In this document: positions 1 through 64,000 of the stretch, piece by piece
Numbering within the stretch: position 1 is the first letter of the stretch
Layout of the letters: every line of letters begins with the position of its first letter
DNA from: Ylistrum balloti
Taxonomy: Eukaryota
DNA length: 64,000 nt
Reading direction: 5' to 3'
Assembly (NCBI RefSeq): GCF_031769215.1
Contig: NW_026782163.1
Location: forward strand, 62,001 to 126,000
Notes under the pieces: generated by a model
What the model was told of the DNA's origin: nothing
Database searches by the model: none
What the model saw: only the letters and a program-made list of their open reading frames with translations
Made by a program: the position numbers and the translations under genes

Positions 1-3000
1 TGTTATTTTTCAATCTAACTGAAAACTGAATGGGCATAACTTGCCAAAATCCAAGATGGCTGCGCATCTGCATTTTTATTTAATGATCAGTCTAAAAATT
101 GAAAATAACCAAGAGGAACTTTCAATCGAAATCTCAGAAATATTCATCCAGTACTTCTCAAGAAATAGTGATAACCCGAATTGTTTAAGGAATGATGATG
201 AACCATAAATCACAAGAAAAGTAGTAAAATCATGCAAAAAATGATTTAAAATTTATGTATTTTCAACATAGTTTATTTTCAAAATGACATGAAAATTAAC
301 AACAATTTCGGAAACAACACACCTTTACTGATATCAATCTCATAATAAGGAAAAATACATTTAATTAAGCCCAGAACAAATTCAGCAATGATTGACATAG
401 ATATACGCACCTCCCAGCACCTGATCTGTCATTACTACACTAAACAAGTATTTACCATTAATGTCACAAAGTATAACTTGTGCTCATTAAACATTTACTG
501 GAGATCACCAAATTATATGAGATGTATAATTTGAACATTATGTTATGAATTTCAGGAAATATCTTTTTTACTCAGATTTCCCATTTCAAAAGTGATAAGT
601 GTGTCATTTGACCCTAAATTAAAAGTTGAAAAAAGACCATCAAAACACATGTAATTAATAATCTGGGGGTAGATATGGAACAAAACATTTGAGCAGTTCA
701 TGAGATAGAGTAATTACAAAAGAGTTCCCTGTGATTGTTGACTTATGACCACAGAAATACAAATACGGTTTTCAGATACATATCTTAATTTCTTGTTAGG
801 TCAACACATGTTATATGGCTTGCCTGACTGAAGATCATGACATCACAATACAAAATGTATTAAACTTATCCCATTTCTAATTAATTTACCTTGACAAAGG
901 CTCTGTCAAAAGACCTGTTTGATAAATCTCTTACAATTCTCTTTATACATCAATTACATTTTAATTGTGGGGTTCATGAGATATCTTGTGCACCATCTCT
1001 TTGATTCAATTGGTCCATACCTTTGACCTTTGGAACATTACTGATGACTACTTATGAGACGTTGTGTGCTGAAGCTTTTTGCTAAAGACACAAGCACAGA
1101 CTCCCTGCAAAAGCAATTACAAAATAAGCTCTCTCTTAATTAGGCTGAGAGAAAACTGCATACAATCTTGAAATGTATCAAACATCTACCATACATTCTC
1201 ACCTTTTCTGAATGGCATCTAAGGTCATATGGCTTTCTAAATCCAATACACTAAGTACTTGGTATGTTTGCTGTCATTAAAGGTGAAATTCAGTACTCAA
1301 CAAACATTTTCACAGTGAATCAAAATGCAAAAAAATATTTTTTCATGTTTGTATATGCAAAATGTAATACATGCAAACCAGCCTAAACATTGATAACTGC
1401 AAAACATCAGCCCTGCAAAAATTTATCAACCATAGAGGAATGCATTACAAATTGTGTGAAAACTGCAATGTCACATTTGTTAAGTAGGACAGTATATTTT
1501 GCTGACTAATGCTTTATATATATTCAATTTACTCTGTATTCACATTTGTTCTCAAACAAAATGATCGTGCCTGATGATATTTACATTGTTAATCATACCT
1601 GTAAATTTACATTGGAATTATAGTATTGCTAAATCCATCAGTGAATCTGTCATCTAATATATCTGTATCTTTCATAACATATTAAGTCTGGAATAATGTG
1701 AAGATTGCCTAACTTATTTCCTTATGTCTTAGCGAATAGAAGATTGATTAAAAAATCAGGTTTATATTTCATGTGATTTGTCACAAAAGTCTCATGTCAT
1801 TTTCATGGTAATGTAACAAATAACCTAAATGTTTAAAAAAAATGAAGTAATGTAAGAAAGTAGTGGAAAATAATATTCGGATATTCCAAAATATGTTTTA
1901 TTATGCAAAAAATATGTAGATATTTCACTCAAGGATTTTTCAATGGGTCAAACGTGTGACTTTCACATGTTCTGATAACTCAGATTTTGCATTCAATGGT
2001 AAATTATCTATATCCCAAACCCCATAATGATGGAAACATTTTTCTTCTTCTATCTTTCATACCTGCCTGATTATGGAAACATTTTTCTCCCACATCTTAT
2101 CATAAGTTTTGGTGAAGCATGACAATTCTAATGCAATATCAAATTGAAGGTACACATACTTAAAACAAATTCATGTTCTTGAACAAAGAGTATGTAATCA
2201 AGACATGTGTTGTAGTATACCGCTCACTAAAAAAACTAGTGCAAAACTCTTAGAGAGTAAGATATTATAAAAATATCACTGATAAATCCTTTGTTAAGCA
2301 CCTGAGGGGCTCTAACTGACATTAATGGATGTAAAACCTGTTAAATGAATAAATATGTTGTCAGAATAACAAAGGCTACTTAAGGTTGGTTCAAAGTCGT
2401 GCCATTGTGCAGAAAGTTGCATATGTTGGCCACCATCTCTGTATAGACGATGATACTGGAGACTAATGGAAATGTCACCATCAACACTGTGTAACATAGA
2501 AAAAGATACTTCAGGATGAGACGAAAAGAATCTTTCACCATCACCAATGTTTGATATAACAGGGACATTTCACCATAAGGATAAAACAAAAGTATCTCAG
2601 ACCTGGAAAAGAAAGGACTCTCTTATCATAGCTCAAAGAAAATGTAACCTGCAATGTGTTTCACATGTGACTGACAAAATCTTACACCCTCTTTGGAATG
2701 AGATGAGGTGATCTCAACCCAAGGAGAAAGATTCTTTAGTAGGTACACATGAGGCTGGTCAAATGATTGCCAGCCCTGAGGTTTGAGAACCACCTATCAC
2801 ACCTTCAGGAGTGTATGATTGGTTTTTTCTTACCCTTCTGGGCTTTTATATGTGTAATATAGAATTATTGCTGTGATGTCATACTATTATCCTGACTGGG
2901 GAATCCCCCTTTTCACTATGTGTTATGACAAGGAAAGTTTACACCAGGAAAAAGGTGGATACACCTGTCCAGGATAGGACAATACAGCACCTATCATATC

Positions 3001-4208
3001 TGCGTATGGAAGATGGGGACACTATGAAATCCTATCAAATAACGTAAAATTTGAGTCTGAATGGATGCTTTGATTGAACTCTATGACTGCAAAATTTGTA
3101 AACAAAGTCAATATTTTGGCAAGGTACAGGTTAAGAAAAATATATGGCACGAAATGTACACCAGAACATTAAAGAGTACTTCAAAAGTTTCATGGTAAGT
3201 TTCATTCATTGTAATCATTCCTATACACTGAGGAAACTATGCCAAATGACCATGAATTGTCACCTGTGAAAATGTTTGCTGATATCTTTGTAAATATTTT
3301 GAGCACTTGTAATATTTGTGATGAATTCACAAATTTCAGTTTTCCTTATACAGGTATCTGGCTAGGTCCACAACTGGGAATCAATGGGTGTAATATATAT
3401 GGCATATTTATCCCACAGTAGGCATTATGTATGTCACATAAACGGAGGCAGGAGAAATATCAGACAAGTATACATGAAGATGTGTGGAAGAAATATGTTT
3501 CATAAACCTGGACATGTACAAAAGGTTGGGGAGAAATTAAGTTTCTTATTCATACATATCAGGAAGAATTTTTGTATTTAACTATACATATAGGTTTGGG
3601 ATAGTTGGTTTTGTTACACATAAAGTTGTTGGAAAAACGATATAAATCTGCAACACAATCACAATAAAATGTCACACTTGGATGCCAAAGAATGTTATAT
3701 AGTATCTAATGTACAATTTATTTAACAGTTCATTGGATCTGATAAGTAACTCCAATAAAACATTTTTCTAACTATTATCTAAAAATGACAAAACTGAATT
3801 ATACAAACACTTATATCATTAATCTGAGAAACTTGTACATTTCAAATGTCAGAATAAATGGATTTTAGTTTTTTTCTATCTCTGGCTTAGTATTTATAGT
3901 CTTGGGATAAGACAGAGCCTTGCAGACAAATGTATTGTGTACAAGTGTTTGCCTGCAAAGCTCTGCAGATTATTTCCTGATTAAAACTAAAATAAATAAT
4001 TTAACATTTTGTAATCCTTTAAATACATGAAGAACAGCCATATCCATTTTGTTGTCTCTACATTAAAAAATTAGTGAAAACAGTTATGGATGTTAATTAC
4101 TATAAGTTAGATTACAATTTCTTTCTGGTTACTTTATAATATTATTGATTGTAATATGAACTTGATTTTCAATAAAAAATTTCGACAGTTTTGCCTTTTA
4201 TAATATTT

Positions 4209-4395
4209 TACAATATTTACAACCTTAAGAAACATATGTTTAAAAAACAGGACATACAGGTGAAAAGATATGAAATCAGTTCAAGTAAAACTGCTTAGAG
4301 GTGTGCAAGGCAGTTTTACTTAAACTGATTTCATATCTTTTCATCTGTATGTCCTGTTTTTTATACATATGTTTCTTAAGGTTGTAAAAATTGTA
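4209..4395. repeat. Long near-perfect inverted repeat (about 86-bp arms, 15-nt loop)
   Basis: Arm 4209-4294 is the reverse complement of arm 4310-4395 with about 4 mismatches, e.g. CAACCTTAAGAAACATATG...GTAAAACTGC / GCAGTTTTAC...CATATGTTTCTTAAGGTTG. Confidence 0.95.
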
Positions 4396-5558
4396 CATTT
4401 TAATATGTCTTGACCATACGAAAGATGAGCTCTATGCTCAATATGTAATCAAGAATAAATAAAGACGATTATTATTATTATTACAGGCAAATGGCACATA
4501 CACTTCATTTACTTAATGAATCTTTTCAAAATTTGCTGTAACAAAATTTTCAGTTTTATGAACAAAGTTGAATTTGAAGAACCGTGGACAACTCTACCAA
4601 GACATTTGTAAATGAAAAACATGTACATAGCAAAACGGAGGAAAAAACCTGGTCAACTTAAGGCAAACTTGAAAATCTGACTGGTTTACACAAATATACA
4701 GAAAGCATTTAGAATTTTGTTCTTCCTTCTTTCATTGATTACAAATCAAGAAAGCTTATATAAGGCTTGTGTTAGATACAAGTCACCTTCTCTGTTTGCA
4801 TATGGGAATAATTTAGGCTGAATTTGATACGTTTTTTACAGAGTCCCATGACTTCTGTACGAACACAACACATGTAATCTTCATACATTTTTTAACAAGA
4901 CTGATCTGTGCAAAGTGGAGACCTGTAAATAAACTGATTTCAGTAAAGTTAAAATAATGTATAAAAATGTCATATGATCAACAGCATTAATCATACAAAC
5001 AGTACTCGGACAGGAATAAATTAAATAGGGTAAACTTTCAATCCCTCCTCTTTATACCAGCATTGTATAAGAACAAAACCAAGAGGCCTGTTGGGCTTGT
5101 CTCACTCACCTGGCTTATTTTACTCAAATAGATTAACTTAAACTAAAGGAAAATTATTTTAAATACTTGTGTCTATTTCTCTATTAGGTCTCATAACCCA
5201 AGAATGCTTCAGACCCCACTCCCTCAAACTTTCTTTTCATATCTAAATCTATCAGAGGATTAAACTATTAAGGGCTTCAACAGGTATTTCATCAAAGCCT
5301 TTTTATTTCAAAAGTGTTGAACAGCAACCTTTGAACTTAAACCATGACTGATGACCAAAATCTTTCCTAGTATAGACCATGGTGAAGAGATGCTAAAGTG
5401 TAATTAGGAAGTAAATTTATCCATGAGACTCATGAGACATCTTGTACACAAGATTATAACCGACGGATGCATGCACTCATGGATGTATAGACAGTGATAA
5501 CTAAATACCCCTTTACATTAATGAAGGGTATAATGATACACTTGTACACAAGTTAGAG

Positions 5559-8500
5559 CTAGGACTGTGTGCACAGACTTGGTAAATTGTCCACCTTGAC
5601 CTGGTGTTCACGTGACCTTGACCTCCACACTTTGATTGAACAATCATCGCTGACTGTGATGAGTGTCTCTGTGTCACGTGGATTAAAGGCCACTGAGTTT
5701 ACAACATCCGTGTGAGGAAAGCGTGCCAGGCAAACACCATAGTGGCGATCCCATATATAACCATGTCTGTCCTCTGCTCCACTGAAAATTATATACAAAA
5801 CATGATTATACAAGGAGATGAACACAAATAATTTAAAAACTAACTTGATGATAGGAACATAGATAAAGGTTTATGGAAATTTTGAATTAACATGGGTGAA
5901 AAAGTATACATATGAACAATTCATTTTCATGCAAGTTCACCGGAGTTGAATTTTTGTTTCTAACAAATGACAAGCACAAACTTTAACAAAACTGCTTTAT
6001 CCCATATCTAGCATACAGATTAAAGCCTGCAGACTATTGCTTGTAGCAAGTGAGAATTTACAATGCAGAAGTTTGAACAAATCCTACTCTAAGGGGCCAA
6101 GCAGTTTTCAAAACATTGAACCTACTTGACAACAAAATCCAACCTGTCTTGATATTCCAACATCTGAACAAACTTGGTATCCCTTCATCCCATTTTGCTA
6201 CAGGTCCAATATAATACCTCTGGGCCTTTTGGTTATTGAGAAAAAACTTTATGATTTTAGGTTTATTTGTCCCCTGTGACCTTGAAAGTGGTTCAAGGTC
6301 ATTCATTAGAAAAAAACTTGGTAGCCCTTCATCCCATATCAGACCTCTGGGCCTTCTAGTATTGAGAAGAAGTAAAAAAAAATATCAATTGTTTATGATG
6401 GACGACACAGGATACACAACACACAACACACAACTCACAACACAAGATGCACTACACAGGAGGTTGGACAAAAGGTGACCAAAAAGGTCACCTGAGACTT
6501 TGTCATCAGATCATCAACACATATGGAATCAATAGACATCAATACATCAACAGACATCAATAGATAACAACAGACGTCAATACACATCAACAGATGTCAA
6601 TAAACATCAACAGACATCAATACACATCAACAAACATCAATACATATCAACAGACATCAATACACATCAACAAACATCAATACATATCAACAGACATCAA
6701 TACACATTAACAAACATCAACACATATCAACAGACATCAATACACATCAACAGACATCAATACACATCAACAGAAATCAATACACATCAACAGACATTTA
6801 TAGATAACAACAGACGTCAATAGATAACGACAGACAACAATACACATCAACAAACATTTATAGATAACAACAGACATCAATAGATAATGACAGACATCAA
6901 TACACATCAACAGACATCAATACACATCAACAGATGTCAATACATATCAACAGACATCAATACACATCAACAGAAATCAATACACATCAACAGACATTTA
7001 TAGATAACAACAGACGTCAATTGATAACGACAGACATCAATACACATCAACAAACATTTATAGATAACAACAGACATCAATAGATAATGACAGACATCAA
7101 TACACATCAACAGACATCAATACACATCAACAGATGTCAATACATATCAACAGACATCAATACACATCAACAGAAATCAATACACATCAACAGACATTTA
7201 TAGATAACAACAGACGTCAATTGATAACGACAGACATCAATACACATCAACAAACATTTATAGATAACAACAGACGTCAATAGACAACAACTGATGTCAA
7301 CAGACATTCCAGATGAATGTTGTTTTACTGTGAAAGTCATATGTATCAAAGGCACAAAGTCTTATTCCTCCTACCTTGCAACATAGTCTTTACAAACATC
7401 TAGGAAGATGAAGAAGCATTCATCATTTGGTGTATAGGCTTTGTGAGATCTGTGCATGGTTCCAACTTCCTTCATCTTAAGTAGATCAATGACATGGATA
7501 TCTATCTCCTGGGCTATTGGTGGTGGGTACAGAGCATTCTCTATACAATAATTCTTTGGCCATGGTCGATTGTTTACATAGAGATATCTGACAACAAAGA
7601 AATTTCCTTGTTACCTTATATATACAAATATTGAATTAAAATTCAACTCTTTCTAAGCAAAAGTCATACACACATATACATGCAAGTTTCAGCCATACTT
7701 GAAGCTATGAGATTACGCATGACACAAACAGCTTCTGCATGTTAATCATAAAAGAGTCTTTTCAACATACACTAATCATTTGGTCCAATACCTGGTACGG
7801 CCAGTCCATAAATTGGAACAAAGTGATAACTGTATAGTTGTTTAATTTTGCAGGCCTAATATCTCATGGTTCAGGAGTAATAAATTACAGTGGTTAGGGA
7901 CTAACTTTGTTAGACAATGGTATTCTCACAGTGAGTTGGGGACATAGCCCACATCTGGAGAAAGGGTCTTGAGGCTAGGAAGAAAATCTATGGGCAAAGA
8001 GAGAATGGCAATGATAGAATTCAGAAGACATAAACACAAGCAAGATGTACTGAATGCATTTCACAAAAAAAAGGAGGGAGGCAATGATAAAATGAAAGTA
8101 AAGGTGAAAGAAGACTTCTGTTAACTATCAGAAAAATAAAAAAAAAACTGTACTATTATCTAGAGATGACAAGGTCTATGGCATGGGTTGGACAAAGCAC
8201 ACACCAGATCAATCACATTGTGATCAAAGGCTGTACATTCTCTATAGCTATCATAGCGTTGAGAAAGACAGAGGGGAAAAAAAGTGCTTTCGTGTTGGTT
8301 GGAGAAATTTTCAAGACAGAGACATGACCAAGATCCAAGTACATGCAGTAATATTAACTGATATCATTGAATGTGAATGGTCTGATGAACCTTGTAACTA
8401 GTTCCTTTTCTGATTGTTTGAAACAGTGTGATGTTATTAGTGCGGCAAAACTTTTTGTAGAACAAAGGAAGAATCTGAAAATGTGCCACAGTGATCAAGG

Positions 8501-11500
8501 TAGAAATTCTGGAGGTATATGAATATTTATATCAGGGGACAAAAATATCCTTCTAATTTGAAAGAGTTCTTTGTCATACTCAGAATGGTATATTTTTTGT
8601 TATGAGGAAATCTGTGGAGCTACTGAACAAGGACACAATATTTAGTTTGAAGTATATTCCTCCAGCAACTCTTACTCAGTAAAGAAACTCACAGGAATTG
8701 GGTAGAATCTTTAGAATGAAAGTTCAATTAGTTATTAGTAGAGTTTTACCGACAATGATTACAATAGAATGAGGAGAGTAATATTTCACTGATTGCTTTA
8801 ACTCTTCATGTACTCAAGCATCTGAGGATACATTAATAAAAGAATTGGTATTCATAAGTTGAATGGCAGGGCAGGCAATGATCACGATGGGAACTTCAGT
8901 TTTTTGTTATATGTAGCTAGGCAATTGCAAGATGAGGTGGATGAGACTGTCCAGACATTAGCCAAGATAATTTCAAATGTTGAAGAAGAATGTGGAATGC
9001 ATATTAATATGTCTCTTGATGGAAGACAGGACACTAAAGCAATCACCCTGGTAGGATGACAAATGCTGAGAAATATCAGCTTATTAGCTGCTTGGCAAGT
9101 TTCAAGTATAAAACCTATATTAAGATTAAGTGCTGTACAGAAAATGTAGAAATAAGTTTTTAAAAAATCTGCAAACAGAAAACTGAGCATGAGAAAAAGA
9201 GAATTCATAGTTTACAAATTTAGGTGCATGATGAGTGAATCTGTGACTTATGGAGAAATATGAAAGCATTTAATAGAAATTCTATTAACTATAACATATC
9301 TGGTGAAAATGGTGTGAATATTTCAACAAGTGTACTACTGGGCACCAAAGAATTATATGGAAATGGTAATAATGAGTCAACATGTTTAGAGGGAATACAA
9401 TAAGTTTAAATGATAGATAAGAAATGGATGGAAAACAGAATCACTGTCCAAATATTGCGGCCATCGAACTTGCTTCAGCTATCATAATAATAAACCTTAC
9501 TATGAAATTTGAAGCTGATCTGTCAGAACTATGATACTCAAGTTATTGAGCAGACACCTCGTGTGTCACGCTCCCACTCATAACAATTGCGCCCCATCTT
9601 TCCATGGGCTTATAAAAAGCTAATAAATAACACAAATTTTAGTGTATATACTACTTTTAAAGAAGAAGTATGAGTTTGGTCATAGAGAACCTGTGTTCAT
9701 TGAAATATTGGACATTAAGTAAGTCTTGAAGAAATCAAGATGGTCATTAGAAGAAATTAATAACATCATTAAACAAAGGAACTTCAAAATAGCAAAGCAC
9801 CAGATGCAGAAGGGATTCTTAATGAGCAGTTAAAGTGTGCCAACAGGATGCTGATGCCCTACCTGCACACACTGCACAATCATATCAATAAAACCAACAT
9901 GTTTCTGACAACTGATGGGAGGGAAAGGCTGTAATAAGGTATGCAATTGCATAAGAAGGGGAATATGTCTGAGACTAATAATTATAAAGGGATTTCATTA
10001 CTTTCTGTACTGGGAAAAGTGTTCACTAAAATCTTAAATAATAATCTGGTAAAATGATGTGAAAGAATAAAAAGAATTTATGAAGAACAGTGTGTGTAAA
10101 AAAAGGATACAGTACCTGTGACAATATATTTGTACTGAAATCATTAGTACAGAAATATTTAAGAGAAGATTTTACTTTTTCATTTTCACAGACTATTTCA
10201 AAGCATATGACAATATACAGCAGTACTTATTAATGTTTGTCTCCTTAAAAACAGGTATAACAGGTTGTTTTGCAAGAGTCGTTGACTCCAATAGCATAAG
10301 CATGCAATTATGACCATATGTACAGTTTGAGAGTTTACTATCATTGGAGAGAGATTTGACTGTAGGGTCAGAAGGGTGTATGTTTGGTTAGTCTGATGTT
10401 GTTAACCTTGTATCTGATAAACTTAACAGAAATGCTTATGGATGAGAAACATGATGCAATATATGTAAATAAGAGAGTGTGATATACCTCATCTTAATTG
10501 TACACAGGTGAGGTGTTCGGGATATTGTAATAAGACAGCAGAAAGATATCAACGGTGTCCAAATGCTCTGTGATTGCTTAAAGGTAAATATTAGAAAAAA
10601 CAAGTTGGTTGTATTTTGATGGGGTGTCATCAAAATTTTGAAAAAGAAGAAACTATATCTTTTCACTTCAAGGCTGTCATGACGCAACCCCTGTGATGAT
10701 CTGTCAAAACAGGTAGCAGAGCCCATGAATATGCTCTTATGATCAAGGACTTTTCTTGTCTGATAGAATGATTGTACCAATTCTTTGTTATATTTTTGAG
10801 ATCTGAGGGTATGAAGAGGTGAATTGTATAGAAAAAGTACATCTTAAGTTTTGAAGCCTCTTCTAGGCATGTCTTCCAATACAAGAATAGCTGTTTTCCT
10901 TGGTGAGTTGGGCAGATATCTACTGCACACCAAGTAAATGTACACCCTATTATATAATGAATACTGGCTAATGAAAGTATTAGGTACAATGAAACTAGGC
11001 TTCCATATGTTTGTTACATGTTACTTAAAGTTGATCAGTCAGTGTCTCATTTTTCGCCATTTACACATAGTCTATATGAAAGCAAATTTACAACCCAGAC
11101 ATAAAAAATTAACAAGAGGAAATAAATCTGTATTAAGCGGTTTCAGTCCTTGAATTTGGTACAATGGACATACTCTTAATATGACCAATGTATACACCAC
11201 ACCAAGTTTCATGATCCTAGTGTTAATAGTAACCAAGCTTAAGTCATGCTTCATACAAAAACATTTTTAACAAAGGGCAATAACTCTGTAATTAAGGGGT
11301 TGTGAGCCCTGACATTTGTACACTGCACACCATCTTAGTACGTCATGTACATCATGTTTTATCATCCTAATTTAAATGTAATCAATTTAAATACATAGAC
11401 TCAAAACTTTAACAAAGGGCAATAATTTTTTAACAAAGGGTTTGCAGACTCTGAATTTGATAGACTACACATTGTGTTTGTATGACTAATGTATACATGG

Positions 11501-14500
11501 ATTCATTATCCTTGTTTAAATGTAAGGAAATATTAAACAAAGGGCAGTAACTCTGTACCTGAGAGGATGTGGGCCCTAATTTTTTACCAGTGCACATTGA
11601 TTAGTATGAGACCAACATAAACATCAAGATTCATCATTCTTATTTAACTGTGGGTAAATATATGCTACAGACATGAAAAGACAGTCAATCAATGCATGCT
11701 TACAAACCAGGTATTCAACAGGAAACTGTGAAACTTCCTGTATATATTCAGAGAAGTGATAAAGACAAAGCAGGAGAGACTATCAAGTTTTTCAAGGCTG
11801 CAAATGAAGTTGCAATCTTATCTCTTTTTTCATAACAATTATCTTTTCCTGGATAGGTAAATTCACAATTTTTCCTGATGTGAGATTTCCTTGTCCCACC
11901 CTCTGGATGATAAGACTACACATGCCCCATGCACTTTCTGGAAACAGCTTAGGTGACATCACCGATATAATCCGGAGGTGGAATTACTTTTATGAGATCA
12001 CACATATATACCTAATATCATCTGCTAATGAAATCTTGTGTTATCCTCAAAAATGAAAATCCTGTGTTATCATAAAGATTGAAACTTATCTCCATCCAAA
12101 ACTTACTATTCAACATATGTCTAAAATATCAAAAGTATACTTTTATTTGACATTATATTGGCATGTACACTGGAGTTATATTTTGTGTAAGATAGATCAC
12201 AAAGCCTGAAGCGTCTGAGGTGCGAGTCTTGTCACTATTCATACACCATTCACATCTGTTAGTTTACACACAATACAATTGCTTCACCCTTTTTAAGGGT
12301 CAGAAAAGGGATCTCAACGCTCAGAAGAAGATTATTAAGCAGTCAAACACAAGGCTTACTTAACCTTCCTCCATGAGTTGAGATCCCCCAATCTCATCCT
12401 GAAGAGATGAAAGATTCTTATTAGTCTTCGGTGATTATATCTTTTAGTTACCATTATGAAAGGGAAAGTATTTCTGTGGCAGTGATTTGAAGTCAACTGG
12501 AATAAATACCTGTTATCTGGAGAGAAGCACATGCCAATGATATGACCATGCATGTCAATGATCTTGTCCACATTATCATTTGGTTGGTCATCCGACATCT
12601 GCTCATTTGTTTTAGGAAGTAAACACAATTTGGAGTCAGAACCCTCCACCTTTGCAAGTGACTTGATACGTTTAATACCAATCTGGTGTGGTGTGTAGGT
12701 CTCTGAACCCATTGTAAACACAAGATACTTATCCCTCATGGTGGTATACTTTTTCTCAGATGCGAGTTTGTTTTCACTCAGATTATGATCTGGCCTATCC
12801 ATATCACTGTTTGCTACAACACAATACTTTGGCGAATTTCTGGCAGTAGTGGCTTCCCTTGTGGCTAAGTACTTTGTCTGTAAGGGAGAGCCATACACTG
12901 ACCCATCCACATACATTCCGGAGTGACAAAAGTCCTCACAATACTCCTCTTCATCCTCTTCATCTGACAACATATCCCCTAAGCCCTGACTCTCCTCATA
13001 ACAATCTGCACTGTTACCATCTTTAACACGTTTCTGGCGATCATGCTGGATACAGCTAGTTACTATAGGCAAAGTATTTGTCATCCGACTTTCACTGATA
13101 CAGGTTGTTATCCTAGCACTGGTCAGTCTAGACATATCTAAACCATCAGGTTGGCTTTCTGTCATGGTACCAGAGTGTCTGTGCATAGAACTATTTTTGG
13201 ATGTTGCATTGGTTCTCGAAAGTTTGTCATTATTACAAAAGAGACTTGAGTTTCCAGATTGGCTTGTTACCATAGAAATTGGTTTTGAGTCAGAACTACA
13301 TTCCGCCTGTTCGGAGTCCAGGACAAACTGAATCTCGTCTTGTGCCTGACGATAGTCCTGACCATATTCAATTGTCCCATTACGCCGATCATTATTTTCA
13401 TCTTCATCCAGCTGAATAAATCTGTTTTGAAATGCACCGTTTTCATAAACCTGTACACTCTGGACATTCCGAGCAGTGCCACCTGAAGCTCCCTGTACAT
13501 TTTGGGTCTCCCCAAAGTCAGAATCCTCCACAATGTCATCATTTCGTAGATTACTGTCCACAAGCATGTTAGCTCCTTGTGTACACTTGGTCAAGTGATT
13601 GTCAACCACACTGTCAACACAGCTGTAGTCTGTTTCCTCTGCATAATCTGCTACCATTATAGTACGGATTGAGCTCGCGTTGACATTGTAAAAACGGTAG
13701 AGCCTCATCACCACTGACTCATGTTCCGATTCCGTTTCCTGTGAGGCCTTGTTTAGCCATAGTGTTGAACATGACTGTAACTGTCCAGTCCAGTGAAGGT
13801 TCCCAGACAACAAGTAGTGGTCATTATACCACGTCCCAAATACATCATATGGCTTGTTTATCACACGGGCTTGCAGCTCAAACTCACCTGTAAAGTTTAG
13901 TTAATCCATGTAGTGATTTATAACAATACAATAACTTTACATACACATGAACATTTATATGTATAATATTGATAACATTAAGCCTATGTATTCTATGAAG
14001 CAATCAGGAAATCATTCTATAGGTCATAGAGACGTACTGTAATACATCTCATCATTGTGACATTGCTTAAAAGTTACGGTTCTTCATCTGAACAAATGTG
14101 ATGATCTCCAATCAAGCCAGAAGGTTTCAAGCAAAGTATAATCATTCAGATCATCATGTTATACACAACGAGACAATTTGGCAAATTGCAGTTCCCCTGA
14201 TCAAATGTGAATTTACTTCTGAAGAATGCAGTGTAAATGAACTAAGAAGTAGTGCAGGAGATAGAGCCCAGACAAACTATTTTTAATTTGATGTAGATTA
14301 TAGGTACATATAAAATGTAGGTCAGATTGACCTACTTTTGATGCTTGACAAACCACCTCATTTAAGTGATCCCAAGTCCTAAGTATGAAGTTCAAGTGAC
14401 AAGTAGTGAAGAGGTAGAGCCCAGACTAACTTTTGCTCTGACGAAAGCTATGTCAAAATGTAGGTCAGAGTGACCTACTTATGATACACAACACACACCC

Positions 14501-17323
14501 AAAACTATAGCTAGCCTCCCCCCCCCACCCACCCTCCACACACAAACACACACACACAACATCCTGATTCTCTGTGAAGGACTAAAATTTGTTTTTTTAA
14601 TATTAGATGCTGTGAATTGGAATGGCCCTTCACACACACATACAGCTACAGCATATTTTTGGGGTACATTCTACACGTGGGTTTTCACCAAGTACTGCGG
14701 TTTCCTCCCACAATAAGACCCCTCGAGCGCTTACATCCGGGCCAATAAGATAAAATTAGTTGACATAACTTGTTTCACAATTGTTGTAAAATAAATAAAG
14801 TTTATATTTTTCTAATATTAAAATCAAAATTACACTAAAACATGATTATTTTTTCAATTTTCAATGTTTTAAATCTGCTTTGTTGCTTGTTAAATGAACA
14901 TAGAATATAACATAAAGGAAATAATTTGAAGGGTGACTGCTGATTACCTTTCAGACTAAACACAGCAATCTCTCCTGATGTACTGTTGGCCCCAAAATGG
15001 ACCCCAGATACTAAAAGAAGTGTATCACTTTCATTAAATTGTGAAAACTGTGTGTACTTCCAGGTAAGCATCTTCATGTCCTCCTTGTATTTCAATGTAA
15101 CAGGGTACAGTGCATTCCATACCTACAGTCAAAAGTCATAATTATTATATGAAACCAATTATCATAATAATGAATATACAAACTCGAAGGTCGTCATTAT
15201 AATACAAAGTCAAAGATCATGATCATTATGCTAAGTTCAAGGTCATAACCATAAAACAAAGTCATACCTCATAATAACACTACAAAGTCATAATTATGAC
15301 ACAAAGTCGAAGGTCATAATAATACAAAACAATTTCTGCTCTCAAGGAGCTTCAGTCTTTAGAATGAAACTGGGAACAGGAACACAGGCAAACACAATGA
15401 TTGTGATGAGGGGGGGTGGGGGGTTATGTCTGATGTTTTTCATTTCATACATTATGAAAATGTACTTTATTGTACTCCTACCCGTATGTAACCATCCTTT
15501 GAACATGTGGCAAACATCTTGCCATTGTGCGAGAAGCTGACATGGAGAACCTGATCACTGTGCTGTCGAATGACCTCACTCTCAATGACGGGTGTGTGAT
15601 AGTATAAACGTTTGTACTCTTTTAACCAGGAAGATCTACCAGGTGCGATAGGAACAGATCTATCAATCTGCCAGTGACGGTAAAAAATAGATCTCCACAG
15701 GTATTCATCATAGCTTACTCTCAACCAACACCTGAAAAAAACAAGATTCAGCAGCTATTACTACTTTAGCTAAAATGCACGATAGAAGTTGGTGACAAAG
15801 CATGGAATTATCAGAATATCCAATTAAAGTCAATTTTCTAGCAGAGTAACTTTCTGTGATTCTAAACAGCTGATGTCTTACATCACATGAATAAAAAGAC
15901 TGTGTCCATAGATGAAAAGGCCACTTAAGGTGTAAGGCCCTTCAACATGACACATTTCATGCAATAAGAAATATGACCTTGAACCAGAAGCAGAATTTGT
16001 TTACTTTACAACCTGAGTTGCCATCTTGGTTCGACATAGACCCTCAGTCAAAGCGTGCAATATATTGTTTGGGAGTCTTTGAGGAAGAAAAAAGGTGGCC
16101 TGTAGGGCTGAGATCATGTTCATATAATGCTTCCAGGTTTTATGCATGATCCTCAAGGAATGAATTGATAGTACTTTTCCTCACTTACCTGTGATTTACC
16201 TGTGATTTTTTTTAATATTTGCTGAAATGAATTGATATTAATCATTGCCCGATTGAAAATAAGGGACATTACAAGGTCTTCTTTGACTAAGCTTAAGTGA
16301 AAAAATTCCTAATTTCAACTAATTAGATTCATTATGTTGTCATAGTGTCATCATAGTAACAGTTGATACACCTGATATGTCAAATTATAGACTTTGTATA
16401 CTGCAGTTACAACATTTGATTCAGATTGAATTATTGTCCTATTGTCCTACATATAGGAAAACAAGTTTAGAGTGACCAAGTTACCATGGACATGGCAACG
16501 AAAATTTTAGAGCAAAAACAAAAAGTCACTAGCACATCTATCTTTGGTCCTAGACATTCCTACGGAAAAGTTGTCGGAAAAGGATCTCTTAAAAACAGAT
16601 AGACATTCAGATTGACATCCAGACAGGGTGATTACAATATACCCCTCAAACCAAATTCAGATGAAAATTTTTCAGTTCTGTACAATAACCCTCTATCAAG
16701 ACCTATATAAAGTATGGACTGTAATTATCCTAAAAAAGCTCTCTCACCTAATGTAAAAAGTTTACTATTAAAGTTTGGGAAACTTGTTTGTGAACAACTT
16801 TTACATACCGGTACTCTTTAAAAATTAGTGATGCTGCAAGAAATGAAGAAGGAGGCTTATTTCTGGGCACAGACTTATTTGTAGATAAATACATCTACAA
16901 CTTGAAATCAATAGTATTTTGGACTGAAATGTGAAAAGCAATTCATTCAGAGTACAATGTATACAGATATCCTGTATATGTCCTGTTCTTCAATGCCTTT
17001 TACTTTCATGTATTCAACATTATTAATCAACTTAAAAAAATTGTCCTGAACATTTACAACATGTGACATGAGTGTACTTTAATGCAGTTTCATTATATAA
17101 TCAAGTCCCAACTGATATGATAACATTACAGATGTACTGTGATGGTTGCTAAAAACATCAACCTTTACCCTTTACATTATATATACCTGCATGTGATAGA
17201 TGCCTTCAGAACTGATGAGGCTGGAAGATAGGAAAAGATATGAAGCAAGATGTTATCAGGTAAACACTGCCACTCAGAAAACTCGGAAGCACTGTATTTG
17301 CTGGAGGGTGGTGTGGTATCCAT
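5559..17323 (-). CDS. FBXW5: F-box/WD repeat-containing protein 5, 791 aa. Coding exons (minus): 17323-17187, 15731-15482, 15122-14948, 13887-12510, 7587-7375, 5781-5559
   Basis: All introns are GT-AG and the phases join to 2376 nt (792 codons). N-terminal F-box LPDNILLHIFSYL..TCRCWLRVSYDEYLWR. WD-region motifs match recalled human FBXW5: HVSFSHNGKMFATCSKDG, YTQFSQFNESDTLLLVSG, NKPYDVFG, KYLVFTMGSETYTPHQIGIK, HIIGMCFSPDNRYLYVN, AYTPNDECFFIFLDV, SGAEDRHGYIWDRHY. Confidence 0.95.
6525..7307. repeat. 20-bp minisatellite (TACACATCAACAGACATCAA) with a 200-bp higher-order repeat, in the last intron of FBXW5
   Basis: About 39 copies of a 20-mer built from two related 10-mers. Blocks 6761-6960 and 6961-7160 differ at only 2 positions, and 7161-7280 repeats the start of the block again. 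Confidence 0.97.
7880..8350 (+). mobile_element. Possible RTE-like endonuclease remnant
   Basis: HQINHIVIK at about 8203-8229 resembles the NQIDHI motif of RTE endonucleases, and the surrounding sequence is purine-rich like coding DNA. Very degenerate. Confidence 0.3.
8400..10440 (+). mobile_element. Highly decayed non-LTR retrotransposon (endonuclease + RT remnants) in FBXW5 intron 4, antisense to the host gene
   Basis: Translated remnants: LNGRAGNDHDGNF at 8859 (end of APE endonuclease), KAPDAEGILNEQLK at about 9795, LHKKG..NNYKGISLLSVLGKVFTKILNN at about 9950-10045, KGYSTCDNIFVLKSLVQKYL at about 10100, KAYD at about 10200. Many stops. An unrelated short repeat interrupts it at about 9430-9620. 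Confidence 0.75.
11090..11660. repeat. Degenerate tandem core repeats (AACAAAGGGCAATAACTCTG motif, about 130-165 bp spacing)
   Basis: Motif variants near 11110, 11270, 11412 and 11538. Confidence 0.6.
14677..14802 (+). mobile_element. 5'-truncated SINE remnant in FBXW5 intron 3
   Basis: GTGGGTTTTCACCAAGTACTGCGGTTTCCTCCCAC resembles the widespread invertebrate SINE core GGGTTTTCTCCGGGTACTCCGGTTTCCTCCC and ends in an A-rich tail (TAAAATAAATAAAG). Family recalled, not searched. Confidence 0.6.
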
Positions 17324-20300
17324 GGTAACAGCAATTATGTTTCCATCTTCTTAATTAGTACACTATGTAGCATCACTGCAACAAAACAAATATGAACTAG
17401 AATTGTCATCCCAGGGATAACTTTTCATATGCAAAGCCCTCCCTTATACCTCTATATACAAAATAACTAATTTGTATTCTTCCTCGAAGCAGGACATGTT
17501 ACAGCAACCAATATTATCAGGTGCAAGGTCATGCAAGTCAATAGTGCATGTGATACACCTCCAAAAAATTGCCATACCAAAATGTCTGATGGTCTGGACC
17601 AATGTCCAGACAATACATTTCATTTTTTTTTTCATTCTGCCAAATATTTTTTTCCGCACTTATAAATCATATCATTCTATGGGGCTTCACTGAATGACTG
17701 CTTCTAGCAGTTAGTTGAAATTCTGCTAGTTGAATTAATCCATACTGGAAGCTGTAGTTAACACCAACTGTAAGTCTACAGGTCCAGATTGTAATTGGGG
17801 ATGACGCAGCAAAAACAACCTACAGTATAACAATCTCGCCGGATACATATACATATCCATTTGGCAATAGCAGAACCAGTGAATGTGCTGTAGTTAATAA
17901 AATCCATGGCTGTAATTGGAGAGCATGCTGCAATGACAGTCATGTATGTGTGTGGACACAGAGGATGGGGCATGATTAGTTACTGGTCAATACAGTAAGA
18001 ATACAGACTGAGTATAATTAGTATCCGTACATCCATATAGAAAACTGTAGATAAATGTTAAGGTATTTAGAGTACAGGCCCAGGTTGAAACTGGGGAAGG
18101 CCCAGCAAAGACAACCATACGTGCAAGATCTTATGGATATACACATAATTAATAACTTTCTTGAAGAAATGATTTAACTGATACCTTTTATAAATTATAA
18201 ACCAAATGTCTGAATTTGAGGTAAAATTCACATAACTAAATTTATGGTCCTATTCATATCATATACCAAACAATCATTCTGGTAACCCGTTAATTATAGA
18301 CAGTATTCATATATATATATATATATATATAAGAAAAAAATTATATACCACATGCTTATGATAATCACATATGAACATGTGACTAAAAAAACTCCATGCA
18401 CATCAATATCATGTCTGGTATATACATGTGATGTAATTAGTCCAAGTCACAGATAAGTGTTGATTATGGTCCTACATTAAGTAGAGCTACCAATAGAAAA
18501 TCATATGAGAATTCCAATGAATGTAACCTCTGTATAGGTGTGTATTTATATATAGATAGCTATGTTGGACAGCAGGAAGCTTGCAGGAAAACACTATTGT
18601 AAGTATTTTAGAATTTACTGGCAAAACAGGTCAATACTACAGTGATAATATCAAGGCATTGTACATAAACCAACAGTAGGAAATAAGTGACATTGTTACT
18701 GTGTCTAATCTAATTACAACCAGACATGATTATCATATCACCAGAATAACACCCATTTGATAGTGTATACTTATCAGCAGCATAAAATTTAATACAGAGA
18801 CTATAAACTCGTAAAAAAACATATCTATATCTCCCACCTCCCACATTGCTCAAGTATTAACTAAAAGGACACAACTAAGGATCAAGGTGAACTAACACAC
18901 ATATATATGAAATTAAGAAAGATCCATCCACTTATTCTCAAAACAAGTTTGAGCAAGAATTATTTAATGGTTGACGATGGACAGATGATGGACAACAGGC
19001 CATAGATGCAGGACAATTTTAAACATTAAAAAGTGTTTTTTAAGTGACCTTTATGAAACACAAGGTGGATAGCATAAATCCAGTACAATGGATCATCCTC
19101 CTTGGGATGACCAGAAACAACAGAAAGATCTAGCTCTATAGAGGAATGAAGACAAACTATTCAGGAAACTCTGAAGTGTAAAATTTAACACTACAGCACA
19201 AATTATAACTGAAAAAAAAAAGATCTAGAAAATATGAATTCCAGAAAATGATCAGGTGCTATAGTTATTGGTCCAATATTTATTCCATAGTCCATATGTC
19301 AGACAAAACAACACCAAGTAAAAGGATTCTCTCAAAGAACAAAAATCATAAAATTTTGGTACATCAATGAGACATACCCCACTGAAGATCAACATTGATG
19401 ATATCACTTATTCTGACCAAAACTCCCAAGCAGACACCTCAAACAATCAACTGAAATTATAATTGTTCAGAATACCATTCCTTTTTCAAATCAATCTCAA
19501 AACCAAATGGGCATAACTAGAGACCAAGAGGTACCACCATAAGAAATTTAAAAAAGATCTATCCAGTACTGCTATAGAAAATAGTAATAACAATCTTTCG
19601 TTGTCAATATCTATGATTGCTGTCAGTCAGTCATGCTCTTCTGATTGATCACGAAATCAAAAGGGTACAATTACAAACTTACATATGAAATTTGAAAAAG
19701 ACCTATCCAGTTATTTCCAATAAATACAAAAATGGATTACATCCTCGCAGCAATTCTGTTCTTGTTGTCCAAAAATCAATCATGCATACCTATGGACCAA
19801 TGAAAACCTATACATGAAGAATAGTAATAACTAGTATTGTTTACAGACCATGGACGGCGAGCAAATTGATTAGTCCACCATCTAATGACAGTCCTACACT
19901 ACAAATATCCTTATAAAGTTTTGGTAAAGCAAAGAAGGAAACTATGATAATTTTCCTTTTTTCAGCTCGATATTGAACAGTAAACACATTTAAAACGTTT
20001 TCCACACCCTCTGGCTTTATCTGAATAGTGTATAACTACTAAATTTCCTTCTCCTTATCCTGTTTTCCAGGATTCTGCATTTTCAACCTAAATGATTCAT
20101 TTCTGTTCCCAACTTTAAACCTGAATTCGCCTAGTGTGATCTATTTTGTTACAACAAACAAACACATATGAATGGATATCATTTTCATTTGAAATAGGTT
20201 TTACAACACATGATGGCCATTAATTTTCACCATCAAAGTGTTCCCGGTACACATGATTTCTTAAACGCAAATTCTTAGTTTTTCCCTAACATGATGATGG

Positions 20301-20534
20301 ATGCAGACATTTTGTTTTTGTTACTGCGACACAAACGGTGTGATATCGTAAATATTCACATTACATATGTAAGCTATTGAAGTTGAACGATCATAATGTT
20401 CACTATCGTACAGAGATCAGAGTGGTTAATGGTTTAAGAACATCTACTGCGCAGGATGTCATGGACCATTGAAAGTATTACGACCGAATTTAAACAACTA
20501 ACAACATTAATCAAAATATTTAAAAAATGCTCAC

Positions 20535-20640
20535 CTTGATTTGATAACAAATGAAAGTCGGAAAATACGAACAACAGTCAAACTACCCGTTGGAGCACTG
20601 ACAAGTATGGTAGCCATGTTTGACCGCCATATTTGTTTTG
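20535..20640 (-). promoter_or_regulatory. Probable non-coding first exon and TSS region of FBXW5
   Basis: Strong minus-strand donor CAAG|GTGAGC at 20535/20534, CpG-richer sequence and YY1-like AAATATGGCGG near 20625-20635. A matching 5'UTR acceptor (TTTGTTTTGTTGCAG) sits at about 17376, just upstream of the FBXW5 ATG. Inferred without transcript data. Confidence 0.5.
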
Positions 20641-21286
20641 GTTTTATTTTCTGGGTCATACTACTCTCCTAAACGTATACCGGAATTTATTGAAAGAAAA
20701 AAGAGGAATCGACCGGATCAGGATTGTGGCTTTTATTAAAAGTATTACTAGAAGCTGTACGATGACGAATTTTGTTGGTGTTGTTGTTGAATATATTTGT
20801 TTTCTTCTTGTCAAGCCATCCGTTATGATAAGGTCCTAAAATCAGCCAACTCCATTTAGTCAGGGCATGCCATGACTTTATGCTGTTCCAAATATCCCAT
20901 TTGAACCCGATGCCATTTTGCCTGTCATAATCTGGAAAGAAATAGAAATTGATGGACCGGTTTATCACTTTTTGTCACATTATAGTATCTGTAATTCATT
21001 GAACACGCCCATATGATATTTCTGTCACATGTTACAAAATTGAATGGACACAACTTGAGGATTTTGACTATCTATCCGATAATCTAATTTTAGCTCCTCG
21101 TGCCTAAGCAAAGTATAAAATCGCGGCGGGATAATCAGAGCCCTTCGGAATAATGGGGAACATGCTCATTAAGTTTAAGAAATATGCCCCTATGTTGATA
21201 CATGTAGAGAGAGAGAGAGAGAAAAGGTAGCAACTTCAGATTTTGGGCATGGTTCATTAGTGTAGCTTCGGTGTAGGTACATATAC

Positions 21287-22241
21287 CAGTCTATCGTATT
21301 TAATGTTAGTTCCATTCCATGTTAGTAAAAACTGCTGGAAACATTTCTTATCACTCAGTGCATGATACAGCTGATGACCTGTACAATATACAGTTGATAT
21401 AATTAACAGATACTCCTGCACATTTAGATATTGTCAGCCCGTTTCACCTGCATCTTACACACGACATTGAACTTTTTCACGGACATGTCTACGATAGGAA
21501 CCAGAGCAAACCCTGGCCTCTACAGGTATGGATAAAATGCTTGGTTGAGAGATACAGTGTTTGATTATTTGAAAATAAATAAATAAATAAATAAATAATC
21601 CACCATCCACTTCCGTATATAATAAATAGCACCATATGTAATCAGAATTGTTACACATGACCTGGTGACTTTTATCATCTAAATCACAGGTCTTTACATT
21701 TTCGTCACCATCTTTCTCAATGCCTATGTGAATTCCATTTAAGCGTTCGTATTCTTGCCGCCTTTTGTCCCTTTCTTTCTTCAGATCCTTTCTTTTCATG
21801 TAGCTATTCGGTAATGTTCTCCATTAAATTACATTTACAGTTATTTGTTTGGTTTCGAAAATAAAATGCCCACCATTATTCATTGAACATTTTATCCAAA
21901 CTTTTTGTTGTTTGATGACAAACAAATGTTTGATTATACTAAATCTTGTGAATACTTTTATAGCATTTAGTAGAAATTTCGACGAATGTCTTTGCCCTGT
22001 AATAAGCCCGCTAGAAAGTTGAATTAAGATATTGAAAAACATCAAGACGTGTACATGAGAGAGGCCTAGCTCTTCATTTTCACTTTCCAAATTTAAACAA
22101 CATAAACATATATTTTATTTCTACATGTATAACAACCTTGAACTTTCCATATCGCCATTACCTGAACTGGATGGTTATGATAAAGATAATTTGCCAATCT
22201 CTTTTCATATAATATTTTTCTACGCTCCTTTTTCTTTGACA
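21287..22241 (-). CDS. Candidate unannotated short-intron gene or pseudogene. Putative exons 22241-22162, 22010-21940, 21803-21662, 21519-21459, 21378-21287; possible last exon about 20935-20687
   Basis: Five minus-strand segments bounded by AG/GT join in phase, with introns of 151, 136, 142 and 80 nt, into SKKKERRKILYEKRLANYLYHNHPVQ-RAYYRAKTFVEISTKCYKSIHKIY-YMKRKDLKKERDKRRQEYERLNG...KSHQ-RPGFALVPIVDMSVKKFNVVC-HQLYHALSDKKCFQQFLLTWNGTNIKYDRL. No start codon was resolved, one splice pair is weak and I recognise no homology. Confidence 0.35.
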
Positions 22242-23619
22242 CTGCATGTATAGTTAGTTGAAGAATTTTACAATCACAATCTATGGAGAATTTCATATAG
22301 TTTTTAAAAAGAAAAATATCACCAACATGTGTATCTGATACCAGTTTATACTTGCTATGCGATAATGCTTAGCCTTTTTCGAGCATTTAATGTCATCGGT
22401 TATGAAAATAAAGTTAATTTTTCGCGCGAAATCGCCAACAAGATGTCATCTTTAAAAAGATATCCATATATTGCACGATGTACCGGTAGAGCGCTATTTG
22501 TAACTGTAATCACCAGAGGAAAGTATATTCAAATGAAAGAAAAAACAAGAATAGTGGAAAAAACATATCGCGGGTTGAAAAAAACAACGAAAATACGGAC
22601 ATGTCAGAAGACACGTAATTCGTGTTATTTAGAAGATCGTGTATTTGATGTCAGTTAAATGCATGAAAGGATATTTTTCGTTGAATTATTTCCGAACTCC
22701 CTTCGGAACAAATAGAAGTCCAGTCTAATTAAGTTCCAGTATCAATAATCCAAAAAACAACACTCACTAATGACTTGTTACATATTTGCAATTAATGAAT
22801 ACGCTTGCATCTTGCATACTTCATTTACACATTGTCGGCAGTGATGAAATAAGAAGCATTGAATACGGAATACCAAGCTTTGGTGCCGTTCTTCAGCATT
22901 AAATTTTCATCCTGCAAAATGTTTAAGTTTTTCCTCATCAAAAAACATGTACAATAATATAGATATAAATGTACCTGTTTCCAAATTTTAAAAAAAGGGA
23001 GGGGTGATTCCCTAGAAACTGCGTACAGCATATGCAGCTTTGATTTCTTGTTGTACAGTAGTTATTTTAAAGACCGGATGGTTATCAGGAAATCTTCGAT
23101 ATTAATTTTACATTATAATCGTAATACTGATTCACAGCAAGTAATGAATGAGTCAATTATATGATTATTAGCCACCAGTAACTAATGAAGGCTGTTTGGT
23201 GGCAAAAACAAGATCTTTATGCAACCTTTGTTAATATCAAAATTTTTTTAAAAAAATCAAGATTTCAGTTTTTGTCTTTATAAATTTCGCTGGAATATCT
23301 ATCATCTGGTATAATTCCTTAATAAGATATTTATCACGTGATATATTATATGAATTAAGTTTTATACAAATACGATATCTGATATATTATGCAAGATATC
23401 TTAAGATCTTGAACAATTTTCATTTCATATGGAGACTTTATGAAAAGTGCTCGGATTTTTTCTCCATAAAACTCATATGAAGTGAAAACAAGTAAGAAAA
23501 GATACATTTTGACAGGTTTTTAAGTCATCATGCAGAGGACGAAATCAAAATTAGTGCCATACTCAAGCAGGCCGATCATTTGTAACGTCAACTACATATA
23601 CGTAAATTAAAGTCTTTAA

Positions 23620-26318
23620 AGGATCTAAAATGTCTATATACAAATGCAGATCAATTAAAAAACAAATTGTCAGAGCAAAGTACACGCGTGAATAAGGAAA
23701 ATACAGATATAATAGGAATTACAGAAGTTAAAGCAAAAAAAAAAAAAAAAAAAAAAAAACCGTCAATTCAACATGAAAGCTCCAGAAAACAACATTGAAG
23801 GAAATAAAAACTACAAAATCTTTCACAAAAATGTGGAAAATGATCAGGGAAGAGGAATAAATAAGGTAAGTAAGGAACTGGATACCGATGACGTTATAAT
23901 GAACACTCAATTTCAGGAAAATTTATTTATACAAATTAAACAAAACTAAATCAATCCTTCTGGGCCTTATATACAGGTCACCATATGAAAATAATGAGAC
24001 TTTGCTGAACTTGATGGAAGAGGCAGCCGGAAATGGATACGAAAAACTTGTAATAATGGGAGATTTCAAATACCCAGGAATAAACTGGGAGACCTGGAAT
24101 ACAAATGGAGAAAGCACTGAAACACATGAATATAAATTCTTACAAACATTAATGTTACATTTCAACATATAAACCAACAAACGAGATGGCGAGGATAGCA
24201 CAATCCAAACCTATTGGATCTTGTTATAACAAAGGATGAAAATTCACTCTCATCAATAGATTATCAGAGCGAACTTGGAAAAGTAATCATTGCATGCTAT
24301 TTTTCAACATAACATGTAATGTAGAAGTATGTTTGCAACGAAAACAGAAAATATGTTATAAAGAAGCCAATTATGTAGAAAAAAATGATAAGTAAGGCAA
24401 ATTGGAGCGAAACAGTAAAACCGTCAAACACCATAGACAAAAATTGGATTCAATTCAAACATGCAATGAAATTAGTAGAAGAAAGATTTATCCCAACAAA
24501 AATAATAATCATAGGAAGAAATAACAAGCACAGCTTTCCAGCGGATCAGGTAACACTAGACGCAATTAAGAAGAAACACTCCTTGTCCAGAAAAGCTGTG
24601 ACAACTAAGGACCCAGGTAAACGAAAGCAGTACAATAAAATTTGGGATAAAGAAGCTGACTCGGAAATTAAGACAAGAGTATGAGAAAAACATTGCAACT
24701 AAAGCAAAAGCTGATCCTAAAGTCATTTGGAAATATATTAAGTCAAAGTCTACCACTAATTGCAGATTTATACCAGGACCCAACGGACAAAAATTCAGTC
24801 AAAATAACAACTGATGGTGAAAAAACCAAACATTATCTACAGGGACACTACCAGAGGAATGGAAAAAAGCTAGAGTTAGCGCAATTTTTGAGAAAGGCGA
24901 CAAATGTATGGCAGGAAATTACCGACCAGTCAGCCTAACCTCAGTTTTATGTAAAGTATTGGAAACTATTTTAAGGGAACACATTATGAAATTTATGAAG
25001 GCCAATAACTACTTTTCTTCAAAGCAATACGGGTTTTTATCGGGAAGATCCACTTGCCTCTAACTTGTAGAGGTAATGGATAAGTGGACTGAAGCGTTGG
25101 GCAATGGTCAAATGATCGATTGTATCTGTATGGATTACCAAAAGGCGTTTGATACAGTTCCCCACAAAAGATTTATCAACAAACTGAAAATCATATATTT
25201 TTTTCCGAACAAATCAATTTGAGAATATCTTCTTTCTTAACTGGAAGAAGCCAAAAAGTAACGGTAAACGGAGTCGATTCGGAATGGGGTGATGTTACGT
25301 CAGGAATTCCACAACGATCAGTCCTGGGACTTATACTTTTCTTTTTTGCTGATGATACAAAGATATTTAATAGTTGAAAATAATAACCAATGTAAGGATC
25401 TTCAGAAAGACCTCGACACTATGTGCGAATGGAGCGATACATGGCTCCTCAAAATGCACCCAGATAAATACAAGCACATGAGAATAGGAAAGGCAAAATC
25501 TGAGGATGACGAGGTAAAATACAATCTAAAAGGAAAAATTCTAGAAACAGTAACAAAGGAGAAAGATATAGGTGTAATAATAGATTCGGACCTCTCTTTC
25601 GATGACCACATAAATGGAAAAGTTAAAAAGGCCAATTCTATGATTGCACTCCTAAGAAGAACATTCCAATTTAAGGACACAAAATTATTCGTTCCCTAAA
25701 CAAATGTCTCGTGCGCTCCAAGCTGGATTATGCCTGTCCAGTTTGGTCCCCATACAGATATAAACATATAGATATGATAGAAGGAGTACAACGCAGAGCG
25801 ACAAAATGCCTTCCAGGAATGAAAAATCTAAGCTACAACGAAAGATTGAAAAAAATCAAGTTTCCAAGACTAGCCTTCCGGAGAGTTAGGAGGGACATGA
25901 TCGAATTATACAAGATGATACAGGGTATATATGACAAGGAATGCTGCAATGCTGTCCTACTATGGGAGGACGCTGCGGACAGACATAGCGGTAGAGGCAA
26001 CTCTAAGAAGATTTATCCCAAGCGAGCGACATCGGAAATAAGGAAAAAACACTTTCTCAATAAGAACAGTGAAAATTCTGGAACAGTCTAGCCAAGCATG
26101 TGTCATCGGCCTCAAGTGTAAATGCCTTTAAAAACGCCCTGGACACCCATTGACAAGGACAAGAACTTGTTTATAATTAACAGCATAAACAATGAAGTGC
26201 ACCGGACAAAAAAAATTCGAATTTTCTGATGATATGTGTAACCGTGTATTATAAATATTTAGAGTCTGGTATAGAGGACTTTAAATAGTCATGCGCCAGA
26301 AATACACTTAACTTAACT
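23620..26318 (+). mobile_element. Decayed CR1-group non-LTR retrotransposon, ORF2 (APE endonuclease + reverse transcriptase) with 3' end
   Basis: Endonuclease motifs LKCLYTNADQLKNK, DIIGITEV, IMGDF.YPGINW and LDLVIT. RT motifs GNYRPVSLTSVLCKVLE, DYQKAFDTVPH, SGIPQ.SVLG and FADDTKI. CR1-type tail RSKLDYACPVWSPY..IEGVQRRATK..LSYNERL. Many stops, frameshifts and deletions. The 3' end has a TCTGG...CCAGA hairpin followed by (ACTTA)n. Confidence 0.9.
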
Positions 26319-26838
26319 ATATACGCCGTCATAAACTGTTGTTCAAAGGGAAAAATTCACAAAACGCTCCATATTTGGCAAAAGAATGACAAACAACTGC
26401 AAAAATCGTTTAATTTGTGTTGGAAAAAAACCCAAAATAATCTAAATCGTGTTAATTTACTGTAGATGTTCTTATCATTATATACGCCCTCAATTTACGT
26501 ACGGGAACATCCCTCTGTGACATTTGCCATTATACGTCCCTGGAAATGATAAATGAGAAAGATTTTACTACTAGGCGCCGTTAACGTACTGATTATAAAT
26601 CACTTTAGTGTGAAAACATTAGATCTGCATACATAGAGCGTCGAACGTCGCAATTGTTCTGATAGTATGAACATCCACAAGGGAGACAACCACAAATTTG
26701 GGAAATTTTAAAATCTTAAAGCTCATTCTAAACAAATCACGCACACAAAATCAGTCTGTCATTTTAAAATAAAATGAGGAATTGTTATTTTTGCTATTTT
26801 TGGATAAAATTTTAGATTAAAAAAAAAATACTGCCGCA

Positions 26839-28006
26839 TCACGTGATTCAAGCGTTCCAATGCGCTTGATCATGATGTCAACGTAAACAAACCCAACACA
26901 TTGCTCACCGGTATAATTACCTGTGACTACATGCCGTTACTTGTATGTTTTCGATTTCACTTCATATAAACGAAGCCTATCACTCTTCACCAAGACACCG
27001 CCATAACAAGGATAAAGTAAGTACCAATCCTGTATTCCTTCTGTGAGATCTAAAACTAAGCATATATTTGTTAAGAAGTGTAACTTAAGACGATGCGTGT
27101 TGATCATGATTTGTTTGTATGTAAAAGTATAACATTACATAATATGTTTTCAATACGAAGCCCACGTGCCTCATACAGAAATCCACAAGCATGGCATATT
27201 TTTTACTTTTGAAATAATAAAATTATTGCTAGGTACTTAAATAACCGGTATTGGTTTTATATAACTTAATAGTACATACATGCAAATTCACCAAATTTTG
27301 AAGCATGTCCTGTACAACGTAGTAGATTCGATTGTTTATACAGATGTATATATCAAATGCACATTATTAGTTATTATGTAAGTGCATTTGAATTGCAACA
27401 GTAACATTTTTTTTTTCCAATTTGTACCAAAGTAGAAATGAATACTTGTTAAAGACATTTGACAATATTTAACATACATTCTGAAACACACACATTCATG
27501 TATATCCGCTACCATGGAAATTAGATAGAGCTTAAAATGAATTCAGGTAAAATAAATGTAGGCAAAAAATTGCCCCATTACTTCAATGAACCAAAAAATA
27601 TGTCCAAATATTTCATTTCTCTTGATCTATACAATGGAAAATAACATTACATTTACCATAAAGAAAAAAAAGGATAAAACAAAATGTATTTAGATTGAGT
27701 ACGAACCTTGTCTAACTTTCTATATAATGTTTTAATTGTGAAAGTTTTAAAACTAGCAGTGTATTAACAACACATACTACACCTCAGAAGTTCTGCAGGT
27801 ATAGTCTGTGAAAATAAAACAGTCACTGATGTTAGTTCATATAATTACTGGTAAATATCCCTTTTCTATCCACAGATTTGAGAAATCATATCTCTGTGAA
27901 TAAAAGCTGACATCGTAACTGGAGACAATTTGTGTTCAGATCACAGCCTACATGAATTAGACATATGGTTATTGTTGATAATATTAACCAAAATACCATT
28001 ACTCAG
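26839..28006 (+). promoter_or_regulatory. Putative promoter and two non-coding 5' exons (ending 27016; 27876-28006) of the uncharacterised gene
   Basis: CpG-richer patch with TCACGTGA at 26839-26846. Donor AAA|GTAAGT after 27016, acceptor CCACAG at 27875, donor CAG|GTTAAT after 28006, then a poly-T tract before the acceptor at 28085. Confidence 0.5.
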
Positions 28007-28086
28007 GTTAATGTTAAGGTAGTTAATTATTGCAGCATGTATTTTTTTTTTTTTTTTTTTTCAATATTCAATCATTTTCTTATAGA

Positions 28087-31000
28087 ATGTCTAGTGAAAA
28101 CACCGGAACAGAGTTGGTAAATATGCCTCAGTCAGAGATTCCTGGACAGGTGGCTCAAAAGATACCTACAAAAGATTTGGAGCCGGCACTGATCACTGTG
28201 GAACAGAGTGCACATAAAGATGATGGAAATGAAAACAAAGCATTTCAGGAGGAGGAGGCTGTTAAAACTCAAGAACACAAACCAATGCTTACTTACATGG
28301 ATTTTATGCCAAATTTTATATGTTCAGCTGCAGGACCAGATGAAGCACCTACCTATGCACGCTTTAGGTTGGTAGATACTATTTATGAATAAAACCTGTA
28401 ACTTTCACTTTAATCTAAAATTTTATTCATTTAGATATTCAATAATTATGAAACAATTAAATGTTATTGTTATTGAATTAATCCCTCTTGTTAGCCTACA
28501 TGTAAGTGCACAAGGTGTGTGTCTATGATGTATATGAGCTCAGGCAGGTGACTAGATGACTTCCATATGCTTTCATATCAAAACAAAGAATCAAACCCAA
28601 GTCATCTATATGTAGCTGAAGGCAAGTGTACACTAAAGATCCCACCAGTCCAGGGGTCTAGGGGTATTATTAGAATTTACAATTATTTTCCAGGCATTAT
28701 AATGACTTCAGAATTACCCTAACACAAGCCAAATCTAGTTAGGCCTCCAACTCTTCCTTTCAGCTTCTGAACATGTTTCAGCGGCTAGAGTATAAGTAGT
28801 ATAATCAAATTATGACCTCTGCAGACAGTTCCACCCCTCTGAAGGGGATGCAGGTCACTCCCTCTCATGTCACCAGATCATTGGCGTTTGTCAATGAGAA
28901 AATACCCGGACACCGGATGAGTCACTGAGACAGAAAACCTGTCAACCAACTAACCAATGAAAGGCTTGTGCATTACCATTGCACCAGCAATTTAACAATC
29001 TTTCTTATTCATGATAAAATTTTTAGTCATAAACATTATAACAAGTCAATTCAGTTATATATTACCGTTCTTTATTCTTGTTAAGGTCTGTGATTATTTA
29101 ACATCACATTTACAGCAAGCTGCTACCTATAAAATTTTGAGCTATTACAAAATTAACAAAAGTTCATTGTAATCATGTTATATGTTCTAGATTCATAAAT
29201 TTAAACTTTTACGTGAAATCGTTTTACATATGAATTTTTTGGTTTCAGTCAGTTAAAATGTGGTGTTAACCCTCTTGCTCAAGGTTATTGCTATGAACTT
29301 TTGACCTCGATATATGTAAATACAAAAATTGTTCGGTAAACATAAATGGATCTTTGAATACACATGTGAAAGGATTTATGCAGTAGAGCCAACACAGTTT
29401 GTGTTAGGTTGGTTGGATAATGGGTTCCTTTCCTCTTCACTCTACACAAGAGCAATGTTTTTTTTTTTTTAAACCCCAAACCTTAATTACCAGGTAATAT
29501 GAAATGATGGAACAGTAATAATGGGTTGTGTTTCTTATGTTACAGCTTTGTTGTTGACCAGGCTAACGAGTGGTTGAAAATGAACAAGGAGTTCACTGTT
29601 TGGAAATGTGAAACTGTCAGCTTCAAACTAAACGCCGAAGATCAGTTTGACACTAAAGGAGTATTACATGCAGAATCTTCATATGGAGTTAACAGATATG
29701 TAATGGGACTAAGGTATCAAGTTAAACATTTTCTCTCACATTCCAAAAGTTTTGATAATTGCTGTAAGAGATATACAAGTCATTCAGCATAGCACTAAGT
29801 ATACAGGTTGTTATTTTCGAGGAGTTCGGTTTTAGCTTTTTTTCAAGGATGGAATATCACAAAAAGTAGATACCTTGAAAGTAAAATTAATAGAGGAAAT
29901 TTTCATCCATTTTTATGAAGTTTGTGAGATGGTGAGGAGACACAAAGGTGTATGAATAGCAACTTTAAATACAAATTTAGAATTAGATACAGTAGAGCCA
30001 AACAATGAATGAAACTGCATGAACTGTCCTGAAGGGAAGATGCATTGCTACTGTCAAAGGTATAATGAACATAGCTAGGACATTTCTTGTCAGTGCCGTT
30101 ATATAAAATAACTGCTGATAATTAGACGTGAGAGTAATATAAGCTACCTGTCTCTTGGCTTAAATGAACAAAGGCAGAATCTCAATCTCTGTAAAATGCC
30201 TTTTACCAGTGACGGACCTAAAAATCTTATCCCAAGGATTGAGATAATTGACTTCTGTTCTCTTACTAATTCTCTGTGTTAGTCAATATTCAAGTTGTCA
30301 TGTTAGGCTGATTGTAAGTGCAATCTATTACAATCATCAGAATTTGATAATGTAGACTCCTGTAGTTATTACACATGAATTGTATCTGGTAGTAAGTGTG
30401 ATAAATATTGAAAAATAACAAATTGAATAGATTGAACAGATAACAAATAACAGATTGAAAAAATAACAAAGTGTGAAAGATCCCAAAAACAAATTATTCG
30501 AATAATAAAAATAATTACGGATAAGCCTATTTCATTCTATCTTTTCATGAAACCTAAGCAAAAATCAGATTAGAATTTGAATGATTACAGAACCCTCAAA
30601 TATATTGAATTGGTGGTAAATTTGATTGATTTTACAATAATTGTGAAACAAGTTACTCAACTTATACTGTCCGGTAATCTGTACACTTAATGTTTGCTTT
30701 GATGGAAGAGCTTAAGGGGATTTTGATGTGGGAGAAAACCAGAGTACATGGGGGAAAACCCACAGGGATAGGCATGTGACCCCTGACCTTTTCATGTCCA
30801 TTAAGGATTATACTCCTCTAAGAAGAGAAAACATTCTAGTATTAAACTTTTATACTTATACATATAATTTGAAAAGAGATTTAATGGCATATCAAAAAAC
30901 ACAAAAAGAAAATGATATGTCTGTGTGTTCTCTTTTTTCATGATAGCGCTTTGAAAATTGCTAGTCATTTTCAGTGATTTTGAAAACTAAACTTTAAATG

Positions 31001-34000
31001 CAAATTGAATTGATTTCTTTCATTCTTAAACATTAGAATCCATATATTTCATTAAAGCCTCAAATTTCCACAAGAAATAAAGATTTTATCCATAGAAAGA
31101 AATACTGTAAACATTTTTGAAACTTTACTAACATGTAGTATTTACTGAACTAAAACAATTTTTCAAAGGAAAGCAATAGGATAGTAAAATTTTTAAAAAA
31201 TATTGTCAGAGTTAGCTCTTTTGTTATTTTTTCAGAAAATCCTATAAGTGTCCTTCAGATTAAAAAATAATTAAAGAAAAGGGAATTAAACCCAGGACGT
31301 CTTGATGAAAAGCGATCTGTGCATTACCACTGCTCTACCCAAAAAAAATTGGTGGGAAGGTTAATTTTACAATCACTTAAATATTGAATAAAAACAATGA
31401 TATACAGGACATCATGATCCTTCAGGTTGCTCAAACTAGTTATCATTACATTCTGATATGGGACTTGATGTAACTGTTATTACTGATATCAATATGCTTC
31501 TTTAAATGTTTTAGGCTGTGGTTGGTACCAAGAGTTTCTGACACCATGCCTGTAGTCCAGATTGGATATACAACAGCCATTCCCGGAGAACCTTATATGG
31601 ATGAAGATCAAGGTACACAAATGAAGTGGGAGAAGACACAGGCCATCAGCTCAGGGGGAGGTAACTCAGCACACGCCATGTTAACAACAATGGTAAACTC
31701 AATTATACCCCCTGGAACCAACAATAAAGAAAATATTAAAGAAGAAAAGACCGTGGACCAGGAACAGACACCAGTGACTGAGTTTTCTAATGATGATGAA
31801 CCATCAAAAAAGGACAAAGCAGCAGAGCAGCCTGAGACAGAGAGGAAAGACATTGCTGCTCATCTTTCTGAACCAACTCATAGAGTGTCTGCATCATACT
31901 ATTCTACAATGACCTCAACTGTTAAAGGACTAAACAAACAACTCACACGCAAACCTCTACCAGGTTAGCATCCATTTATCTTCAGATAATTTCTATTCAA
32001 TTTGAATATTCATAATTATCAAAAGATTGTTAATTTTCAAAGGATTTCATTAAATTTTAGCCAGCCGTATTTGAACACCATTGTGAAAATATTAATGCTC
32101 ATTAAATATTGTTCATTTCACAGCTTGTTTACCTTTATTTGCCAAAGTTGTGATCATTTTCAAATTGATAGACTCTCCAGATACAAATGTTCACCATATC
32201 CTTTTTAACTCTGACCAATGCAGATAAGACTGATATTTTTGATGTCATTGTTCTGTTAAGGTGTGATATTGAATGTGGAGAACCTGACTCTGAGAGCATC
32301 CTCTGAGCAGTCTAGGCCACAAATTGTGATGGATCCCGAATGTACAAGCTGGGCCGAGGTGGGCCGTAGGAACACTGTCTTTGTGTTTGCTATCAGGATT
32401 TTCTATCTCAAAGGAAGAGAGGAATTCTGCACCATTGGTGAGTATATCAAATTAAATAAGGTAGAGTTATTACTGACTCAGTTATGTCACTTATTTATGG
32501 ACCATTGGATGCACATGAATAATTCTACCTCTATAACAATAGAGAGAGAATTCTCTGCCAAAATTCTACAGGACAGAAAAACACTTGTATTTTGAAATAA
32601 TAACATGTGTTCTTCCAAAATAAACCAGTTTTGAGTACAGTAGAATGTACAATAAACATTTATTCGTTTCTATTCACAACAAGAATTAATAATAATGCCT
32701 TGAAAATAGTGAATGAAAATGGCCACCCAAAGGATGACATTTTTAATTTATAAAACTGATAAAGTCAACATGTTGCTTCTGTCATGACATAATTAATTAT
32801 TATAATTAATAATAATTAATTGCAATGATATACCAATACTAAGTAGATGCAATAATGCACATAGTAGTAGCTACATCAAAATATAACTGAAACAAAAATT
32901 GTTGCTAACCTGAGTGGAGTTTCCAAAAAAAAAAAAAACCCACAGACTCGCATGCTTACCTCTCTTGAATGTCTTCTCTAGTATATCATCTGTAAAGGTT
33001 CAATTGTAAATAACTTCTGAGCAAAATGAATATATTAAGCATGAGACAGCATTGAGTGCTATAGATGATAGTTAAATTACTGTAACAAATTTTCATGTGG
33101 TTGAACTGTTCTTCAATGAAGGATCCCATGTCCTATATTGTGTATGATCTTATGTATCATATACCTGTAGTATCACAGGATCAGACAATGGATGTGGGTC
33201 ATTCACTTACAGATTACATCAGAACAGGAACTATGGAGCTGATATCACTGCACCAAATGCACAAAGAATGAAGGGATTAGGCAGTTTAAAGAATAATCTT
33301 GGTTTCTATTTCATGTCAAATTTATGAACTTGATCTTCTAAAAAAGAAAAATGTCATGTTAGATATATCACCTATATTTCTAAAACTTGTTTTATAATAG
33401 TCATGTAACATCTGATACTTATATACTAATATGTCACATACAATACATCCTGTATATATTCCTGCCATTTGCTACAGAAGAAACACATTTTGATTAATTC
33501 AGGACAGAATCTGTAATGGATTAATTATCATATGATTTTTTTTAAATATTTCTTTAAAAAAACCCAAAGAAACTAACATTTATTTAAAATTAATGTTGTC
33601 TGTTGTATTGCAGGTTATCATGATGAACTCCCAGACATGCGGAAGTCGGGGGCTACAATTAAGTTTGGTCCTTTCAGCAATGTAGTGTACAAGATGGGAG
33701 CTTGGCTCAAACATCAAAAGGTATGCAATATAATGCATATATGTGAATTTATACTCTGCAACTTTCGAATCAATGATTTTGATAAGCAGAGCTGCACTAA
33801 AAAAACCTGGATTTAACGGTTTTATATTTACCTTTTGGGTGTTTCAGAATATCCGTGTGGTGAACATGCAGAGTGTAGACATACAGTGTAACCTGGACCA
33901 GACAAGTATGTATAACATTTTAATATCTGTAATTGATGACAGCTCTCAGAAGGGTAAATAAACTAAAACTAATCATGCGGTATATATATTAACTGTAGTG

Positions 34001-35573
34001 ACAAACTTTTATCAGTTCAGTATAATTTATTTCCTTGTAAGTAAATAAAACATCAAAAAGCTGTCCTGTCTGATATTCAGTCAGTAACTTTATGCTGGGA
34101 TGACGGGAGGAAAGGGTTGGTCAAAACAATTATTTTGACTGCATGACTTTCCTGGTCACAGTAGTCAATTGTACATAAAAACCAAGAGGTCCCCATGCTC
34201 TTGAACCAGTAATACAGGGCATAAAAGACCTTTTTTAATGAATCATCCATCCCTATTTTAAAGGTTGCAAGGTTTTGGATGGCATATTTAGATATGTAGT
34301 GTCGATATAATGACCAGTAGTTTGCTAAAATGGACAGTCAGCTCTTTGAATACATGGTTTTTAAAGATTTATTCTTAACAACTTCTTCTGAACAATTCAG
34401 AGATTTAGAGCCATGATGATAGGCCAGCAGTAATCTGGAATGAAGGCAAATGATGCTTGTACAACAGAATTTAGATGCTTTTATCTCAGTGAAGCATTTT
34501 CCTGTAGTAATTTTTATACCTACATCCCTTGTCCTCTTTTAAATACAGATGTGTACCAAGTGAAAACTGATGTTTCTGGCTTTATGGAGACTGCTCACCT
34601 GAGCACCAGGTATGCCAAGGTACTGCGTCTGTTTTATGTGACAACAGCTAAGACAGAGATGCCTCCTTATACCTCTCTTCAACTGAAAACACGGCTGTTT
34701 GCCCCAGTTAGACGAGGAGAGAAGTCATTTGAATCCTTCCCAAAAACCATGGAACGGGTCATCAAGTGGCTGGACTATCTGAGTAAGCATTTTTTTTCAA
34801 CTAAGAATTCATTTAATATAAGAATTATTTGGTGCATGTAGTTAAACTGTCTTTCATATTATAAAAATAAAAATTAGTGCTATACAATGTTTCAGCCAGG
34901 ACCTCTATGGCAATATTAATTAGTTTGTTTTGTTTGTAGCAATGCCACCGTTCTTTGTGGAGACTGTTGCCTATCAGATATACACCCAGGGTAGTGGTCA
35001 GGCTGTTATACCAGACAAAGTTGACTGTAGTGTGAACAGAAACTCCGGCCGTCACATACTCAATACCATCAGGTATATAAACAACAAATACACATAACTT
35101 TACAATAAACATATATTTTATCATTGTCAACATTGCATTTAGAGCTATTGTCTGTGCTTACATTTCCATATTGATTAAGTTAGGATTGGGTGTGGAGGGT
35201 AGGGGGCAGATAGTGGTACCTATGTCTGTTCCATTTTGCCATATTTTGTTGCATCTCATTGTCCTTTACCAACCTGAATTTATCATTCAATTCTGTGTTA
35301 AGGGATTTTTATAAAGAAAGTTGTCAATAACACTGATGTTGTACATATATTCGGGGTGCTAATTTTTTAACCGATATACATGTATGATAGGTGTAGAATT
35401 CAACGCTAAACTTTACAATGTCTATTTATTTAAGATTGATAATCATTCTGTATTACTACATGTATTGGTTTTCTTTCAGACTGTATATGCCTTCAGAATT
35501 TATAGAACCACCACCAGAAATTGCACCAGATGTTGCTACTGTTGACCAAGGCTGGGGCTGTTCTATTTCATGA
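28087..35573 (+). CDS. Uncharacterised 566-aa protein with four diverged internal repeats and C-terminal CaaX (CSIS). Coding exons: 28087-28367, 29546-29713, 31515-31963, 32261-32437, 33614-33720, 33848-33905, 34549-34782, 34940-35072, 35480-35573
   Basis: Nine exons with canonical GT-AG sites and compatible phases total 1701 nt (567 codons) with no internal stop. The translation repeats the motif Y/F..P...F..F..VV...WL....V.NVE(T/S)V...(L/I)RL(F/W)Y. I do not recognise the family. Confidence 0.85.
30727..30800 (-). mobile_element. Second SINE-core remnant of the same family, reverse orientation
   Basis: GGGAGAAAACCAGAGTACATGGGGGAAAACCCAC is the reverse complement of a core similar to the one at 14677. 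Confidence 0.5.
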
Positions 35574-38500
35574 TCATTTCTTATAACTGTTCAGGCCATT
35601 TCGCCACCTTTAATCGCTTACAAATTGTTGTTGTACATCACTTCTTCTGATTGGGAGTAAAATCCATATCATGTTTATGTGAAAGCTGCTCAAGATTGAT
35701 GCGAGACAGATCAAGTTCTGAACCCCAATCATTTGTTGTTTTTTTCTTTGTTTTTCTACAAAAATATCAGTACATTTAAATAATCTTTATAACTCTGTTT
35801 ACATGTATCAATATTTGATTGTACATTTTCATATTTGCATGAATTGGCTATCTTGTTTCTGAAATACAAATACATGAGATGCAGCCAAACTTTCCTCATA
35901 TCTTAAAAGTAAAGTTATCTTAATAATACAGTAAAATAAAGTAAATAAGAAAGTACTTTAATTTCTCTCAGTTCAACCATTTTCCAGATAGATACATAAT
36001 TATCATGTCTGCAGAATCCTTCTAAGGTTTTGCATGAGATGCCTGATTCCGTTCATCCTAATACATGTATACAGTTTTGCTGCATCCAGAGAGTACACTC
36101 TGCTCTGACAGTTTGACACCGTATCTTCCTTTGTGGATACTGATGTCCATAAGATTGCATGACTGTAAACATCTCTTGTTCATGATGTTCGTTTTACTTA
36201 TAATGCCAGTAGAATATTTTTGGCATGAAATAATTTGACGTAATATTTCTTGATGTTTTTGTAAATGTTGGATCTCATCAATACATGTGAAGTTTGTGTG
36301 TTTATTTTTCTATTGATATTATTTAATTTATTCACTTTTTCTATTCTATATTACACTATATTACATGACCTTTATCTCACAAAGATGCTGTTATAATATG
36401 TTTATTTCATAAAATTTATATATTTTTTACTATGGTACAAACTGTGTTCTGCTCAATTAAGTGGTAATTGAGATATTTTTTTTTATACAATGTATGTATT
36501 TATATTTTTTTCATATTTATAATCATATGCACTTATTCTAGTGTTGAATTACCCATTCCTGTACTGTAATATATAACCTTTATCAATAATTAACAGAACT
36601 GATAAATCAAAGTGTCTGTAGTAAGTAAAACATTACAGCTGCATATACTGTATATCTATATGACAATAAGTCCATGTCTTAAGCCTGCACATACTATCTA
36701 TTTCTGTTCAGTAAAAGTTACAAACTTTATAACCATTGTAGACTGACGGCCAATCCCTAAATTATGTTCAGAAATACTTTGTGGCTTTTACCTGTAATGT
36801 AGCTTATCTCCCCTTCCTATAGAACTGAAACATACAGTGTACCTATATGAGAAATCCAAACTTATGTCCGATTATATTGAATAATCATATATTAAATTAA
36901 ATATTCGAGAGATGGGCCAGTTTATGACCATCGGCTACAGGGAAACATGTCGTGATATTAACATATATGTGTGATATAAAGCAACTGCTGTGAGGTTTTA
37001 TATGATCACACAAATAAGTCTGCTAATTATCAATGCATCTGTATGTAACTATGTGTTTTAATGTGATTACAAATCATAGGAATGTATCATTAATGATTCT
37101 GTCCTATTTATATTTTAATTCACATATCAACAGGGTAAGTGTAGATGGAACATTGCTACATTATATATATATTGTGTTCTGCTATCAAAATATTCACAAA
37201 TCATATTTATACTTTTTTATGTTATAAAATACTACAAATACTACTTTCCTAATTGACACCTAGCTAAACCCCGAAGTCTAGAATATGTAATTATTCAATT
37301 TCAATGTATATTAAATTTCTTAAACAACCAAGCGGGTAGGATTTTGATCATGCAAATTGATCTTATCCATAATTTGATATATCAGTACATTGTCCATTAG
37401 GTACTGCATTGGTATGTGATTAGGTATGATACACACATTTCATTGTTATTGTGACATATGTTACCTACAAAGTTTTCTTAAAATAAAACATTACAATACA
37501 AGTCATATTTTTTTTTCTATTTTATTGCAGTATAATATTTAGACTTTGAACTTTGTGACTGGCAAAATAAAAATTTCTAGGTTGATAAGTTTATTAAGAA
37601 GTGCATATAGGAGTACAGGAAAGTGACGACATGACATTAATAAAAATATGATTTTGAAATACCTTTTCCTTGTAAGATACGTAATAGAAAGGAAGGTGAT
37701 AATGATATTGAGAGCAGTACTTGGTTTTGTGTGAAAAGAATTTATCTTTTGCATTCATTTTCAAAGTTACTATATGGTCTAGATGTAGGGGTACCATTGT
37801 ATATAAGAAAGCTGACATGTACAGAAGCGATCCAGAGAGAAAAAAATATATAAAGATGTAACTGTGCAGGTCAGTGACATAAGTACGTATGTGCCCAGTG
37901 AGAAGTATTACAGGATGGGAATATATGGTAGCTGCATGTGTGGGTATAATCATATCAATGGTCAGTGAGATAGATGTAAGCTGTTGTCAGTTAGGCGTAA
38001 ACCAGCATCCTCGCATACACACGTTCCTGAAATGCAATAGATGGCAGTTAGTTATGATGTAAAGCATATATAACTAAATTTGTCAGTATATAAATATGAA
38101 ATATTTACTTCTCTCTCCTGGGAGATGGCAATTTTGTTTTCATTTCTTTACATCCAAACAAAATTATAAGTCCTTAAGGTGTACTAATTATCGAAACTTT
38201 TCCTGGCTATGCAAAAAGGGCCTGCATCACTCACCTGCATGTCTAAGTATAGAATACAAGAACTTTCCTACCTTGGAAGCTACTATTAATAAGACACAAC
38301 TAGTCTCTCAGTGTACCAGTATATCATTAATGAAGTTAATTCTTTAATTCCTCCATATAATATTTGAGTTCCCTGGCTCCAAAGAAGTTTCAAAGCTGAA
38401 GACATTAATCTGTTGAGGGTGGCAGCAAACCATACACCAAATGTTTAAAACTATATAAAATGTTAAGGACTTTAACAATTGAGTGATAAAGATTCAACCA

Positions 38501-40793
38501 ATTGTCAATGTCCATTGTGATTTCTTAACCAGCAAATATAGGTACATTTTGTAATAGTCAAAAGTCTGGAGTCAAAAATATTTTACCACTTGCATTCCAT
38601 GAGAAGGTGGCATAGATTTTTGAAATAGATAATTTTGCTATTCCACATTCATAGTTAGTGTAAAAAAATGAAACAGAACAATGTAAGTTGTCCTATATAT
38701 TTCAAATGGAAATACATCAGCGCGTCGAAATGTTAAAAAAGAAAAAAAATCTGGAATGAAATAAATGTCTTATGTAATTGCTAGTGAGCAAACTTAATTT
38801 CATGTCAAACTGTCATTAATTTCTCCATGATTAGTTTATTCAATGAAGGATTAAACAAGATCTCTAACAAGATGACAAAAACTAAATGAAGGGCAATAAC
38901 TCTTCAAAAATGAAATTTTAATACCATGAAGAAAAAAGAATTTATATATTTTTAATGAATAAGTTTAAAGAGGTCTATTAAAATCTGTGAAAAGAACTTT
39001 CTGGACAGGATTAAAATGCTACAAAAGAGGCATATTTTGTTTCAGAATGTCATTCAGGTTATCACAGTTATAAATTCCAACCAAGTTTAAAAGGGTTTGG
39101 ATGAAAACTGAGACAGTTCTCGGGAGAAGATTCAGATTATGAAAACAATAGGCAATCACTCTTCCCAAAACAGTAAAATCAAAATACTGTTCTTGAATAC
39201 ATTTTACATGGTTATGATTAAGCCTACCAAAATTCAAAGAGATCGGCTGAAAGCATGCGGAGATCTGCAAGCAAACAAAAGTTAACGATGTATATGGGTA
39301 AACCGACAAGCCATACCAAAATGTCTTGACAGAATTTTGGACAATTAATTAACAAGCAAAATTTTGTGAAGTGAAAGTAAAATAAAACAAAAAATAACAA
39401 ATATGCTTAATGAGTCTGATGTTTTATTTGTTGAAAACAAGAAGTACATATATAAAAGTAAACGATGGTGTATATAATGACAATGTGCTGTACGGAAACA
39501 ATAACTTGTGTATGTTGTAAATCATACATTATCATCATGATAACACTTAAAAGTAGGACGGATAAACAAGTGCTAGCTGGTTCACACCAGACAACTCGGA
39601 CGGGATAAAATATCATCCAGCTAAAACTGTCAACTAGGATTGAAAATTGTTCACTGCGATAGATAATTCATTGCTATCCAACTGAACTAAGATGGATAAC
39701 CTCATATTTAAGTAAACAGGTCTGAATTTCTTTCTTTCAGATGCCTGATAAATATTCCTACCAAATGACTAAAATAGGTCATATATGTAACCATACAAAT
39801 GCATGTAATGAAGGTTACCCATGTCTTAAGATTTCAGCGAAGAAAATTGTTTTGATAAAATACAAGTACTAAATATAGATAAAATTTGAAAAATGTATTG
39901 AAAACCAATAAAAGCTTTAAGTGATGAGCCATAATTATCGCAATAAAAATTAGTTTTCAATAGCCATTAAAACTAGATACCTTCTGTATATATGTATACA
40001 TCTGTAGGGAATGCAGGTATACCTTACTGATCGCTGGTGTGGGAAAGAACTGTAACTTAATGTAAATGGTATAGTGACAACTGACAACATGAAAGACATT
40101 TTTTAAAAATATTAAATTATTAAAGGAATGTGAATATCTTGTGACACTTGAACAGACAGTTGAACACCACTATCATTGGATAAAAATATATAGCAGTTCA
40201 GGTTTAAAAACAGTTGATATTGATTCAAAATCAAAGAAATGTTGATTCTGATAAAAATGAAAATAAAACCACAGGTTAATTGTAGCGTGACTGTGGATGC
40301 CAGGACAAGTGTAGGGTCAAGGTCTGGTACAATCCTTGTCTGTCACACCGGTTTTTCTCTAAAGAATTTACACTTCATAACAACAACAAAAAACGTCAAC
40401 TTTCGGAGACATTTTTTAAACACGACTGCATGGGTTTGCACCTCTACTCAATATAATACTGCAAAACTAGACTTATACAGGCTATAGGTTTGCTGGTGTG
40501 CTAGTGTAATTTTTTTATTTGACCCATAACACGTAGATACATGGATATTGATGATCATGAAACATTTACATGCGTTCCATCCATACGGGTCTGTCTGTTA
40601 CCAGACACTATGTTTTATATGTATTGTACCTTATTATCACAAACCCTGTACTGTTAACGGAAAGAGGGATTTTTTTTACTGATATTCCGAAATGTATAGA
40701 TATTCCGCTAGTCCCATAAGATTTCTTTAGGAAGCCAGGCTTTGACTAGCATGCCAGTTGTGATAAGAAAAGGATGTGAGGAGACAATAGTGC

Positions 40794-43700
40794 TCAGTGC
40801 ACCTTGCCCACCATCATAGTTTTAGCAGGACTGATGGGGCCAAGAGGAATTCCAGGAGAACGGAGATCTTGACGTGACTTTTCGTGTAGAACGGCATTCT
40901 GAGTATGTGCTGGAGCTCTACTAAGGAGCTGGTCAGCATAGAAAAGAGCCTGCAAGGAATTGGAAAAATAAGGTCAGAAAAGTCATTATACAAAGTATAT
41001 TAAAAAACATTACAAAGGGTTAAGCTTGCAACAGGAAGAAATAGGACAGGACAGATTTGACTGTATCAGTGTAACAGTGGTATTATATGTCCACCAAAAT
41101 AAAATCTATTCTGAATTTTCTGATTTTGATTTCTAAAAAGTTCAAAGTGTAACTGATCTTGATATGATAGTCTTTTTTTCTTTAATTTCAATGAAGGTGC
41201 TATGTTTATCCTGTTAAAAGCCAAGGTAGGGAGCCAACATATAACCTGACTTAAAGTTAGTAGGAGGGCTTATTAATGGAAAACTAAAATCACTATTCCT
41301 CTGAACAGCAATTGTCATTGTTTGGTTTATTTCGAGACATAGGCATATTACTGACATATCTGGTACATTTACACTAAATTCAAGTAATAATATTTGTTAA
41401 TACGAACAATGTTGAAATACGTCACCAATAAAAGCGATATTTCTGACAGTCAAAATAGTATTCCTAACACTGACATGGTTATATTAGTTACCAAAGTCAC
41501 ATACCTTTGGAGCACTGACTGTCTGTATTCCCACAGACCGGGTAAGCACCTTACGTAGTCCTCCTAATCTTGTTGTGGCAGACAGGACGCGCATCTTATC
41601 AAGACTTGTGGGGATGGCATTTTTTGGTCGAGGTATCAGGCCAAGATCACCGAGCTGGTAATGTGGTAATGTTCCTTGGGAGCTTTTAGCTATTGGGGAC
41701 ATTGGCAACATCCTGCAAGGAAACAGTGTCAAGTTGAATATCTTTGATACACTTTTAAAATATCTAGGTTATAAAAATGAATGTTATAAACCCATAATAG
41801 ATAAACATGTATATGATGGACTTTATGCTCTCTGAAGTGTTCTAAACATTTAAATATTCAGTGAGGAGTACATTTCATCAGATGAGTTACATTAATAAAC
41901 CTCCAATATATATCGTTATACAGTAGTTGCTAAACTTCAATTTAAATTTGAAAGAGATTTAGTGACATGCTACAAGCATAACAAACGCATATAAATAATT
42001 CATCATTGAGATGACAATCTTACCCTCGTTTGATACCCTGTTTGCTACCAGGCATTTCGCTGGCGCTGCGTTGTCGTACTTTCTGATGTTTGCCAAGTGC
42101 TCCAGGCTCGGGACCCACCCCTACTGCTGCAGCACTATTGAGCAGGACTAGAAGATTCTCCAACATGTTGTCTCTTCTCTCGATGTCATTGAGTCCTGCC
42201 CCATACTCTGGTAGTTCCTCTTCATCCTCGTATTTCTGTCAGGGCAGGAAGTATTAAGTATATCAAAGTAAAAACTGGAGGAAATGTGTAACTATTAGAT
42301 ATGCTACATTATAAATCTGTATGATACACACTAGGAGATACATATTTTTAAGATACATACCCCAAGAGCTAGACGAAGAGCACTGGCAGCATCAAATAAG
42401 ACTTTGTCAAGTTTTTCTCGGTTTCGTTTTTCTACTCTATGTTTTTCCTTCATTTCCTTTAGGTCATCATCATAGGTCTCATTTTCCTTTGCCAATTTTT
42501 GTATGTCTTCTCTGCAAATAAAATGTGATGTTTTACATCCTCTTACTGCATATTGTACCTTAAGACGGCAATGTTCCCCAAGCCAATGGTTCACCATAAT
42601 TTACAAGCAGAGTTCAATTTTTTGGTTCTAATGAATGGATCACATTCAACATGACTAAGTGATATCCTGTATAACATAAAACAGGACAATAGACTGCATC
42701 AGGAGTTTAACTTGGGTGATTCATACAGTAATCATGTCCTACTTTTGCCTCTAGATGACCAGAAACTTTTACAATGAATTAACTGATCAATTTGATTTTG
42801 CTGGCTCCTAAATTACAATGTTTATAGTAGTGCTTTCAATCCATTATAACATCATTTGTTTCCCTGAAACACATGACATTTGTATCATTATATCATTATG
42901 TCACCTCTACTTTCACTTTGAGACCTCTATAAGTAGTCTCATAAATGTCACTACATGATATGTTTGGTCAGTATGTAATTTCTTTGAGGTTGTCACTACA
43001 ACCTGTTTCTGTGAGGTATACTGTATATGGTGAAATTTTCACCCAAGTTTAACTTTTACCTGTTTCACCCTTTTGCGAATGATAAGAAGTGCTAAAGTTT
43101 GAATTTTAAAGTAGAAATATCAGTTTTTATAATGTATTTTAGGATGAATTTTATGCATGTCAAAAATAAACAGTTTTATGCATATAGCCTTAGATGATTG
43201 TACCCCTCCTGCTGTTGTCTTAAGACCTGCTTCTGTCACGGTATAAGTGTTCCCTATGATGCACATAATATGTAGCTTTATCTATGCCTTCTCACCTCTG
43301 TGACTGGAGCTGTTGCTGCAGCAGTTCATGTTCAGCCTCCACCTCCTGGTACTCCTGTTCCCTCATTTCTAACTCTCCTACCATTGCCTCCTGGGCACGG
43401 CACTTCTCTGTCAGCATCCGTATCACCTACAAATAAATGCAGTGGCTAACGTGGTGAAAAATACACATAAACATACTAACATGTAGTACAGCCGACACTA
43501 TGTTTTGCCTATTATCAACTTTTAACAATTATAAAATGGTGGACCCACAATATGATTGTAATAGAGAATAACATACAAATCCTATGGACAGTACAATTAT
43601 GGTAATTCTTTAAGAACTGATGTTGTCCCTAACGACATCTCCTTACCTTTTGGTTGCTGTGGTTTTTCTTTGCCAACTCCTTTTCTGTCACTTCTAACAT

Positions 43701-46230
43701 TTCTATGTGTTGTTTCTGCTTCTTCTCCTTGGCCCGAAGGTCATCGTTTTCCTGGATCAGCTCCATGGTTTTGTCAGACTTCTGCACAAGTTGTGCCATG
43801 ATAGACACATTTTCTCTTATTGTGCGTTTGGTTGTCTCTGCCATCTGTTTATTGGAGACTTTACGGAACTCTGCTGCTACTGTGTTGACTCGAGAAACCA
43901 TCTCCTTCTTAAGTCTGAAATACAGAAGAAAATGAGACATCCAGTCAAAATCAGTTTTGTGAAATAGCCTATTATTGAAGTAATGAAATAGGTTTTTGCA
44001 ATAAAGAAATGTTGGCAATTATAATGGAGTCAGTTTATCAGAATTTTTCATTAAAAAAATATTTGAGGACATGAAAATCAAAATATCAGTTATGAGAACT
44101 AAAGTGTTTTGTTCAAATTGCTTGTAATGATTCTTCAAATAGATTACTTTAAAAAAATCAGTAAAAGTTAACATCATTGTACAGAAAACATGTAATACCC
44201 TGAGAAGGATTAACAGTTTGTGATAGCTAGTATTTAAGGAAAGTTAACTTTTGATCAGCTTTGTGCTGTGTTTATCAGTTGTCACTCACCTGTCCTTGTC
44301 TATGACAGCTTTCTTCTCCAGGTCATAGATCATCTTTTTGTGGTCCTCATCCTTCTGTTTGAGGTCCTCTTCCATGGCAGCAAACTTAGCCATCAGGTCC
44401 TCCTTCTGTACCTTGAACTCTTCCAGTGAGGCCAGTTTACCACCTGTCATACAGCAATGTAACCAGACTTACTAAACAGTAACATGGACATAAGACTCTA
44501 TACCAAAATATATTTTGTGCCAGACACAAACAATACAGTAGTGGATTTATTCTGTGTTGATACAACCTCAAGAATTGAATTATCAATTTGCATATGATGT
44601 ACACAGTGCAGAAAATAATCTGGATTGTAAAAAATTACTAATAAAAATGCCTATTATTACAGGTAAGGTTAATGAATTCAAATAATAAAATATATATTTA
44701 TCTGTAAAAATGATTAGGTTACAAAAAATCTGGGGTTAATCTGGTGTAAAGAAATTGTAGATTTACCAAGGATCATGTTGTCTGAGGTGAGCTGGTCCTT
44801 AGTTTCCTGGAACTCCTGTCGGAGTTGCTGGATTGTAGCATTGGCCTGTTCCTTTTCTTGTTCCCTTGTCTGCTGAAGACCAATCAACTGTTCCTGCAGG
44901 TCGGCATTCTCATCAGCTACAAAATTCAGTTTTTTTAATGTTAGAAGCAGATTTTTTTTCTAAATGAGACAGTAAGACAACATCATATCCAAATTCAATA
45001 TGAAATCAATTAAAACATGTAGAAATGTGTTAAGGTACCCATCCTATATGTAAGAATTTGCACTCTTTGGTAACCTGGGAAAAAATCTGATGTCAACTAA
45101 GTTTCCTCTGGCCGAATGTTAGATTTATTTTTGACTGACAGGTATATCTAGTGCAAGAGCTAAAGGAAACTCTGACTAGTCTGACAGTAACTTCAACAGC
45201 TCAAATGTTCCACAGAACCTTCATCCTAAATTACAATATTTTCTTACTTTTCAGATCAACTTGTCTTTTCCAGAATGATACAATGTCATTCTTGTCCCTG
45301 GCCATCTGATCAAACTGATCCTTGAATGCCCCCTGGCTGACTTCCAGCTCATCACATTTTTTCTGGTACCTAAAACATCAGGAAAACAACATTACTCCTT
45401 GGCTATATTTTCATGAAAACTGATCTATGATTCTGCATGCAGATTTCCTTCCATTGAATCATTTAGCATAACCTGTGTTTTGTTTTTTGTATTTTATTTC
45501 TGCAAATGACAATTCATCAACAAGACATAAAGGATAACTAGTTTTCTGTTTATCAAAATATCTTGTGTCTGGTCCAGATTTAGCTTGAACCTTGAATCTA
45601 TTAGCTTTTAGTCTGAATAAATATTCAAAACAACTACATGTAAAACTATTTTCAATGGTCAGTTATAATGACAGTTCTACATTTAAGTTGCAAGTGTTCT
45701 AACATCTCTCTGCATTACTTGCTTTTATTCAACAATGACAAAAATTAAACCACGGAAAGATATTCAGATCCCCATGCCTATGGACTACAGTCAACCTCGC
45801 GAAGTTCTTCTTAGGTTCAGTGCTGTCTATACTTTCTTGTACTTAAATGCATTGTTAATCATCATAAGTGAAGATATATTGTATACAAAGATAAAGCGTA
45901 ACAGTCATGATATCGATAGACAATATAGCAGAAAGTATATATTTCCATTAGGATTTTATGATACACGTACAGTGTACACATGTTGCAAATCGGCATTTCA
46001 AATAATACACATACATTCGAATTTGAAATTAGTAGAAAAGTCTTTGACAATCATGCATGTTTTTCAATATACCTGGCAAGCCTGTTTTCCAGATCCCTGA
46101 TCTGGATGAGGTAGTATTCTTTCGACAATTCATTGAGTTGTTCACTGGATGTTTTTGATGGCGATCCCCTTCCAGATTTCTTTGCACTTTTCTTCCCCTT
46201 CTTACCACTCTTTTTCTTTTTAGGAGGCAT
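40794..46230 (-). CDS. CFAP157: Cilia- and flagella-associated protein 157 (C9orf117-like), 569 aa. Coding exons (minus): 46230-46073, 45369-45248, 44916-44767, 44443-44290, 43914-43647, 43426-43296, 42511-42361, 42235-42024, 41712-41505, 40949-40794
   Basis: GT-AG introns, phases join to 1710 nt (570 codons). Matches recalled human CFAP157: [95 protein letters not shown], and the C-terminal YQLGDLGLIPR motif. Long coiled-coil composition. Confidence 0.92.
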
Positions 46231-46587
46231 CTTCGGTTACGTTTCCCTGTTATGCGGTTTATTCGGGAGTAAATATGCACGTGCGTATCTGATTGCGTTC
46301 ACAAAGACCTATATGATAGGTCAACAGGCCTAGAAAACACGGAAACAACTACATTATTAAAGAACGATGATAGTGTCCGCCATCTTGTTGTCAACAAAGA
46401 CAATGACGTCACTACTTGGATACATAAATATTTTATGAAGTATAGTTATTTAATTCTGTTTCATTTCATATATAGGATTATTTAAAATTAATAAATATGA
46501 AAATTTATCTGTATACCGATTGAAAATAAAATATCAATTTAAAAAGTAAAGTTAAGTTGTTTGGTATCTTAGTCACATGACTTAAAA
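46231..46587. promoter_or_regulatory. Bidirectional promoter between CFAP157 and PIGC
   Basis: The start codons are only 357 bp apart, head-to-head. The gap contains CGCCATCTT (YY1-like, 46378-46386), TGACGTCA (CRE, 46404-46411) and GTCACATGAC (E-box, 46572-46581); AAAATGGCGG overlaps the PIGC ATG. Confidence 0.75.
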
Positions 46588-49500
46588 ATGGCGGTTAGAA
46601 AGAAATGGAAGAAAATACTATATGAAGACCAAGGTGTTCCAGATAACTATGTGGACTCCTCCTTCCTGGATGAAATGAGGAAAAACCGTAACTTCACTTT
46701 AATATTGATTTATACTACAAAGTTTGTTGAAATAGGATCTCATCTCCTCAAGTAGTTCGACTAGATCTACCCGAAGACGAAGTGTTGCTAACATAAAATG
46801 TTATACTTCCTTACTGTCAGGCTGTCGATGAGAAGTAAAATAATATATGTCTATTAAACCTTAGGAAGTTGTTATTCTATTCGCATTTATTCTGCAGTGA
46901 GTGCGTCGTATTGTTGTTATGATTGACATTTACAACATTACCCTACTCACTGATGAAAAAAAAAGAAGTAATTTGTTGGTCCCGAGTACTTACGGCAGGA
47001 TCAAAACAGTAAGATGGGAATACGTATATGCTATGGCTATAGCTTAATGTGAAATTGGACATGTCTGAAAAGGAGCACAGCATTTGGAAATGCTAATTAT
47101 CATTTAATACATTTGTTTATTGGTCAAATGGCTAAAATTCTGAAAAGCAAAAGTTGCAAAATGCGTGTAAAATTATTGTTTGTACCATTTTTAAACTGAT
47201 GAACACAAATTGTTTAAATGGATGTCGGAATGCCAGATTGTCTGATATGTGAAAGAAAAATTGTCTAATTATGTTGCTTAAAACATGCAAAAAAAAATTG
47301 AAATTAATCTGGCAAGTGACACTAGTATGATGCTTTAATTGTCCCCTCCCCATTAAACACAATATGCTGCCTGAATGACTTTAGAGTGAAAGCCAAACAA
47401 GTATATAAATGTATGTTTATATATATAGCTGGGATCAAATACAAAGCACTCGTCCTCTGAAAGGCCTAAAGGCCATAATAGAGGACGTTAATCCCCTAAT
47501 AATAATCAAATACAAATCAAACAGACAGTTGAATTTTGTTATGTGCAGTTGAATCTAAACATTAAATATTGGGATATTGCAATATTTGCCATGCTGCAGT
47601 GAGTGGTCATGCTTTTATTAAGATGTCAATATCTTGTATGCTATGAATGATATCGGTTGACCATGTTGTGAACAACTTATGGAGAACAATTGTTTAATTC
47701 ACCAAAACACACTGGAAACTCTATTTATAATTAGATAAAGTAAAAATTAGTGTAAACAAATAATTTGGGTTATTTGCTAAATCTTTTGTGTTTGATTCCA
47801 GGGTATATCTCCAAGGGGAAGCAGTTTCTTGTTTCAGGGCTACACATGCATGTTCATTGTTTTTAGTAACACATCTACCAAGGGAGGCAGCTCTGTTTTA
47901 ATGTATCTTTTCCTTGCATTTAGAGAGCTACACTTGAGTACCTGCTACACCCTTATTAATGTTGTCAAAATAATGTACCTAAAAGAGACTTTTATATTTG
48001 TAAATTGTGTTTTGGGGAATGCATTTGCTAAAAAAATCTATTTATCAATTTCTTTTGCATTGCAGTATATACTAGAACCTATTCCTACTGGCCAGTTGTG
48101 AGAAACTCTGGAGAGGTGACTCAGCAAATCAGCAGGTAATAAACGGATCACGTATGACTGGACAATTTCAAACATTATTTAGAAATCCTGGTCCAGCTTT
48201 AAAACATTTGAGACACTTTGTGTATTAAAGTGAGTCTTCAGGGTTGTCAGTTTTGTGATATTTATATAGATGTATGTATCTTAATCTATTAAAGTAGAAA
48301 TGTGTCATTACATCAACAAAAAAAATTTAATTCATCTTGAAAAAGAACAGATCTTTTTGACCTTTAGAGACAGTTGGATATTAAGACTTGTCTTAATATT
48401 TCCATCATAGTCCTGTTGTCTAATGTGATATAATCTTTACCCCTGACAAAATGTTTCTATTTTTATTCATAGTCCAGCATTTATCATAGCCTGAGACAAG
48501 GCTTCACATAATTTTACAAATTTCCATTCAATTTTCTCATTGCTATTCGCTATTATAATAGTAATTGTGAAAGCAAAGGACATGCATTTCACATGTTAGC
48601 TGCAAAACAAAGAACTTTAAGTGAAATAAATCACGTGGAAAACAAGTCATCATCACTAATAGTTAGTTATGTATGCTTATTGATAAAAGCTAGAACTACA
48701 CTTATGGTCATAGACATTGTTTATAAGCTACCTCGTCACACTTTTGTGGCACATACATTTCAAAATAAACATGTATCTTGATGGTTTTATTTGAGTTTTG
48801 ATAGACTCCTACCATATTTAGCTTATATACAAAATGTATATTGATTTTAGAACTGAACTTACTAGTTAATAACTTGATGGTTTTCCTTTCAGTTTGTGTC
48901 TCTTTGTTGTTGCCTACATCTATATGTATAACCAAAAACTGTCACCTCAATTGTTGGTGATTGCCATGGCAACTGTTACTACGGTAGGCTACCTGGTCAA
49001 GCTTTACACAGACCATGTGATAGGAATAAAAGATCCACATAGAACAGGTGAGAGATTGGGGTTATATTAAGTGTACGTTATTATGTATACAATATATATT
49101 TACACCCCCCCCACCCCCCCACCACTACTAGCAATCGAAAAATTTTCTTTACCTTATGTGTGGCTGAAGCACATTTAATTGATGACGGAAAGTGTGTGAA
49201 TTTTTTCCTCAGACGTCTATTTAAAAATGAAATCGATAAAATGATAACAAAAAGTGAACTACATGTGAACACTATACTTTTCCAAACTTTGTCACATTGG
49301 GATACTAAAGAAACAGATGTTCATATCAGATTTGGGATTATCTAGCTGTGTTTCTATATACATGTACATTTATATGAAAAAATAATAGAAAACAGCAAGA
49401 AAATCCAACTTGAAATGACAATGTCCATTTTCATAAGTTCAATTTAATGAAAGTCACTTAATGTTTTGGACATGAAATTGGACCTCCTTAAACGATGCAC

Positions 49501-52500
49501 ATGTAGAATTGAAACATTTTCAGAATAAAAGATGATTGGACATCAATTTTCCAGATTATGAGAGTTCATATAGATCAGCTAAAACGATGCTGCAAACCTA
49601 TGAAAATAAATCATTTCATATTAATGTATATGTTTGATAAGTGGTGAGAAAGGATGATAGAACGTCATGGTTACCGATATACATTTTATACATAATAATA
49701 TAATTGATATGTGTGATGGCATCATTCACCTCTACTGCAATCTTAGTTTTATGCAAATCAAAATTGACTTCTGATTACTGATTGATATAACATTTTTCCA
49801 AATTTTTGTTGCAGTACTAGATGATTTGAAGACGGCAGTGATATTCACAGGCTTCAGTTTCGGTCTGTCCCCTGTCCTTGTTTCATTGACAGAAACTATC
49901 TCCACAGATACCATCTATGCTATGACAACAGTGATGTTACTTGCTAACCTTATCTTCCATGACTATGGAGCTAGTGCTGCAATGTAAGTAAGAAAGTGTA
50001 TACTGAATTGGCACCAGTAACTGGCTGTAACGTAACTGGGAACTATTATACTTTATATATTATAACTTTCACTAAAGTACCTATCTGTTCAATATACTTG
50101 TAGCCAATTACAAATTAAGTTGTTTGTTTGCTGTCAAGAACCATAACAAATATTGTATGACCCAATTAAAACCAGGTCATATCATTGGTTATCTATGCCA
50201 GGTACATTATGAAGTAAAGTCAATAACTGTATCTTTGAGGTATGCAAATGTGAACTCAATTGAATCTAGGTAAACTACATTATTAATAAGGAAGATAAGG
50301 ATGGACTGTAAACCTATAAACTATTCATTTTCATTTTTAAGTTTTCTAAATTTTCAGCAGTAAAAAAAATCAAAATGCGGTTGTTAACATGCTGATCACT
50401 GGTGAAAATTGTATTTATGTAGGTTATGTGCAAATTAAGCAAATTATTTTAGGAGTGAAAAATGACTTGACTGAAGACAGTTACTGTTGGCGACATATAG
50501 CCTGACTTTGTTGCTATTACTAGTCCCCTCCAAGCACTGGAAGTGACTACAATTTTGTGTTGTATTCATTCCTCACCCTCCCTCCTTCCAGTCAGGTTTA
50601 TATCTCCTACACTTTTTGTCACAGAAATTTTAAATTTGGAGTAAAGGTTCAACTTGGTGAATTAGTGTACATGTAGCAAAAGTAGGTTTCTATGACCTAC
50701 ATTTAGATCTTTAACCTACATCAAAGAAAAAGATTTTCCGTGTCTTATCTCCCATACTACATGTCAATGGAACTGTATGCGTAGGGTATTGGTTGATTTT
50801 TGTTAGGCGGCGTGTCACATCAGAAGTGGATCTTTTTGACCTACACTTTGACCTTTGTCCTACATCAAAATATATTGGTTTTTCTATCTCAAACATTTCT
50901 TTGCCATGAAACTTGGGTTCATTTTGGTGAATTGGTGTTTGTGTATCAAAAGTAGTTCACGTTGACATACATTTTGACCTTTGACCTCCATCAAAGAGAA
51001 AGTTTGTTTTTTGGCACTATTTTCTGCACTACTAGTCAGTGGAACTTCATACATAGGGTCACTTTTTTGAGGTGGTTTGTCCTGTATCAAAAGTTGGTCA
51101 CTTTGACCTACATTTTGACCCTTGACCTACATCAAACAAAAATGTTTGTCTGAGCACTATCTCCTACACATCTTGTCACTGGAATGTCATACTTTGTGTA
51201 CGGGTACCCCATTTTAAACATCTTTTGTCTCAATTCATCACTTATCACATATTAAATAATGTAATCTACAGGATAAATAACATATCTGTTAAGGTAACAT
51301 TTGTGTACTATGTAACTTTTCTTTAAATATCACATTATTTGTTATCAGATGCATATCACTGTACTTTATCTTTTGTATGTATTGCTTTAGATGTAGACTT
51401 TTAACCACATTCACACATTACATTACTTAAGGTACCTAGTTCATAAAATCAATATACAGAATACAACTAGTCTGTGCAGACATGTATTGTTGTGTTCTTG
51501 GGGAAGACACTGAACTGAATTGCTCTAGATGGGATGTGACAGGCCTCTCGTAAATATGTTTATCAAAGAATTAGCTACAAGGTACTACAATGAGGCCTTG
51601 CCACAAGACCACCTTTAATTTGCTGTTTCCTGGGCAATAATCAAACAGTACAAATATAGATTTCAAATAATTAGGTAAATACTACATAAAGTTTTATGAG
51701 ACCTGGTGATACATATACCCATAAAATAGAACATGTTTATAAATCTACAACATAATCAGGAGCAGTAGACCTTTTTATGTATGTACTGATTCATGACAAT
51801 ATGTCCTCAGTATTACCATATTTATCCTTGTCAGATAAAAAGCTCATCAATATATGACACAGTTCAGTGAAATATGATACTTTAATTCTGCAACTGGCAC
51901 TACCATTGTCGGAATACACTTGTCTAACGGAAAACAACTGTATGTTAGCACTTTGATTCAGCAGAATCACTTTCTGATCTGCTTATATATAACATTTAAA
52001 AGTTTAAAGAGTTCTTTAAATAAGCAATTTTATTTCTTGTAACAAATAAGGCTATTTACAAAAATTAAAGAAATGTCTGCTATATTGATTTTAATTTTGA
52101 ACTGTATTTCCACACTGAGAAATCATTTTGTTGTACATGTCAGATATAATATAACTCAGTGTAATGTTTAGGTCAGGTAAAGAAATATAAGCTGGCCTGG
52201 CCATGTTTTGGCTTGGTTCAGAAAGACAAATGTAACAAGCCAAATGTCTTTCTTCTCTCTCACCAAAATATAGCTGATATTTGAAGACACTATGTATTCT
52301 ATGTATAAAATATATGATACACAGAACCTATGTGAGGTTGGGAAGTTGTGTCTGTTGTTTGCCTCTGGTCTTATTGCAGGTTAATGTGATGTTCTGCATT
52401 TGACAAAAAAGCCTGTTTATCCTCTATACTTAGAAGTTAATACTTTCATATTTTAAATGACTTGCTAATTTATGAATGTTTGTTCTGCAGGGTTTCAGAA

Positions 52501-53360
52501 GCCCTGTCCCTCAATGCTGGAATATTTGCCTCCGTGTGCCTGGCCTCCAGACTCCATACGACATGGCATGCCTTCGCCACAGTAACATTATCCCTTCTCG
52601 TATTTGGACTCTGGCCAATGCTGAGGAAGCAAATGAAGGCAAGTTTGCACAGGAGGATCGTAGGTTATTTTGTCTAATGAAATTTATTGTTGAGATGGAA
52701 AGCAAATTTGTCTGCAATTCCACTTTAAGCCACTATAACTAATGATTGTTTGACTGGCACAATTACTTATATGCATGATTATTTACACTACTACAAATTT
52801 TGGTTACACAAATGTTTAAAACCTCAAAAGGTAATTGGATGAATTTCTTTTAATGTAGAAGGCTATCCCAGGAAGTCAAGTTGGAATGACCTTGACCTTA
52901 TGTAGTGTGTCCCTTGTTGCTTTGGTAACAGTGTCCGCTGTAGCAGCAGTTTTGGGATTGTTGCTTATATTGTTCATCACATTCCTTTGTCCAGCTTGGC
53001 TAATCAGTCTTCAACCCTACAAAAAGTAAGTTTCTGCTGAGTTATTTGGAAAACTGATCGACAGTAATCTGTTATGTTGTGATTCAAATCTGTTCTTACT
53101 TCACCTTTTTGGTATGTTTTTAAAAAATTATCAGTAACTAATGGAATGAAAACATGAATCTTTTGATGAAATTCTGCTACTTGCATACTTTTCATACAGC
53201 ATCTGGCTTCTAAAGACAGCTTTGTATTCGTTTTAAATTAATATCCAACTTTAAATAATTTTACTAGATATTCCATAGAAACACCTCTAAAATATTACTT
53301 TTGTGTCTTTTTAGCAATATATATGGTCCATGGGATGAAGCTGTCATTCAGACCAAATGA
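46588..53360 (+). CDS. PIGC: Phosphatidylinositol N-acetylglucosaminyltransferase subunit C (PIG-C/GPI2), 284 aa. Coding exons: 46588-46687, 48066-48135, 48893-49047, 49815-49983, 52491-52638, 52859-53025, 53315-53360
   Basis: 855 nt open frame. Motifs [70 protein letters not shown] and C-terminal NIYGPWDEA match recalled human PIGC. Multiple hydrophobic TM segments. Intron 5 is best explained by a GC donor. Confidence 0.95.
50560..51220. repeat. Degenerate approximately 140-bp tandem core repeats (4 copies) in PIGC intron 4
   Basis: TGACCTACA(C/T)TTTGACCTTTGACCTACATCAAA-like motif recurs near 50693, 50837, 50963 and 51104. Confidence 0.75.
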
Positions 53361-53589
53361 AAAGAGCTGTCAGCTAGTGCATCTGCATCCAGCAAATGAA
53401 TGTTGAATAATGAAAGCCTAAGGTGTTTCAATACCTGTTTGGTTGAAAAGTCACAAGATTGTTCTTTGATGGTGCTGTGTCTCCTGAAGAGTGAAAGTAC
53501 AAGATGTTATTACATCTTTTACATCAGTTGAATCATGGGAGTTCAAGATATTTTCACTTCTCCTGAAAAGAGTGAGCCAAGGATGTCTC

Positions 53590-54150
53590 TACATCTATTG
53601 AAGAGCAAGAGTACAAGATGGTTCTACATCTACTGAACAGTAAGAGTTCAAGATGGTTCTTCATCTACTGAACAGTGAGAGTTCAAGATAGTTCTACATC
53701 TACTGAACAGTGAGAGTTCAAGATAGTTCTACATCTACTGAACAGTAAGAGTTCAAGATGGTTCTTCATCTACTGAACAGTGAGAGTTCAAGATAGTTCT
53801 ACATCTACTGAACAGTAAGAGTTCAAGATGGTTCTACATCTACTGAACAGTGAGAGTACAAGATGTTTCTTCATCTACTGAACAGTGAGAGTTCAAATGG
53901 TTCTACATCTACTGAACAGTGAGAGTTCAAGATGTTTCTTCACCTACTGAACAGTGAGAATATAAGATGTTTCTTCATCTACTGAACAGAGAGAGTTCAA
54001 GATGTTTCTTCGTCTACTGAACAGTGAGAATACAAGATGTTTCTTCATCTACTGAACAGTGAGAATACAAAATGGTTCTACATCTACTGAACAGTGAGAG
54101 TTCAAGATGTTTATACATCTACTGAACAGTGTGAATACAAGATGTTTCTA
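53590..54150. repeat. 35-bp minisatellite (CATCTACTGAACAGTGAGAGTTCAAGATGGTTCTA), about 16 copies, downstream of the PIGC stop
   Basis: TACTGAACAG recurs at 53631, 53666, 53701, 53736 and onward (period 35). Degenerate copies extend on both flanks. Confidence 0.97.
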
Positions 54151-55909
54151 GAGAAAGTCAAGGATGTTTTACATCTGTTAAAAACCATTTCCAAGATTTT
54201 TCTGATTCTGTCAAACAGAGAATGACAAGTCATCAAGATTTTTGCATCTCTTAATCAGTGAAAGGTAATATTTTCCAACAAAATTTAAGAGTGGAAGAGC
54301 AACATACTTCTGCATCTGTAGAGCAGTATTGGCAAAGATGTTTCATAATATTTTTTTTATGAAACAATGACAGAAGATGGACTGGATAACATTCATAACT
54401 GACAGATGTTGATATCAGTCATTGGTATCTCATACTCAGTATAGAAGTGTTGAAGAAAGATATGAATTCTTTATGAATGTGAGAGGTTTACCTTCCATAG
54501 TAGGATATACTATTGTAAAAGGAAAAAGTAAGTTAGTTTATGCTTGGGACCATGTAATGCTAAAAGAATCTTTGCAGATTAAAATCTTGGATATACGAGA
54601 GCTTGTTGTTTTACTTTTATGGACTCTTGTTTTTACTCCACTCCATCAGGAACCTTATGAGAGATATATTCATCTATTTTAAAAAAATATCACAATAATA
54701 GTGGTTCATGGTAGATGTCAAAGGGCAGGTGAACTTTCATTCTCAGTTTGTCCCAAGTTCATCTTGACCCATTTTCAAGGTCAATGAGGTGTCAAATGTA
54801 TTTAATTCTTAAAATATGTCTTCTTTGGTCTATAACTAAAAAGCCAACAGACTACAAAGCAAGCCAAAAGGACAATGCTGTATATATATATTTTCAAGGT
54901 GAATGCATGTCAATCAATATCAATAAAGTTTATTCAAATGAATGACCTTGATCCACTTTCACTTGCAAATTGGTGAACTGAAAAAAGGAATTCTAGGATG
55001 ACATGTAACATACTGGAAAGAAGAAGTAGTATGTTTAGCATAAATATGTATTAAACCATATTTGAAAGTCCCATTGTGGTGACCTTGCCACAGTGTCAAA
55101 TAGGGGTTTAATATTGAAATTTCACTGAAATTTGCTTGAAGCATAAATTTTGAAGATAATAGTGATATCCAAGAGTAGTTATATGGTGTAGCAGCTTTAC
55201 TGAGCTCCAACTCCCTCACACACCATCCAGTGGCATAGAGCATGGTGTGGTGGAATAATGAAAAAAAGACTACAGCCAAGATGGCCTGTATCACTCCCAT
55301 AGATATCAAAGCAAGTATGCAATCAAAATCATGATACGTTCTATGATTCTTTTTCATGTTGCTATTGTACTTTGGAAATGGTATATACGTAATTATATAC
55401 GATAATGTATACTGCTGGAATTTATGAGAAACAAATCATGATTGCTTTTGGTATTCTGGTTCACAAACACAATGTCCTTCAGCAAAGTTTTATATTTAAA
55501 ATTTATATCAAGAAAGTTTGCAGCACTTAATGAATCACATGAATATTCTACATTATCGTCAGGTATCAGTACCCGTGATCGTTTGGCACTTGAGAAGTAC
55601 ACTAACTTGTATCTTGCCTCATTGGAAGATTTCTCTTGTTATCATAACTAATTACAGTAGTGAATATCGGAAATCAGTTTAAGAAAACACGATCGAGGAA
55701 ACTGCATTTTCACAGAAAAAAAAAAACGTCACGTGTATCTAAATAAAGAAAATTTAACTTTATCAATGAATACATCAATAGATAACGAGTATTTTCAGCG
55801 GACTTGTTAATACGTTATATACGGTAACATACGTGATGTCTGTGTTAGAAAAATGTTTGAAACGGAAGACTTATTAAAGAAGCGTTAAATAGACATGGAA
55901 AATGTAAAT

Positions 55910-58900
55910 ATGGCGGACAATCCGTCGGTAACCCCATCAAGCACGGAAGGAAGCACCGACTCGTTGGATAGTCGTACACGGGACGCTGTCACTGATGGTC
56001 TTGTAGAGCTGCTAAAGCCCGCAGTAGAGGAAATAGACGACAGGGTGAAAACTGTGAGGTATATCTAACGTAATGTTGTCAAGACTTCTTGTTGCACAGA
56101 GTGGGCGGATCTCGTTTCTCTTAGTTAACTTCAATACTATGTAGCTATCATAAACTAATTGTTCTATAGAATTACTCACGGACTAAGACAACCATAGTAT
56201 ACCATATGAAATACAAATGTCGATGACTACTTTGTAATATCTTTACCAATGTAATTACAAATGTTGAAACCATCTTGTCACTTCTAGTAAACAAACACTA
56301 ATAAATTACAGTCTGTCGGACAAAGCATGCATTCAACTATTGATACGATTCCTTTACCAATACTTCATTCTTTACTAGCTGAACTAGGTATCTATGTGCA
56401 TTATAACCCAACTGCCACCCTCCTAGCAGGGTCAATTGATAACCTAATTGCCTAATTATATGCCAACATTTCAGTACTGAAATTATATATGTTTGTGTGA
56501 CGTGTTTATTATCATGTCATTCACGCTACCATAAATATTTGATGTATACTATACCATATGTGGGGCCTGGATTGAAGCATTAAAAAAAATCACATGATCT
56601 TGTATGCAGTATATGAAATAGTATAATACTGGTTGCAAGCACAAAAATAAAATTGTTGACTTACTTTGAAAATAGTATGAGAAACCATTATTGGAAGACA
56701 TTTCTTGAACAATTTTCAATGATGATTAGAATAATATTATAAAAAATTGGTACATGTATAGCATGTAAAGTTGCTGAAAACAAATTGCATTAATTTCATA
56801 GAACTATAAGGCCATCTGACCATAGTTCATGATGACCTATATGACATACATTTGTTATAGTGATAGTTCTTCATCTGCTGTCATGCATGAACTTTTTCTT
56901 GTGCACATGATAACTTAAGTTAATATGCACAGATTTTTATGAAACTTTGATCTGCACCCTTATATCAATAAGATCTCTGATGAGCTGTACTATGGAACTG
57001 ATTCAGTTATTTGCAGAGTTATGGTACTTTCCAGTTGTATTGTTTCCATTGGACATTGAGAAGATTATACCTTGAGTAAATTTGCATGGATTTTAATGGT
57101 TCTTGGTTTGCAACCTTATATTTATAGATCTGGTATGAGTATGACAATGGGACAATCCTCATTTGCAGAGTTATGACCCTTTGCAGTTTTACTTCCATTG
57201 TACATTGTTAACAGAATGACTTGAAATTACAATGGGACTGATTTAGTTGTTATTTGCAGATTTATGGCCCATTGCAGTTTTATTTCCATTAGACACAATA
57301 ACTTAAATAAATATGAATAGATTTGGATGAAATTTGGTATGCATTAATATATATATATAAATATATGCATAAGATCTCACATCAGTTGGAAAATGGGAAC
57401 AATTCTATTGTAACTAACATAAGAACGTTGTTATGGCCCTTAATGCTGGAGCTGGTGATCACAATAATTTGAGTAAAAATGAAAAGGTTTTAATGAAATT
57501 TGGTATGCAGCCTGATATCATTAACAATTTAGATAAGTGGATGGTACTGATTCCAATTCAATTGTTGTTTACATATTTATGACCCTTTCCATTTTTACTA
57601 CCAAAGGAATTTGGGAACACAATAACTTCAGATTTTAATGAAATTTGGTATGGATTACAGACAATGAGACTCATTCAAGTGTAATTCAGAGAGTTATGTC
57701 CCTTTGCAGTTTAATAACTATTGAGACTTGTTAAGATGATAACTTGGGTAATTATGAATGGATTTTGATAAAACTTGGCATGGAGCTTTATATCATTACG
57801 ATATTGAATAAGTGAAACAATGTGGTCGAGTTGAGGTAACTTACAGTGTTATTGCTCTTTGCAATTAGGTTGATCGAGATTAGTCATGTGACCGTGTAGG
57901 CCCATGGGCCTCATGTAAATGTGTTATATTGTATTTCATATCAATTAATGATTCCACTCACACGTGTCTTGTCATTATACAAGAATTCATTATGAATATT
58001 ACAAGTATTATGATCAAAATTATTATATTGAATTGATATAACAAAGTTTTTTTGTCATTACTAGCAGTGGAAACTTACGGGCAGAAAAAACAGTTGCAAA
58101 TGTTTGATTTATTTTGTTTAATTTGCAGAGATAGCCAGGTTGAGTTGCGACAACAGATTGACTGTTTAGCTGATGGTAAGGTATCAAGTGTAACTTGAAA
58201 AATAGTAGCAGTCCTGTGTGGAATAAGTCAATCTTTCTCCAGAAATTTGTTCCACATTTATAAGTTAAACACATTTGGTATCAGTATTTACCTATGTAAG
58301 GTAAAATAACTTGCCCCTAAAAATGTAGTATTATCTGGAAGTCATCTAGGGGCCTACAGAAGTATACAGCTTGATGTGATGGTATATATATAGTATGTGA
58401 TGGTATGTGAAATCTTTATGTTAATGGTTTCATTTTGTCTACAAAAATCTTAATATCAAAATAATAATATATACTTTCGAATTCCTCTTTTATTTAATTT
58501 CTCCTCATACAAATGTTAAGACAACATAACATGATCAGACTTTGCAATGTTTTTATTCAAAAGACAGAGACAAAATTTCAAGGTCTTATTATTTTTAATT
58601 CAGACTTGAAGAAGATAGCTGAGCAGCAGGCAGTGCCAGTTGATCTCGAACCTTACGTCAAGAAACTAAATAATTCTCGTCGACGTGTTATGCTAGTCAA
58701 CAACATTCTACAAAATGTGCAGGTATGGTAACATCAGCAAGGACATACACATAACTGATTTTCCCATGTTATATCAACTTTATAGAAACTATATATATAT
58801 AATTCACATTTCCATTTTGGAATATTTGAAATATTTGATACATACTTTGTCTAGACATTGGTTGTAGGGCTAATGTTGTTTGCCAAACTTTTGTTATTAT

Positions 58901-59244
58901 GATATAAAAGGCACTTTATATATGAAATCAGTCTTTTTAAAATCATTTTCTGCTATGAAAATGTATATGGGATTTTCTTTCACAAAAAAAATTGCTGATA
59001 CATTTATATATAAAGAATTGTAATTAAGTCTCCCAAGATACATCTATTAGTTTTAGCACCAAATTTGTTTAATGTTACCAAATGACATGGCTTAATTACT
59101 AAGGAAGTATGGCTTCAGTAAATTTGATAGGGTGTTCATTTTCCGTTTCAGGAAAGATTGACCAAATTATACAACAATGTTTCCAAGGAAACAGCACGGA
59201 GAAAAACGCTACTGGATTCTCCATCTCCAGGTCCTCCACACTAA
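55910..59244 (+). CDS. SNAPIN: SNARE-associated protein Snapin (BLOC-1/BORC subunit), 135 aa (140 aa if the in-frame ATG at 55895 is used). Coding exons: 55910-56058, 58129-58175, 58604-58722, 59152-59244
   Basis: GT-AG introns, 408 nt in frame. DGLVELLKPAVEEID..VRDSQVELRQQID.LADDLKKI..DLEPYVKKLNNSRRRVMLVNNILQNVQERL..L.NNVSKETARRK matches recalled human SNAPIN. Confidence 0.95.
56800..57915. mobile_element. Non-autonomous interspersed element with degenerate core repeats and a terminal palindrome (HINE/Pearl-like) in SNAPIN intron 1
   Basis: TTTGCAGAGTTATG-like motif recurs near 57010, 57162, 57254 and 57690. The element ends with the palindrome AGGCCCATGGGCCT near 57898-57911. Similar core-repeat remnants (AAGGGCAATAACTC motif) occur at 11.1-11.6 kb, 38.9-39.3 kb and 61.3-61.6 kb. 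Family name is inferred from architecture only. Confidence 0.5.
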
Positions 59245-62200
59245 TGAAACAAACTTTTTGTGGTTTTGAATAATTCTATATTATGGTACCCCACAAAGTG
59301 AGATACCAGAAGAGACATTTTTGTTGTTTTAACTCTGTCTCCATGTTCCCTACACAAGTGGAACATCAATAGAGATTTCCTTGTTGATTTAATCAAATCC
59401 CAGGAGTTTTTATATTTTATCGACAGAGCTATATTTATGATAGATGATGATGTGTATAAAAATATTACACAGTGACTCACAAACTGTATCCTGCTACATG
59501 TATTATGATACATGTTGATGTGCAATAATCCTTAAGTTTTGTGGCCATGAACATTATATGTAAAACTCGTATAACCATATGCTTACAACCAGTATGTCAG
59601 AAGATATACTTCTGCATTGATTTTGCATATCAAACTTGCCATGTCCAACAGTAGCCTGGAAAGTTCAAATGAAAACTACCTTAAATACACTTTAAAATCA
59701 TTTTGATACAGAAAAACTTCACATGAAGATTAGCTATATTTAGATTTTGTTTTGTTGTTCAAATGGAAAAACTTGTAGGTTCTAATACTATTTTCAGTGA
59801 TAGATGTCTTTTCTCTGATCAGGAGAAAGAAAAACAAATTTGGCATTTTTTTTGCTTATAATTGTTGTAATGAAGGGAATGTGTACATACCCCAAAAATT
59901 TCAAATAACAAGACACAGCTTATTTCCAGTAATACAAAATAAATGCAGGTTTATTAATGTAAGAAATGATAGTCTTGATTTTAGGATAGGCTTGTTTTTG
60001 AGGTTTTCTTGTTTTAATGACTTAAGAGTATTTTAAAGATGACTATAATACTGCAAATATATCTTTTCATTAGCACTTTAAATGTAACACTTCAATCATA
60101 AATGAGGACAGACCTGCAAATATTACTACAAGCCTCAAAAGGCAAAGTTGAAGCAGGTCAGAAAACATATTACCTGGGTAGATCAGTAGGTCCACCCTTA
60201 TTTCATAAACGAACATCTCTGGTCCAACTGGTCGAATTGATGAAACATAAATGCCCCTTGTATGTGTTGTTCCTAGCCATATTATATATAAATCAACAAT
60301 TGAGAAGGAATATGTGATTTGTTGTATATTTATTTGTTACCATGTGAATACATTCCATAAATACATATTCTTACCATTTTATTGAATTGTTTTGTGAAAG
60401 TAAGGCAAATGGATGTAACAAATTAAAATTCCACTTGTTTTATGTGAAGACTGAAAGAAAACTGATCAGATTTATCAAAATGTTGAAGGAAATGCTATGT
60501 ACCTATACAGATCACACATAGTGGTTTCTCATTAAATCTATGCGTTAGGCATATTTTCACGTGTATGACAGAATATTTAAAACAGAAAAGCATTTATCAC
60601 TTGTGCGTCTGTAAAATAAATGAAGTATTTTATGTATCATGATAAATATTCAAAGAGGAAAACAACAGATTTTCTGATCTTATTCATTGCATTCTAAAGA
60701 AGGAAAAAGTGTTTGGAATCAGTAACATAATCATTGATATCAGAATCTACCTGGTGATCAGATTATTCTTGAAAGTACAGAAAACACTGCAGTTCTAGTT
60801 TCAAAGAACTTTGTAACATAGCTCTATTGTTTCTAGTGATACTGGTCAATGCTTTAAACAAATAAAGAATATCCAGGACACTGAAACAACCACTTTTTCT
60901 GACTCCATTTGATTTGTACTGACAAACAATGGATGTTAGTGAGACCATTAAAGACAATCATTATAATTAGTGAACACTAAGTGCTATCTCAAATATCAAG
61001 CAAACAGACATTTCATTTCATTATTTACTTGTAACAAGAGTACCGTATATCAGAACAATATACGCCCATCCCATTATGAAGAAATATTCTTCAGTCATTG
61101 TAAAGAAGAGGATACAAATATCAAAATTGTAAAAACATTAGTCAAACTGTGAGGAGAGAAAACGGTGATACAGTCATATTTCAATAATAAAGTTATGGAG
61201 GGGAAACCCAAAGAAATCTCTGGACAGACACGAGAATACAATCTCATGTTGTAGTTTTATATAGTTTTATGAAGTTCAAAAGAAATTGGTTAAAACAAAG
61301 GGCAATAACTCCTTCCAAAATTGTTAAATCACAATATCAGTTAGGAAAACACCATTTCGTATAATTGTGATTAAGCCTTCCAAGTTTCAAAGAAATCAAT
61401 TAAAAACTGAGAGAGATCTCCTGACAGAATTAACATTATTACTAAAGAAGACGCAGTAATTCTTCCAAATACAATTGGATCAATTTGCCATTCAGGAAAA
61501 CACAACATTGTGTCATGGAGATTAAGCCTACCAATTTGAAAGTAATCGGTGGAAAACTTCGAGCGAACTTATCTGGAGAAGCTTAACGTGAAAACAAGGG
61601 GCAGTAACTCATCCAGATACAGTTGAAATCTGGGAAAGGAGATCAATAGACAAATAAGTTTATGTCAGACGGACAGTGCCTTACCATCTTACATCCTGTC
61701 ATCATTGATGAAAGATATATGAAAATGTAATAAATATAGTGTGTTTACAGTTAACTGATATAGTTGCCAATTTTGTAGTACATCATTCCAATTAAAAATA
61801 TTTTAGAGAAGAAGAGTGTTTACGATATGCAGTCTTAAACAAGATGAAATTACCAGTGATTTAAATAGAACATAATGGCTTTGCACAAATCTAATTATAA
61901 TTTTGGATTGCAATTTAAGAGGCCAAACTGGCCTGTATATTGTGAAATTTTTTTGATCAGTATCAGATTCACTGAGAAGAGCTTGATGTATGTTTAGTTT
62001 TAAAGTTCTCTATTCTGAACTAACAGATGTGGTCAATCACAACAAACTTAGGATCTTCAGTTTAATATCTCTACCGGTTTCACCTGAACATTTGGGCTAC
62101 TTCAGGATAAATTGTGGTTTACATTCTACCCTAAAGTACTATAAATGTGGTACTCTTTTGTATTGTTCATTATGACGTTATACAATTACAGTCATATGAC

Positions 62201-63201
62201 TAGAACTAAGAACAATAAGTCAAGAATTACATAACATTTTCTACTCAATTCTGGTATTAAACTGGTGGGATCACATTGTCTATATTCACCTTGTTATATT
62301 TTATATCAATACACTGTTATAGACCAATAGATTATCATTCTAACCAAAGTATAGACAGGAATAAAGATGTAATTGTTATTTAAAATGAAACTTAAAATTA
62401 AGATTAGATTTGAAATAAATTAGAACAGTTCATCAGTTAGACCCGGAACTTGACTTGATCCAGCTGGGTTTTAGTTAACACCTCATACTGGCATTAATTT
62501 CTTGCTTTTTTTTGAGTGGGTTTACAGAACCTTCAATTTCTTCATGAGAAAAACGGTGTTGGCTCTATACCTCTAGTGATATTTATTTTGAAGATTTAAT
62601 TACAATTTATATTCATGTATTCTATGATTGATTGAATGTAATTGCCGTTTGTCAGAAGATGGTAATGACCCAATATCAGAAGATAGTTTAGATCATTTAA
62701 TACATTTTATACCAAAGCGATCTTTTAGAGTCTGTCAAGATTATACCTGCTGTTGTCGTGAAAGTTAGTCAAGGTCATTGATTTGAAGACATTTTATATC
62801 ATAGGCATTTATAATGACTTTTGGCCTCCTCGTTATTCAGTAGACTTTTTGAAGATTTAAGTACATTTGACCTTAAGGAGCTTGAATATAGGCTAATGTA
62901 ACTTATATCAACAAAGTTGATAGTCCTTGGTCCAGCCTCACAATATTAGATCAGTACCTTGTTGTGGTGAAGGGCTACCAACTTTGTTAAAACGAATTAC
63001 CTCAGTATTCAAAGACTGTGAAAAGATTTGAAAACGTTTGATAACTGTGACCTTGAAAGAGGTTCAAGAGCATTCTTTTCGTCACATATCTTTCACTTTC
63101 AGCAGAATACTACCCAAACATCATGATGCTTTTTTTCTTTTAAAGTTATGACCTATAGAGAGGCCCAATTTCATTGGCTGCCTAGCCCTTCATCCCAGTA
63201 G

Positions 63202-63560
63202 GCTATGGGTAAATTTGACTAGATTTTGCTATTACATAATATGCTAATTCACTGCAGTGTGTTGCTATGGGTAAATTTGACTAGATTACTGCAGTGTGTT
63301 GCTATGGGTAAATTTGACTAGATTTTGCTATTACATAATATGCTGATTTACTGCAGTGTGTTGCTATGGGTAAATTTGACTTGATTTTGTTATTGCATAA
63401 TATGCTAATTCACTGCAGTGTGTTGCTATGGGTAAATTTGACTAGATTACTGCAGTGTGTTGCTATGGGTAAATTTGACTAGATTACTGCAGTGTGTTGC
63501 TATGGGTAAATTTGACTAGATTTTGCTATTACATAGTATGCTGAATTACTGCAGTGTGTG
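63202..63560. repeat. Composite minisatellite of 62-bp and 37-bp units
   Basis: GCTATGGGTAAATTTGACTAGATT starts at 63202, 63264, 63301, 63363, 63425, 63462 and 63499, giving spacings of 62, 37, 62, 62, 37 and 37. Confidence 0.95.
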
Positions 63561-64000
63561 TTTTGCACAGAATTATTAAAACAGCATGAAATAGTGATTG
63601 GTTTCATAAAGCATGAAATTATTTAAAGACGAGATAACTCTCGAGTTAAAAAAAAACAACTTTATTAAAACTTGTTTCCTCAAGATTATATGCATGCTAA
63701 ATATTTATAGACAAAACAAATGTTATATAGCTATATATAATGATAGTAATGTATATAAATTTCTGAATGATTGCGCTTGATTTTCATTGATTTATCCAGT
63801 TTCATGATCATATACACATTCCATATCTACCATATAAAAATAATTTTCATTTTGTTTAAAGCAACAATGTACAGACCTAGTTGTTCAAAATGTGTAGATA
63901 TTTGCAGTTCTGTTAATTGTATTAATTTGCTACTTGTCACTAGACAGTTAACAGGAAGATTTACAAAGGTCAACATATGTTCACTTATGTTTATAGGCCA

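What the first reader, a model, noticed from the sequence alone, without database searches (positions are those of the whole stretch)
28087..35573. Unrecognised 566-aa protein built from four diverged beta-alpha-beta-beta-like repeats
Seen: the nine-exon translation has four units sharing one pattern. R1 YMDFMP..TYARFSFVVDQANEWLK..VWKCETV..GLRLWL; R2 IGYTTAIP..YSTMTSTVKGLNKQL..ILNVENL..AIRIFY; R3 IGYHDELP..FGPFSNVVYKMGAWLK..VVNMQSV..VLRLFY; R4 KTRLFAP..FESFPKTMERVIKWL..FFVETV..TIRLYM. I recognise no enzyme or named family. Inference: each unit looks like a strand, an amphipathic helix ending in WL and two more strands, reminiscent of small oligomerising beta-alpha-beta-beta domains (dodecin/YbjQ-like topology). 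Four fused copies could form a pseudo-symmetric ring or scaffold. This is the best candidate for undescribed biology in the window.
Basis: partly seen in the sequence, partly recalled or inferred. Interest (0 to 1): 0.7.

Follow-up and report, generated by a model that had tools for sequence, protein, structure and literature searches.

The report
Four-repeat prenylated protein of unknown family
This scallop gene is real and encodes a protein built from four copies of a small domain found in no catalogue searched, ending in a signal for a lipid anchor. Its relatives occur in molluscs, ticks, mites, scorpions and horseshoe crabs, and none has been studied.

Summary
The nine exons (all GT-AG) translate to 566 aa, identical to the public model "uncharacterized protein LOC132551086" of the scallop Ylistrum balloti.

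The four repeats are real. Profile comparisons of all six unit pairs give E 1e-13 to 5e-6, well above reversed and shuffled controls. AlphaFold2 models each unit as strand-helix-strand-strand at pLDDT above 90.

- The protein ends in a CaaX prenylation box (CSIS), kept in 38 of 42 relatives.
- The family spans molluscs and chelicerates.
- The chelicerate and second mollusc branches carry an N-terminal PPxY motif, which this branch has lost.

Best reading: a farnesyl-anchored protein on the cytosolic face of membranes, with a rigid four-domain core acting as scaffold or adaptor. The function is inferred, not shown. No RNA data exist for this species. The splice model rests on transcripts of other molluscs and on depletion of polymorphisms in exons.

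The parts
28087..28367 (+). Coding exon 1 (aa 1-94, phase 2 end). It holds the acidic disordered N-terminus (aa 1-61) and strand 1 of unit R1. An acceptor-like TTTTCTTATAG sits directly before the ATG, so a non-coding upstream exon is likely.
29546..29713 (+). Coding exon 2: helix and strands 2-4 of R1. It ends AG|gt inside the codon of the invariant Arg150.
31515..31963 (+). Coding exon 3: end of R1, strand 1 of R2, the scallop-specific disordered insert, and the helix of R2.
31609..31881 (+). Scallop-specific low-complexity insert (aa 182-272) inside R2. Its first 75 residues (182-256) have pLDDT below 50. It is 61-67% identical among scallop genera and absent from other molluscs.
32261..32437 (+). 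Coding exon 4: strands 2-4 of R2.
33614..33720 (+). Coding exon 5: strand 1 and helix of R3.
33848..33905 (+). Coding exon 6: strand 2 of R3.
34549..34782 (+). Coding exon 7: last strands of R3, then strand 1 and helix of R4. This is the piece used for the library-wide phmmer search.
34940..35072 (+). Coding exon 8: strands 2-4 of R4. It ends AG|gt inside the codon of the invariant Arg536, the same position and phase as the exon 2/3 junction in R1.
35480..35573 (+). Coding exon 9: end of R4, the conserved proline-rich linker (F-x-E-P-P-P-E), the G-W-G motif, the CaaX box and the TGA stop.
35559..35570 (+). CaaX box C-S-I-S (Cys563). The Cys at -4 is kept in 38 of 42 family members, and the a2 position is I, V or L in 37 of those 38 (the exception is a mispredicted C-terminus). 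A final Ser predicts farnesylation.
28282..31539 (+). Unit R1 (aa 66-158), spanning introns 1 and 2.
31549..32427 (+). Unit R2 (aa 162-355, including the insert), spanning intron 3.
32428..34652 (+). Unit R3 (aa 356-448), spanning introns 4-6.
34677..35498 (+). Unit R4 (aa 457-542), spanning introns 7 and 8.

Best explanation
This is an intact gene under purifying selection. It encodes a member of an unannotated protostome protein family.

Anatomy. The protein has an acidic disordered N-terminus. Four tandem ~90-residue domains follow, each a strand-helix-strand-strand (SHS2-like) two-layer alpha/beta unit, and they arose by internal duplication. A conserved proline-rich linker and a C-terminal CaaX box (CSIS) end the protein.

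Proposed mechanism. I infer that Cys563 is farnesylated, so the basic C-terminal domains (R2b-R4, pI 9.4-9.9) sit against the cytosolic face of a membrane. The rigid four-domain core would then act as a scaffold or adaptor.

Link to sorting. The ancestral form of the family is kept in chelicerates and in the scallop's own upstream paralogue. It also carries an N-terminal PPxY motif, the ligand of WW domains of Nedd4-type ubiquitin ligases. This points to ubiquitin-dependent membrane sorting. The branch in this window has lost PPxY and changed its CaaX from the geranylgeranyl type (X = L/I/V) to the farnesyl type (X = S), so it has probably changed partners or membrane.

Shown: the gene model, the repeats, the predicted fold, the conservation, and the presence of the motifs.

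Inferred: the prenylation, the membrane location and the adaptor role.

Roughly 0.9 that the anatomy is right, 0.7 that it is prenylated, and 0.35 that it acts in Nedd4-linked or trafficking-linked sorting.
For: Gene model:
- It is identical to P0001.
- All eight junctions align without gaps to orthologues read from contiguous transcript contigs L010-L015 of other molluscs.

Selection:
- In a second individual's DNA (run X1), 3 of 33 differences fall in exons that make up 30% of the stretch (binomial p 0.004). Two are synonymous. The third gives the residue that Pecten has.
- Domains are 78-97% identical among scallop genera, against 61-70% in the disordered parts. The tail is 91-100% identical.

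Repeats.

Fold:
- Whole protein: pLDDT 75.9, pTM 0.74, structured blocks mostly above 90.
- Single domain: pLDDT 86, pTM 0.75.

CaaX: Cys563 is at least 90% conserved in alignment A1. A CaaX is present in 38 of 42 proteins, with a2 = I/V/L in 37 of those 38.

PPxY: present in all 16 chelicerate proteins and in three mollusc B-branch proteins. It is also in the scallop's own B paralogue, which reads PPPSY in its N-terminal exon and ends CTIV.

Tree: chelicerate, mollusc-A and mollusc-B groups each have 96-100% support.
Against: - No RNA data for this species. The only run holding the locus is genomic DNA.
- Prenylation is predicted from the motif only.
- The window's protein itself has no PPxY, and scallops have lost the NPx[FY] motif seen in about half of the A-branch proteins. 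The adaptor argument is therefore borrowed from relatives.
- No structural or sequence relative with a known function was found, so nothing constrains what the domains bind.
- The arrangement of the domains could not be inspected.
Confidence: 0.55

Rival explanations
1. The four units are small-molecule or ligand-binding modules in the manner of GyrI-like proteins, where paired SHS2 modules form a binding cleft. On this reading the protein is a membrane-tethered sensor or sequestering protein rather than an adaptor.
Against: The matches are at noise level in a flat list. The whole-model searches found no GyrI-like pair arrangement. No Pfam GyrI-like hit occurs in any of 24 domain copies. The conserved Glu/Arg could equally be a structural cross-strand pair.
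Confidence: 0.15
2. The units are true relatives of the dodecin or YbjQ (DUF74) oligomerising domains, fused four times into a pseudo-ring.
Confidence: 0.05
3. The reading frame is a gene-prediction artefact or a decaying pseudogene, and the repeats are of no consequence.
For: There is no RNA evidence in this species. P0001 is itself an automatic prediction.
Against: The 566-codon frame is intact with eight canonical introns. Scallop orthologues are 79-84% identical and about the same length. Full-length orthologues sit on spliced transcript contigs in six other molluscs, and the oyster one was seen on 104 contigs. Exons are depleted of polymorphisms. The family is conserved between molluscs and chelicerates.
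Confidence: 0.03

Closest known systems
SHS2 module proteins (GyrI-like/SbmC, FtsA domain 1C, Rpb7 N-terminus; Anantharaman and Aravind 2004, pmid 15281131, cited from the reference list of PMC5684135)
   Same: The secondary-structure order of each unit is strand, helix, then a long beta-hairpin. The modules are used in tandem. GyrI and FtsA chains turn up in the fold lists.
Dodecin (PF07311) and YbjQ/DUF74 (PF01906)
   Different: Those are single-domain, homo-oligomeric, mostly prokaryotic proteins. There is no sequence match, and the scores cannot be told apart from unrelated folds in the same list.
CaaX-prenylated peripheral membrane proteins (Ras/Rho tails, paralemmin, BROX, INPP5E; from general knowledge)
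   Same: The C-terminal Cys-aliphatic-aliphatic-X motif is conserved across the family. The chelicerate forms add a second Cys next to it (CCxxL), as in doubly lipidated tails.
   Different: The body of the protein is unrelated to any of them. Prenylation is not demonstrated here.
PPxY-bearing adaptors of Nedd4-family ligases (NDFIP1/2, ARRDC proteins, LITAF; from general knowledge)
   Same: The B-branch and chelicerate relatives combine a membrane-attachment signal with an N-terminal PPxY in a disordered arm.
   Different: Those adaptors use transmembrane or arrestin domains, not a prenyl tail plus four SHS2-like units. The protein in this window lacks PPxY altogether.

Membership tests
Dodecin (PF07311) | Sequence match to the family profile | tested here: not met
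   No Pfam hit for the exon pieces, for P0001, for 8 homologues or for 24 domain copies, even at E up to 10.
Dodecin (PF07311) | Structural match standing clearly above unrelated folds | tested here: not met
YbjQ / DUF74 (PF01906) | Sequence or clear structural match | tested here: not met
SHS2 module / GyrI-like | Strand-helix-strand-strand order with a long hairpin | tested here: met
   DSSP of both models gives E-(E)-H-E-(E)-E in each unit.
SHS2 module / GyrI-like | Significant structural or profile similarity to a known SHS2 superfamily (homology) | tested here: not met
CaaX-prenylated proteins | Cys at -4 from the C-terminus, aliphatic a2, X that fits farnesyl or geranylgeranyl transferase | tested here: met
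   CSIS is followed directly by the stop at 35571-35573. The motif is present in 38 of 42 relatives, with a2 = I/V/L in 37 of those 38.
CaaX-prenylated proteins | Actual attachment of an isoprenoid | not testable with these tools
   Needs metabolic labelling or mass spectrometry.
PPxY adaptors of Nedd4-family ligases | PPxY motif in an accessible region | tested here: not met
   P0001 and all 16 A-branch proteins lack an N-terminal PPxY. It is present in chelicerate and B-branch relatives and in the scallop's own B paralogue.
PPxY adaptors of Nedd4-family ligases | Binding to WW domains | not testable with these tools
   Needs pull-down or peptide-array assays.

The most novel reading that the evidence does not exclude
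The family would be a previously unrecognised class of lipid-anchored sorting adaptors of protostomes. A new four-domain core built from an undescribed domain is tethered by a prenyl tail. In its ancestral form it recruits Nedd4-type ligases through PPxY, by analogy with lipid-anchored, PPxY-bearing budding factors. Molluscs would then have evolved a second, farnesylated branch (the one in this window) with new partners.
Probability: 0.2. Interest if true: 0.65.

Novelty: new variant of a known kind. Interest (0 to 1): 0.48.

Why it matters
The gene is already in public annotation, but only as "uncharacterized". No domain catalogue searched covers its repeat, and no searched paper mentions the locus ids of ten of its relatives.

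If the reading is right, it defines a new domain family. That family would be a candidate for a Pfam/InterPro entry with a clear signature: an invariant Pro after strand 1, W-L at the helix end, Glu in strand 2 and Arg in the last strand.

It would also add a new set of prenylated proteins in molluscs and chelicerates, groups that include aquaculture species and disease-vector ticks.

The combination of motifs gives cheap, direct experiments: a Cys-to-Ser tail mutant and WW-domain binding.

It remains one of many conserved unknowns in animal genomes. Nothing yet shows an unusual mechanism.

Tried and rejected
- Pfam on each exon piece, on the whole protein, on homologues and on 24 isolated domain copies. 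Only scattered one-off hits with E above 0.01, and no family recurred.
- NCBIfam: nothing.
- PDB sequences searched with the whole-family and single-domain profiles: nothing.
- Foldseek and VIA-align on the whole model and on a single domain: no match above noise.
- Protein atlas. The exon piece gave only weak Mab-21 leads at 0.76, which I discarded. Domain R1 gave only unnamed arthropod clusters.
- A bacterial LVIVD-repeat protein (P0031, E 1e-4, 8 short stretches) in the phmmer list. I treated it as spurious repeat matching.
- RNA evidence. The one run found is genomic DNA from another individual, so no junctions could be read.
- The profile word search with alignment A1 added nothing beyond the single-sequence search.
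- Paper searches for eleven LOC ids and one protein accession (ten relatives plus this gene): zero hits.
- Earlier scan notes near this place: none.
- Joined model. Exons were searched by reference, and the join was made only inside local scripts from the window file. Whole-protein searches used P0001, the identical public protein that the exon-7 search returned.
- Pseudo-ring idea: not tested, because model coordinates and PAE were not available.
Full report
**Organism and gene model**

The window is G000:C306:62001-126000 of a 649-Mb assembly. The best protein hit names the organism as the scallop Ylistrum balloti. This agrees with earlier scan notes that call this genome a scallop.

The nine exons lie at 28087-28367, 29546-29713, 31515-31963, 32261-32437, 33614-33720, 33848-33905, 34549-34782, 34940-35072 and 35480-35573. 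Every intron is GT...AG, and the join is a 566-codon frame ending in TGA. An acceptor-like TTTTCTTATAG sits directly before the ATG, so a non-coding upstream exon is likely.

**How the searches were run**

The join was made only inside local scripts from the window file and was never typed into a search tool.

The phmmer search with exon 7 alone returned a 566-aa public protein, P0001, at 99% identity over residues 415-491. P0001 is identical to the joined model at all 566 positions. NCBI lists it as "uncharacterized protein LOC132551086". All whole-protein searches then used P0001.

**Is the splice model right?**

No RNA run of this species was found. The single run holding the locus (X1) consists of contigs that cover the introns, so it is genomic DNA of another individual. 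Three independent lines support the model.

- Orthologues of 472-527 aa sit as uninterrupted frames on 1.8-2.8-kb contigs of sequencing runs from other molluscs (L010-L015). Such contigs must be spliced transcripts. All eight scallop junctions align to them without a gap. The oyster orthologue was seen on 104 such contigs.
- Contig record 7 of run X1 shows 33 differences over 33658-35573. Only 3 fall in the exons, which make up 30% of that stretch (binomial p 0.004). Two are synonymous. The third (T492R) gives the residue found in Pecten.
- Among four scallop genera the structured units are 78-97% identical and the C-terminal tail 91-100%. The two disordered stretches are only 61-70% identical.

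**Are the repeats real?**

Single-sequence tests give mixed results. Smith-Waterman scores against 500 shuffles are clear for R1-R3 (z 8.5) and modest for R2-R3 (z 3.5). They are not significant for any pair involving R4.

Profiles settle the question. Using profiles cut from the 27-sequence alignment A1, hhalign gives probability 86-98%, E 1e-13 to 5e-6 and scores 34-72 for all six pairs. Reversed templates score at most 13.5, and 120 column-shuffled templates at most 24.

Twenty-four domain copies taken by reference from six transcripts align in 127 columns. They show an invariant Pro after strand 1 and an invariant Arg in the last strand. A W-L at the helix end and a Glu in strand 2 are also common.

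Intron positions fit an internal duplication. The invariant Arg codon is split AG|G in R1 (exon 2/3) and AG|A in R4 (exon 8/9), both in phase 2. R2, R3 and R4 each have an intron within a few residues of the helix-to-strand-2 turn.

**Structure**

AlphaFold2 with alignment A1 gives pLDDT 75.9 and pTM 0.74. A total of 303 residues are above 90. Residues 1-61, 182-256 and 558-566 are below 50.

Each unit reads strand, (short strand), helix of 13-15 residues, long strand, short strand, long strand. A single domain (R3 of the L010 orthologue, with alignment A2) gives pLDDT 86 and pTM 0.75 with the same order.

I could not obtain coordinates or PAE, so the ring-or-scaffold idea remains untested. 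The pTM suggests a defined packing between domains.

**Comparison with what is known**

- Pfam: nothing for the exon pieces, P0001, eight homologues or the 24 domain copies.
- NCBIfam: nothing.
- PDB sequences with both profiles: nothing.
- Foldseek against PDB: no hit at E up to 0.001, for the whole model or the single domain.

The honest description is a generic strand-helix-strand-strand unit. That is the order defining the SHS2 module of Anantharaman and Aravind (2004; reference seen in PMC5684135). Kinship to any SHS2 superfamily, dodecin or YbjQ is not demonstrated.

The protein ends G-W-G-C-S-I-S followed by the stop, which is a CaaX box. In alignment A1, Cys563 is at least 90% conserved.

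The family is wider than molluscs. One weak hit, a tick protein (P0048), scores 323 bits against the family profile. Used as a query, it found relatives in ticks, mites, a scorpion and a horseshoe crab. All are unnamed and none has a Pfam domain.

Of 42 family proteins, 38 end in a CaaX. The a2 position is I, V or L in 37 of those 38, and the exception (P0017) has an aberrant, probably mispredicted, C-terminus. The four proteins without a CaaX have obviously aberrant C-termini.

A maximum-likelihood tree separates three groups, each with 96-100% support. Eight partial or aberrant sequences were left out of the tree (P0015, P0017, P0022, P0029, P0035, P0037, P0038, P0103).

| Group | N-terminus | C-terminal box |
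|---|---|---|
| Chelicerates | PPSY | mostly C-C-x-x-L |
| Mollusc branch B | PPxY-EEVMG | S-S-C-x-I-L type |
| Mollusc branch A (this gene) | long acidic arm, no PPxY, NPx[FY] in about half (not in scallops) | W-G-C-x-x-S |

Both mollusc branches contain gastropods and bivalves, so the duplication is old.

The scallop's own B paralogue lies about 85-90 kb upstream in the same orientation. It is split between contig C376 and the start of C306. It carries PPPSY and ends in CTIV.

The atlas look-alikes of domain R1 are unnamed arthropod clusters. The range given here is a lower bound, because I had only one library-wide search and it used a 77-residue piece.

**Mechanism**

Established by the tools:
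- The gene is conserved and under selection.
- It has four homologous SHS2-like units.
- It has two disordered acidic stretches.
- Its C-terminal units are basic (pI 9.4-9.9).
- It has a conserved F-x-E-P-x-P linker.
- It ends in a CaaX box.

Inferred from established knowledge of CaaX processing: Cys563 is farnesylated (X = Ser), the last three residues are removed, and the protein sits on the cytosolic face of a membrane.

Inferred more weakly: all chelicerate relatives and the B-branch proteins with intact N-termini pair the anchor with PPxY, the ligand of Nedd4-family WW domains. The family therefore probably serves ubiquitin-linked membrane sorting. The A branch has changed lipid type and lost that motif, so it has probably changed partners.

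Rivals are listed separately: a ligand-binding GyrI-like role, true dodecin/YbjQ kinship, and a prediction artefact.

**Verdict**

It is not supported on dodecin/YbjQ kinship and is untested on the ring.

The gene itself is already in public annotation as an uncharacterised protein. What is new is the description of the family: a four-fold new domain, a conserved prenylation box, the PPxY in sister branches, and a mollusc-plus-chelicerate range. Interest is moderate. It is a clean, testable unknown, but nothing yet shows an unusual mechanism.

Noticed in passing
window 29974-30173 (intron 2): A very high-copy repeat. The summed contig depth in run X1 jumps from about 8 to about 3000, with many contigs ending or diverging here, so it is probably a transposable-element fragment.
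   Followed up: no
window 30212-30550 (intron 2): A 337-bp stretch is absent from the other individual's contig (run X1). This is an insertion/deletion polymorphism next to the repeat.
   Followed up: no
G000:C376:13840-16182 (-) and G000:C306:4411-5672 (+); loci L003-L006, L009: The B-type paralogue of this gene (N-terminal PPPSYEEVMG, C-terminal CTIV) is split across two contigs. It lies about 85-90 kb upstream of the window's gene in the same orientation. This suggests the two contigs abut and that the paralogues are linked, as the adjacent LOC numbers in Haliotis rubra and the cluster in Ornithodoros also suggest.
   Followed up: partly
window 12356-13864 (-): A 502-codon open frame, far longer than any other in the window. 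It has no Pfam hit at E up to 0.01. It is serine- and acid-rich, with a C-terminal stretch that looks like the start of a WD-type repeat. It is probably one large exon of a neighbouring gene.
   Followed up: partly
window 31609-31881 (exon 3): Scallops alone carry a ~90-residue low-complexity insert inside unit R2. It is kept in frame in four genera, with indels in multiples of three.
   Followed up: partly
chelicerate relatives P0082-P0103: Most end in Cys-Cys-a-a-X. The extra Cys next to the prenylated one is the usual place for palmitoylation and would give a two-lipid anchor. Mollusc A-branch proteins instead keep a Trp two or three residues before the Cys.
   Followed up: no
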